64,000 nucleotides of DNA from Diplonema japonicum (lineage: Eukaryota > Protista > Euglenozoa: Diplonemea), in the NCBI GenBank assembly GCA_964019335.1, contig OZ025648.1, positions 620,001 through 684,000 on the forward strand, in the 5' to 3' direction. How positions within the stretch are numbered: position 1 is the first letter of the stretch; each line of letters begins with the position of its first letter. A model generated the notes under the pieces. That model made no database searches. It saw nothing but the letters and a program-made list of their open reading frames with translations, and had not been told where the DNA came from. The position numbers and the translations under genes were made by a program. Shown here in pieces: positions 1-64,000 of the stretch.

Positions 1-212
1 TTGGCGGCCACCATCCTCAAGGCTTCATCCTTCTCAGCGGCGGCGGCTGCGGCCTGCCTCTCCGTTTCCCTCTCGGCGGCGGCGGCGGCTTTCTTCCTCT
101 TCTCGGCGGCGGCGGCAGCGGCTTTCTTCTTCTCGGCGGCGGCGGCGGCTGTAGCCTCCATCTCCTCGGCAGCCTTCATCGCGGCCGCAGCACGCGCTTT
201 CTCGGCCACAAC
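1..212 (-). CDS. Partial exon of an Ala/Glu/Lys-rich low-complexity (coiled-coil) protein running off the window start
   Basis: Minus strand after an acceptor TATAG at 213-217 reads VVAEKARAAAAMKAAEEMEATAAAAAEKKKAAAAAAEKRK..., open to position 1; GC-rich codon-like periodicity. Confidence 0.55.
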
Positions 213-589
213 CTATAATTGGCATCTAAGCACACAACAAGAAAGAAAAAGGGAAATAAAACGTGAGAGTGGTTGCAAGGGGAAGAAGGAAGGAACTTCT
301 TTTTTTTTTTTTTTTTTGTTGGGGAAAACAAACAAGCACAACTAATAATTCCTACAACTTTTCTCAACCAAGTACGGTGGCCATAATCATAATTTTCTAA
401 AAACAGAAACACTTGTTCTCGAAAGAATGTTAGCAGTAAAATTGGGGAACAGTAGTTATTATTTATTCCCAGAATAAGTAAAAAATAATGGTTCTTCAAA
501 AAATACAAAATTTCCATATTTCGTTGTTCTGGTAAAAGGCAAGGGGCAAAAAAAACGGGGGAAAAAAAAGAATTTTAGCTCTTTATTAA

Positions 590-726
590 GAAAATAAGAT
601 AGTATTATTTCACGCGTGGTGGCAGGGGGTTTAACGAGTAGGGATCTTAGTTCACTCGCTGCGTTCATGAAGTAAAAAGCTACGAGTTAAACCTGCCACC
701 ACAAGTGGAATAATGCTCTTATTTTC
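590..726. repeat. Imperfect ~140-bp palindrome (MITE-like)
   Basis: 601-626 agtattatttcacgcgtggtggcagg is close to the reverse complement of 692-718 cctgccaccacaagtggaataatgct; similarity extends weakly outward. Confidence 0.6.
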
Positions 727-748
727 ACTAATACGTTGTTTTATTTAA

Positions 749-875
749 GAGCCGGGTTTGAAAGGGTGGGTTTTCACTCCTGGGCCTAATTCAAGGTAAA
801 CTGGGGGTGAAAATAAAGCTGGGAGTGACATAAAGTAAAATCTTAGTTTCACTCCCACCCTTGAAAACCCGGCTC
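749..875. mobile_element. MITE-like 127-bp element with 22-bp terminal inverted repeats
   Basis: 749-770 gagccgggtttgaaagggtggg versus reverse complement of 854-875, gagccgggttttcaagggtggg (20/22). Confidence 0.6.
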
Positions 876-880
876 GAGTT

Positions 881-3114
881 ATATGAGCTCGTTCGGACGA
901 AAATGTCAACACTTTTTTGGGCACCTCCGAAAATTTCTTGTTTTGATATTTGAGCAAAAAAAGGGCAGCATGCAACCATAGGAAGATGACATATATGGTG
1001 TACATGACGCCGTTCTTTCAATTGCGATGCTTGTTTTGCCATGAGGGCAGGCTTTGCCCTGTGAAGCGAAAAATAGAGGTCAGAAAAACGGCGAAAAATG
1101 TTTAAAATACAATTTTGTTGCTTAAAATGCAGCATCAAGGGTGCATAAAATTGGTGTTCAAGCGCACTTGTGACCCCTGGGTACAACCGAGAAGGGTCGG
1201 GTTACTGTTAAAGTACTTAGCGAAAAATATATGGCGCTGCATAGCCCCCGGGTTCCTAAGGGATTTTGGTCTTTTTCAGAAAAACCAATTCTTAACACTT
1301 GCCTGCTCATGCAGAGCTTCGACATTGGATCTTCGGGGTCAAACTTTCATTCTCTACCCATCTGCTGAGGTTTTTCCTTTTCTTTTGCGCTCATAATACT
1401 TTGAAAGTGAAATTTCTGCTTTTTTAAGGGGTTTTAGAGGGATTTTAGCCTTGAATAGGCCAAAATGGCACTTTAAGGGTAAGTTCTCCCACCCCATTTT
1501 AATAGTGATTTAGAGTCCAGCCCACCCAAAATGACCCCAAAGGTTTCACAGATTTTCAATCTGCGTCCATTCCTCCTCGGAAAAACGAAAATAAAAAATG
1601 GAGTCTGGGTTATTTGTAACTTCCAAATTGAATCGTTTGCCAAAAACCATTCTAAAAAACATGTTTTGCACGTGTGTTTTAAAAATAAAACAAGCGGCGA
1701 GCATTTTGACCTATATGGTGTTCAAGCTTAGACTGCATTTCTGCACACAAAGTGGTGTCGGACTACTTTTCTACTTAGAATTTTAACTCCCTGGATCTCG
1801 ATGCTGCTTCTCTGCATACCTTCCTAGGTGTCCTTTTGTCGATGGACTTGAATATCAAGCCAGATTATTCTGACTACTGGCGCACTGGCTACGTCTGTCA
1901 ACCACACCCCTGGGTACGCCACCGTCATGTCAAGAGACCGCTTTTTGACTATTCCGGGAGATCTGTGTTTCCACAGCGAAACAAACAAGCGTGCTGACTT
2001 CTACCTATCGCAAAGGCCTCCCGGAGATCACGGATGCCCCAAAGAAGCGAGGCCGCAAGCCCAAGGACACGCATCCTGTGAGGACACCCAGTTCCACCAG
2101 CACGTGAGCATCCTTTGCACCACAACGTGGCATGACACCAAGCTTGTGCGCTTTCTGTCGACGTTGGATGTTCTGGTGACGTCAAATTTGACGTGTCGGC
2201 CAAAAGAGAATGAAAGCCGGAAAGGACATCCCGCTCCCCACCAAGTGCATATTTACAACACCGCAATGGGCGGAACCGACGCTGGGTGACGCTGTGACAA
2301 AACGCCATAAACGCACCCTTATGACTTCGAAGTGGCCCCTGAAAGTATTTTCGTACTTGTTAGATAAATCTCTGGCAAATGCCTGGCTTGTTTGGAAAGA
2401 AGCGAACACCCTGAGTAACAGTGGATTCACGCCTTTCAAAGGCAGTCATCGAAGGGCTACTAGGGAGGCAGTCTAAACAACAGCTAAAGTCAACTACAGA
2501 GCAGGCTGCCCCAATACCATGCCCCGAAACACAGAACGAGTGCCCTGAGACCCCAATGCGCCACGACAGTGCCTCTTGGGACCATTTCTCCGAAAAGGTA
2601 GCGCAACGTGCGGTGCAAGCATTGCAAGTCGAAAAGACCCCTATTTCAGTGTTCAGCCTGCTTGGTACAACTTTGCGTGACTCCGTGCTTCAAAGACTAC
2701 TACCTTGCCGGGGATACCCCCCAGAAACCCCTCTCGGGGTCAAAAAAGAAGTCCCCAGCCCTGGGGCACGTACGAACCGCGTCAAGAAGGCCTTAAATAG
2801 GTTTTTATAGAATTTTACAGTCGATTTTTTTTGACTTGTTTTTTGTACCCCCTCTCGGGCACTTCAAGAACGATATTTTTGACAATGTTGTGGGGGTGGG
2901 CCCTGCTGTGACACCCTCTCTCTAGAATTGGGACATCTGGAGGCATTTTCGGCATACAGCCCCGACATTGCGCTAGAATAGTTTTTTTTTTTTTTTGAAG
3001 TTTTGAAAATTTACCCCCTGGTGGGCAAAAATGGTCCGTTGGTAGATGGTTAACGGGGTTTTCCGCCGCATAGGAGGGTCATTTGTTGACATTTTTTTCC
3101 GGACAAGCTCATAT
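881..3114. mobile_element. 2.2-kb TIR-bounded DNA transposon remnant enclosing a degraded piggyBac transposase
   Basis: 881-911 atatgagctcgttcggacgaaaatgtcaaca versus reverse complement of 3084-3114, atatgagcttgtccggaaaaaaatgtcaaca (27/31). Confidence 0.6.
1900..2705 (+). pseudogene. Frameshifted piggyBac-family (DDE_Tnp_1_7) transposase with C-terminal Cys-rich domain
   Basis: Fragments across frames: MSRDRF, WHDTKLVRFLST, IYNTAMGGTD, KWPLKVFSYLLDKSLANAW, RCKHCKSKRPLFQCSACLVQLCVTPCFKDYY; all typical piggyBac motifs. Confidence 0.85.
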
Positions 3115-3269
3115 ATGAAGAAAAAAAAGAAAAAGAAAAAAAAAACGGAAAGTTAAATCTCGTTGGGCCTTATCACTAGAGGGGAAAAAATGGAGTTGTG
3201 TGGTTTTGAGAAAACGCTTTCTTTTTCTTCTTTTTCTTCCCCCAATATTTTTTTTTTGAAGCGTGCTAT

Positions 3270-4133
3270 TCAAAGCCTGTAGGCTTTCCCAGCGTTCTCC
3301 GTGAAAAACTGGTTCCTTTCCTTCTCAGTTGGCTTGAGCTTGCTGTCCAGGATTTCAGTCAATGCGGAATACCAATCAGAGTAAGTCTCTGAGGCCAGCT
3401 TTGAAGCGTACCAGTCGGAGCCATACAACACACGGTCATAACCAAAGGTGACCACTGCATGCTTGATGTAGGGCAAGAGGTCTGCTTCTGTCCAGTCCGG
3501 GTGCTGTACCTCTGTGATAATGCCACTGATTTTGCAATAGACATTAGGGAGTTGTGCCAACTTCACGAGACCAGCCGCCCAAGCCTCATCATAAGCGTCC
3601 CTCACAATGTTGGGCTTCCCCATGTGGTCCAGGACGAAGACAGTCTCGGGAACCTTGGAGACGAGTGTGGTGATGTCTTGCAACTGATCGTTGCCCTTGA
3701 TGCAGAGATCCACCGAGAGGCCACGTTTCCCTAGTTCCTTGCATCCTTGTATGTAGTTGTCTGTCAAGCAGAAGCCCTTGTCTTGACCTTGGATAAGTTT
3801 CCGTACACCCTTCAGCTTCTCATGTTTCACTTTGTCTAGATACTTGCAGAGCACCTCCACGTCACCCCCCAGTGGGGCTGCTGCCACCACACCGCCTACC
3901 ATGTCAAGACTGCAAGCCCACAGCGTTTCTTCGACCATAAGCTTCTCATCATCGCACACCATGCATTCTACAAACACTACTTTCGACACTTCCAAGGATG
4001 CTGTCTCGTCTTGAAACACCTTTGGGGTGAAATCCTTATCGATTTTAGGGCTCATTTTGTGCCAGCAATAAGCAGGGAGGGGCCACCTTTCTCTGTCAGA
4101 GAGGTGCACATGTGTGTCGACAAACCCAGACAT
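3270..4133 (-). CDS. Amidohydrolase_2 family metal-dependent hydrolase (sugar lactonase-like)
   Basis: 287-aa intronless ORF with FVDTHVH, GVR, VLDHMGKP, NVYCKISG and RVLYGSDW motifs. Confidence 0.85.
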   Translation of the reverse strand: MSGFVDTHVHLSDRERWPLPAYCWHKMSPKIDKDFTPKVFQDETASLEVSKVVFVECMVCDDEKLMVEETLWACSLDMVGGVVAAAPLGGDVEVLCKYLDKVKHEKLKGVRKLIQGQDKGFCLTDNYIQGCKELGKRGLSVDLCIKGNDQLQDITTLVSKVPETVFVLDHMGKPNIVRDAYDEAWAAGLVKLAQLPNVYCKISGIITEVQHPDWTEADLLPYIKHAVVTFGYDRVLYGSDWYASKLASETYSDWYSALTEILDSKLKPTEKERNQFFTENAGKAYRL

Positions 4134-4611
4134 GCCTGTGCTGTGGAAGATTTTCTATTATTTTCATTTTTTTTTTTTTGAAAAAAAAAAAAGAAAAGAA
4201 AATAAACACCATCACCAACGGGATTTTAACCACAATCGAGGCCATCGATCACAAAAGTATCGAAATGACAAAAGGAATGTCTCTTCTCGAAACGGAAACG
4301 CAAACGAGACGAAGGTGCGTGGGGGGAACGAAGGAGACTGTGACGTGGAGGACGGGAAATGAGTTCGCGGCTCAGATGGTCAAAGTCCCCCAGTAACCAC
4401 ACTGTGAATGAGAAACCGAAGAATAAAAAAAATGCAAGAAAATAAAGATATACAACTTTGAACAGAAAAAGAAGAAGAAAAAGAAGAAAGAACAAAATTG
4501 ACAATGCAAACTTCCGCAACATGCGCTGCGACGAAAGGTATCTAACTGAGGAAGACCGTTAGCGAGTTAACTCCAACGTTGTCTAGTTATAGGCTGTAGG
4601 GCTTGATAGCT

Positions 4612-7337
4612 CTACAAGGGTTCGTTCCCTCTGTCGATGTAGGTCCAGTCTTTGGGGCGCCACGCACCTGATTCAGATGGTATCTCAACAGGACTAGCGG
4701 AAAGTCTATGGGTCCGAGGCACCGGGCCAGCATTTAAACGGGACGACGGGTTGAAGGCAGCAATAGAAGATTTCTCGCTTGGAGCTTGCGTTTGCTGCGT
4801 CTGGTGTGTCGTGCGCTGGATAGTGGTGGTTGTGGTGAGGTAACCACCACTTCCAGTACGAGGGGGTGTTTGAGTTGCAGTGTGGTTGCCGTAAGCGAAG
4901 GAGGGTGGCAAGGAGGATCCAGAAGCATAAATATGAGGCGCTGCCCATCTGATTGTCTCGGGAGGGGGCACAGGCTTTGTCTGGGTGTCTTGACCGAAGT
5001 AGTTTGTAGGAGCACTCTTATTCTGATAAGGATGCATTTCCTGGTAGGTTGGCACGTCCCGGTAATATGGGTTCCGATCAGGGTCAGCACGTTGGTGGTG
5101 GGGCAGCAGAGGAGACTGGCAGTTATTGGGTGCCAGAGGCGAGACAGGTACAGGTTTGTTATTCCAGGGAGACATCGCCTCCTTTGGGGTGCCAGCGAGC
5201 ATTAAATACTTGTTGTCTTTGACTGCTGGCTTTCCGAATTCTTTCGGTTTCATGCCTTCGATAAGCTCGCGAAGATATTTAACTTCTCTCTTGATGTCGC
5301 CCATGGCGTCAGGTCTGAGGAAATCGGCATCTTTTATGGGGCACGATGGATATTTCTGAAGAAGCTCTCTGTAAGCCCTGGCTTCGTTCCTCGTCGCTTG
5401 CTTCGCCAGAGCGTCAGCCATGTGCGTTTTACTTTTGTCATGTTTACGAAAAAACTGCTGGTACCCATGGCAGAGCATAGCCTCACGCTCCTCTGGGTTG
5501 CGTAAACTATGTGATGTTTCTGACTCTGTTGCATAACCCGATTCACTTGCCATGCTTTCTAAAATTGTCAGTGTTTGACTGTGCGATCTAAGTGTTTCTT
5601 CTTTTTTGGTCACACTACGCATCTCGGATTTGTCCCCCACAGACTGCTCGTAGGACCCCTTTGACTTCTTACTTCCCAGGTTGCTTCTTTTGAACTGTCC
5701 ATGTTGGCGTTCCCTTTCGCGCATTCGATGATACTCTTTTTCTTGTTCATGTTCTTCTCGTTCTCGTTGCAGTTCTCGCTCTTCTCGTTCTCGCTTAGCT
5801 ACCTTAAGCCTTTCACGTTCGCCTTGCAACTCTCTCATTTCTTTCTGTTGTTCCTCTTTAATCTCCTCCTTTAGCTTCTGCATCTCCTCTTCGTGCTGCT
5901 TTTGCATTAACTGTCGCATCTTTTCATTTTCCGACTCTGCGTTTTGCTTCAGTTCTTGCCCCTGCTTTTGCTCGTTTTCTAATCTGCGTTTTTCGGACTC
6001 GAGGTCATCTTTCTGCGCCTCTTCGCGCTGCTGCTTCAATAGCTGCTCAGTCTCAGCCAACTCTTTCCTCTTCATTTCTTCTTCGTGAACCCTTTGAGCA
6101 TCGAGTTTTGCTGATTCCAGTTTAACTAACTCTTCTTCGTGTTTCATTTGTGCTTCCAGGTTTTGCTTACTCTTCTCACGAAGCAATTCCGAGTGCTTTC
6201 TTTGCTGTTCAAGAATTTCCTGTTGGTGTCGCATTTTCTCCTCCTCGTCGTCTCTCTGTTGCTTCTCAATAAGTTGTTGCTTAGCTCTTTGTTGTTCTAA
6301 CAACACGGAAGGTATTCCTACAGGAACAAATTCCATTGCCATATTTTCTGTGTGTATGTGCATGTTCTGTGTTCTGTGTGCATACGTATGTCCTCGTCGG
6401 TGGCGTCTTCAGTAAGCTCAAGCAGGTGTCCGTCACCAGGAGGAACGTTGCCTAGTGGGCGGACTGCAAGCCCCTGGCCCAGCTCCCATAGGACACCGTT
6501 TTTGGCAAGGTGCCACACCAAGCGGTTGTTTTTTTTGCCCAGATTCACCCCGCTAAACGCGGAGTTCTCCCAAGGGATGTCAGCAGAGACAATGTAGCTG
6601 CCCCCCTGGTGCACTAACTGAGAGCCTTGTGGTTCATTGTCATGCTGCTCCACTCGGAAGGAGGCAGGCGATGAGTTCGAAAGGATAGCGCGCCCATCAT
6701 CAAGCACCGAAACGTGTAGCCTGCTTGCCTTATGCCGAATGAGGATCCATGGCGAGGGGGACGCGGGCTCAGATTCACCTTCTGTGTGTATCTCACTCGG
6801 TACAGGCTGTCTACGGAAACTGTGGCCCTTTACGCTCATGGATGAAGCCTTTCGGAGGTTTGCTTTTGGTACCACAGGGCCCTCGACTGCTTCGACAGGG
6901 AGTTGCTTATTCGACGTGATTTTAACGCCTGTCACGAGGCATTCAATAAAATAGTTGCTATCAATGCAAGGAGGGAGCGTCTTCTCGTGCCGCACAAAGT
7001 TCAGCACCAAGTCTATTTCTTCGTTGGTGGTTTCTTTCATTGCTCGTATCAGCAGCTGGTAAATCGGCCCTTGTACTTTGTGTGTTATCTTCCCTACAAC
7101 TACTTGTGTCATTGTAGCTAAGGGGAGCCTCCTGGAAACTTCACCCGCAGGGTTTGATACCAGCAGGTCTCTGTAATCAATGGTTACTAAAACACGCTTG
7201 ATTTTATCCTTCTTACTAGTTACCCTCTCTAAGATGGCTGCATACATCACAGGACCCTTCACCTTAAACATCGGGTCGACCTTACATGGTTCCACTACAG
7301 CTTGTAGCTGAGCAGCTGCATCTAGCTTGACGCTCAT
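4612..7337 (-). CDS. Hypothetical ~895-aa protein: globular N-terminus, central Glu/Gln/Lys coiled coil, Pro/Thr-rich C-terminus (2 exons)
   Basis: ORFs 6318-7433 and 4612-6363 join in frame through a 38-nt intron 6348-6385 (GTATGC...ACACAG); spliced length 2688 nt is divisible by 3. Confidence 0.75.
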
Positions 7338-7742
7338 TTTTGGGGGACCCCCGTACCTACAATGCTTCAAATGAAACTGTATCCAATAACAACGAACCGG
7401 GATTCTATGTAAGGAGCAAAGCATCTGCGACAACTGCCAGACTATACGTGGTAGATAGCCACCTGCAGTAGCTTAGAGTGAGTGTGATAAGGAAAGATAT
7501 TGCTGTTTGAGGCGTTGTTGTAACTAGTGCCATGAGCTGCAAGTTCTCGAAGAAGGTTCAACCACCTTGGTCTAACTAGCGGCACTCTGCCGACCTCAAG
7601 GTACACTACAGAAAAGGTTCTACGTCCACGCGAGGGAGGGAAGGTAAGGAACAAAAAGCCTATGTACAAGGACATGAACCCCAGCCTAAGAATCGGGTTT
7701 TGAATTTGCGACGTTCGCTATTTTTTTCTTCTTTTTTACACT

Positions 7743-9136
7743 TCATGCAATAACGCAGCAGCACCTGTAATGTGTTTCTAAGATCTCGTTACTACATACG
7801 TCGACTGCTTGTTGTTATTCTCCCTGCTTTCCACCATCGGCGTGTTCATGTCTCCAGCAGGCGTAGGCTGTAAAAGGTGTCACTTAAAGTGATTAGTCAA
7901 ATATACCTCCTTACGGTTACCCTTGTCGAGGAATGGCTGATCTTCTCTCCCTTCAGAGGAATCTTCTCCCGATGCTCTTCCCGGGCCTGCCTTGGGGAGG
8001 GGGCTAGACGACGTGAGCTTCGTTCTTTCAGTAGCCGCAGGTGTTGCCGGCTTGTCCACTTCATCTTTCATTTCTGCAGCCCTTCTAGCAGCTTCTTCAT
8101 CAGCAGCCTTCTTGGCGACAGCCTCTTCCTCAGCCTTCCTAACCCTTTCTTCCTCAGCAGCTTTCCTGGTGGCCTCTTCTTCAATGGCCTTCCTAGCCTC
8201 TTCTTCCTCAGCAGCCTTCTTTGCTGCTTCTTCTTCGGCGGCTTTCCTGGAGGCCTCTTCCTCAGCAGCCTTCTTTGCTGCTTCTGCTTCTTCTTCGGCG
8301 GCTTTCCTCGCAGCCTCTTCCTCAGCAGCTTTCCTGGCCTCTTCTTCTTCAGCAGCCTTCTTCGAAGCCTCTTCCTCAGCAGCCCTCCTGGCCTCTTCAG
8401 CAGCCTTCTTCGAAGCCTCTTCCTCAGCAGCCTTCTTTGCTGCTTCTGCTTCTTCTTCGGCGGCTTTCCTCGCAGCCTCTTCAGCAGCCTTCTTCACTGC
8501 TTCTTCCTCAGCAGCTTTCTTGGCCTCTTCTTCCTCAGCAGCCTTCTTCGCAGCCTCTTCCTCAGCAGCTTTCCTGGCCTCTTCTTCTTCAGCAGCCTTC
8601 TTCGAAGCCTCTTCCTCAGCAGCCCTCCTGGCCTCTTCTTCCTCAGCAGCCTTCTTTGCGGCCTCCTCTTCTTCAGCAGCCTTCTTCGCGGCCTCTTCCT
8701 CAGCAGCTTTTCTGGTCTCTTCTTCTTCGGCAGCTTTCCTCGCAGCCTCTTCCCCAGCAGCTTTCTCGGCCTCTTCTTCTTCAACAGCCTTCCTGGCAGC
8801 CTCTTCTTCAGCAGCATTCCCAGCGGGCGAGGAGGCAGCCGCTCCCTCTTCAACAGATTCCTTTTCAGCTTCCGCTGTGGCTTGTTCAGTGACCTCTTCA
8901 GCCGTTTCCGCTTCCTCTACGACAGCATCAGTGTTAGCCTCCTCCACTTTGGGTTCAACTTGCGTTTCTTCGGCTTTAGGCTCTTCGGTAACCGCTTCGC
9001 CCACTGCTTCGACAGGCTCGGGGTCTTCCACAGGGGCTGTTTCAGGTGTTGTCTCGGGCTTGAGGTCGGCATCCACAGGTGTGCTTGCCGAGCCATCATT
9101 GTTCTTCTTATTCTTCTTGTTCCTGTTCTTACCCAT
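7743..9136 (-). CDS. KAAEEE-repeat helical protein with C-terminal CCCVIA (CaaX) motif (3 exons)
   Basis: 418-aa ORF with tandem (K/R)KAAEEE(E)A repeats; introns 7868-7906 (39 nt) and 7765-7799 (35 nt) extend it to ...NNNKQSTCCCVIA-TGA. Confidence 0.8.
8090..8815 (-). repeat. Coding minisatellite of ~24-33-nt units encoding KAAEEEA-type repeats
   Basis: Tandem cagcagccttcttcgcagcctcttcct-like units on the plus strand. Confidence 0.9.
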
Positions 9137-9207
9137 TATTTTTCCCTTCTTTTCAAATCACCTATGAATGAATTAACAATGACATGCTGTCTTACATTCA
9201 AATAATT

Positions 9208-9474
9208 CTAATCCTCTTGGAGGAGTGGAAGTCCATATTCATTCCATGTACTTTTTCCGGCTTTAGAGTTAGATCTGTTTAAGAGATCTAGGCCAGTGCA
9301 AGATTTGGCCCCAGTGCAGCTTTGGAGGGCATCTAATGCAGACTCGTCGTTAGTGGGATCAGGGGGCAGCCAAGGTGTGAGCTCGTCAGGTTTCACCACT
9401 GTGTCTGCAGCCCATTCTTGGTCAACAATGTCTAGTATAAATCTGTTGAATGGCAACGATGCATCATCTGACAT
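9208..9474 (-). CDS. Small protein resembling anaphase-promoting complex subunit APC13
   Basis: 88 aa; N-terminal RFILDIVDQEWAADT and C-terminal WNEYGL resemble APC13 family ILDLIDxxWxxD and WxDLxL motifs; preceded by acceptor TTCTACAG. Confidence 0.55.
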   Translation of the reverse strand: MSDDASLPFNRFILDIVDQEWAADTVVKPDELTPWLPPDPTNDESALDALQSCTGAKSCTGLDLLNRSNSKAGKSTWNEYGLPLLQED

Positions 9475-10250
9475 TTGCCCGACCTGTAGAAAGTACGATA
9501 AGAAGGGCAAATGTGCAAAGTACAAGAAAGGGACAGTGAAGGGTGCTTCTGAGCTCTACATCTGCTATCTACACTTCTTCTTATACGTTAGTCCCCAAGT
9601 GGATACAACAGTAACACTGGTTGTTAAACTATCTAAATATACAAGCAACACGGGGAAGGGAGGGGAAACAAATAACTAGGATCTCTTCAAATTTTCGTAA
9701 AAGAGGTCTCCAAGAGGGAGCAATTTCGAATAATCGTCGTCAATATCGTCTGGCTTACTTCGCCTGTGATGTTTGTGTTAGAAGGGGTAATTCACTTAAT
9801 ACCCAAGAAAGTACCAAAATTCACCTATTATTATTCCCAAAAAAAAGTTTCATATCTAACAGTCCGAGAAGGTCACTTCGCGCCTCAGCCATGTCCAAGG
9901 TTTTTGTGATTATGATGGGGAAAAGAGCCGTAGGAAATTTGAGCATTTAAAGACTTGGTACAAAGCAGAGATTTAGGAAACCTTGGGGACCAGATCAGAA
10001 ACTTTTCCCTCTTTAGTCTTTGAACGTTTCTCAAACTAAGGGAGGGTATTTTGAGCATTTCTCCGATTAGGGGTCAAGTTAGCAGTTTTCTCTTTTTCTT
10101 TTGATTTCCCCTTAGGACCCCTTTGCGACAAAGGCAGGGACACATTTCGGATCTGAAGGGCAATAACTTTCCTGCCGCGGGCAACAAAAGAGGAAAATGG
10201 AAACATCAGAAAGTTCTGTTAGACAACCACTGAAATACAACAGCACTGGG

Positions 10251-10256
10251 AAAAAA
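10251..10256 (-). terminator. Pol III oligo-T terminator of tRNA-Ala
   Basis: T6 on the minus strand 1 nt after the discriminator base. Confidence 0.75.
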
Positions 10257-10257
10257 G

Positions 10258-10330
10258 TGGAGATGGAGGGCATCGATCCCTCTACCTCTCGCATGCTAAG
10301 CGAGCGCTCTACCATTTGAGCTACACCCCC
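10258..10330 (-). tRNA. tRNA-Ala(AGC)
   Basis: GGGGGTGTAGCTCAAATGGTAGAGCGCTCGCTTAGCATGCGAGAGGTAGAGGGATCGATGCCCTCCATCTCCA; 73-nt cloverleaf, G3:U70 identity pair, anticodon AGC. Confidence 0.97.
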
Positions 10331-10388
10331 TGATAATTTCCGTATCTGAGGCTGAGATTTAGTCAGATCAATCTCACGGTGGTGTGCC

Positions 10389-13138
10389 TCAGGCCACCTT
10401 CGGTTTGTTGATTTTAATTAGCTTGTGATACCTTGTGTGGTGTTCTGTGTGAGAAGGAGCGGATTTCAGCACATCTTGGCACCTAAAGAATTGGTTACAA
10501 CTGTTACAAACAACAAACCTGCGAATGTACTGTCACCTTGCCCCTCTTATGGGGCGTTCTGGATCTTTGCCTTGGAACCTTAGCGAATACTGATGGTGGT
10601 TCGATTCGGGTTGAAGGCAACCCAGCCTTAACTTGAGGTACATCTTCTTCGTTCTGGTCTTGCTCTTCACTGGCCTGCCTTTCCTCCTCTTTTTCCTTGG
10701 GCTGTGATGGTAGAGCATCTCTATTGATAGCTATAGGAGTGGCCTGTGGCTGTTGTGCCCTGCTCTCACTGTCCTCCCTCAGTGGCTGCGACGCTGGTGT
10801 CGGCAGCACTTCAACTGGCGGTGTTGCATCTAAGGAAGGTGGCGATGGCTCTGCAGCTGGCTGTGCTTTCGGTGCAGTTAAGACTCCTGTTTTCCCTGGG
10901 CTTCCCATCTTCGACCTCATAGGGCTTGCAACACGCGTCTTTTTAGAATAGTCTCCTCCATGCAGGTCGGTCACAGCATGAAGTCTCCTGACACTGTCGA
11001 TGTGCTGGGGCGGAATAGCAGTTTCCTGTTGGTGGTTAAGAAAAAGAAAAGAGAAGAAAATTCACTATGATAGGAACGAAGTGGTTAGCAACGGCCCGCC
11101 AAAAAAAAAAAAAAAAACCCCTTAGAACCTTGGATTAAGAAAAAAGCATATTTTCACAGAACGATTTGGGAGGCTTTTTTGAGGGCTGAAAAACCAACAG
11201 CAGGTTTTTGATGAAATACAGGCCGACAAGGTCGAAACTGGCGAGGTGCACACGGGAAAGCTGTTAAAGGCGGGTGCACCCACTCAAGAAAAGTTCCTCT
11301 AAAAAAAACGACTGAAAGTTTAGTCCTGAAAATTTTCCTTCCGGGATTTTATTTTATCCTATGTGGCTTCAATGTCATAGCTTCTGCACTTGCTGTACAA
11401 CGCAAATGGCAACCCACATTATTAACCCAATTTTTTTTTACAGCACAGAAGGCCTCCGGACATGACAGAGCTTCCAGCCATTTGTATCTCTATGTTTTTC
11501 ACCACATAAGAAAAGAGCGAGAAAGAAAAAGCAATTGCATACTATCCTTACAGGGTCAACGAAGCCTCCACCAAAGGGCAGTGTAGCACTGTGATGAGAA
11601 CTTTTCCAGTCAACATCGTGTACCCTAACTCCGCACGACTTGTCACCTTTCCTGTCACTTTCATAATACCCACTTTGGGGCGGATTAGGATTTCCCACAG
11701 CGGCCGCCTTGGGAGCTACACGCAGCCCCACAATGGTGCTGTGCCTCGGGGAAACAACAGGATCGCTATGAGCAACTTGAGCAGGATAACCCCTTCTTCG
11801 CCCTCTTACCTCGGCAAGGTCAGCCTTTGTGTTGACAGTTGTTGCCCCCAGATGGTCGGTCCGCCATGCTGCTGAGTACTTAACTGACTCGTAACGTTTT
11901 TCCTTTGGTTCCTGCTTCGGTACCACCTTCAGAGAACGAGAGGGGGGGGTACTGTTAGTGGCTGGCTCTGGTGCCCTGCGCCCTGATTTAACTACTTTCT
12001 GAGTCGTTTCGTTCCCTGCCACTGGATTCTCGCGGAATGTCTTCAGCCCCTTCGGGATGGGAGAGTGGAACGTGGACGGTGTGGCTTCAGGACACGAGGA
12101 AGTCTTGTATGTCACCGGCTGCGAACAGGATCTGTTTTTGGCATCAAGCGATTGGTTGTATGTTCTTTTAGTTGGCTTCTCTCCAACAGTACCGCGCCCA
12201 AGGTGTGTGGCCCAGTTGTATTGTGTCGTTGTTGTGGCGTTGGGATTACAAGACAGGGGGGAACCCGGTCTCAGAGGAGATCTCCTCGACAGATGAGGAC
12301 CTTTTTTCGGCGCTTCGACTTGAAAAGGCCTGGGATGGTCAACAGGCACAAACTTGCTTGCAGATTTTGATCTCTTCTTAGTGGGGGAGTTCATTTCATT
12401 GTGGCTTCGAATAGATGCACCACGCACACTTTCATTCTCTCGGTGAAGGGCAAGAAGGCGCCAGTACACTTCGATACGTGCACACTCTATAGGGTCTTTT
12501 ACGTTGTAGTGTTTCAACAATCCTTTCAGTGTTTCAAGAGACACAAGAGTTAGCTCGCTGGGAGAGAACGTGTCAGATGCAACTCTTATGAAGTTGTTCC
12601 AAGCTTGCTTGGCTACGTTCGATGTGTTGGACAACGCAATACTTGAGGGCACAGGGTTGGTCGGTTGGGTGTGCTCTACACCCATAGGCATCGCTGGCGA
12701 CATCATAGACTTGTGGGTCCTCATAGGAGACTGCTCCTGGCTAGGTGCAGGGTACGGATAGGGCATGGGTGACGGCTGTGGCATGGGCTGTGGCTCGACG
12801 GCATGTTCAATGGTGCCCATGCCGGGTGACGTCAGCGGGCGGTACTTCGTCACCCTTCCAGGAGCTTCCTCTCTCTCGACTTCAGTCTTCAAATCGATGT
12901 TCCTGTTCTGCACTAGAGAAAGTGTGTTCCTACTCTGCTGCAGCGTTGCCTCCATGTCGGCCAACCACTGATCCCTTCCATGCCTCAGGTCGTCGTTCAC
13001 CTTCCTCTCGTCTTCTAACTGTTGCCGAACATTCTCCAATTCTATCTCCATCTCGACTTGTTTGGACTCGTAGCCCCCATCCATGTAACTATACGGCGTG
13101 TCGTACCCCTCCTTCACAGGCGACTCTATGCCCACCAT
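10389..13138 (-). CDS. Hypothetical Pro/Ser-rich, largely disordered protein with N-terminal coiled coil (4 exons)
   Basis: ORFs 11438-13138 and 10504-10974 join in phase 0 through a 517-nt intron 11026-11542 (GTATGC...AACAG); further introns 10483-10518 (36 nt) and 10398-10431 (34 nt); ends RTPHK|VA-TGA. Confidence 0.65.
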
Positions 13139-13259
13139 GGGAAGGGGGTCGCCCCCCTGTGCCCTGTGTGATAGGTGCTATAAACGTTGTACAGAAATTT
13201 ATAATATTTTTAATTCTAGATCTAGTTCTAGTCTCAGTATTTATTAAGGAATACTCTTT

Positions 13260-14367
13260 CTATGCCTTGTCAGAGACCATTTTTCGCAGAGTGTACAGCC
13301 CTGTTTTGGGGAAGGTCCCCTTCATACTGTTCCACGTTCTTCTGTTGGTGTCGGGACGGTATTTCGAAGCGCTTAGCTGCGAGAATTCATCGAAAGCTGC
13401 GTACAATTCTTCTTCGCACTGTTGAAGATGCTTTTGTTTATTGTGTGTGCATACCGCAGGGTCATGGGTTGCAAGGCTCTTCACTGCCCACATGACACGG
13501 CTCCAGTCTTCATATGTGTCGGCGCAGTCATATGGCAATGCATCAAGCAGAGACTTGACTTCCCCGGAATCAATGAGAGATTTGATGTCTGCATTTTTTG
13601 TAAATTGCTTCCACTCCTTAGATCTTTCTGCATTTTCCTCCTCTGTCTTTTCAGGAGGCGAAAAGACGTAACTCTCGCCCACGTCAAACCTCTTCATGAG
13701 TGCCATCTCCATCATCAGTTCCTTCCCAACAGGTGCCTTGCTCTCAAGGTATGAACGCAGTTTCTTGTCCGCTAGGTCAGTCATGTCCAGAGGTAGCAAT
13801 GGCCTATCGCCGCTTTTGGTCGTTGCTTGCATCAGTCTCATAGAGCCACTGACGCAGGGCTGCACGTCTACCCAAGTGCTTACAGCAGCAGGTAGATGTG
13901 CTTTCAGCTGTAAGACGAACACCTTTACATCTTTCCGAGAAGCAAGTGGTTTGTCAAGCCTGACATGCACATGGAGCGACTGCTTCTGTCTGTTTTTCCC
14001 GGAAGCATTTAGCACTAGCACGTGCTCAATAAGGTCGCACTTCGTGCCGAATTTAAGATTCAATAGTACCTGCACAGCTTCAACAACTTCTTTCAACACT
14101 GCCTGTGCCGCACACCACGTACTAGAGCTCATTTCGATATCCATGAAAAGATCGACAGGCTCGTTCTCTCCGACAATAGAGTGGCAGTTTGTTTTCTGTA
14201 GCTCCAGCAGCCTTTCTAGCCTTTGGCGTGATCTCTCTCACATGTGCAAAACGTACTTTGGAATCTTCATGGATGCGCACGAGGTAGCCTCTCGGGTTCA
14301 CCAATAACGTAGAGCTCAAATTAGTGAACACGGAATTGAAAAACGCCTTCCTGCTAGCAGCTTTCAT
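13260..14367 (-). CDS. Archaeo-eukaryotic primase (PrimPol-like) with C-terminal PriCT-2 domain; 5' exon structure uncertain
   Basis: PVDLFMDIE (motif I), ASGKNRQKQSLHVH (SxH motif II), WVD...SMRL (motif III), then LLDALP..ADTYEDWSRVMWAVK...FDEFSQLSASKY....RRTWNSMK...LYTLRKM (PriCT-2); a frame change near 14200-14260 requires an intron (GTACGT donor at 14256). Confidence 0.75.
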
Positions 14368-14459
14368 GTTGTAAATTGTCCTGTCAAAAATATATGGGTG
14401 CATGCAATGTTTATATAACTAAAATATGATCATTTCATCTTATCGCTGAGGTAAGTGGC

Positions 14460-15275
14460 TTACTGGGCGGTTTTCTTACCCTTTCTGCCCATCATCAGAC
14501 CACCCCACGATTTCTTGACCTCGTCGTACTTGTTGTTGAAGCCGCTGTTCAGGGAGTCCTTGAGCTGCGAGAATTTGGCGTTGTCCTCAGACTTCACGGA
14601 GTCAACAACGACGGCAGTGCAGGTCTTCATGCCAACGAGCTTGCCGAGAGCGGCCTGTATTGTTGTATTTAAATTTTTGGTATTGGCCATACCTTGCCCT
14701 TGACAATGCAGTAGGGGATGTCCTGGGCCTTGCAGAGGGCGGGGAGCCACACAACGATCTCGATGGGGTCCACGTCGTGGGCGATGACAACCATCTTGGC
14801 CTTCTTTTCCTCAACCATGCGGGTCACCTGCTGGATACCGTACTTCAGGCAGGTGGGGGCAGAGGGGGTCTTGGCCTTGGGGTCAGCCTTCTTGGCCTCG
14901 GCAGCCTTTGACAGTCTCTCAGCCTTCTCCTTCGGGGACTCGGGAGAGTACTTGGCAAGAAGCTTGAAAAGCTCAGCCTTGGTGGACTTGTCAAGGGTCA
15001 GACGGAACTGGTTCAAGGAGGGGGGCACCTGTAGCATTTGTAGCAGTGTCCATGCAACATACCTTAAGACGCCTCTCGAGCACCCTCTTCTGCCTCTGCC
15101 TGGTGACGTACTTGGGCCACCTAACGAACCTGGTGACATCCCTCTTGGGGGGCAGGTCGTTACCAATGGTAAAGTTCCTGGGCCTGGCAACCAACAGGGG
15201 GTTCTTCTCAGACTCAATCTGCTTGGGTGCTCCCTTCTTACCCTTCTTCAAATCGGCCTTAACCTTACCGGGCAT
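14460..15275 (-). CDS. RPL7A: 60S ribosomal protein L7a (eL8), 3 exons, 247 aa
   Basis: [16 protein letters not shown]|[32 protein letters not shown]|AALGKLV; introns 15029-15062 (34 nt) and 14655-14692 (38 nt). Confidence 0.97.
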
Positions 15276-15375
15276 TTTTGTTCTCAAAAGATGATCCAAT
15301 CTGGTTGTTGATAGAGGTAAGTACTGTTCAAATAAAGTGAAATTGAGTACTAAACTTGCTTGAAAAAGCAGTAAA

Positions 15376-15783
15376 CTAAAGATGGAGTTCGGTGATCATA
15401 GGCAATAGAGTGTCTAGATATGTTTCTAAGTATCTCTCACGTGTGGTGCTGAAGGGGTTCTGACTCTTGAGGACTCTCTCGAAGTCGTCCAGAGTCGTAT
15501 TTAGTGAACATGATGAAGGCGGTCGCTGGTCACAAGAACACTGCGAACGTGGTCTGCGTGCTTTTTTCCGAGTGGCAAGCTCCAGTATTCCAAGCCTCGT
15601 CTCTCGCATCCTTTCTTCTTCCCGCTGTTGCAGCTGCTGTTTTTGTTCAAGCGCCCTCTTCTGCTTCTTTTTTTTTAGAAGTTCTGTCATCTTCTTCTTC
15701 TCCCAAGCTCTGAATGTCTCGCGTTGCCTCAGTGGCGTACCCAGCCCCAGCACCGCCGCCTTTTGTCGCCACCAGTCCACCAT
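15376..15783 (-). CDS. Hypothetical 135-aa basic protein
   Basis: ATG-started ORF on the cluster strand, just after acceptor TGCAG; no family recognised. Confidence 0.55.
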
Positions 15784-15871
15784 TTAACCTGCATGAATAA
15801 AGGTCGCAAAATAACGATAGTTCCTTCTCTTAATAAAAAATCGTTAATATTAGTAACTATTATTCCTAACA

Positions 15872-16837
15872 CTATTCACCCTTGTCACTAACTTCGCCAT
15901 CGTCGCTCTCAGCAGCGCCGCCACCGGCACGTACTTTGCCATCTTGTTCGCCTTCTTGGTTCTGGTTGTTGTGTGTCTCACTGTTCTGGCTGTTCTCATC
16001 CGTCCCTTTTTCTGCTAGTTTCTTGCTGACCTTGTCCTCTGTAACGATGTTTTCGCTTGAACTCCCTGAATCTCGAGCTTCATCCTGGCTCAAGATGCTA
16101 GTCTGCTTGCTTCTTTTCACGCTGTCCGTGTCAGCTTCACCCCCCTTTTCCATCTCCTTCTGGTTCTCCCTTTCGTTTTCGTTCTCATGCTGGTTTTTGG
16201 TTGCAATTGCATGGTTCTGTTCCTCCTGAATATGTACTTCTCCTTCCGTCTTCATTGGCTTGTCCTTTGCGTCGTCCTCCTTGCCGACGCTCTTGTCCCT
16301 CTCGGACCCTTTGATCTCGTCAGTGCACTTTTGTAATGCTGCTGTCAGTGCCGATTGGGTGGCTACGCTGTCTTTTTTGAGATCTTTATATCTGGCTTGC
16401 AGTGTTTCGTGTTCTTCCTTGAGTGTATCATAAGCATCCTTCAGGGTCTCATGCTTCACCTTTAGCTCTTCGTGCTCCATCTTCAGCGTGTGCTCCAACT
16501 CCTTCAAGGCCGCATGTTCTGAACGCGAGTTCTCGTCTTGTGTCAGTTTCTGATTTAAATCATTGGAGAGCCTCTCTGCTTCGGCCTTTTCAGTTAGAAT
16601 TTTCTCCTTGCATGCAACATCCTTCAGTTTGACCTCGTCACCCAGCTCCTGAACTTCTTGCTGCAGCTTGCGGTACTTTTCTACATAAGCCCCTTCGCTA
16701 TTTGCTCGTTTGTTGTTTGTCTCTGCAACTTCTTCCTTCATCTGGGCGAGTTTGGCCTCCTCTGTCATGTAGATGAGTCCGATTACAAGGACACACAACA
16801 TGACGACGCCCCATGCCCGTGTGGCATTTGCATTCAT
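15872..16837 (-). CDS. Type II membrane protein with long coiled coil and acidic tail (Golgi membrane protein-like)
   Basis: N-terminal TM segment AWGVVMLCVLVIGLIYM, heptad repeats (KHETLKDAYDTLKEEHETLQ), acidic C-terminus. Confidence 0.7.
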   Translation of the reverse strand: MNANATRAWGVVMLCVLVIGLIYMTEEAKLAQMKEEVAETNNKRANSEGAYVEKYRKLQQEVQELGDEVKLKDVACKEKILTEKAEAERLSNDLNQKLTQDENSRSEHAALKELEHTLKMEHEELKVKHETLKDAYDTLKEEHETLQARYKDLKKDSVATQSALTAALQKCTDEIKGSERDKSVGKEDDAKDKPMKTEGEVHIQEEQNHAIATKNQHENENERENQKEMEKGGEADTDSVKRSKQTSILSQDEARDSGSSSENIVTEDKVSKKLAEKGTDENSQNSETHNNQNQEGEQDGKVRAGGGAAESDDGEVSDKGE

Positions 16838-16958
16838 CGTGCTGCTGCGTGGTTTCAACATCTTGTGAGTGTAGACCTACAGGTAAACTGGGGGAAAGGG
16901 CAAATACTCCCTTTTTGGAGTCTCGAAATAAAAAGAGGCAGCAACGAAGCAAGGAACA

Positions 16959-17915
16959 CTACTGCGTGATGCTGTCTGGCTTCTCGACGTAAACGTTGTC
17001 GAACGACACATCAGCCTGTCGCACGAACTCCACCCACCATGCCTGCACCATTTGAGCCTGGTCGTACACCATTGATGGGCCCCATTCGAGAAAATACTCT
17101 TGCCACGCCGGGTCATCTTGCGTGGACCCCATTATGTAAATTCCTGTTTTGTCAATATGGAATGCAAAGGCATTCACAAGTGGTATGGAGTAAGCCTTCT
17201 TCGCACCCTCGATTAGAATGTCACGACGTGAGTTCATCCTTTTTATCCATTTGTGCATGTCTTTCCTGAGAGGGTCCAATGTCGGGATGAACAGTGCTGA
17301 CACTTTGTCCAGACCACCCGGCGGACGCCCCAAAAACCCGTTTTCTCTCTCTAGCTGCCAAAGCGAGTAGTCGCTTAATTCGTTCATCGCAGCCTCTTCG
17401 TCCTCCTCTTCTTCATCTGTTTGGTTCGATGGTCGGAAATTTGGGTTTTGGGTTGCCTTCTGGTTCTGCATGATAATATTATTCACGAGGTAGGGGTTTT
17501 TTACGAAATGGGCATCCCACAGAGTTTCCATCTCGCCCCATTCTCGAATTTCGTGTCCCTTCCCTGTCATGGTTGAAGTCCAGCAACGTACCCCAAGTTG
17601 CTTGAAGAAATGATGAATTTGCGGGTCTGTAGATCCCCACATTAACGAACACATGCCACCTGTTTTGAGGTTTGTTTCCTGAACACTACCCTTCTGCACC
17701 GCGAACAGCACACCCTTATCGTCATCGACACAGCTAGCTGCCAGCCCAGTCTCGACAACCGGCGAGTCCTCGAAAGTTGACCCCGTATTGTAGCTTGTCA
17801 ATTGGCTGCAGTGGTTGGCACCCACTATTCCCCAGTACCTAACATCAGATGGGTTCAGTTTGCCAGGCTCTCCTGTAACAACCGTCTTGTATCGCAGCGG
17901 AAGGCATCGACGCAT
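16959..17915 (-). CDS. Hypothetical ~318-aa protein, probably mitochondrion-targeted
   Basis: Long ORF; likely start MRRCLPLRYK resembles a short Arg-rich transit peptide. Confidence 0.65.
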   Translation of the reverse strand: MRRCLPLRYKTVVTGEPGKLNPSDVRYWGIVGANHCSQLTSYNTGSTFEDSPVVETGLAASCVDDDKGVLFAVQKGSVQETNLKTGGMCSLMWGSTDPQIHHFFKQLGVRCWTSTMTGKGHEIREWGEMETLWDAHFVKNPYLVNNIIMQNQKATQNPNFRPSNQTDEEEEDEEAAMNELSDYSLWQLERENGFLGRPPGGLDKVSALFIPTLDPLRKDMHKWIKRMNSRRDILIEGAKKAYSIPLVNAFAFHIDKTGIYIMGSTQDDPAWQEYFLEWGPSMVYDQAQMVQAWWVEFVRQADVSFDNVYVEKPDSITQ

Positions 17916-18108
17916 TTTTCCTTTTCGAGATGTTAAGCGTATGAAGAAAAGTGATGCAAGGTATCGAACGGTTCGGTCATGCGCCCTTCTGCCATCGTAA
18001 CTATGTGTAAGTCGTGCACTAGTAACTAACTGAAGCTTGTGTTGCAGGTTGTGCATTCCAGGGTCCGTTCTGCCGTATCCTAAAGTCAAGACAAAAACCA
18101 GGAACTCA

Positions 18109-21100
18109 TTATGTTGCGAGTTTGGCGTCCACGACTGCACTCAATAGCTCACACACCACAGCGTAGCACACTTCCCATGACTCTACGATCTGCACGAATT
18201 CGTCATGATGCTGTGTGTTCAGGTACCGTGCTGTGGTGTTCACAAGACTGTTCTTCAAGAAGTACATTCCTATTCCGTTATATAGCTGGTCGCATCTCTG
18301 TTGAAAGTGTTTATGCTGAATTATGAAAGAAAAAAAAAAAAAAAGAAAAAAAAAAACATACGGGGATATGGATCATGGCCTCCCCGGACATGTGCAGCAG
18401 GACGCATTCGAAGGTCACGTTGCGTGTTGATGGGATATAGCCATGGTGCTTGATCAGTTGCCTGTGTCGATTGTAACGATTTAAAGTACATACAACACAA
18501 TCAAGCGCAACGCAGTGCTGCTGTTGATCGGTGTCCAGCTATAGGAAGTGAGCGGGTTAGTAAGTGCCTCAGTTTGAGGTGTTTTCTCCCCAGATGCCAA
18601 CGATGCACAAGGGATCTGTACAAGTGCGTATCCTTGCCCCATGGTTTGCAGCATCCGCCGTCTGCAGAGGTCAACAAATTCTGTAATCTTACAACCAGGG
18701 CACGCAAGCCACGTGATGGAAAACGAGAGGTGGCACAGTGGGTGCGCTGTTCTGCTGATACCCAGAGAGAACCACGGTGAACGTGACATGACATCAGCTG
18801 CAGGACAGGCGTTACCCATTGTGCTACAAGGCAGGGTCTGTGTTTTTGTGTGATGGTGGACAATATTAAGTTTTTACCTTGATATCTGTCTGATAGGCAC
18901 TGTCATCGTCATCAGGCGAAGGCAAAGGCCGGCCTTTCCTGCTATTCTGTCCCTCTAAAACAAGCTCCAAGGGTTTTGCATCATTGAGAGGCGGTGGTTG
19001 ATTGAAACCGCCCGAAGGCACTGTGGCGGACAGTGAAGACAGCGGAGTGCCTATAGCCTCAAACTGCGGTGCTTCAAAGTCAAGGGCCAACTCGCCCTCT
19101 TCAAAAATTATGGCTTCAAGTTTGTCTTTGCTTTGCAAAAAGAAGTCAGAGCCACTGCATATCTGGTCGAGCCATCGTTTCACACCTTCCTTGAACCCTT
19201 CACCAAAGTGCTCTTTTTGAGGTACTATAGCATATTTTACTTTTCTGGCCATGAATAAAGGGTCCAAGATACCGTTTTTGTTTTCTATCTCCATCTCATC
19301 CTGTGTTCCTGACAGCAGCTGGTCTAGCCCAGACCAGTTCACATATACATTTCCAGATTCGTTGTGGAACTGGATCTTCCTAAAATCCCACCCCCGAGTG
19401 AAAGGGTTGTACAACCGATATGCAAACTCCATCAAGTCGGGGCTCTGCATGCACTCTTCTTCAAAACCGTCAATGCTCAGTTTTCCCTTAACACTGGGGT
19501 GAGAAGAGGCCATAGCCAAGGGCACAGCAGGTTGCAACAAAGGCGACAACTTGCTCATGGGAATTGGTGAAGGTGGCGAATACCTATGGCTTTTGGGCTG
19601 CTGCCGTGACCTATACTCTTGGTGCACCCACTGCACAAACACGTAGTCGAACTGCGTGCGCATTGAAATCTCGTGGAACTGGTGCCCAATGGACAGTCTG
19701 AATGTTTTGTCCACAACAGGTGGGATGAACTGGTAGCCTTGGTGCAAGCGTTGCACGATACACTCATGAAGGTACGCACGCATCCCAGCAGGACCGGAGG
19801 GGACAGGGACAACACCTGTCGAAGAAGGTGTTTTCGTTGAGTGGTGTATTTCAAAACCAGGAATCATGCGTTCTGCATTGGGAATGGGGTAATAGTTGGA
19901 TGTAAGAGGCAGCAGAGCAGGTTCGATAATGAACTTCCAAGAGCACGAGAACTCGTCAGACATGCCTGTCGCAAAGGACGCTTCGACCGGGAACATGTGG
20001 GACCACCTGGCGCTGTTCGCTTGCTCAAAGGGGTCGGTGGCATCTGAGACTTGCTGCTGGATCAAACTAGGGTCAGTAGCATCCTTCACTCTACACCCAA
20101 TTGTCATAAACGGTGGGATCAAAACGGGTTTTGGACCAAGGCCAGGTTTCTGATGAGACTTTCTATGATCCTCGACCTGCTTTGTTGGAGACAAAGTGGG
20201 ATTCAGGCTTGTACGGTGGCTCAATGGGTGCAGCGAGGGTGATGCTGGCCAGCCTTTCAAGTCATCATAAGTGCTATTCGACCTTATGCGGCCATCCTCG
20301 ATGTCGGACACGATTGATCCCGTCACATGTCTACTCTTTGGCGATAGCCTGCTGATCTTTGGAGAGTCGTAAGTAGAGAGCAGCTCTCTGCACTCGCCTT
20401 CTTCTTGCAGTTCCTTGTCTTCAGTCCATTTGACTTGCTCCATCCGGAACATGAATGCGGCTTGGTCTTGATTTTTCCAGTCGGAAGGGAGAATGTCACT
20501 GCTTACATTGCATCTTTTCGAAAGTAAGCGGCTAAACATAACCCTCTCATCACTGCCTCTAAGCAGCTCTTCTTCACGGGCAGTTCTAGCAGAACTCATC
20601 CGACACTGAGGAATGAACGTCATGCCCCCCTGAAACAATCTAGTTGCAGCCTCGTATGTTAAAAGCTCACACTCGGTTGACCCTACAGTGGCTGGCCGGT
20701 TGCAATAAAACCTTGCCGACATCCATGATGGGCGCTCGTATACATAGTTCCCGCAAACCGTGCTGTATTCGAAGACGGGACTCACATGTAAAGGTGGTCG
20801 CCCAAGACAGATGATGTCACATCCAGTGCCTGTGTCTAAAATACGTTGGGCTGTTAGCCTAGATAGCTGTCGTGTCGTGTGTATCAAACCTGAGCCAGCC
20901 GTCACAATGATAATAGCCTGCCCCGTTCTGTTCAGTGAGCGGTCAATGTGGTGTCTTGCGAGTGAGTTCAAGGCCAAGTTGATAGCCTCCACAACATTAC
21001 CGTTGCATGCAGTCGACAAGCGGAGACCTTCATCACCTAAATCAGAAGCAGGATGGAGGGGCGTGGTCGCACGCATATCATGGATCATGCTGTTCACTGC

Positions 21101-22111
21101 ACATTTTAGTAGAGATGGTACTTTTTCCCAGTCAGCGGTGCCATTACTGTGCCACACGGGACGTATGTAGTCGCGTTCTGTATCACCTGTTACTTCAAGT
21201 TTTGAAAACAACACAAGTGTGACATCATGTGCACAGCCAGCTGCCTTCCATTTTTTAACCAGATCGCGAATCAGCATATCCACAGCTCTGGAAAAGTAAG
21301 TATCGCCTTCGTCCTCCGTGCCATATGTGAACATCTCACGTGATATTTGTATCATCAACATTATCCTAGCAGAGAGCGATCTCACAGTGAGTTTTGTGTT
21401 GTCTACTATAACCCCGCTTCTGCACGTTTGTTTGTCGCCTGCTCTGATCATAGCCTTCACCGTAGCTGCAGTCCCAGCCAATGTACCATGCCCACTTACG
21501 AGCACCTTCTTTCCTATGTAAACCGTGCTATGCCGTAGCATCTGCATTGCACCCCAGAGATCAGATCGCGACACGAAGGACTCGAGGACAGTGATCTCAA
21601 CATGTTCGAGTTCGTGCTGATGCCATGTATCACGGGGTATCGGTGAGATGTGGACTATTGCACCATTGGCAACTCCCAGCCCTGCGAGCTTCTCATGCAG
21701 TGAGACTTTAAATTGCGATGGCCAGCCTGCTCTGGGGGGTGCTGTATAGCCCTTCAGTATCAAAGGTTCTGCGTTTTCGAGTTCAATGCAGAAATAATAA
21801 CAATGTCCTGTGACCCATGGCTGCGACTGTTCCCTGTCATCATCTCTTTTTCCATGAACAGGTGCTCCCCTTCCCCTTCCTCGGCCTCTTCTGTTGGGGT
21901 GTTGCCGTCTTGTGCTTGGTGTCACAGCCTTCTCCTTTTCCACTGGGCTTGTGAACAGCAATCTCGTATCGTTCCATTTGAAAATACTAGTGTCCACAAG
22001 CAGATCTTTCGTACTGTACTTGTCTCCATGGGTTTTGATCTCGACAGGGACTCTCACCGTAGAGGGAGGGGACATGGCGCGCTCATCGCTCGTCTCATCT
22101 GCCTCCCCCAT
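18109..22111 (-). CDS. DEPDC5: GATOR1 subunit DEPDC5/IML1-like (4 exons)
   Basis: VSRSDLW, TVRSLSARIMLMIQISREM, KWK...HDVTLVLFS, GNVVEAINLALN...HIDRSLNRTGQAIIIVTAGSG, CLGRPPLH, PALLPLTSNYYP, QRLHQGYQF; C-terminal exons via introns 18838-18877, 18462-18493, 18316-18361. Confidence 0.9.
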
Positions 22112-22158
22112 CCTGGTGTATGAGAGTTCAAACTCGAAGAGCAAAGGTCTTCACTTTA

Positions 22159-25100
22159 CTACCATTGCTCCATTAGTATACCAAGCTTCAACAAACTGCT
22201 GCAGAACCCGCATTCCTTGTCCAGCTGCAGATCAGGTGGAACAGGTAAGCCGACAGCATCACACCAGTTGCCGCGGGCTGCAAGAAGGCTAAGACGATCG
22301 AGCAGCACATCGGCACCATGAGAAATGAGAAGTGACTCATGGGTGCCTTGTGAGGTGGTAGTCACCAGCTTGTAGGTTGTACCTAATTGTTTATTATTTT
22401 TTATTATTTTGCCCAATACCACTGAGGGCACTACTTGTCAGGTGCTTTGTGCATTCAGTAATCTGCTTTGCGTTGGCAATCTTAGGAAGCGCAGGTGTGT
22501 CATTGATGTCAATTCTCTTCAAGGTGATACAAGGGTTCAACACGAGCGGTGCTGAATCTTGCTTCGGTCGCTGCTTTTTGTCTTTTTTCTTAACGGTCAC
22601 AAGTGCTACCAAAGGCGGGACAATGTTGAAGGTTTTCAAGGCCCTGATTGCACAAAAGTCTTTCCACCCATCGGCATGCCAGTCACGCAAGTTACGCTGC
22701 GTCACCTCCATCGTTGAATGCTGGATAGAGGGGTATGTAGGGCGCCTGTAAGTGCCTGTAGCAACAACTGCAGTGATAGCATCTGCAGCGGTTATTTGGA
22801 AGTAGCAGCCTTCAGGTATGTGCACAGCATTTCCAATCCTCCCATTGAAGACTTCCCTACTACCGTCGCATTTTGGAAGTGGTTTCATAATGCTGGTGTT
22901 ACTGGGGTTGTGGCGATGCCCGCTGCTCCATACAGTCAGCTCCAGAGACCCTTTCAGCGGAATGAGGACAGTGTAGTCGCTATTGTACATAACCTGCGAG
23001 TGGCACTTGTCATGTAGAATGAAAACATGCGCTTGTCTATCAACGCAGTCATTCAGGATACGTGTGTTGGCGCTGTCTTTCGCTTCCCACAGCAGGTTCC
23101 TGAGTTCCGTTCTTGCTGAAAGGACGACGGAGATACCCGAGCTATATGCGGCTTTGGCTGCTTCGATCGTTGTCATTACAACGCCCTCGTTTAGGATGAG
23201 CCCTGTTGCATCTTTTGTTGTTCTCACGGATCTGTGGCGGGCTGCTTCAACCTTTAACCAATTGAAGATGGCTACAACATTGGCTGATGCTTCGTCTGCG
23301 GTTAACTTCTCTTGTGCACTCACGATCGCCTCATAAGTATCGTTAATATCATCGTCGTTATTTGCACTTCTCTTTGAACTCGGTTTCACTCTCGAAATAA
23401 GGGACGCAGCACAGCCATCGTTCAAGTGCAGGAACAAATTATCTTTGAAAGTACTCGGGAATTCGAGCAGCTTCATAGTTCTGTAAGGCGCAGGGAGGGG
23501 TCTGGGTAGCATCATTAGGTCACCGAGGCGCAAGTTGCGTCGTTTGAGACTGTCAATCAGCGAGTAGGTGCTGCCTTCTGGAAGATCCCCCTGTTCGCTG
23601 GCGAAAGTAAAGTAAAATACAGGACGAATTTTCTTCGACATGTTTGCAGACCCTCGGTGATAACACCTGCTGTCCATCATAACCACGGACCCCTTTGGGA
23701 CCGTCATTTTGTTGCTCTTAAAGACGAGTGGGGACGTGATTGGTTTTTTTTCCGTCGCGGCCAGTTGTTCTTTCTCTGACATGAACTCTTGATGCTGGTT
23801 TCCGTCACTAGAAGCTAGGAGTGAAATAGAATTGTTCAAGAGTTGGATAATAGAGTGTGTGCGCGGCCACACTTCGAGAGGCCCCATGTCCTCTGTCACG
23901 TCAACTAGCGGCACAAAGCAAGACACAAGGTGTGCACATGAGGTGGCCTCCAGTGTGCGAGCAATGCTGTCTGAGTGTGCAGGCTGTTCCATTGCTCCTG
24001 GACGGGACACAAGACACGACAACTCGACAAGTCTAGCATTTCCCAGGATTTTGTGAAGGAAGGGCCCAATCTCTTTGATGACAGCCTTCAAAAGCATTTC
24101 ACAGAACCCACCATCTACATTCTGTCCTATGTCTTGCCTGTGTTGTCGATAGTGTACAGGGAAGTATTTTTCCCCCTCAATGACACTTTCCATGTGTAGG
24201 TCATTCGTCTTCGCTTCAGTGGCAGCTCTCCGCATTACAGATGTGAGTGTGTCGTCAACAAGCTTGCCCACATTAGGCACCTGAGACCACAGCACACCTG
24301 TCGTCGTGAAGGCAGCTGTGGCGGTGTCAAGGTCAGATGCTATTTTCAAGGATTCCAGGGTCATGTTCTTTGTAGAGAGTGAGGAAGCAGCCAGTTGGAT
24401 GTACTCAAGCTGCGATATTTGGCTGTGGAGTGTATTTCGGAGAAGGGGTGCTCTCACTGCAGGCGCAGCTAGCGAATAGCAAGATGTTCTTTTGTACTCT
24501 GACATAAGGCGAAGAAGCAGGGAAGTGAATTTCGAATCGAAGAGTGCAAGAGGTGATAAGTTTTTTGCAGCTCGAGGTGCCAAGGAACATATACCCTGGG
24601 GCAGTTGGACTTCCGACAGCAGGGCGTGCTCTGTAAGGTGCCCTAAAGTGACTGGGTCGAATGCAATGATAATGGCACTGCAGCCCTTCGATGTGACCTG
24701 CAGTGTGGTAGGTCGGTCTAAAAATAACACATTGTCAGCGTCCAACACGATGCCGTTCCACGTCGCAGATTCGTCGAGTTGCACGATTAAGAGCTTCTTG
24801 TTTGCAAATGTGCGGATGCAGTGTGAGGACTTCTTCACAAGCAACAGGGTTGACGACGGGCCTGCTGTACTTGCAAGGTCTACTAGCGTGCCGCCGAACG
24901 GAAGCATGTCAAACACACCAAACAGCTCTGCCGTTAGGTACGATGGTGTGTCCATTGACAGGATGCAACCAGGCGTGTTTTTGTAGATAAGGTGACCCTC
25001 GTCAAAGCTGAACTGCTGTTCAGAGGGCATATTGCATGGACCGGTGTTGAAATACACACGGCTGCTGACAACCGACTGGCTAAGAGATGGCAAATCAAGC

Positions 25101-25462
25101 CCGAAGAGCATGTCGGCAAGGCGGTCCTGACACAGCCCAGGGTCCCTCATGCTCACGGCGATCTGCTCACTACTTTCAAGGTTTGGTACCAACAAGCCAA
25201 AGATCTGCTGTGCCAGTGTCTCCTTCTTCTTGGTTGTGGTGGCAGACATGCTCTTGACGAACTTTTTTTTTACAGCTTTGTTTTTTTTATGTTTCTTCCC
25301 CGACATTGATTCTTCAGCAACGCAGTCTTGTAGCTTCCGCTTTCTTTGCCTTATAATTCGCCTCTTGCTCGTCATTTTTGACTCATCTTTAACTTTGGGT
25401 TCTGGCACACCCTTTTCTCGTATCTTGCTGGGGCACTTTTTTTTCTTTATGAGTCTTATCAT
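22159..25462 (-). CDS. Large multi-domain 2OG-Fe(II) oxygenase: PhyH-like domain, degenerate cupin/JmjC-like region, basic N-terminus (2 exons)
   Basis: PGAMEQPAHSD, CFVPLVDVTEDMGPLEVWPRTH, KGSVVMMDSRCYHRGSAN...RPVFY; GNAVHIPEGCYFQ; 37-nt intron 22383-22419 links to last exon ending LLKLGILMEQW-TAG. Confidence 0.75.
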
Positions 25463-25641
25463 TTTCTGTTTGTTTTGATGTATCTCTGCCGTAAACGGAT
25501 AGCTAAGTACAGCTTTTATGGGAAAACTAACTAAAATTGTTGCAAACAAAGGCTTGTAACTATCTACGGTAACGACGGTGAACAGTTGAACACCGCAAAG
25601 CACTCAAAAGCGCTGCTGGTATCTAATCTAATCTAATCGGG

Positions 25642-27243
25642 CTACATGGCTTCGGCTTCTTGCAGGAGATTGCGCTCTTCCTCTTGGAGTTTGTGCAACT
25701 GCCTTTCGAGATCTTCATTTGAAGGATTCTCAGGATCTGCTGCTTTAGTTACCTCCAGTGGCTCATTGGATTGACGTCTAGGAATGTCCTGCAGTTTTTC
25801 TTGCATAATCTTCATCTGTTCTGCCATTTGTCGGATAATGTCTTCATTTCTTCGGTTACTTTCAAGCAAAATCTTTGCCATGTCCTTCACCTCCACCTCA
25901 ATAGCCTCCTGGCGTGCCGCAACAGTCTTCACAAACGTGTCGTCCATGATACTCTTGTCCTCTGCTATTGTGACGCGCTCTTGGAACCTCTGCATGGTGC
26001 TCGAGACGATATCCAGTTGCCTGTACACATGCTCCATTTTCTCCATAACTTCATCGCTTCCTGCATGAAGAGGCATGGGTGGCGCATGGAATCCGGTAGT
26101 TTCAAATAAGTCCCGGTTAATTTTTGTTGGGTCTTGGACAGGTGCTTGCTCCCCCTTCTCCTGGCGCATGATAGGGCTTGCCTTCTTAGCTGCACGTGCG
26201 GTTGTGTCTACTATTGGTTGCTTTATGTCTTTCTTCGACGTTGGCAATCTCTGCTTCACTTGTGTTGTTGGTGATAGGGCGGAGACTTCTGCCAATTTCT
26301 CGTGCTTATCAAAGTTGGACTTCCACACCATGACCATGTTGTCGCTGCCGCCGGTGGAAAAGAATTCCCCATTAGGAGAGAAAGCTGATGCTGCCACCGC
26401 CCCTGTGTGCGCTGTCACAACATATGCCAAATATCCCTCTTGGACGTCCCACACTTTCACTGTTGCATCGTTGCTTGAAGAGAGTAGCCAATTGCCTGAG
26501 GAGTGGAATGATAAGCCGTTCACTTGATCATCATGCGCATTGTAGTGCTGTAGTAACTCCTTGTTCATCCTGAGGTCCCAGATTTTTATCGTGGAGTCGT
26601 GAGACGATGCGGCCAAACAAGTGCCGTCAGGGTGGAAAGCAACACTGCTGACAGGCGCCTGATGGTCGTAAAAGGTGGCCAAGCATGTTCTCTTGTCCAG
26701 ATCCCACAACTTCACCTGCTTGTCATCGGACCCGGAAGCTGCCATCCTTCCATCGGGTGACACTGAGCACGATCTGACCCACGAAGTATGCCCACTCAGG
26801 GTCGAGATAAACCTGTGTGTGTTCACGGACCACAACTTCAATGTTTTATCATCTGAGGCAGAGAGAAGTCTTTTGCCATCGGAAGAAAAAGATAGCGCCC
26901 GAATACTTCCTGAATGTCCCTTAATGGTGGTGCTTTCTCCCTGGACAGACGGTATCCATAGTTTGATTGTCTTGTCAGTAGACCCACTTGCTAGAAGGTC
27001 CCCGGTTGGTGAGAAGAGGACACTGTTAACGGCGGCCTTGTGTCCTATGTATCTGTAAGCGCGCATTGACGGCTTGAAGTTCCACACCATCACTGACATG
27101 TCATCACTGCCAGTTGCAAGCTGCTGCATAGTGGGGCTGAAAGACACGCTCCGGACACACCCTCTATGGCCCCGAAAAGTTCTTTCCAATTGGGGACATG
27201 ATGGGTCGAGGATCTGCGTATCGTGTGTTTTGTCCTTATTCAT
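25642..27243 (-). CDS. POC1: Centriolar/basal-body WD40 protein POC1
   Basis: DPSCPQLERTFRGH, seven WD40 repeats, C-terminal Poc1 motif MEHVYRQLDIVSSTMQRFQERVTIAEDK. Confidence 0.92.
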   Translation of the reverse strand: MNKDKTHDTQILDPSCPQLERTFRGHRGCVRSVSFSPTMQQLATGSDDMSVMVWNFKPSMRAYRYIGHKAAVNSVLFSPTGDLLASGSTDKTIKLWIPSVQGESTTIKGHSGSIRALSFSSDGKRLLSASDDKTLKLWSVNTHRFISTLSGHTSWVRSCSVSPDGRMAASGSDDKQVKLWDLDKRTCLATFYDHQAPVSSVAFHPDGTCLAASSHDSTIKIWDLRMNKELLQHYNAHDDQVNGLSFHSSGNWLLSSSNDATVKVWDVQEGYLAYVVTAHTGAVAASAFSPNGEFFSTGGSDNMVMVWKSNFDKHEKLAEVSALSPTTQVKQRLPTSKKDIKQPIVDTTARAAKKASPIMRQEKGEQAPVQDPTKINRDLFETTGFHAPPMPLHAGSDEVMEKMEHVYRQLDIVSSTMQRFQERVTIAEDKSIMDDTFVKTVAARQEAIEVEVKDMAKILLESNRRNEDIIRQMAEQMKIMQEKLQDIPRRQSNEPLEVTKAADPENPSNEDLERQLHKLQEEERNLLQEAEAM

Positions 27244-27519
27244 TTTTTTCCTCTTTGCGTCTGCGATGCGAAAGTGTTGTCGTGTAAGAAAACAATTGGT
27301 AGGTGGACGTGTGGGTGGGTGGCGGGCGTGGGACGTTTTTAAAAATGGAGGGGGGTAAAAGCTAAGAAAATAATTGTGAATGCACCACATGGGTATTGTG
27401 ATCTGAAGGACGTTGTTGTTAGTCATTTTCCTTCGTTAGTGCTGATGGTGGAAAATTTTAGTGCACCTGTGCATTTCTTTGAGTGAAGAGAGGAAAACGT
27501 GCAAGTCTTGGTTTCGTGC

Positions 27520-30306
27520 TTACAACTTGTCATAGAAGTTGTCCAGACCCGGGATCTCAGGCTTAAGACCCTTCCTCACACGGGTCTTGGTGACAAGGTC
27601 GGAGGCAAGGTTACCAGGCTCAAGCGGGTTACCAGGGAACGAGGCCCAGTGGTCAAACACGCACTGCGGGAACGCCTGTGATTATGGGTACCATTGTTTC
27701 ACCAAAACATACCTGACCACCAGTGTGGGACCTGAGGTCGGCGGTGAACCCGAATGACTCAGAGACAGGGAGGTAGGCACGGACCTAATGAAGTTCGTTG
27801 GTGTATAAGTTGCATACGTTGTAGATAGGTGTTCCGGGCCTGTTCTCCTCACCAAGCATGATACCTCTCCTCTTGTTGAGGACACCGTAGATACCACCCA
27901 TGGCGTGCTCGACGGTCTGGATGTCCACCAAGAAGATGGGTTCCATAAGACCGGGCTTAGCGGTCAGGCAGCACGCGTAGTAGTTACGACGAGCAGTGGG
28001 GATGACCTGACCACCACCTCTGTGGATAGCATCAGCGTGCATGGTCATGTCCTCGATGTTGATCCTGATACCACGCATGGTCTCCTCGCACATCACACCC
28101 TCCTTGGTGGCCCAGTTCCAGGCAGCCACGAAGGAGTCCTTCACCTCGTTCATGTTCTGCACACCCTTGGTGACGTCAACAACCATGTTGGGACCAGCAC
28201 CGTCGGGACCGAAGCACCAGATCTTCCTGGCCTCAGCGACGTCCCACTCGAACTCGTCGGCGAGCACACGGGCCCTGATCTTGACATCAGCCTCAGCGTG
28301 GACGTTCTTGTCCTTGTCGTCAATGTGCAGGCACAGCTCGTCACCGAGGGGAGCACCCCTGGCGAAGATCCTGTTGTGCTTGTTGGGCGACTTCGACAGG
28401 CACTGACGGTCAGACGTATCGGTGATGGTCTCACGGAACGACACAACGGGCTCAGAGATCTTCAACTTGGCACCTGCCATGTAGTCTTCCTGAAGATCCT
28501 TCAGGCAAATCTCCAAGTGAAGCTCACCAGCACCGGCGATGATGTGCTCACCCGACTCCTCGATGGAGCACTGCACAAGAGGGTCGGACCTTTTGAGGTG
28601 TACTACACTACATTTCTTAAACATACTTAGAAAGACGCTTAAGACCCTCAACCAGCTTGGGCAGGTCAGCGGGCGACGCACACTCAACGGCCACACGAAC
28701 GACGGGCGACACACTGTACTTCATGTCACGGAGCGGGTAGCAATCAGAGCAGTTCTCGTCAGTGATGGTGGCGGTCTTCACAATGAAGTTGTCAACACCT
28801 ATTGTGGTCATCATATTGTATTCTGAGGTGTTTTCATACCGACAAGACCAACAACGTTACCGCAGGGAATGTCCTCAACAGCCTCCTGGTAACGACCCAT
28901 CATGAGCACGGTACGCTGGATGTTCTTGATGGACATGTCCTTCTTGGTGCCGTACTCGTAGTTGGGCCCCATGATCCTGGCCTTCTGACCCTGCCTCACC
29001 TTACCAGAGAACACACGACCGAAGGCAATGAACCTACCCTTGTCAGCCGCGGGAACCATCTTGGAGATGTACATGAGAAGGGGACCAGCGGGGTCGCAGT
29101 TCTTCAGCCCCTGGAAGTACTTGTCGTTGTTGGGGAGAAGGGTACCATCCTCTTGCTCGGTCACACCCATGTACAGCTGGTCAGCCCTGTAGGCCTGAGC
29201 CTGCTTCGGCGAGGGAAGCTTGGTGACAATCATCTGAAGAAGAGCGTCCGAGGCGGGCAGGAACTTCTGCATGATGCACTTCAGAAGCCTCTTCTGAGTG
29301 AGGTCCTTCTCGTCACCCTTGAGGGTGATGTTAAGGGCCTTCATCATCTTCTCCATCTTGTCCTTCTTCTCGTTCATGACGGCGTCGAACAAGTTCTTGA
29401 TCGGCTCCATGCAGAACTGGCAGAAGGCCCTCTGGCCACCCGGAACGGGCTCCGAGGTCCACTTCTTCCTCTTCCCGTCGAAGTAGGAGTCACCCCACAA
29501 CCTCTTCACCATCTTGTCCTCGTCAATCCCGAACTTTACCGCGTACATCTTGGCGAACTTGTTCAAGGTGAAGGCCCACGAGTGGAGACCGGACCCGAAC
29601 CCGACGGTTCCGGCCTCAGGGTACACCTGCACGTCACCCAGGTGCTCGTCGTTGTAGGTGGCGATGACGACGTTCACAGTCTGGATGGTCCTGAAGAACG
29701 ACTGGTAAGCCTCCTCGGGGTCAAGTTGGAGCTCAAGGAGCGCACGGTCGACCTTGTTGACCATGACGACAGGCTTGATCCTCTCAGAGAGGGCCTGACG
29801 GAGCACAGTCTCGGTCTGGACGCACACACCCTCAACGCAGTCGACGACGACAAGGGCACCGTCGGTCACACGGAGGGCGGCGGTCACCTCAGAGGAGAAG
29901 TCAACGTGCCCCGGGGAGTCGATCAGGTTGATCAGGAAGTCCCTCTTGTCGCCGCCGGTGAGGGCCTTCAGCTGCTCGTTGTTCACAAGCCTCTCCTCGA
30001 CGTTGTAGTACAGCGAGATGGAGGTCGACTTGATGGTGATGCAACGCTCCTGTTTGTGTGTTGTGTGTGTGCTGGTTTGATACCTGCTCGTCAGCACGAG
30101 TGTCGGTCAGACGGGCGTCACCAGCCTTCGCCATGGCAATGATACCAGCGGCAGCAACAAGGGAGTCAGTCAGAGTCGACTTGCCGTGATCGACGTGAGC
30201 AATCACAGACCTGCAGTGCATGTGGTCTTGGTGTTACATACATGTTACGGATCTGCGTGGGGTATTCCATGATAGCACGGACCTCACTGACGGTAAAGTT
30301 CACCAT
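27520..30306 (-). CDS. EEF2: Translation elongation factor 2 (7 exons, 857 aa)
   Basis: MVNFT...[49 protein letters not shown], diphthamide loop [11 protein letters not shown]; introns 30211-30241, 30050-30083, 28799-28839, 28590-28626, 27785-27817, 27676-27712; spliced length 2574 nt. Confidence 0.98.
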
Positions 30307-30861
30307 TTTGCTTTGATAATCCCTGGAGAAGGTGTAGTGAAGAAGGAATGATAAGAATTAGGAATACAGAAGGGGGGGAAGCGGGGGGGGGGGGGGGGGG
30401 GGGGGCTAGCATTTGTAATATAAATAAAGCAGACTTCAGTGTATTAATAGCCGACGTATCGGATGTGAATACCCCCCCCCAGAAAAGATGAAACGAAAAA
30501 TGGAACAAGAAATGGGGCTTTGGTCGCAACACTATTTGGCGTTAAGTGTGCAGCGTGGTGGAGGGTCTATCTTGTGTTGTTACCCTTCGCTGCATTTTTA
30601 TCGGCAGATGGGGTGGGGACTCTTCGGGTAGGTTCAAGGTAGGTCGGCATGAATTTGTTGACCCAGTCGTCTCTCCCCGGTGAGCCGGTTGTGAGTCGCT
30701 GTTTGAGGATGAAGCGCACCTTGTTGTATGATGCGAATGTGGGTCAGGAATACCTTCGGATCCGTTTGTTTGCACCAATGGAACAGAGGGAGGATGCCAA
30801 GAAGCTAATATGAGCTCGGAAATTTTGAGAGGTGGCATGCCCAAAGATGCATGCACATGAC

Positions 30862-31480
30862 CAGTGATGGGTGAATCCGGTCCGGTCCGGTGTACCCAAT
30901 TTACCGGACTGACCGGATCGGCCGGACTGACCGGACTGACCGGACTCGAAAATTTTCTGCAAACCTGCAAACACTTTTTTTTCAAATATTTTTAGACAAT
31001 GATTTTTTTTTCCTTTTTTTTTTTTTTTCTTTTTTTTCTTCTTCTTCTTCTTTGTACCACAGACATGCACAGCTCCATCAAGCCATTTGCACCTATCTAC
31101 TCCAGTGCACTGCAGCTGCAGGTATGTACATATGTCCGGAAATGTTGTATTTGGATGTAACCCGGCTGTGGTGATCGACGTGGAACGCAGAAGAAGCTAC
31201 AACCCGGCCGCGGTGAGAGATATATGAGTTAAAGGACCTGCACAAGACTACTTGATTACAGGGGTACACCACAGCCGAGATGTAGCTTCTTCTGCGTTCC
31301 GCGTCGTGTCCTTAATGTGTGCGGTGTTCAGCTCAACCCCAGCCGGGGCGTCCCGGGTAACCAGATTCTGCTCGTGCAGGGGTGGGTCGTTCCATTCCCT
31401 TCCGCCAAACTGAAAAGTCGGAGCTTGGCGGAACGGCGGAACCAGCGGAACCGGAACTTGGCGGAACAGGGAATTCCTTA

Positions 31481-31512
<32 letters not shown>

Positions 31513-33256
31513 CCTATTGTCCTTAATCACCGCAGCCGGGTTGTAGCTTCTTCTGCGTTCTGCGTCGTGTCCTTAATGTGTGCAGTGTTCAGTTCAACCC
31601 CAGCCAGGGCGTCCCAGGTAACCAAGATTCTGCTCATGCAGGGGTGGGTCGTTTTGTTCCCTTCTGCCAAACTGAAAAGTCGGAACGTGGTGGAACGGCG
31701 GAACCGGAACTTGGCAGACAGGGAATCCTAACCTATTTTTTTTTTTTTTTTTTTTTCCTCTTTGCATCATCAAGGTTGAAAGTGGTGACTATATCACCAC
31801 AACACTGACAGCACAATATTCCGTGTCGTGTCCTTAATGTGTGCAGTGTGCAGCTCAACACCAGAGCATCTGCAATACGTTCCTCCACTTGGGCGCTACC
31901 AGTGATGACCGACGTGGAGGTCAACAGTGAACAACACATCTGATGTACTTCTTATATTTCCATATTTCTGTAATCCCCACCAAATAACATGAAAGAGGTA
32001 AAGGAGACCAGTGACAGGGGGTGCACCTCGGCCGCTTCTGCGTTCCGCGTCGTGTCCTTAATGCATGCAGTGTGCAGCTCAACCCCAGCTGGTGCCCTAA
32101 GTAGTTTACTCACCCTGAGCATCTGCAATTTGTTCTTCCACTCAGGGTGCTACAGGTGATGACCGGCCAAGTGGATGGAGGAAAATGCCTGTTCATCATG
32201 TTCGTGGCGCCCACACAAGAACTGTTAACTTGATACAGGGGGGCACTGCAGCCAAGTTGTAGCTTCTTCTGTGTTCTGCATTGTGTCCTTAATGTGTGCA
32301 GTGTGCAGCTTAACCCCAGCCAGAGCAACACAACCCAGGGTAACCAACATTCTGTGCTCATGCAGTTTGCTGCCAATTCATCACCCTGAGCATCTGCATT
32401 ATGTTCTCCCACTTGGGTGCTACTGGTGATGACATGGAGGTCAACAGCAAACAACACATCTGATGTACTTCTTATATTTCCATGTTATCCCCACCACCTG
32501 AATGATATATATATGAGTTAAAAGAGGCTGGTGTTGGTGGTGCCCTGCACAAGAACTGTCTACTTGATTACAGGGGGGGCACTGCAACCGAGTTGTAGCT
32601 TCTTTTGCATTCCGTGTCATGTCTTTAATGTGTGTGGTGTACAGCTCAACCCCAGCCAGAGTGTCCCTACTTGATTACAGGGGGTGCACCACAGCTGGGT
32701 TGTAGCTTCTTCTGCATTCTGCATCATGTCCTTAATCACCACAGCCGAGTTGTAGCTTCTTCTGTGTTCCATGTCATGTCCTTAATGTGTGTGGTGTTCA
32801 GCTCAACCCTAGCCGGGGCACCCTGGGTAACCAAGACTTCTGCACTCATGCAGTTTGCTTGGTGATGACCGATGAGGAGGTCAACAGCAAACACATCTGA
32901 TGTTTTTCTTATATTTTCATGTTATCCCCACCACCTGAAAAAGAAGATTAAGGTTTTTTTTTTTTTTTCTTTTTTTTTTTTCTTCGTTTCTCGTTGTTGT
33001 TGTTGTTGTTGTCTCTCAGTACCTGTGTAACATCTTTTCTTGTAGACATCTGTTTATACATTTGAACTCTGCAGCAAAAAAAAAAGGGAGGATGTGGTGT
33101 TGTGGTTGTATCTTGTCTGGTCCGGTTCAGTCCAGTCCAGTCCAGTCCAGTCTGGTCAGTCCAGTCAGTCTGGCATAATTGGGTCGAAATTCACACCGGA
33201 TCCAGTCTGGTCTGGTCCAGTCCAGTCTAGTCCTAATTAGGATTCACCCATCACTG
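30862..33256. mobile_element. hAT-like non-autonomous element with 17-bp TIR CAGTGATGGGTGAATCC and (A)CCGGACT-type subterminal repeats
   Basis: TIR at 30862-30878 and its reverse complement at 33240-33256; a third end at 36586; no clean 8-bp TSD (catgac is present on both flanks). Confidence 0.55.
31150..32937 (+). repeat. Scrambled array of fragments of a ~270-bp dispersed repeat
   Basis: At least seven copies of agcttcttctgcgttccgcgtcgtgtccttaatg and three of gtgatgac...gaggtcaacag...acacatctgatgt; full-length copy at 39019-39290. Confidence 0.85.
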
Positions 33257-33504
33257 TCATGACAGCACCAGCTCTGTGATGCTGTGGAGCTCACTAAGTC
33301 ATTGTTAAGTAAGGAACTGGTGGAACATGATGGAACATGGTGGAACCAGTGGAACATGGTGGAACTGGCAGAACTTGGCAGAACAGGGAATTCCTTACCT
33401 ATTTTTTTTTTTTTTTTCTTTGCCCCCTTTTTTCCTCTTTGCATCATCAAGGTTGAAAGTGGTGACTATATCACCACAACACTGACAGCACAATACAGTG
33501 TTGG

Positions 33505-33653
33505 CCACTGAGGCCATTCCCTCCATTCCCCCATTCCCTCCAGGGGAACAGAGGGAAGGGAACAATTCCCTCAAGGGAATTTGGGGGAACAGGGGAATGA
33601 AAAGGAACAGGGGAACCAAGGGAATGGGGGAATGGAGGGAATGGCCTCAGTGG
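33505..33653. mobile_element. 149-bp MITE with perfect 35-bp TIRs
   Basis: 33505-33539 ccactgaggccattccctccattcccccattccct is the exact reverse complement of 33619-33653. Confidence 0.75.
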
Positions 33654-34889
33654 TGAAAAAAAATTTTTTTTTTCTGGGGCCACATGGCACTTGGGCACCC
33701 TCAAAATAGAGATTTTTTTATTTTTTGGAAAAAAATTTTTTTTCCCCTCTGGTAGAGCCCTTACCAAGGCTGATTTTGCTGTTTTTTTACCCAAAAATAC
33801 CCCTTAATAAATTGGCCAAAAACTATGAAAATAGGTAGATTTAACCTTTTTAACCTTTCTGCAGTACCTAGAAAAAAAGGGGGGGGTACCAATTTAACTA
33901 GTTATTAATGAGATTTTTGGAGTTGAAGTAAAAATGGGTCTCATTGTCGAAAAAATGTACCCAACCCCTTCAATTTTTTTTTTAGAGATGGGGTATTTTG
34001 ACTGTAGCCATCTGAGGCCATTCCAGCCCTTAAAAGTGGGAATAAGTGATTTACTTCCCCTTAAAATGCCACACTGAAATAGCTATCCCATATTACCTTG
34101 GGGAAATCCCCAACAAAGCTGGCACACCACATGCAATTTTTTTTTTAAATAAACCTCTTTTTTTTTGGCTGGCCAAGCCCTCTCCTTTCTTTTTCTCCCT
34201 CCCTGGCCTTGGGTAGGGGTGGGTGGGGCCTGGGTGGGTGAAAGTGAAGAGGAGTGAAGGAGGGTACACAAGTCTATCCTGGCTTGCTTTTCTTTAATGG
34301 ATGCTTTGCACTTTTGGGTAGGGGGTGAGCAACTCATACCACACATTTGCAGGGTCTTTATCTACAAGTTTTGCCTTGTTTTTCTTTTTTTTTTTCTTTC
34401 TTTTTTCTTCTTTTTTTTTCCTTTTTTTTTCCTTCTGGGGTTGTTGGTAAAACGTGGGTAATATTTGGGTATTGTTAAATAAGGTTGCTGCTCACTGTTT
34501 CTTTTCTCTTTCTTTTCTTTTATTTTTTCTCTTCATGGCACTCTTCTTATTTCACTTGTTCTCTTTTTTTCCTCTTCTTATTTTTCTGGGGGTAAACAAG
34601 TTGGGTTGTTTGGGTAAATGGGATTAGATAAGGCTGCTGCTCATAAACTTTTTTTTCTTCCTCTTTCTTCTCTTCATGGTGCTCTTCTTATCCGTATTTA
34701 TATTCCTACACTTATTCTCTATTTTTCTTTTCCCTTTTCTCATTTGTCCTGTTCAATAATTATTTCAATTCTCACACTATTTCCTTTCTTTTTGTTCTCC
34801 ATTCCTGTTTTTTTTTTCTCTTTTTTTTCTTTACTATTCTATTTACTTCTACTGCTGGTCCTGTGTGATCATCTCTTTGATTGAACTGA

Positions 34890-35970
34890 AGAGGTCTGTG
34901 GTCTGCTGTGGTTTTTTGAGGAGTGCCTCTGCAAGGCCTTTGGCTTCTTGTCAGCTTCTGGTAGGCTGTCTGCTTGTCCAGCTCTGCATCAATTGCCTGC
35001 AAGTGCCTTCATGACTGCTGTGTGTCATTGGAAGCATTCGATCATGAATATGAAGTGTGCCCTGAAGTTCATCTTCTCATTGAATTTCACCCCAAGGAAC
35101 ACTGGCTCTTCTTGGTACATTACCATTGTTTGCTGCCCTGCTGCATCCTTGTGGTACACAACTGGTCTGTGTTCTGTCTTTTTATTTGGCCCTGATGCCA
35201 TCATCCACTTCTTCCATACTGTTTCCACTTGCCACCACAGCCATGTTGTCTGCAAACAGTGATGTAATCAGTCCTGTGTCCACACCCACTTTATGCAATC
35301 TTGTTGCTATGTCATCCACATAGCAGATAAAAAGCAGTGGGGAGAGGACCATCCCTTGTGGAACTCCTTCTTCTTTTTCATAGAAGTCACCTTGTTCCCC
35401 ACCTACCTCTACAGCTGCCTCTCAATCCTTCAGGAACTCTGCAATCCAGTTTATGTATTTTGCAGGGAACTGCAGCTTCCTCATCTGTTCCAGAAGGCAG
35501 TGCTTCACAACTGTGTCAAAGTCAAAGAAGAGTGAGACAGTGACACAGTTCACATCCTTGTTGTCTCTGATGGTCTGTGCCAGGAGGGCAATCTGCTCAA
35601 GGGTGCTTCAGCCAGTCTGAAATCCTGCTTGAATGTGGCAGATGCTTGGTGTTGTCAGGTCATTGCTGTCCAGGAGGAAAGCGATTCTCATCTTGATAAT
35701 CCTTTCTATAAGCTTGCAGAGGTTGCTTGTGAGGTTGATGGGGTGGTAGCTCCCCTTTTCCATTGGGTCCTTTGTTGGCTTCTGGAGCAGCTTCATTAGT
35801 GCCTTGTGCCACTTTGGTAGGATGGTTGTGCTGTTCCATGAGAGGTTAATTGTGTGGAGGAGGGCTGCTCTGGCCATTGGCCCTAATTGCAGCAGCATCT
35901 TGTTGTGGATGAGGTTGATTCCAGGGCTTTTGTGCATCTTTAGTTGTGACATTGCATGTGCCAACTCATG
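34890..35970 (-). pseudogene. Non-LTR retrotransposon reverse-transcriptase remnant (clade not resolved)
   Basis: KSPGINLIHNKML, KGSYHPINLTSNLCKLIERII, QAGFQTG*STLEQI, GVPQGMVLSPLLFICYVDDI, LFADNMAV, FLGVKFNEKMNF. Confidence 0.9.
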
Positions 35971-36585
35971 TTTTTTTCTTTTTCTTTTTTTGCCCTTTTT
36001 GAACACCCAATTTTGTCCTAAAAATGGAATTCTGAACAGCCAATGGAAAGTTTTAACCCCACTTGGACTGAAAATTTTTTTTCAAAAATCACTGTAGGAA
36101 TTTTCCTTAGGGTCTAAATGGCCACCTGAAAATCACAAAATCAAGCTTCATTTTAGAAGGTAATTTTGGAATTTTGGCCTAATTTTGGCAAAATTCCCCT
36201 TGAAGTAGGTTTCCCAGCTGTGGTTACCTGATCGAATTTTTTTTTTCCTTCAAGGAATCAACTTTCTTCTGAAAATTTAAGATTCATATCATTCTACCAC
36301 CTTATAACTCACTTTTCAGGAAACACACAATTTCACACATTTGAATTTATTCTTTAGTTTTTTTCTGAACCTATTTAATTTTTAAACCTAATAAAGAAAG
36401 TGTAAATCTCCTAATCAAGATTTTTTAGTCCCAGTGTTGCCAAAATGGGTTGAAAATTAAAGTACCCAGCTGTGGTTACTTAATCAAGAATTTAATAGCC
36501 CATTTAACCTATGTATTCAAACCTTTTACCCTTACTTGGTTTTGTGGAATTTATTTCATTCTTTTGGTTCCTTGCCCACCAATAG

Positions 36586-37058
36586 CAGTGATGGGTGAAT
36601 CCTAATTAGGACTAGACTGGACTGGACTGGACCAGACCAGATCCGGTGTGAATTTCGACCCAATTATGCCATGACCAGACTGACCAGACTGGACTGGACC
36701 AGACCAGACTGGACTGGACCAGACTGGACTGGACTGGACTGAACCAGACTGGACAAGATACAACCACAACACCACATCCCCCCCATTTTTTTTTGCTGCA
36801 GAGTTCAAATGTATAAACAGATGTCTACAAGAAAAGATGTTACACAGGTACTGAGAGACAACAACAACAACAACAACGAGAAACGAAGAAAAAAAAAAAA
36901 AGAAAAAAAAAAAAAACCTTAATCTTCTTTTTCAGGTGGTGGGGATAACATGAAAATATAAGAAAAACATCAGATGTGTTTGCTGTTGACCTCCTCATTG
37001 GTCATCACTGAGCAAACCGCATGAGTGCAGAAGTCTTGGTTTCCTGGGGGGCCCTGGC
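36586..37058 (-). repeat. Inverted duplicate (~450 bp) of 32812-33256
   Basis: Reverse-complement match including (CAA)n, poly-A and tgtataaacagatgtctacaagaaaagatgttacacaggtactgagagac. Confidence 0.9.
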
Positions 37059-38026
37059 CAGTGTTGTTATGAGAATGCCCCCCCCTGAGATTTTCAGGGG
37101 GGCATGGGGGCAATCTCCTTCACCTCCAGTGCTTGCCAACAATAGCAAAGTGTCAGTGGTGGCACCTTCTTCACCTCAATCCTGGGACCTTTCAACCCCA
37201 ATATTGCCAGCCATGCCCCCATTCCACCCAAGGTAGGCTATCAGGTAGTCTTTTCTGACAGATTTGCTGGTTCTATTGGGGTGTCTTGTTGGGTTAGGTT
37301 ATTTTTGAAAACAACCTGCCAATAAAGTACAGTAAAAACAGGGGGGGGGAAAAAATTATTTGGGCCCTTTTTTTTTGACCCATGACCATCTCACTTTCAC
37401 TATTAGCCTCATTAAGGTCTAGAAAAGGTATTTTTGAGGGAAAAAAATTTTTTTTTTGAGAAAAAATCAATTTAAGGGTGTTTTTGGCCACTTTTTTGGG
37501 AGGAAAAACAATTTTTTGGACACTATTTTTTTTTTTTTTTATCCAGCACCCCATGCACCCAATAAAGTACAGTAAAAAAAAGGGGGGTAAATACAAAGAA
37601 TGAGAAGGGTAAGTCATAAAGGAGAGAAAACCAACAGATAGACCATTATTAGGCCTGATATAGGTACCCTTTTAGAAAAAAATCAATTTTTCTGAGGTAA
37701 AAAACCACTTTTCAGGTGTTTTTGACCACTTGTTCATGTGAGAAATAATTTTTTTTGGGCACCTCTTTTTTTGACCCCCAAACATCTCACTTTCACCCCA
37801 CTTCACTAAAAGCCTCTATTAAGGCCTAGGATAGGTACTTTTGAGAAAAAAAAATTTGGAAAAAAAATTAATTTTTGGGTGTCTTTGACAACTTTTTTTG
37901 GGTGGAAAAATTTTTTTTTTGGACACTATAAAAAAAATTTTTTTTTGCCCCCCTGCCCCCCTGGATTTGCCCCCCCGTGCCCCCCTGAAAATCTCAGGGG
38001 GGCAACCCATTCTCGTAACAACACTG
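37059..38026. mobile_element. ~970-bp hAT-like non-autonomous element
   Basis: Left end cagtgttgttatgagaatg..ccccctgagattttcagggg; right end reverse complement cagtgttgttacgagaatg..ccccctgagattttcagggg; internal direct repeats (caataaagtacagtaaaaa at 37320 and 37560). Confidence 0.7.
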
Positions 38027-38149
38027 GTTGAGTATTTTTGTAATTTGGTTACTATTCTTTCTCGTTTTTCAAGTCTGGGAAGGCTATCAAGAACATCCTC
38101 ATACTCATCACAAGATTCATAGACTGGGGGCCTTTTCTCTGCCTGTCTG

Positions 38150-38720
38150 CAGTGAGTTCTTTGATGATGTACTTTAGTTCTTTCTAGCTCATGGATGCAC
38201 ATGTAGCAAATACACCCTCTGGTGTGCTCCTGAGCTCATATGCACCTGTAAAATCTGGAAACTCAAGAATTTTCTTTTTGTATGGGCCAAAGACATCAGT
38301 AACTACATGCATGGCACACCAAAGTGGCTGTCCCTGACACCATATTGTATTGGTGATGTTAGCTATTTGTTCCACAGTTTTAATTGTTGTGGAATGAGGC
38401 ACCCAAAACCAAACATGAGAGAGCACACCAAAGTGGCTGTCCCTGTTGTTTTTGCCGTGTTTCTCCCCCAGAAACCACCAGGGAAAACGTCTGATTGGGA
38501 TATACATAATGAAGACCAAAAAGAACAAAGTAGCAAAATTCCTTTGCATGAAAGTGATGCCCACCATCAGTCCAGAGTATCCACTCCATTTTTTTCTTTA
38601 TTTTTTTCTGTACCCATGCTACTGTGGAACAAGACTTTTCTAACAGTAAGGCCAGCTGCCCTTATTTCATCATGTGTGATGTGGCCAAGCCTAGGAAAAG
38701 AAACATGCAAGAGTGACACG
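38150..38720 (-). pseudogene. Degraded transposase-like fragment (possibly Sola-type)
   Basis: Frameshifted WILWTDGGHHF..EF and GEKHGKNNRDSHFG, a DG...HGKxxxD spacing seen in some DDD transposases. Confidence 0.4.
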
Positions 38721-39018
38721 GGGGTAGGGAACAAGCCCTCCAAGCCAATCCCAAAGCATGGAATAACCCTACACTGCAGATCCAAGCTTGAGTACCACCC
38801 AACATCAACACTTAGGCACTGCCAAGGCAGACCAGGTGTTGCTCACTCCTTTAATTGGAACCCCTCACAAGTGTAAAAAAAAAAAAAAAAAACACATCAC
38901 CCTCCACCTACCTCCCTCTATCATTTGCGTTTATCAGTGTTTTATGAGGAAAAGGGGAAAGAAAAAAGGAAAGGATAAAAAACCCACTTCTATTTTTTGG
39001 CAATGAAGCACGAACTAT

Positions 39019-39290
39019 CTACTTGATTACAGGGGGCGCTCCTCGGCCAAGCAGTAGCTTCTTCTGCGTTCCGCATCGTGTCCTTAATGCGTGCGGTGTG
39101 CTCAACCCTAGCCGGTGCGTCCCAGGTAACCAAGATTCTGCGCTCATGCGGTTTACTGCCAGTTCGTCACCCTGAGCATCTGCGTTACGTTCTTCCACTC
39201 GGGCGCTACCGGTGATGACCGACGAGGAGGTCAACAGCGAACAACACATCTGATGTACTTCTTTATATTTCCATGTTATCCCCACCACCT
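39019..39290 (+). repeat. Full-length, CpG-retaining copy of the ~270-bp repeat
   Basis: Contains in order all modules found scrambled at 31250-32937; lies directly upstream of the pyrimidine tract of the first plus-strand gene. Confidence 0.85.
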
Positions 39291-39394
39291 TTTTCTACTC
39301 GGCCTCCATCCTCTAAAGAACTAGTGTCATCTTTCTATTTCTTACCTTCTTATTTTGTTATCTCCAATTGACTATTCCTATCCCACACTTTCAG
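39291..39394 (+). promoter_or_regulatory. Polypyrimidine tract plus AG, candidate (trans-)splice acceptor of the hexosaminidase gene
   Basis: U/C-rich stretch ending actttcag, 10 nt before the ATG; similar acceptors precede eEF2, APC13-like and the ACS-like gene. Confidence 0.5.
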
Positions 39395-39404
39395 GTTTTA
39401 AAAG

Positions 39405-40946
39405 ATGAAGGTGTTGTGTTTAGCGCTGGGCCTTGCAGCTGTACAGGGTGCCGTCTTCCCCAAGCCTTCTGTGTACGAAGAATCCGGCAGTTTTGCGAAA
39501 CTAGGTTCTGGGTTCAGCTTTGGTGAGAGCGCAGCAGAGCTGGCAAGTGACCGTCTGCTGAGGAGCGCGGGTAGGTACGATGGCTTCGTCGCGTTGAAGA
39601 CTGATCTGAGCCGCAGGGAGAGTGAGATGAAAGTGTCCTTCGACGTTGCTAGTTATGATGAAGAGTTGTCAGCAGAGACCGACTACTCGTACGAGGTGGT
39701 GATGGAGAGTGGTAAGGTTCTTATCAAGTCCCGCAGCGTCTATGGTGCCATGTATGCAATGGAAAGTATTACGCAACTTATCACCGAGGATGGCACCCTA
39801 TCGCTTGTGTACATCAAGGATGCACCCAAGTTCAACTGGAGAGGGCTCATGGTCGACTCGGGCAGGAGGTTCTTCCCAGTGCCGACAATCGAGAACCTTC
39901 TCGACACCATGTCTTATGTCAAAATGAACGTGCTGCACCTTCACGCTTCGGATCTGTGCAGATTTGGTGTGGAAAGCAAGAAATTCCCAAACTTGACAAA
40001 CTCGCTCACGGGTACCATGGCGGGCTTCTTCACACAGGAAGACATTGCTGGCATCGTCAAGTATGCCGGCGATAGGGGTATCAGAGTGGTGCCCGAGTTC
40101 GATGTTCCCGGGCACTCGAGGGGGTTCCTTCCACTTGAAAGCCAGGGCATGGAGTTCTGCACAACGGGCTCCGAGAAAGATCAGCTCTACAACGACCCTA
40201 AAAACAGCACCTACAACATTCTGACAGAGATCTTCACAGAAATGTCTGCCCTTTTCCCGGATAAGGTTTTCAACATCGGCAGCGACGAGACAGCCGCCAA
40301 GGGCAGGTGTACAGTGCAGTCGACCTTTGAGATTGAGAGGGCTTTGGTGACATTTGTAAAAGAGAAGCTTGGTAAGACCCCTGCTGGCTGGGAGGAGATC
40401 CAGTTCGATGCTGGCGCCGCTACACAGGACACTATCGTCGATGCCTGGGCACGTCACTCTCCTGGATCGATCACCGCGACAGGAAGGAACGCTATTGCCT
40501 CCAACGACTCGCACTTCTATTTCACCGAGGCGGCACCCGGAGGCCCTGCTGGGTGGTCCAAATGTTGGCATGATATCAGTTCTACTGTCCCTGCCTCCCA
40601 GCAAAATCTTCTCTTGGGTGGTGAGATCTCCATGTGGACAGACACTTACTGTTACATCGAGGAATGCCTCAACCCCAGCGCAGGCAAGCCTGTAGGCCAC
40701 ATCCTGTTTGACCCCAAGTACGACCAGCAGTTCGGGTACTCCATCGGTGGTATGATCTGGCCCCGTGGGTACGTTGCCGCCGCTGCCTTCTGGAACTTCA
40801 ACAGCAGCACCGATCCTACGTCTGCTACTTTCACTCAGAACATCTGGAACATGAATACCGAGTTCCAGAAGAGAGGTTCTTGGGTTTGCCCCACGAACTG
40901 CTCTTGCGATCAGTTGACTTCATGTGGTAAGCCGTATGTGCAGTAA
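39405..40946 (+). CDS. Beta-N-acetylhexosaminidase (GH20) with signal peptide
   Basis: MKVLCLALGLAAVQGA; IKDAPKFNWRGLMVDSGRRF, KMNVLHLH, RGIRVVPEFDVPGH, catalytic GSDE, LGGEISMWTD, IWPR. Confidence 0.95.
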   Translation: MKVLCLALGLAAVQGAVFPKPSVYEESGSFAKLGSGFSFGESAAELASDRLLRSAGRYDGFVALKTDLSRRESEMKVSFDVASYDEELSAETDYSYEVVMESGKVLIKSRSVYGAMYAMESITQLITEDGTLSLVYIKDAPKFNWRGLMVDSGRRFFPVPTIENLLDTMSYVKMNVLHLHASDLCRFGVESKKFPNLTNSLTGTMAGFFTQEDIAGIVKYAGDRGIRVVPEFDVPGHSRGFLPLESQGMEFCTTGSEKDQLYNDPKNSTYNILTEIFTEMSALFPDKVFNIGSDETAAKGRCTVQSTFEIERALVTFVKEKLGKTPAGWEEIQFDAGAATQDTIVDAWARHSPGSITATGRNAIASNDSHFYFTEAAPGGPAGWSKCWHDISSTVPASQQNLLLGGEISMWTDTYCYIEECLNPSAGKPVGHILFDPKYDQQFGYSIGGMIWPRGYVAAAAFWNFNSSTDPTSATFTQNIWNMNTEFQKRGSWVCPTNCSCDQLTSCGKPYVQ

Positions 40947-41405
40947 GTAACATGGGCCTTTCGTGTGCACGGTCCATCACACGCCATTAACTGTGGTGTT
41001 CACTGCTTTTTGACATTACGAATCAAGGACGGCGATCCGAACACAGCTCCATCCCTCCTAACGTTCGTCCACGACTTTGAGTGCGTTTAACTTCACAACG
41101 TTCTTTTTTTTCTCTTTTTCCTTTTCAGAAAAGGCAATTGTCCAAACATCGTGTTCTTCATCATGTTGGTTCGTAATGGTAATAATGCCCTCCTTCGAGC
41201 CATCTGAGAAACTGTCCCGGACTCGACCTGCATTCCAACAACGCACAGTTGCGTGTTGCAAACAGCGGTCATTCGGCGAGTTTTTCTGCGAATTTGGGTG
41301 ACCGAACCGGCCTTGTGTCCTTCTCGTAGAGATGGACAGGCCTCCAGCGAGTGTTCTTATTTTGTTTTATTTAAACCTAAACTTTAATAGCGCACACAGT
41401 CGGGG

Positions 41406-43105
41406 ATGGACCCCTATGATGATCTTGAGGAGGCCACTCTCCCTGATATGCACCACTGCACAAAAGGAGGGATGGAAGAAACTTTGTTGTCAGGACCTGC
41501 AAGCAGTTCTAGTTTTGTAAGGGGGTGCATGCCTGTCAACGCTCTGAATGCGGAGACAAGCCTGGCTTTTTGGAGTGAGGACACAGATGAGGAACCGGTT
41601 TGGTGCGCAAAGATGGGAGGTGCAGGGCCCGTGACTTTGATAGTGGTACATGCGGCACATGAAGACGCAGGAAGAGGCAAAGGGGTACTGCGGAATATCT
41701 ATTGCCAGCTGTTAGACGAAGAAGACGACGTTCAGTGGACATCCCCTATTCAGACGGTCGGGAAAGCATCAAATAGTGAGAATTTGATGTTCTTCGCACC
41801 GGCGATTGCGTGCAAGAAAGTGCGAATTGGTAAAGAAGGTCTGGGACTCGGACTGCGTGCTGTGCAATGCTTCTTAATGCCCGCAAACAAATATAAATTA
41901 TCGAGAACGATTCTTACAATAGATAAATATGCAGTGCCACAGCCTTTCTCTTTAAAAGAGCTTGCAAACTCGACAGCATACTCAAACCTTTTCACGTCCT
42001 CCGCCTGCTACGAGCTGGCTCATCAAGAGTCACACGTAGAAGAAAGGGAGCAGGAGGCCATGAACCTAGCGCACCACTTGTTGGGTGTTTGGGACAAGCA
42101 AAACAAAACGTTTGAACACGGTCGGCATATAGAAACAGTGCGCGTGGTTTTCCTATCAATCTTAGAGGCTGCAAAGTCTCTTTTCATCGCTGATTCGAAA
42201 GTGGCATCCGTCCGCTCGCCTTGCTATGTGTTTGGAGACATCCACGGCAACTTCGAGGACCTTACCTACTTTATGGCAAATCTGATACCCTTCAAACACA
42301 TCAAGTACACAGGGCACACCTTCCTCTTCCTAGGCGACTACGTTGACCGTGGCCCACACGACATCGAGTGCTTGGCCTACTTGTGCTGCCTTAAAATCCA
42401 AGCACCTGACAAACTGTTTCTATTGAGGGGCAACCATGAAGACCGTCGCCAAAACAAGACACTGGAAGAGTCTTTTTACAACCACTGTATCAAGTTATTT
42501 GGTGAACGCGGAGGGCTTGAAGTGTACGAAAAGTCCAACGACCTATTTGACAATTTACCCCTGTGTGGAATTATAAATGACAGCATATTTGCATGCCATG
42601 GAGGCATCCCCAGAGTGCCTAAGGATCCTGCTACAGGGAAACCTTACAAAATACGAGACGCTGTTGAGAAAATACCTTTCCCCCTCTCAATGGTATGCTG
42701 TATTTTTCATAAATGCACACCACTCAGGTTGGTGACTCTGATGACCCGTATCTGCAGATAGCAACGGACCTGCTGTGGGCAGACCCTGGTAAGGATGTTG
42801 AGTACTTCAAGAAGAATGAAGCTAGAGGGTGTTCGTGTGTTTATGGGCAGAAGGCTGTGGAGGTATGCTCTTCACGAAGCATTGACACAAAAAAATAGGA
42901 ATTCCTCGAAAACAATGGCTTCGAGTTCATGATGCGCGCACACCAGTTCTTCTCATTTGGTGTGAACATAAGTAAAGGTGGCAAGGTTATCACCTTGTTT
43001 TCTAGCAGCAATTACTGTGACTATTCGTCGTGTGCCGGGTGTGCTCTGGTAGGCGCGAATGGCAAAATACAGCTCCTTATGAAAGAGCACGGCGCAGAAG
43101 ACTAG
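41406..43105 (+). CDS. PPP-family Ser/Thr protein phosphatase with N-terminal extension (3 exons)
   Basis: GDIHG, GDYVDRG, LRGNHE, HGGI, DLLWADP, MRAHQ, FSSSNYC; introns 42693-42727 and 42863-42898. Confidence 0.92.
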
Positions 43106-43272
43106 ATGCGCCCTCTAGTGTAGTGTCCTTTGCGAACTTAGTGACCCTGAAAATCTTTATTTGATTCTTCGATCTTTAGTGTCTGCCTCACGCACGATGC
43201 TTGCTCTGTGTGTGCAATTGCTATGCTTCGTTCTAATGAGCAACAACTCAAAATCTCATCACAGGAGGTGTC

Positions 43273-46200
43273 ATGAAGGGAGGGGATGGCCATGACTCGC
43301 AAGAAGCAGGCGCCCCTTACGCGGGCACACCTCAAAACTCTCCGAGGACGAAGAGGATGTCCATAGCAGGGGAGGCGGCTGCGTCACCACCTGACGGGCG
43401 GTACGCGTATCTTGGAGCACCAGAAATGACAAATAAACAATACTGCAACAACGAGTTCATCTCTTCTATGTACACGTGGTATAACTTCCTGCCGAAAGTG
43501 CTGCTGAATCAGTTCTCTTTGGTGTCTAACCAATATTTCGGTCTCAATGTAGTCATCGCTCTGATTCCCGGCGTTTCCCCGATCACCCCTGCAACCGCAG
43601 TTCTGCCTCTCCTCATCGTGCTTGGTACAGCTCTCTATATGGAAGGTACTGAAGACTTCCAAAGGCATAAAGCTGATGCCAAGGACAACTCAGCACCCGT
43701 GTATGTTCTCGTGGGCAAGGAGTGGGTTAAGATGAGCGCAACAGACGTGAAGGTGGGTGACCTGCTGCGCATAGAGAAGAGCCACGATTCGCATTCCTTG
43801 AAGGCAGATGTGCTCGTTGTGTCCAGCAGTGATGACGACGGGCAGGTATACGTGGAAACGTCGCAGCTGGACGGGGAGACGAGTGTGAAGTTTAAAAAAG
43901 CTGTTCGAGAGACTCAAATCCTGAACACCATCGAAGAGTTTACTGAGAATCGGGGGAAGCTCAAGGTACTGATGGACAGCCCCGTCAAAGACCTGTACAA
44001 ATGGCAAGGGTCGGCAAGGTGGATCTTCCCTGACGGCAGCGAGTCGGCACCTTTCAACTTGGATGTCGAGAACACCATCTGGAGAAGCTCTTCGATCCGA
44101 CGCACGGATTGGGTTGTGGGCCTTGTCCTCTACACAGGTAGGCAGACAAAGATGGGTCTGAATATGGAACATAAGCCCCGCTCTGCAAACATACTTGACT
44201 CCAGACTCAACATTGCTGTGCTGGCTATCTTTATCATCAAGAACATCATCATGATCATTCTGTGTGCCCTGTCCGTCTCCTGGAGCGCTGACCACGAGGA
44301 CGATTGGTATCTAGAGGAGTTTCTTGGAGGCTACTCTAGCTTTGAAACCTTCGGCCTGAACTACCTCACATGGTTCATTCTGTTGTCCTTCATGATCCCC
44401 ATCTCACTGTTCGTGACAGTGAGGTTCTGTCTGAGGATCCAGATCCGACTGATGGCGACTGATCAGGAGATGATGCACTGGATGCTTGGTGCCGGTGAAG
44501 AGGGGGCGCCAGGATGGGTAGGATGCAAACCCAAGACATCGTACAAGAATTTGGAGTTAGCAGACGTGAAGTACATCTTCTCCGACAAGACCGGTACTTT
44601 GACGGAGAACAAGATGACCTACGTAGGTGGTGCCGTCCCTAGTGCAGCAGATGCCACGAAGTGGATCGGTGGTGGCGTAACAGACCCTACTTTGAATCCT
44701 CTCGCCGACTTGAAAATCACCAACCCACACGACCTGCTCACCAGTAACCCCAAGGTTGACCCGAGAAATAGGTTGATGGCCACCATTGTTCTATGCAACA
44801 CGGTGGTGCCCATGAGTGACGATAGCGATCCTAATCTTATTGCCTACGAGGGCACGTCCCCCGACGAAGTAGCCCTTGTGTACGCGGCAAAGAAGTACGG
44901 CGTGGCAATGGTGAAGCGCACCACGTCCAGCATTACAGTCCGCGTGGCCGGTCAGGAGATCACGTACACTGTCCTTTCCGTGCTTGAGTTTTCGTCCAAT
45001 CGGAAAATGATGTCCATCATCCTCAAGACACCAAGTGACGAGTTGATCCTGCTGACTAAAGGAGCCGACGAACACGAAGGGCTGGGGCAGGGCATGTTTG
45101 TGAGGATCGACGCTTCTGCTGAAGATGAAAAGATACCAAAGGGATTCATCAACACGGAGGAAGGTGATGAGGCTGCTGTTGAGTGCTTGAAGGAATTATG
45201 GAATCAAGCTCCATTCGGCGTTGACGGACCCACACTGCAGTACCAGAACAGTGTCCAGATCTGCAAAGACAGCCTCCAAGGCTACGGGCGGAAGGGGTGG
45301 AGGACTCTTGTTTTTGGGTGGAAGAAGATCACGCCCGAGTGGTTCAACATCTGGAATGAAGACTTCAAGAACATTAGAACAGCCACCATGGCGCTGCAAG
45401 GCCCGAACAGGGACCACAGAAAAGAAGAAATCGAAGACGCAGCCAAACTGTCAATGGAAAGGGAACTCGAAATGGGTGGCTTGATAGCGTATGAGGACAT
45501 GCTTCAGGATCAGGTACCTGAGACAATCAAGTTCTTTCTGGACGCGGACGTCGGTGTGTGGATGCTAACGGGCGACAAGCTAGAGACCGCTATCGAGATT
45601 GCCAAATCGTGCAACCTTGCAAAGTCAACAGGACTGCTTTACGAAGCGCACTTCGCCAAAGGCAGTGCGTCACCCTCCACTATAAAGCGCGATACAGCAG
45701 AGGCGCAGGCAGCTAAGATGCTTGGCGAACTGAGGGAGCTGGTAGACAGCCACGGTGACAATGAGGTGACATTAGCGTCGGACGAAGCAACGCTCACTGC
45801 CTTCTTGGGCGACGACCTGCGACAAGACTTCCTTGACGTGTCGCAACGGCTGCGCTCTGCTGTCTGCGCTCGACTGACCCCGAAGATGAAAGGGACCATT
45901 GTCAAGTCATGCATGAACAGTCCCCACCTGAAAGGCACCGTGCTGGCCATTGGGGATGGTGGCAACGACGTTACGATGATCAATGAAGCCCACGTCGGCA
46001 TCGGCATCATAGGCATCGAGGGGCGGGCTGCAGAGCTTGCTTCGGACTACGCGATCCCAAGATTCAAACATCTCACTAGACTGCTGACGGTGCACGGCAA
46101 GTACTCCCGGTATAGAACTGCAATGTGTGTGGGGTACTCATTCTACAAGAACATTGTGCTTTCGCTGTGCCAGGTGTACTTTGCCGTGTTCTCGGGTTAC

Positions 46201-47150
46201 AGCGCTATGACTATATTCGACTCGTGGCTGCTAGCGGTTATTAACACAGTGTTCACAGGAGCTCCTCCTTTCTTTATGGGCTGCTTCGAGAAGGACTTGC
46301 ACGAAGAGCCCCTGACGCACCCTGTGACGGGCCCCATCCTCTACAAAAATCAGCGCGACGACAACTTGTACATGAATATGATGTCGGCTCTCATGTGGGT
46401 AGGGACAGCACTGCTGCACTCAGTGTTTGTATTCTGGTTCTGGTACCCTACCATGGCACGCGACGACTTCGACGAGGACAACGGACGCACCTCTGACCTC
46501 AACGCACAAGGCACTGCGCTCATCACAGGCGTTATCTTGGTCACCATCGCAAAGGTGATAACACATATCAGGCACCACACGTGTCTGCAAGTATGAGAAT
46601 GTAATAAAACAACAGCAACACAGTTCGGCTCGATTGTCTTCAGCTATGTGTTCTACCTGTGCTTCCTCGTCGTGTACGGCTCCATTTCAATGTTCTGTTT
46701 CCCATTCTCAGTCTGCGAGACACATTGTATGTTTCTTGCAGGAAAAAAAAAAAGGAAGAAAAAAAAAACCAAACTGCAACCATTACAATCATCACAGTCT
46801 ATGGCATCCACGTGATCCTTCTCAGCAGCTCTAAATTCTATCTGTACTGCCTTTTCATCGGGTTTGGCGTTCCCTACATTACAGATGTGGCGGGGCTGTA
46901 TGTCCAGAAGCAATGGTTCCCCACCTTCATCGATCTTGTCCAACACAATGAATTCTATCCAAAACACTCCGACTGGCCTATTTGTTGCTGTGCCGACACT
47001 CCCCACAACAATGCAGCCATGACGGAAATCGAGACCCTTTCGGACCTTGGGAAGGACCCCGCAGAGCTGAAGGCCAAAAAGACTTTCACTAACCCTGAGT
47101 TAGCACCTGAGATCGACGACCAAGAGGTGTGTACCAACAAGAAAACTTGA
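43273..47150 (+). CDS. P4-type ATPase (phospholipid flippase); extreme 3' end uncertain
   Basis: ETSQLDGET, PISLFVT, FSDKTGTLTEN, LTGDKLETA, AIGDGGNDV, YSFYKN; introns 46591-46623 (33 nt) and 46727-46797 (71 nt); possible extra exon(s) near 47527-47642. Confidence 0.93.
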
Positions 47151-48739
47151 GCTCTATTAATTAAAGTTGACGCCCCTTTTATTAAAGGACAAGAGGCTGA
47201 CATATTGTTAAACTTGGATCCCCTTCTATCGGTGGCAAAGGGAAGGGGTGGGACATGGAAAAAAAAGGGGGGGGGGGGGGTATCTCCGTAAATTACAACT
47301 AAAGGTTTTATTTTATTTTTCTCCTCTTTTTTCCCCCCCTTCTTCTAATTTCTTTTCCCCCCCTTATTCTAATTTCTTTTTTTTTAAATTCCTTCTTCGT
47401 TCTTCCGCTCTCTCCTCTCCCTTTTTTTTCTTTTTTTGATGCCATTCGAATTCTATTGTTCTCCGCTTGTTTCCCAAACTACCTTTAAAGCCCATTTAAA
47501 TATCTCAATTCTACCCTTTTGCCTAGCAAGTAGTGTCCTGTCTCAGCCCCCCACCCACCACCGAAGGAGGGATCCAAGTGTACTAAATCACATGTATCTA
47601 CAGATGAGTACCGTTACCCGCCAAGATGATGTTACGGTCTAGGAGAGCCCCTAGACTGGTGAGAGACAATAGGACTATGGCTGCTAGGATGCGTGCTGTT
47701 TTTACCGTTTACTTTGTCCCCTGTCCCTATTCCCCCTCCCTTTTTTTTTTAAACTCTCCCAAAAGGTAGCCGAGTTCCAACCAGCAATGCAATTTTTTCA
47801 TGTGATATTTCCCCCCCCCCCCCCCCATGTATGGGGCTTTTTTTAATATCAATCTCCTGAAGCTTTCTGTGCTCTTCGAAAGTTCGCACAGGGAGGCCTA
47901 TAGGACAGGCAAGGCTTGTATGGTCTTTTTTTTTTCTTCTTCCTTTTAGTTTTTTTTTTCTTTTTTTTCTCTTTCCCCTTTTTTTTTATACCCTTTATTG
48001 GGGTCTCAAAGACCTCCTTTAACTCATATATTTATTCACGTTTCTTTTTACAGTGATCTCACGGATTGCATTGCAGTGGAGCTCGGCACCTCCCCCTTTT
48101 CCCGGTACTCTCTCCTTTCTCCAAGGTGACAAGGCTGAAACTGCTTCATCTTTGTGGGAATAGAAAAAAAAAAAGAAAAAAAAAAGGAAAAAAAAAAAAA
48201 AAAAAAAAAAAAAAAACAACAATTACCCTCGTGCCTCTGAAGACTGCCAAACTCGAGAAACCTTCTGAAAACCGGTTGATAAATTTTCTATAGTAACATT
48301 TTCGCCAAAAGGCATTTTAGGAGGACACCTATCGACCTTAGTTAAAACTATTGCAATAGACCTGCTGTCAACTTTTTACGCGCGAAAAAAAAGACCGGGA
48401 GCAAAAATAAATGTTTGGCGGCTTTCTAGAGTTGCGAGGCGAAAGTTGTTCATCAAACAAGAGAGGATGAATAAGAAATAAAGGAGAGAGAAAAGCGGAA
48501 AAAAAAAAATCAGAAATAAACGCCCTCGCTGGTGTTTTTTTTTTAATAAAATTTTAACTTCAATAAAACGGGAGAAAAAAAAAAGAAAAAAAGGAGGAGG
48601 AAAAAAAAAAAAAAAAAAAAAAAAAAAAGGAAGAACAGAAAAAGCCTTTAGTTGTAGAAATGTACCACCCCGTTCCCCTTTACTTCCATGTCCCTGTCCT
48701 GGGTTACGGGGGATATTTAAGAAAGTGATTTTTTTTTAA

Positions 48740-50514
48740 CCCATAACACTCCAAGGCGCAAATATTTGTCGTTTTGAAAAATCGTTTTTTTCTCTAAGTA
48801 CTTTTTCGTCCCCACGACCCCTGGATCTCCAAGAACGACTATAGTGAGGAGTTATTTTCAACTGCAATTCATGTTGCACTGCATCACTTTACCTTGTTAT
48901 CCACCCACCAAGTGGGTCCCAAATCCGAGTGGATAGGCGAAAAAACGCAAAATAACGGGTGTGCAGACTGTGTCCAAAAAACGCAAAGGTAAAGCCAAAA
49001 CAGCTACGGACGAGGTCCAACCTTCATGGGTACCAACTCCATAGAGACCATAAAATAGGCCGGTGGGGGGGAAAAAAGCTGTCCCGTGGTACGCAGAAAC
49101 CTGACGACGCAAAATGATTATTCCTTCGGTTTTTTGATAAGAAGTTCACAGACGTCATCCAAGAAGAGACAAACAAGCAAAAGGACGCTGAGATTGATAA
49201 GATTTCAACCCAGGACTCCACCGCTTTCTCGGATTGAGCATTATAATGGGTTTGCGGCGTGCCCAGAATTAGCAAACGTATTGGTCCACAGGACCCATGA
49301 AAATCCCCCTTTTCAGTAACACGAAGCCCAGGAGACGCTACCAGGAAATTAAAAGTAGCCTCCACTTCACTCACACAGAAGAGTCAAACGGTGATGTGTT
49401 GTGGAAGACACGAGGGTTTCTGGACAGAATTGGTAACAAGTGGGCAAAAACAGCAGTGCCAGGAAAATATTTAAGCATTGACGAGACACTCGTACCGTCA
49501 CGGGGCAATTGGGGGGGCTTGGGGTCTACTGTCCTCTCAAGCGTAAGAGAGATGGCATAAAAATATACTGCCTAAACTGCGTGAGCACGGGTTATCTTTC
49601 GCGTTTTCACATCCACGCCACCAAAATCGAGGGGCACGCACTTGAAGATTTCAGTGTCGTGGAAAAGGTGGTGCTGGGGTTAACGGGGAATTTTCGGGGA
49701 ACGACAACACGGTAGTTTGCAATAACTACTTTTCGACTGTGGGTCTGGCCGAAGCCCTGTGAAAAAACTGTGAGGGGGCTTGCATTTCGTTGGAGTGTTG
49801 CGGACTCTTCTGGTGGGCCCTAGAAGTGACAATAGTTAACTGCCTTGCACTTTAAATAAAATATGGTTAGGGTTCAGCCAAAGAGATACAAAACCCTGGC
49901 TGCTTTTAAAGAGCGCTTTCGAGAGAGCCTAAATGATGGGTCCAGCGTTGCAAAAACACCACTCCCGGCACCCAACTAGTGGAGCACACACACCCGACAC
50001 CCCAGATTACACCAAACGTGACCACCAACCACTCAAAGGGGGCAACTCCAGGTTCTGCAGGTTGAAAGGATGACACAAAACGCACAATCTACAAATGCTA
50101 CACCTGTAACCAACACCTCTGTCCAAATAAGTGCTTTTTTCGTACCACTCTTCCATCACCCCAAAAAGGCTTCTTGACGATTTCGAGGCCGATATTCCAC
50201 CCGCAAATAGGCACTTCTCTCGGTCTGAGACATCTGAGGGGTCCTGATGCTGCTTTTTTTGTCCCAAGATGCTCAATTTACACCCCCCCGTGCACAACCC
50301 ATTTTGACATGGTCGTTTTTGAGCACCCTACGGCCATTCAACTCTTCATCCCCTTTGTATTTTTATTAATTTTTGAGCTTTTTTTTAATTTTTCCTGGTC
50401 CAAAAAACCCGTTTTACCTGCAAACGGGGGTTAAATGCTGCCATTTTCCCCGTCAAATTATGAAAAGGAGCAAAAAAGGGACCCCTATGTAGATAGGCCC
50501 CGGAGTGTTATGGG
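48740..50514 (+). mobile_element. piggyBac element (1775 bp) with perfect 13-bp TIRs, TTAA target-site duplications and a degraded transposase
   Basis: TTAA|CCCATAACACTCC at 48736-48752 and GGAGTGTTATGGG|TTAA at 50502-50518; fragments RRRYQEIKSSLHF, PGKYLSIDETLVPSRG, YCPLKRKRDGIKIYCL..STGYL. Confidence 0.92.
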
Positions 50515-50520
50515 TTAAAG

Positions 50521-50563
<43 letters not shown>

Positions 50564-51117
50564 AAATCTAACGACTCTCCTGCAACAGTTGGTAGAAGTG
50601 GTAATTTCGCACTTTTATATCTCCCCCTTCCCTTCCCCAGAAGAGTTTCTTATTTCCCATTTCTTCCAGTACCTCCTATCAGCTGGCTATCCCCCTTTTT
50701 ATATGTCTCCAAAGTGTGTCAAGCATGTCTAAGGAGTTGTACTAATCATTTTGCACCACCCTGCTGTGCAAATGGCGACTCGCTTTCCCCCCCTGCAATT
50801 TTATCACTTCTGTTCCTTGGATGCTAAGTAGAGAACACTGTGGGATGAGTTTGTAAATCAGAAGCTCGGAACTTGACACACTTTGGAGATGAAGAAATTA
50901 TTCTTTTTTTTTTTGTATTTTATTTCCCCACTTTCTCCCCCCCCCCCCCCCCTTTCCCCCTTCCCGTTTTCCCCTCGTTTTCTTTTTTTTTCTTTTTTTT
51001 TTCCATACCCTTTTACCATATCCTAATGAAAGAACACCAAATGCCATGATATCATGATCTTTCCAATGCCCATCTAGAAAAGTTCCGCCCCCCCCCCCCC
51101 CCCCCCGTTTAAAGGGG

Positions 51118-51152
<35 letters not shown>
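51118..51152. repeat. (ATA)n microsatellite
   Basis: About 11 tandem ATA units. Confidence 0.9.
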
Positions 51153-51156
<4 letters not shown>

Positions 51157-54100
51157 AAAAAAAAACAGTGGACACGAGGATGCAGTCTGGGATTTAACCA
51201 ATCGACGAGTAACGTCAGTATCAGTAGCAGCAAAGGGAGCGTACGGCGAAAGGCATCCCACTCGGCAGTAACCCCTACATTGCACACGGAGCTAGATGGA
51301 TCGATCAGGTGCCCGTTGAGATCCCCCCATTCCACCCTCAGAGAGCTTTATGGAGAGCCCTTCATCAACAAGACTCCACCACCTTCCTTAGCACCACCAC
51401 CACCACCAGCGCCGCCTCTTGTCAAAACTACATCGAAGGTCCCCACCTTTGCTTTGTGACCGATGTACAAGAAATCACTCCATATGAAGATGAATAACAA
51501 GCAACCAAAAAAATAAAATAAAAAGAAAATAACATAAAAAAAAAGTCCCCCCCCCCTTCCGGGCCACAGGTCCAGTTATTTATGTGATATAAGACATTGG
51601 TTTGCCATTCCCCCCCCCTTTTTTTTTTGGAAGTACAATAAAAAAGAAGGAAGAAAAAGAGGAAAATGTAATACTAAAATAAAAAAAAAATAAAAAAAAT
51701 CCTCGTGGAAAAAGAAATTTAGTAATAGTTCAGTTTCGGAATTTCGGTCTTTTTTTTTCCCCCTTTTTTTTTTACACCCGAATTCTGTCCCCCCCATCCC
51801 TCCCCCCTCTTTTTGCTCAAAGGATCTTTTTTTAAAAAAAAATGAGAGAAGCTTCCAACTGCAGCTCCAGCTACCCACTTTACTTGCTACATCGGAGTTA
51901 CCCTTTCGGACGTATGTCCCTTTACAAAGAGCCCCTTCTTTTTGATGCGATGGCTGCAAGCAAAAAAAGAAAAAAAGAAAAAAAGAAAAAGAAAAAGCCC
52001 ATACCCGTAAAGAGTAGGACAAAATACAACTTTTTTTTGACATGACTCTTGACTATGTCCGCATCCATGCAGGATAGAAAAAAAAAAATGAAATATACAG
52101 GAGGGATGGTAACTTTTTTTGTTGTAAAGGAGTGGAAGAAAAGAGAGAGAAAAAAAAAGAGAAAAGGGAAGAGGCGAAAAAACTTTTTTTATGCTGAATG
52201 TGAAACCTAATCAAATAGGATTCGAACATATTTTTTTTCTTCCCTTTTATTCCCCCCCTCCCCTAAGTCTTCTAATTTATTACGCCCTACGGTAATAAGC
52301 AGATTTTTGTTATTCCATTGCTCCCCTCCCACCTTAATTTTCTTCTCTTATTTTGCTCCGAATCTTTTTTTATTGAGGGGGGGGGGGAGGGGCGAATTGT
52401 TTTAGCTCACAGTTTAGCCCAAATGTTAAATTTTAATCCTATTTTTTAATTAGGCGGGCCGTTGCTAACCACTTCGTTCCTATCATAGTGAATTTCTTTT
52501 TTTGTCTCCCGGTTTAATACAAGTATTGTGGTTTTTTTGTTCTTTTCGGCTAGTCATTTGAAAACGACCAGATTTATTTACCGAGAAAAACCTCAACTTG
52601 AAAAAAAAAAAAGAATGTGATTTCTAGGCTACGGTCTTCCTTCCCTCCTAGTTCCTGTGCAGTAGTTACGTAGTGCCAAGATGTTGTCCCTTCGCTGCAG
52701 GCTAATTCCGTTTTCTCTGTTTCTTATTTTACTTTCTTCTCCCCTTTAACATTTCTTATTCGTGAAATGCGAAACCGGGTTTTTATGCGAAACCGAGTTT
52801 GAAAAAAAAAAAAAAAAAAAAAAAGAAAGAAACCTACCGGCAACCAATCCACCAATCCTGACCACAACGACGCTTGTGTGATTGAAGTGAATAAAATGAG
52901 AATACTGGAGATTTTGTCAAACCGAGCTATTCGGTTTTTCTTGAAGGCCACTGGAGAAGCTTTTTGTTCAAGAGCGTCCTTTTCGTCGATTGTAAAAAAA
53001 ACAAAATCCCTTATCCCGCTTGAAACAAGGGAGAGGGGAAAATTGTTTTGGCAAAGCTATCCCTCTTTTTTTCATTCTCCCTTTTTTTTTTCCCTTCTTT
53101 TTTTTGTTACTGAAGTGTGAGTTTTTGTATTGTTGTTTTTCTTTTTTCTTTTTTTGGCCAATCTTGTTGCGTGTATCGATGGGGCAAAGAATATAAAAAA
53201 AAACCCCAAAAAGAGAATGTGTTGTGTCTTTTCGAACATATCTGCGCTTCTTCTTCGCTGTTCCTGGGGAAGGGGGGGGGGTTAAAAACAAATTTTTAGA
53301 GCGATGATTTTCTTCCTTTTTTTTTTCTCCAACACTTTCTTGGAAATGAAATGCGGCCGAGAACAGTATCCGGGAGGGGAAAAAAAAAAAGAGATATAAA
53401 TAGGTTAGAAAATAAATACACCTAATTCTTTTTTTTTTTTTTTTTTTTGGAGAAAAGAAGATGTCAGCAATTCTTTTTTACTTTTTTTATCTCAACGAAG
53501 GAGAATCGGCGGAGTGTTTCCTGCCACCGCCAATCCTACCTTTTCTTTCATTTCTTTTTACCGTATTCTATTTTTTTTTAAACTACCAAAAGGGAGAAAG
53601 ACGAAAAAGAAAAAAAAAGAGCTTTCGACATTGTGAATTGGAATCCCCCGCTGCAAAGAAATCTATCTAGTTACCCCCTCCTTTTTTCTAGACTCTCAAC
53701 ATCTACGGTCCATATCTCTGCTATTCGGAAAACTGGGGGCACCAGATATTTGTGATGATGTTGCGATTTCTTCTATTAGCCAGCACCATACCCAGCTTTC
53801 CATGCCGTCTTCTGAAACCCACTGTGGTCTCCTTCGAGCACCCCCCCCCCCCCCCCCCTCGGGCTTGGCTTTGACACTCCGTAGAAACTTGGGTCGCTAT
53901 TTTCTTTTTATTTTTTTTTCCCCCTCTTTATCCCTTCTCTCTTTTTTCTCTCTTTTTTCCCTCCCCCACACAAAGGGGTCCACAAAATAAATTCGAAAAA
54001 AAAAGAAACAGAAACAGAAGAACCCCCCCCCCCCCCCCCCCCCCCCCCCCTTATGGCCATCACCGTTTGCCATTGGCGCTTCAGAAATTGTAAATACTCG

Positions 54101-55815
54101 GGCTGACGCCGTTTCCAACCAAAACCATGCCGGAAGCCCGTCTCAACGGAGCTCCTCAAAGAGCGGCACCCCGGAGCCCTGAATCTGGTTGAATAACAAG
54201 AAAAGAGAGATATATATGGAAAAAGCAAACCGGTGGTCCCCCCTCCCCCCTCTTTTCTTTTCAATTCGTTTTATTTGGGTTAAAGCGAGACATAGCGTAT
54301 TTTAAATTGCCCATAAAGAACCGCTGTTTTTGGCCCGGGACAAAAATATAGCAGTAAGGGTGGATGAACATATTATTTTCCACGACCCCACCACCTACCC
54401 TACCCCGCCCCAGTCCTGCAGTGCGAAGACCACATGTTGGCTCCAGACGTCCACAGACTTCAGAGGTAGAGCAGTCAAGAGGAACAGTGCTCCCAGAGGG
54501 CACCCCTATCTGGAGTTGTGAGGGGTCTCATCAAGCCAAGGGTACGATCTTTGAGAATTGTTTGGCAATTGAAGCTTGAAGGGCCCAACCTTTGAAGGGT
54601 TAAAAGAAAAAAAAGGAAAAAAAAAAAAAAACCTAAAAGTGTACCCCGGGGTGTTGCCCACCATCCTAGTTAGCAGAGACGGCAGTGCGAACCTCTCCTC
54701 CTCTTTGATCTTTCGGGTGCTAACCTGCTCGTCTGCGATTGATCTCGCTGCGAGATGAAGGTGAGGCTGTAGATGAAGGTGCGTATTTCTTCATTTTTTA
54801 TGTTATGGGTTCAGCTCCCAACGGGTGTTCTGGAAAGCGGTTTCCGGAGAGTCAGGAGAGGAAGTCGGTGCCGCTTTTTTTTAAGACTGATATATATCAG
54901 TTCCGGTCCTTTATGGGTTAATAAGTTTTTAAATAAAGACTTAAGCCAAATTCCGAAAGTTTTTCGTGTCTTTATTTATTTAACAACTTAATAAATATAA
55001 TTTCGCAAGTTATCCATAAACCTGATTCTTTAACATACGGAGCTCGACTCGATGCTAAACCCGTTTCACCCATACTTTGCCCTCCTCCTTTCCCCCTCTC
55101 TTTCTTTTCCCATATGATTTTTATTTTCTTCTTTTGTAAAGCATCAATCGTTTCAAGTTTCCTGCCAAGCACCTTGCTTGTTTAAGTTTCTTTGCTATTT
55201 CTTCTTGTTCCTTTTATTCTTTTTCTTCTGTTCCCTCTCTGTCTCCTCCCCCCCTTTTTTTGACTCGCTTTTTTTCGAGAACAAATAATAATAAAAAAAA
55301 AAAGTGAAGCAGTCTCACTGTAACCTGTCCTTCATTGTTCTCATATTTTGGTTTGGATCAGTTCAGTTTTACCTTTCATCATCGGGACAAGGCGGAGGGG
55401 AACAAAAAAAAAAAAAAAAAAGGGAGAACACCAAAGAGGGAAAAAAAAAGAAGAAAAAAAAGAACTATACTCCTTTTACCCCTGTCTCCCTTCGTGTTGT
55501 GATGAGGACACTGGCAGGTGAAGGCCTGACTCAACTTGTCGTAAGTCTTCACATTTTGAAATGTGGTCATGTGTTTCTCAAGTTTTTACTCACACCAGAC
55601 ACCAAGCTAAGGCGAGCTTTAGAACAATAACAATAGAACATTCAACCAAAAACCGTGTTTAGCACCCTTGCCTTAGCCCAAAAAAAAAAAAAAAAAAAAA
55701 AAAAAAGAAATCCCCCCCCTCTTCCCTCTTCCTCCCCAACCATTACTTTTGTTTTTATTTCATCTTTCAAACGCTCTGCCTGTCATCTATCATTACCGCA
55801 GGCAAGAAAACCAAA

Positions 55816-57344
55816 ATGAAGAGACAAAGTCTCATACAAGCACGCAGATGGCTCTCTGCTGCGCACGCGGAGTTACAAGGTGAAGCACATCCGGCAAAGC
55901 TGAACAACACACTTGGGTACTACTACAGCGCACAGGCACGCAGGCTGGGACACAAAAACGCTTTCAGAGTACCACACCAGGGTGTGAACTGGACCTATAT
56001 CGATGTGAAGAAGAACAGTGATGCCTTTGCCGAGGGGCTTATGGACCACGGCATCAAGCCAGGCGACAAGATCCTCTCCATCCAGCCCAGCACCGCAGAG
56101 CTGTTCATGACCCACGCAGCCTGCGCCAAGATGGGTGCCATCGCCGTCAACATCAGCCCATACACAGCGACCGTCGACTCCCTTGCTGCTGCCATCGACA
56201 AATATCAGCCAAAGGTCATCGTGATCAGGGAGTTCTGCGATATCCCAACTAAAAAGGGCACAAAGCGCACTTCCATTCATGAAATGCTCTACCAGAACAT
56301 CCCCGAGCTGGACCAGGTTGTGGGTAACCTGTACATCAAGGCACCGAAGTACCCTTCTGTGAAGTTAGTTATCGTTGCCGACGCCAACCTCAACCTGCAT
56401 GGCGCCACGTCGCTGAGACACACGTGCTTGTGGGGGCCATACAACTACTACGAGTCGAGGCTGAGAAGGATCGCAACCCTGATGACCTCCGACCACCCCT
56501 CCCTCATCCTCCCCTCGGCCACTGGCAGAGACGTTGTCTACACACACAAGAACATCATGACTGCCGCGTTCCATGCCTCGCAGTTCCTGGCGCTCAAGAA
56601 CGACGACAACGTGATGCTCGCGCCCCAGACAGGGCACCTGCCCCTTTTCTCCTTGGCGCACTATGCCTGCCTCGCATCGGGTGCGACTCTTAGTTACGGC
56701 GGTGAGCACCTGCACGTGTCAGCGGTATGTCATTAGCATGCAATAAGGCAACACAGCACGTCGGGCCTTTCCTGGAGAACTTGGAGCTTGAGAAGGTGAA
56801 CGGACTGGTGATTGCGAAAGAGCAGCTTGACCTGCTGCTGCCCGTGGTGAAGGGGCAAGGTATGCTTGGTGGCGGTGGTTAACCTGCACAGGTGTGGGCG
56901 ACAAGCTGAAATGGATCTTCGTGGCGTCTGAGGACAAGCTCTCGACAGCGTACGCGAACGAGGTGCGGGAAGCCTTCAAGGTGGACGATGTGTTCATGTT
57001 CCACGGGCCGGCGGAGGTTGCGTCATCCCTCAACATGAGCAAGGTCAATGCAGGGGGAAGGACTACACAGCTTATGCCAAACACGGAGGTGAGGGTTGTG
57101 GGTGATGACGGTGGCCCACAAGCCAAGACGCTCGGAAGGGGCATTGAGGGTAGCCTCAGGGTATGCCGTCGTAAATATTTTTATCAAACACCACCACGCA
57201 CAGGTGAAGGGTCCCTCTGTTGCCGCGCAGTTCTGGAACAACAGTGGTCTCATGGAGGCTGACAAGGATGTCTTGGGATTCTGGGCGCTCAAGCAAGATG
57301 CCACCGTCACCGCCGACGGGGAGCTTCTTGCGAGGAGCGCGTGA
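55816..57344 (+). CDS. Mitochondrion-targeted acyl-CoA synthetase-like (ANL superfamily) protein, probably catalytically degenerate (4 exons)
   Basis: MKRQSLIQARRWLS presequence; WTYIDV...AFAEGL..GIKPGD, ACAKMGAIAVNISP, MPNTEVRVV, GSLR|VKGPSV...FWNN; introns 56725-56756, 56860-56891, 57161-57203. Confidence 0.82.
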
Positions 57345-57963
57345 TGTTTGGGCCCAAGATAGATAGAGAGATCCCTTGCTTCTGTTTTTGTCTGGTGGAG
57401 TGTTGGTGTCTCCTTTATCAGGTTTTTATAAGGTTTTTCTCTTTTTCCTTTTGCCCATACCCATGCCCATACCCATGTCTCATCGTTTTTCTTCATTTTC
57501 TTTCTTTCATTTCTACAACCACGGTAACAACATTTTCCTTTTTTTTTGTTCCTCCATATTTTTTTTTTTTGGTTTTTTTTTTTTTTTTTTACTTCATCCC
57601 CCTTTTATTTTTTATTCCTCTTCCAGTGTAGTAACATCGGGAGTGGGTGGGTTTACTGTTACCCCTCTTCTTATTCCCCCCTTATATCTGTCAGTGTTTT
57701 ACTTTTTGTTTTTATTTTGCATGTAAATGTGCTCTTTTAACTCAGTGTGTTTTCTAGTCTCTAATACACGATACTTGAGACTTTTGTAAATTACAGAAAA
57801 CCAAAAAAAAAGAAGAGGGGCCTGTCAGGTCTTGTCTCTGCCCTGTCCAGCCGCCCGCCACACGAGCTTCCATCCCTTTCCCATATCCTTCCACCCCTTA
57901 GTATTTGTTTTATATCCCAATATTTTCACTTTGATCCCTGAGGCATGCACCACCAGGAAGGGG

Positions 57964-60900
57964 ATGGCCCTTACTATAAAAGCAACTCTAGCAGATGGCC
58001 TACGGGGTGTCGTCTGCGTCGCAGGGTCAGATGTGAGACAGACAGCAGGCGAGGATGTGGTGGTGAGCATTGGTGATGTCGGGAGAGAGTTCACAATAGC
58101 CGTGTACGGGAACAGAGGTTTTGTGGAGGAAGTGACTGTAGCAGAGGACGACCTTCGATCGAGGACTGCAGAAAAAAAGGGGGCCCGTGTCGCAGTGCGA
58201 TGGGTCCTAGAAGGCATCGACCTCAGCAAGCCCATGGTGCGCCTGGCACCCCCCGACCTGCAGCGGGCACACACGCCGCCCATGGCCTATATAGGCGACT
58301 GCACGCTCACCATAACCACCCCGACTTCCAGCATCACTTCCATCACCCTCACCACCCCAGGACCCCTCCGTACCACACAGCAGATCGTCCACGGCTCCGC
58401 ACACACCAGCTTCCCTATCCTCACCTCCGAGGATTTCATCATAGTAGAGCTAGGCGCTGCCACCCCCTTGCCTACCCTTCTGGTCAAACTCGACGAAAAA
58501 AAGACCCTCAAAACCTACTGCCTGAAACAAGGGGTTTGGAAATCCGGAAGTGCCGATCCACAGCAGGACGGCATACCCTCACTTGCCTTCAAGACGGACC
58601 TCGTACTCAAGCAGCGACCCCAACCAGAGCTAAACACTCTGCATGTTGTGCAAGGCCGCTTCCCATCATCATCTGCAGTGCACCGATGGACCATAGCAGG
58701 ACACGAAAGCAAAGGCGACTGGCCATACTGGGGAGGGGCCAAGGTTAGCGAAGTGGCTCCCGGGACATCCCTCGATGTTTTGAAAGACGGCAAGCCGTAC
58801 GGAAAGATATCAGTTCCTCGGGGCAAGGGGGCAGGGTGGGTGGGCTCCTCCGACGGGCACTCGTCAAGAGGGTGGCCCAACTACGAGGTCTATCTTGTTT
58901 GGAATTTTCCTGAAGAGAAGCCTGTCATGCATGACATTGAACTACTGGGGGTCAGGGCCAGGAAGTTAATTGCACCAGATGGGCAGCCACCCCAAGCAGT
59001 GGCATGCGGCATCGTGTGTCTTGAAGAAATACGCAGGCAGTCGGCAGTCACACCAACAGACAGTGTGTGGGTGTGGCAGGAAGCGATGTGGCTACGTGGC
59101 ATTCCCTCTACCACACTGCCCCTCAAGGTGGCCGTCACAATGCTGGAGGATGTGGAAGGATTACCGTTGGGCACTGGATACTTCGAGCTGACAGACAAGA
59201 AACTGAGTGACTCGCAAGCAAAGGAACTCAGACTTGGCTTTGAGCTGGCTAATGACCGAGGAGACCCTGCTGGCTCTGCTGAAGTAGTTATCAGAACGAC
59301 AGCCAAGACACAAGGAAAGGTGGGGGGCAAGACAAAGAAGAAACCAAAACCTAAAGCGCAGCAGGCAACGAAAGCAAAAGCGACGCTGCTGGTATCGGTC
59401 CAGAGGCTGCGGGGAACTTCTGCATCCAGCATACGCGTAAGGCTGGGCACACGGCAACCTGAGGTAAAGGAGATCAAAGAAGCATCGCATTGCATCTTCA
59501 CGCTGCCGAGGTTGCGCGAGCTGTTGAATCTGAAAATTGCCCCGCAGCCTGGGGGGGCCACGGGGCAGATCTCATTCCTCGTCGAACCCTTGATATCCGA
59601 AGGATGCTTCAAGAGCACCAGCGGTGAAGGGTGGGTGTACCTCCAACCCGATGCTGGACCTTACTACGACCTCGTCACGAACGCTAACCTTGGAGAGGTG
59701 TACGTGCGTTGGTCTCTTGATGTGAAACAGACAATGTACTATGAGCTGCCAACGGGGCGTGACCTCGAACACCACGTCAAGTGGGCACAGCTCATCCGTA
59801 AGCCGCACACGACCGCCCCAAGACAGGTGAAGAGGGACGCGCCTGTCACTACGCTGCCACCTACCGTTGTGAACCTCAAGGTGAAGCAGATACTGCTGAG
59901 AGAAGGGAGTAAGGAATGTCGTATTGTCGAAGTCAGCAGCAACAAAACTGTGCCCGTCGGCACCAAGGTAAAGCTTGCTGTGCAGTCCGCAGCGTTGCAG
60001 TTGAATCTCTCCCGTGGTCAGCAGGCCGTTGGGGTGTGCAGTGTGCCGCTTGAGACGCCTGCAGAAGGCAAGTATCCTGTCACCAGGTACGGAGAGCAGG
60101 TAGGGGAACTAAATTTGCGATGGGACGTGGGTACAAGAGAACCTGGAACTATGCCTACCAGTGCCTCACCTGCACCTGCGCCCGCAGCACCAGCACCAGC
60201 ACGCGCAGCACACATCAAGAACAAAGAGGCTGCTGTGCTCAACAGTTTGCCGCCACTACCACAAGAACCTGTGCACCAGTCACTGGGGCAGTACGCAACA
60301 GGAGCAAGCACAATCCAAATGGACACAGGCTATGATACTCTACAAGATGATAGAGTGGAAACGCTAGAGCTACAGCTCGTTGATGAACTAAGCAAACGAG
60401 AGACAGCAGAGCAGAACGAGGTGTACTACAAGGCAGCGACGGAGGAGGCAGGGAGGCGCGCTAAGGTCTTCGAAGAAAGGAACGTGTCGCTCAAATCAGA
60501 ACTACAAGTCCTGCAGTCGCGGTACCAGGAGGTGATGGTAGGGTCGCAGCAGAGATACAGCGACAGCGAAGTGCAAACAATGAAGGCACAACTGGAAAGG
60601 ATGAAGGAAGAGATGAGGGTTCAGAAAAGTACGAACGAAGAACTGCGTAGAATGAACACGCAAATGCAGTACAGCGAGGCAGACCTTGAAGGGCTGCGGA
60701 GACAGTTGAAGGTGAAGAGGTACACGGAGAACGACATGGATGTCGCAAGGGGGCAACTTGCTGCTGTTAAAGAAGCACTGAGGAAGTGCGAAGGGGAGAA
60801 TGGCGAGCTTGTGAGGGAGCTGCGGCTAGTTGAAGTGAAAGAACAAGAGATCAGAGATATGACCCTCACTGTGGAGGAGCAAGACCGGCAACTAACTGCC

Positions 60901-61137
60901 TTGCGCAGTACCAACAGCGCCTTGGAGTCCACCGTACGCGACCTGAGGAGTGCTGAGACAGCTCATGTGTCGCGTGATGTGCTGCATGACACTCTGCAGA
61001 ACACTGCACACCTCGAGAGGCAGCTTCAAGAAGCTCAGCAGAGGGAGCAGTCACTGCTTTCCTACATCGACACGCTCAAGGCCGACCTTGAATCCTCGTC
61101 AAGGTTGTTAACGGAAGTTGCCCACCACCTCCCTTAG
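57964..61137 (+). CDS. Hypothetical ~1057-aa protein: beta-rich (possibly C2-like) N-terminal modules and long C-terminal coiled coil
   Basis: Uninterrupted ORF; repeated GxxxGE(L/V)x(L/V)RW-type strands; heptad-rich last ~270 aa. Confidence 0.7.
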   Translation: MALTIKATLADGLRGVVCVAGSDVRQTAGEDVVVSIGDVGREFTIAVYGNRGFVEEVTVAEDDLRSRTAEKKGARVAVRWVLEGIDLSKPMVRLAPPDLQRAHTPPMAYIGDCTLTITTPTSSITSITLTTPGPLRTTQQIVHGSAHTSFPILTSEDFIIVELGAATPLPTLLVKLDEKKTLKTYCLKQGVWKSGSADPQQDGIPSLAFKTDLVLKQRPQPELNTLHVVQGRFPSSSAVHRWTIAGHESKGDWPYWGGAKVSEVAPGTSLDVLKDGKPYGKISVPRGKGAGWVGSSDGHSSRGWPNYEVYLVWNFPEEKPVMHDIELLGVRARKLIAPDGQPPQAVACGIVCLEEIRRQSAVTPTDSVWVWQEAMWLRGIPSTTLPLKVAVTMLEDVEGLPLGTGYFELTDKKLSDSQAKELRLGFELANDRGDPAGSAEVVIRTTAKTQGKVGGKTKKKPKPKAQQATKAKATLLVSVQRLRGTSASSIRVRLGTRQPEVKEIKEASHCIFTLPRLRELLNLKIAPQPGGATGQISFLVEPLISEGCFKSTSGEGWVYLQPDAGPYYDLVTNANLGEVYVRWSLDVKQTMYYELPTGRDLEHHVKWAQLIRKPHTTAPRQVKRDAPVTTLPPTVVNLKVKQILLREGSKECRIVEVSSNKTVPVGTKVKLAVQSAALQLNLSRGQQAVGVCSVPLETPAEGKYPVTRYGEQVGELNLRWDVGTREPGTMPTSASPAPAPAAPAPARAAHIKNKEAAVLNSLPPLPQEPVHQSLGQYATGASTIQMDTGYDTLQDDRVETLELQLVDELSKRETAEQNEVYYKAATEEAGRRAKVFEERNVSLKSELQVLQSRYQEVMVGSQQRYSDSEVQTMKAQLERMKEEMRVQKSTNEELRRMNTQMQYSEADLEGLRRQLKVKRYTENDMDVARGQLAAVKEALRKCEGENGELVRELRLVEVKEQEIRDMTLTVEEQDRQLTALRSTNSALESTVRDLRSAETAHVSRDVLHDTLQNTAHLERQLQEAQQREQSLLSYIDTLKADLESSSRLLTEVAHHLP

Positions 61138-61346
61138 CTTTAGATTCTAGATGTTTAGAAAGTACCAAAGTTCTTTGCTCCTATTTTTTTCCCGTGCTAC
61201 TGTAACACCCGCTATCACAGGGCCTTTCAGCTAATCTTTTTACCAAAAAAACAAACAAAAAGCTCACGAGCTAACTTCTTTGTTTTCAAAACTTTTTTTT
61301 TAACTTCTCACTCCTTTCCCCCTACTTTTTCTTCATTTCTTTCAAA

Positions 61347-62171
61347 ATGACCGCTGTCATGAACATGTCCGTCAAGTCTGTCCCGCAGATGGTAGGCACC
61401 AAAGAAGAAAAAAAAAATCACAACACAAAACCACAGGAAGAGTACCCGATGGAGTACCAGCCTATGATGGTATCGCAGACAGCGATGGAGGGCACACCCA
61501 GCTCAATGGTTTTGGACATCGGGTACAGCCCTGTAGAGCAGCCTCTTCTCGTCCCTGCTGATGACGAGGAGGAGAGGTCCAGCGCTATTGACAAAACGAA
61601 GTACAAGACGAGGCTCTGCAGGAACTGGGCTGGTGGCAACGAGTGCCCGTATGGCGACAGGTGTGTCTTCGCGCATGGCGACCACGAGAAGAGGAAGGGC
61701 AGCGACCCCCTGCAGCTGGAGTCCCTCCCCTTGAAGAGGACTGAGTCGGTGGGCAGCAGCGCCAGGCTCGCTACCGCTCTTTCGACACCTCTCGACAGCT
61801 CCACCACATGGTACCAAGCAGAGCCTGCTGTGCAGAACTACTCCTTCCACTACAGCAATGGAACACCCACCACCGCAGAGCCGCAGTACTTAGAAGCCTC
61901 CTTCGCCACCGTTCCTGAACAGGAGTACGAGTACGGGCAGGACATTGAAAGGCAGCACTCCGAGGTGTCGGCTCCCACACCTGTGGCCACCTTGTACCGT
62001 TTTGAGCCCTACATGGGGGACACGGTCTGCAGGGTGGCAGTGCATGAGGCATCTGCTTTTGTCCTGGCGCACACAGCCACCACAGAATCAAACGGGCTCA
62101 GCGATGGGGGTGCTTCTGAGTCCACTTCGGACTCCGAACCACACACTGCTTACCCGTACTCTCAGGAGTAG
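61347..62171 (+). CDS. CCCH zinc-finger RNA-binding protein (TIS11-type finger)
   Basis: KYKTRLCRNWAGGNECPYGDRCVFAHG (C-x8-C-x5-C-x3-H); probable in-frame 45-nt intron 61392-61436. Confidence 0.88.
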   Translation: MTAVMNMSVKSVPQMVGTKEEKKNHNTKPQEEYPMEYQPMMVSQTAMEGTPSSMVLDIGYSPVEQPLLVPADDEEERSSAIDKTKYKTRLCRNWAGGNECPYGDRCVFAHGDHEKRKGSDPLQLESLPLKRTESVGSSARLATALSTPLDSSTTWYQAEPAVQNYSFHYSNGTPTTAEPQYLEASFATVPEQEYEYGQDIERQHSEVSAPTPVATLYRFEPYMGDTVCRVAVHEASAFVLAHTATTESNGLSDGGASESTSDSEPHTAYPYSQE

Positions 62172-62236
62172 TGTGACTCTTGTTTTTTGTTTTTTTTTTT
62201 TTATTCTTCTGCCCCTTCTGGGTCCTCTCCCCTCCT

Positions 62237-62271
<35 letters not shown>

Positions 62272-62816
62272 ATCGCTTCGCGAGAAGACGTCTACTCGAT
62301 ATTTTTTTGTTTTTTTTTTTTACATCCTTTTCTGTTCTATTCTTTCGGTTGTGTTCCAAAAAAGAAGGGGGGGAGGGAATGCAAAAAAAAACAAAAACGG
62401 GAAAGATATGATGGGGGGAAAAGAGAAAAAGAGGAAAAAAAAAGGGGGGAAGGAGGGAGGGGGGAAATGCATTCAGCTTCGATTTTCTCTGCTATATTTT
62501 TTCCTTTTGTATGGGGAAGGTTTATGGTAACCCCCTCTTTTTTTTTTCTTCTTGTTCTCTTTTTTCTTTTCTCTCCCCTTTTTCAATCTCCTCCCTTTTT
62601 TTTTCTTTTTTTTTTCGCCGACTTCACTGAGAATTTTAAAAGAAGAAAAGGAAAAGAAAAATGAAGAAAAGGATTTTTTTTTTGACGCTCCTTGTTTCTC
62701 ACTTTTTTTTTTTCTATACTTACATTTCTTCTTCTCAATTGGAAGAAAAGAATTTAACTTAACCATCCTCCCCCCCATTTTTTCTCCCTTCCTCTTCCTC
62801 TCCTCTTCCTGCGATC

Positions 62817-62849
<33 letters not shown>

Positions 62850-64000
62850 TCTAGGACGTTCGCCTTCAAGGTACATTGGTTGCCTTCTTCCCAAAGGTGC
62901 TGCGCCACAATTCTTATTTATTTTGTTGTGTTACTTTTTATTAGTCTACTTTTTTTTTTCTTCTCTCCTTTTATATTTCTCCTTTTTTCCTTAATAGCAT
63001 AAAAAGCAGTTTACCCCCCCCTTTTTTTCTGTTTCTTTCCCCCTTCTTTTCTTTTCCCTTCCGGAAACGTAGCTAATCCTTCTCATACCCCTCCCCTGCC
63101 CTATAGCGAAGCAAGCCTCTCCCCCTTACATGCTCCACAAAAAAGTTACCTACCCGTCAAACGGATACGTGGCTTCTCGCCCCCCCCCCCCTTTTTTTGC
63201 CGTAGGACTAGCCAGTGGGCTAGTTGGTGGGCGAAAATGCTAACCATAAATGTCTAGTTTGCCTTAGGGGCGAATAGAAAGAGAAGAGGAACGATGAGAG
63301 TTATCTTTTTTTTTTTTTTTTTTTTTCGATTCTTGCAGCTGCTCCTTTTTCTCCCCTTTACTGCTTTCATATGACACTGCCCAGTGGCTTTTCCCCCCCC
63401 CCCTTTTTTTTCTCAAAAGAAACTGTGAGGTATTTAAGGGGACTTGTTTGTAGGCTCCCGTTGATTTTTTATAAAAAAAAAAAAAAAAGAAAAACCAAAA
63501 AAAAGAGGGTCTTCTCATTAGGTGTTCTGCCCGGGGCATACAGAACAAACAACAATGGCCCAAGTTCCACCCACCTTTTTTTGTTTTGTTTTTCTTCTTC
63601 TTTTTTTTTTGTGCTTCATCAGTAGCTTAACTTTTTTTATTTTTCGTGTTATGTAATTCACTGTGCCAAAACTTCTTGCCGAGGGAAGTTTGGGAATTCT
63701 ACAAACCGTAAAAGTGCATTAGTTAATCCCGAAAAACAACCAAACACAAGTTTTTTTTTCTTTCTCAAGGGAACACCGCGTGTCTACTGGAAGGGGAAAC
63801 TTATTTTTTTTATTTTAGCTACTTATACTTTTTTTTTTTTTTTTTTTGCTTCTCAAAAAAAAGAAAAGGAAAAAAGAAAAGACCCCCCCCCCTCCCCCTC
63901 CCCCCCCTTCCCTCTATTCTACTCTATCGGTTTGTTGTCATTGTAAAATGGAAAATGTGATTTCTAATGCCTTTGTTCCACCGAAATCTGACCTCTGAAA

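Follow-up and report, generated by a model that had tools for sequence, protein, structure and literature searches.

A position-bound, CpG-decayed repeat island between the divergent gene arrays of a Diplonema japonicum contig and its probable origin in cytosine methylation

In Cryptococcus neoformans, 5-methylcytosine (5mC) at centromeres and subtelomeres is reportedly maintained by DNMT5, which in this fungus is a strict maintenance enzyme. In kinetoplastids, strand switches that carry degenerate retroelements host the centromeres of Trypanosoma cruzi and T. brucei, each Leishmania chromosome has one switch at which its main origin and the KKT1 site coincide, and base J marks strand switches and telomeres; to our knowledge, kinetoplastid chromosomes have many switches and no DNMT5. 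Genomic 5mC is not detectable in Leishmania, according to the accessible part of PMC7463849. Gene content has led to the prediction of DNA methylation in diplonemids (PMC10161547), and DNMT5 has been recorded in euglenozoans (PMC12344493). Conventional and kinetoplastid kinetochore proteins are not recognisable in diplonemids, with the exception of a CENP-A candidate (10.1101/2024.08.06.606595), and a term search of the same study and of two genome papers revealed no description of diplonemid centromere DNA; the genome note on D. japonicum (PMC13598402) does not touch upon methylation, centromeres, or strand organisation.

The locus described here lies in a window, i.e., the whole analysed stretch of 64,000 nucleotides, from contig OZ025648.1 (C1), of which 264 kb (C1:420-684 kb) served as comparison DNA; coordinates without a contig prefix are those of the window. 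At 32210-39004 (6,795 bp, no strand assigned, GC content 41.7%) there is a gene-free, CpG-decayed island with 28 CpGs vs. approximately 233 expected, that is, about 88% of CGs have been lost. Its observed-to-expected CpG ratio (o/e) is 0.10, compared with 0.79 in the other 257 kb of C1 examined; the exact value, 0.095, is nine standard deviations below the 487 other 6.8-kb segments of C1:420-684 kb, the lowest of which has 0.60. Per kilobase, the ratio is 0.04-0.28 at 32-39 kb, and the rest of the window has 0.5-0.99. This is the only CpG desert in C1:420-684 kb, and it is situated at the sole strand switch of these 264 kb. A mini-desert at C1:516.3-517.0 kb was considered as a second decay site and rejected, as it consists of tandemly repeated units of ~95 bp that are themselves poor in CpG. 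The sequence-only reading of the window had proposed such a domain from the states of a repeat motif with four CpGs, and its counts were reproduced: the motif retains 4/4 CpGs at 31284, 3/4 at 31545, and 4/4 at 32035, then 0/4 at 32261, 1/4 at 32597, and 0/4 at both 32704 and 32754, and 3/4 to the right of the island, at 39056. The two CpGs counted in 34981-35970 are at 35039 and 35682, and the repeat pairs gcggaac/gtggaac and accggact/accagact were found as given.

The sharp boundaries proposed by the same reading hold in part. On the left, the family A copy ending at 32174 keeps six of its 19 CpGs, and the next one, starting at 32216, none of 21; this edge is indeed sharp, but it follows a shore of ~1 kb (31176-32209, no strand assigned), delineated by CpG retention, where fragments of family A (a repeat of ~287 bp) have been partially depleted and retain, going rightwards, 67, 33, 44, and 32% of reference CpGs. 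The right edge (38928/39011) coincides with a young near-consensus family A copy (39005-39290, plus strand; 21 CpGs, 96-97% identity to dispersed copies), and hence its sharpness is partly an insertion effect.

The island is a nest of repeat fragments, whose element families are common to chromosome ends. Three family A copies or fragments on the plus strand (32216-32499, 32550-32667, and 32667-32936) retain 0/21, 1/10, and 3/20 reference CpGs, respectively, and here the genome probe (see below) scored 0/4 at C1:652267, 652710, and 652760. The left arm of a large inverted repeat (32804-33256, plus strand) is made up of a family A tail, another element, and a microsatellite (GTCCA/GTCTG) that arose from CCGGAC repeats; 3.3 kb separates it from the right arm (36586-37066, minus strand), which is 95% complementary in blocks of 288 and 86 nt. 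A decayed GGAAC-repeat element (33300-33500, plus strand) is the counterpart of CpG-bearing copies at 31380-31500 and 31680-31820 (33371-33495 matches 31707-31818 at 88.8%). It is followed by a MITE-like hairpin (33505-33653, no strand assigned) with perfect 35-nt arms and a spacing of 79 nt; the only miRNA-model matches here were sub-threshold and taken as chance. All three CpGs of the outside copies (C1:605086-605280 and 518564-518727) of the repeat at 33930-34121 (plus strand) read TG, CA, and TG in the island. A dead non-LTR (LINE-type) reverse transcriptase fragment (34850-35960, minus strand) has a YVDD box and several in-frame stops, with an RVT_1 match (E 3.4e-9) on the piece 35185-35421. 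An element of ~970 bp with ~53-nt terminal inverted repeats (37058-38027, no strand assigned) has relatives on at least 40 contigs, and for a further repeated element (38030-38930, no strand assigned), other copies in public runs carry a CpG-restoring C or G at ten of the 13 listed transition-variant sites. The island contains no ORFs of at least 150 aa, except for one of 189 aa (38307-38876) without a Pfam match, and no tRNAs; Rfam matches were all sub-threshold and taken as chance.

The losses had been described as CG-to-TG or CG-to-CA changes, and the counts bear this out. CG is the sole depleted dinucleotide, CA (1.36) and TG (1.26) are raised, and the others are similar to those of the remaining sequence, with no change for TA (o/e 0.52 inside vs. 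0.53 outside). Both strands are hit about equally, with 566 TG and 506 CA over the island. Copies within the island keep five of 58 reference CpGs (17 of the 58 now read TG and 22 CA), vs. 37 of 75 kept in copies outside (Fisher p 2.5e-7). Non-CpG change at these copies amounts to 14% inside and 8% outside, and since non-CpG C-to-T change is also ~2.4-fold higher inside, a small general deamination component is possible.

We thus observe a position-bound, CpG-specific, and strand-symmetric decay in place, and its dependence on position rather than on repeat family or age, suggested already by the sequence-only reading, is confirmed by several comparisons. The inside family A copy has 0/21 CpGs at ~7% non-CpG divergence vs. 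32-75% kept by equally diverged outside copies, the divergence-matched copies ranging from 0/21 to 6/9 in CpGs retained. In the arms of the inverted repeat, 14 of 26 CpG site-copies have been lost vs. eight mismatches in 427 other columns, i.e., 54% vs. 0.94% per site-copy (~57-fold, p 1.6e-18), the differences between the arms mostly representing the same CpG decayed independently in each arm. Since these losses postdate the duplication, with ~1% change elsewhere, the decay is recent and has occurred in situ. The piggyBac remnants outside the island (PF13843 at 1852-2286 and 49273-49557) keep CpGs, the surrounding o/e being 0.73-0.79.

To the left of the island, minus-strand ORFs extend for 230 kb, the first gene of this array encoding an EF-G/EF-2-like GTPase (27785-30097, minus strand, two ORFs); to the right, there are plus-strand ORFs, the first gene being that of a GH20 beta-hexosaminidase (39405-40946, plus strand). 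The orientation markers of C1 are plus at 631 kb and minus at 672, 743, and 992 kb. The genome was probed with a 22-nt repeat motif scored for its four CpGs, which sees one repeat family only. On contigs C1-C9, 40 of 41 copies with at most two of four CpGs fall into one cluster per contig, and the 51 dispersed copies retain 97.5% of CpGs. Of the first 37 contigs, 27 show a decayed cluster, always a single one, and the probe is blind on ten; more contigs beyond these show one as well, and no contig shows two. Cluster and orientation data are both available for 28 contigs, and on these, 56 out of 56 orientation markers point away from the decayed cluster. No contig has more than one switch or more than one decayed cluster, and the positions of the two coincide; hence the proposed check, whether there is a single trough on a chromosome or one at each divergent switch, yields the same answer for both alternatives.

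If the decay were an effect of age or family, the island being an old transposon graveyard or its families being CpG-poor everywhere, the on average higher non-CpG divergence of the inside copies would be expected, and the LINE fragment has decayed in some of its other copies too, identical sites carrying CA/TG alternates there. This explanation is very unlikely, as it is contradicted by the divergence-matched copies, by the arms, which are ~98% identical at non-CpG sites with half of their CpGs gone, and by dead piggyBac remnants and old dispersed copies outside, which retain CpGs. Equally improbable is a RIP-like, duplication-triggered mutation by a RID-type enzyme, a defence system that the sequence-only reading had considered. 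As in fungal RIP, C-to-T and G-to-A transitions pile up in repeated DNA, but they are restricted to the CpG context and bound to position, and dispersed duplicates are spared: the 51 dispersed copies mentioned above are nearly intact at probed CpGs, and the 40 scored full-length family A matches of >1,300 candidates are 92-97% identical to a near-consensus copy, dispersed family A copies sharing 96-97% identity among themselves. Moreover, TpA is not raised, the indices (TpA/ApT 0.73, (CpA+TpG)/(ApC+GpT) 1.45) are the opposite of those produced by RIP, and a RID/DNMT4-type locus is absent among the PF00145 matches. An artefact of the assembly, or of base calling at modified bases as mentioned in the sequence-only reading, is the least plausible of all and may be practically disregarded; no observation was found in its favour. 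The assembly has been produced from PacBio HiFi reads (PMC13598402); Logan contigs from three studies match pieces of the island with zero differences (X2 35569-35778, X4 37003-37109, and X6 35708-35853), in a comparison that used short unitigs over 5,991 letters of a repeat-rich stretch and gave exact pieces and other-copy alternates; the in-frame stops and TG/CA alternates fit real divergence.

Somewhat more weight, though still little, is due to the possibility that the island, as the only part of the chromosome outside any polycistronic transcription unit, misses transcription-coupled repair, or meets some other CpG-directed mutagen, with no 5mC involved. The island does coincide with the gap between two arrays, and the increased non-CpG C-to-T change would be consistent with this. 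However, deamination of unmethylated cytosines would not produce a CpG preference of ~57-fold, other long ORF-free stretches have o/e of ~0.76, although they probably lie within transcription units, and the genome encodes a dedicated CpG methylase.

This methylase is DNMT5, an intact ORF of 2,140 aa without stops, with methyltransferase, SNF2, and Helicase_C domains, which matches DNMT5 of C. neoformans (7R76) with E 2.5e-234; the methyltransferase domain aligns throughout, including motifs I, IV, VI, and GNAMT. Among the DNMT1, DNMT5, and DNMT6 enzymes suggested as search targets, DNMT5 is thus present. It is one of five PF00145 loci in the genome, the others being three DNMT2-like and one HhaI-like, with no DNMT1 or DNMT3 among the five. 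No SRA/UHRF1-type reader (PF02182) was matched in a six-frame genome screen, which cannot prove absence, and the lack of matches to Pre-SET H3K9 methyltransferases (PF05033) in such a screen carries no weight, as control genomes were silent too. A Tet_JBP gene is present.

Judging from the sequence, we consider it probable that the CpGs of the island were 5-methylated and then deaminated, likely through the activity of DNMT5, an SNF2-coupled CpG methyltransferase, in the sole repeat nest between the arrays. The nest would represent the single gene-free gap between two outward gene arrays of the chromosome. Its CpG cytosines would have been methylated over evolutionary time, until recently, and may no longer carry the mark at present; by spontaneous deamination, 5mC would have become T, leaving TG (on one strand) or CA (on the opposite strand) in place of about nine in ten CpGs, and the flanking active transcription units would remain unmethylated, thereby setting the edges of the island. 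The mark would also have to spread onto newly inserted copies, because insertions that were unmethylated decayed after landing. As DNMT5 of C. neoformans only maintains methylation, this would require a de novo activity, for which no candidate was identified.

Similarly to Cryptococcus, the genome has no DNA-type CpG methylase other than DNMT5, gene-free nests of dead retrotransposon fragments form one internal locus per chromosome, and the element families of the island occur also at chromosome ends; in this comparison, methylation and CENP-A binding of the D. japonicum island are putative. In contrast to Cryptococcus, the island is ~7 kb rather than tens of kb long, it occupies the sole divergent switch of polycistronic arrays, the decay of new copies would imply de novo spreading rather than maintenance only, and a UHRF1/SRA or Pre-SET gene was not detected by the six-frame screens. 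As in kinetoplastids, the polycistronic arrays run outward from a gap that contains repeats, and this Tet_JBP-encoding euglenozoan has a single special locus on each chromosome, whereas one switch per contig and the 5mC-type mutational scar set D. japonicum apart. Methylated transposons of vertebrates and plants share the chemistry, the TG/CA signature, and the large excess of CpG transitions, but their decay is genome- or transposon-wide; in D. japonicum, only a single short domain on each chromosome is affected, and >95% of the genome stays at CpG o/e of ~0.8.

More speculatively, and tentatively at best, the island could be the centromere of the chromosome and perhaps its main replication origin. 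As in regional transposon-rich centromeres, there is one such locus per contig, where the probe detects it, and it is a cluster of transposon fragments devoid of genes. Slightly more doubtful still is the generalisation that each chromosome carries one short 5mC-marked transposon island that would act as the centromere (CENP-A site) and as the single place where transcription of the whole chromosome, and perhaps also its replication, diverges, a terminal island resulting in one unidirectional array. In the literature searched, we found no report of a methylation map or a mutational footprint in diplonemids. The one-per-chromosome patches are testable candidates for diplonemid centromeres, and a short sequence-defined locus per chromosome provides coordinates for mapping the methylome, CENP-A, and origins. 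They would also be another example, from a very distant lineage, of repeat islands marked by DNMT5 that could be compared with those of Cryptococcus.

The CpG deficit covers a repeat block between diverging gene arrays, the island (window 32210–39004, corresponding to 652.2–659.0 kb of contig C1), where 28 CpGs are observed vs. approximately 233 expected at the local background observed/expected ratio (o/e) of 0.79. The per-kilobase o/e from 32 to 39 kb is 0.28, 0.09, 0.05, 0.04, 0.15, 0.05, and 0.14, compared to 0.5–0.99 over the rest of the window. The island lies 9 SD under the mean of 487 other 6.8-kb windows from C1:420–684 kb, whose minimum is 0.60. Among the 16 compared dinucleotides, CG alone is depleted: its o/e is 0.10 in the island, as opposed to 0.79 elsewhere and 0.76 in control stretches lacking ORFs. 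CA and TG are both increased (1.36 and 1.26, respectively), and TA is flat (0.52 vs. 0.53). The motif CpG counts given in the sequence-only reading were all right when recounted in the sequence. The island is the sole 2-kb-scale CpG desert in the 264 kb covered (C1:420–684 kb); a 1-kb dip at C1:516.3–517.0 kb, considered as a second decay desert, was rejected, because it consists of tandemly arranged CpG-poor units (C1:516295–517042, unit of about 95 bp with a single CCGG alternating with CTGG).

Dense CpGs stop at positions 32203 and 32208, and the dense run resumes at 39011. On the left side, successive pieces of family A, a repeat of about 287 bp, keep 67, 33, 44, and 32% of the CpGs of the reference copy (39005–39290), and then 0%, with the change between 32174 and 32216; hence, the sharp left edge claimed earlier exists as a step, but it is preceded by a shore of partial loss about 1 kb long. 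The right step, between 38928 and 39011, falls where a young family A copy begins, which agrees with the genome-wide majority at nearly all positions. The domain probably ends there, since at the decay rate estimated from the inverted-repeat arms described below an equally old copy inside the island should have shed many CpGs; the alternative is a very recent insertion of the edge copy.

There are no genes within the island, and neither tRNAs nor any credible RNA family turned up in it. It is composed of family A fragments, a GGAAC-repeat element, a perfect 35-nt hairpin (arms 33505–33539 and 33619–33653), a pyrimidine-rich and an AT-rich stretch, a dead minus-strand reverse transcriptase of the LINE type (RVT_1 with the YVDD box and several in-frame stops), an approximately 970-bp element bounded by terminal inverted repeats (TIRs; 37058–37110 and 37972–38027), and one further repeated element. 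Inverted repeats are thus abundant at three scales, these being the hairpin, the TIRs, and a pair of large arms. The first gene leftward, encoding an EF-G-like GTPase, is on the minus strand and ends at about 30.1 kb; it consists of two minus-strand ORFs, 27785–28714 and 28811–30097, about 100 bp apart, which could be due to an intron or a frame break. The first gene rightward, on the plus strand, encodes a GH20 hexosaminidase and starts at 39405. ORFs in these 264 kb are on the minus strand across 230 kb left of the island and on the plus strand right of it.

The CpG loss could in principle follow the age or family of repeats. Family A is young and abundant, with over 1,300 candidate copies genome-wide and 96–97% identity among dispersed copies, and its 40 scored full-length matches are 92–97% identical to the copy at 39005–39290. 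Using this young copy with its 21 CpGs as the reference, we see that copies inside the island keep five out of 58 reference CpGs (17 have become TG, and 22, CA), compared to 37 out of 75 in outside copies (Fisher p 2.5e-7). Non-CpG positions have also changed more inside (7.2% transitions and 6.7% transversions) than outside (4.3 and 4.0%, respectively). Still, in the pair best matched by divergence, the inside copy 32216–32499 (non-CpG changes 3.8% + 3.4%) keeps none of 21 CpGs, whereas the outside copy 31248–31371 (3.9% + 4.9%) keeps six out of nine. A different repeat at 33930–34121 has TG, CA, and TG at the CpGs of its two copies elsewhere on C1, and CpG content is ordinary around dead piggyBac-type transposase remnants (1852–2286 and 49273–49557). 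Among the 28 A>G or T>C alternates listed for public runs, which come from other copies, 15 would restore a CpG, with about 25% expected by chance. These comparisons support the earlier claim that the loss follows position, rather than repeat age or family.

The two large arms of the inverted repeat lie at 32804–33256 and 36586–37066, separated by 3.3 kb. They differ at eight out of 427 non-CpG columns, while 14 out of 26 site-copies have been altered at the 13 sites that carried a CpG when the arms duplicated; at five of these sites, one arm reads TG where the other has CA. The excess of CpG changes is 57-fold, or 83-fold once corrected for saturation (p 1.6e-18). Thus, the decay process struck the island DNA at its present location and recently, on a timescale comparable to that of the spread of family A.

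As regards an artefact, the assembly was built from PacBio HiFi data, and pieces of the island are reproduced with 0 differences by Logan contigs belonging to three studies, with exact matches X2 (35569–35778), X4 (37003–37109), and X6 (35708–35853). A RIP-like defence, also suggested by the sequence-only reading, is contradicted by the RIP indices of the island (0.73 and 1.45), which are the reverse of those of RIP-mutated DNA, and no RID-type locus is among the five loci with a C5 methyltransferase domain found in the genome. None of the five is of the DNMT1 or DNMT3 type either. DNMT5, another enzyme considered there, is present as an open frame of 2,140 aa with methyltransferase, SNF2, and Helicase_C domains, matching the C. 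neoformans DNMT5 structure 7R76 (E 2.5e-234) with the aligned motifs CSGTE, GT(S/V)C.D(F/Y)S, ENV, and GNAMTT. The other four loci are three DNMT2-like ones (C10, C36, C11) and an HhaI-like one (C74:154656–155504), extended at the N-terminus by about 150 aa. The SRA domain was not found in the genome search, and the Pre-SET search yielded zero matches, the control genomes being silent as well. A single Tet_JBP-domain gene (C20:468781–469245, 897-aa frame) lies about 5–10 kb from island-type repeats (C20:474671–480380), probably by coincidence.

The assembly comprises 62.5 Mb in 132 contigs; a PacBio HiFi assembly of D. japonicum YPF1604 has 62.30 Mb in 118 chromosomes (PMC13598402). We probed the present assembly with a 22-nt family A motif, in which YR stood for each of the four CpG sites, and read the letters of the 980 matches directly (family A thus has at least 980 motif matches). 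On C1–C9, 41 probe copies keep at most two of four CpGs, and 40 of them fall in one cluster per contig: C1 652.27–652.76, C2 54.7–59.2, C3 592.7–592.9, C4 648.5, C5 739.8–745.5, C6 824.2–829.5, C8 836.1–840.1, and C9 62.9–69.5 kb. C7 has no low-CpG family A probe copies, and the only one outside the clusters is C4:110266. On C1–C9, 51 copies lie farther than 10 kb from any cluster, and these retain 199 out of 204 CpGs. With two narrower probes, clusters also appear on many smaller contigs and, among the first 37, on 27, the probe being blind on the other ten; there are never two per contig. Two other island components, the LINE fragment and TIR element, occur at few, clustered sites, namely the same clusters (e.g., C82:55–57, C9:67, C10:654, and C17:81 kb) and contig ends. 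Partly decayed motif states are shared by scattered loci, CA-CA-CG-CG by five (C20:474671, C21:176337, C34:276495, C68:268301, C75:28127) and CG-TG-CG-TG by four (C15:170170, C15:522617, C25:157510, C37:159613), which suggests subfamilies derived from source copies already short of CpGs, possibly once residing in an island.

The orientation of gene arrays can be followed by a non-coding 42-nt marker (375 genome copies at up to three mismatches, more than 100 of them exact), whose strand tracks gene direction in the window (11059–11100, plus; 52453–52494, minus) and is tied to it nearly everywhere, as in a strictly oriented repeat or signal within arrays. The exact copies listed, 113 across 66 contigs, form 47 neighbouring pairs (23 ++, 18 −−, five +−, and one −+), with no case of more than one switch per contig; so few switches were seen in 0 out of 20,000 shuffles. 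On C1, the marker is plus at 631 kb and minus at 672, 743, and 992 kb. In all 28 contigs having both a decayed cluster and markers, all 56 markers are plus on the left and minus on the right of the cluster, and thus genes are always directed away from it. Where the family A probe detects a cluster, there is one per contig, coinciding with the strand switch; with at most one of either on a contig, CpG troughs occurring once per chromosome and at every divergent switch amount to the same outcome. Intact family A copies are mostly plus on the left and minus on the right of each island, that is, antisense to genes. The only convergent order, on C98 (56839, minus; 326894, plus), could be a true convergent switch, a reversed marker insertion, or a scaffolding join. 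Some clusters lie 2–15 kb from the contig start (C19:4.9–14.9, C23:1.3–5.4, C27:13.6–14.3, C32:2.4, C35:7.5–9.3, and C78:4.4–5.8 kb); all listed markers on these contigs point away from the cluster end, except for C35, which has none listed, as though each chromosome consisted of a single unidirectional array running from a terminal island.

Taken at the sequence level, the data fit long-standing and recently active CpG methylation that would be restricted to one repeat island per chromosome and followed by deamination of 5mC. Methylation had been predicted for diplonemids on the basis of gene content (PMC10161547), and DNMT5 was known from euglenozoans (PMC12344493); neither of these studies contains a methylation map. 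DNMT5 would be the obvious candidate enzyme. As family A copies would land unmethylated and later decay fully in the island, we infer that the mark must spread onto newly inserted DNA, in contrast to Cryptococcus, where DNMT5 is maintenance-only. Methylation may silence the island, or absent transcription may permit methylation. Given that there is one island per chromosome, that transposon families are shared, and that DNMT5 offers a parallel, the most attractive function of the island would be that of a centromere, although this is less likely than not. By analogy with trypanosomatids, such a strand switch could house both a centromere and an early origin.
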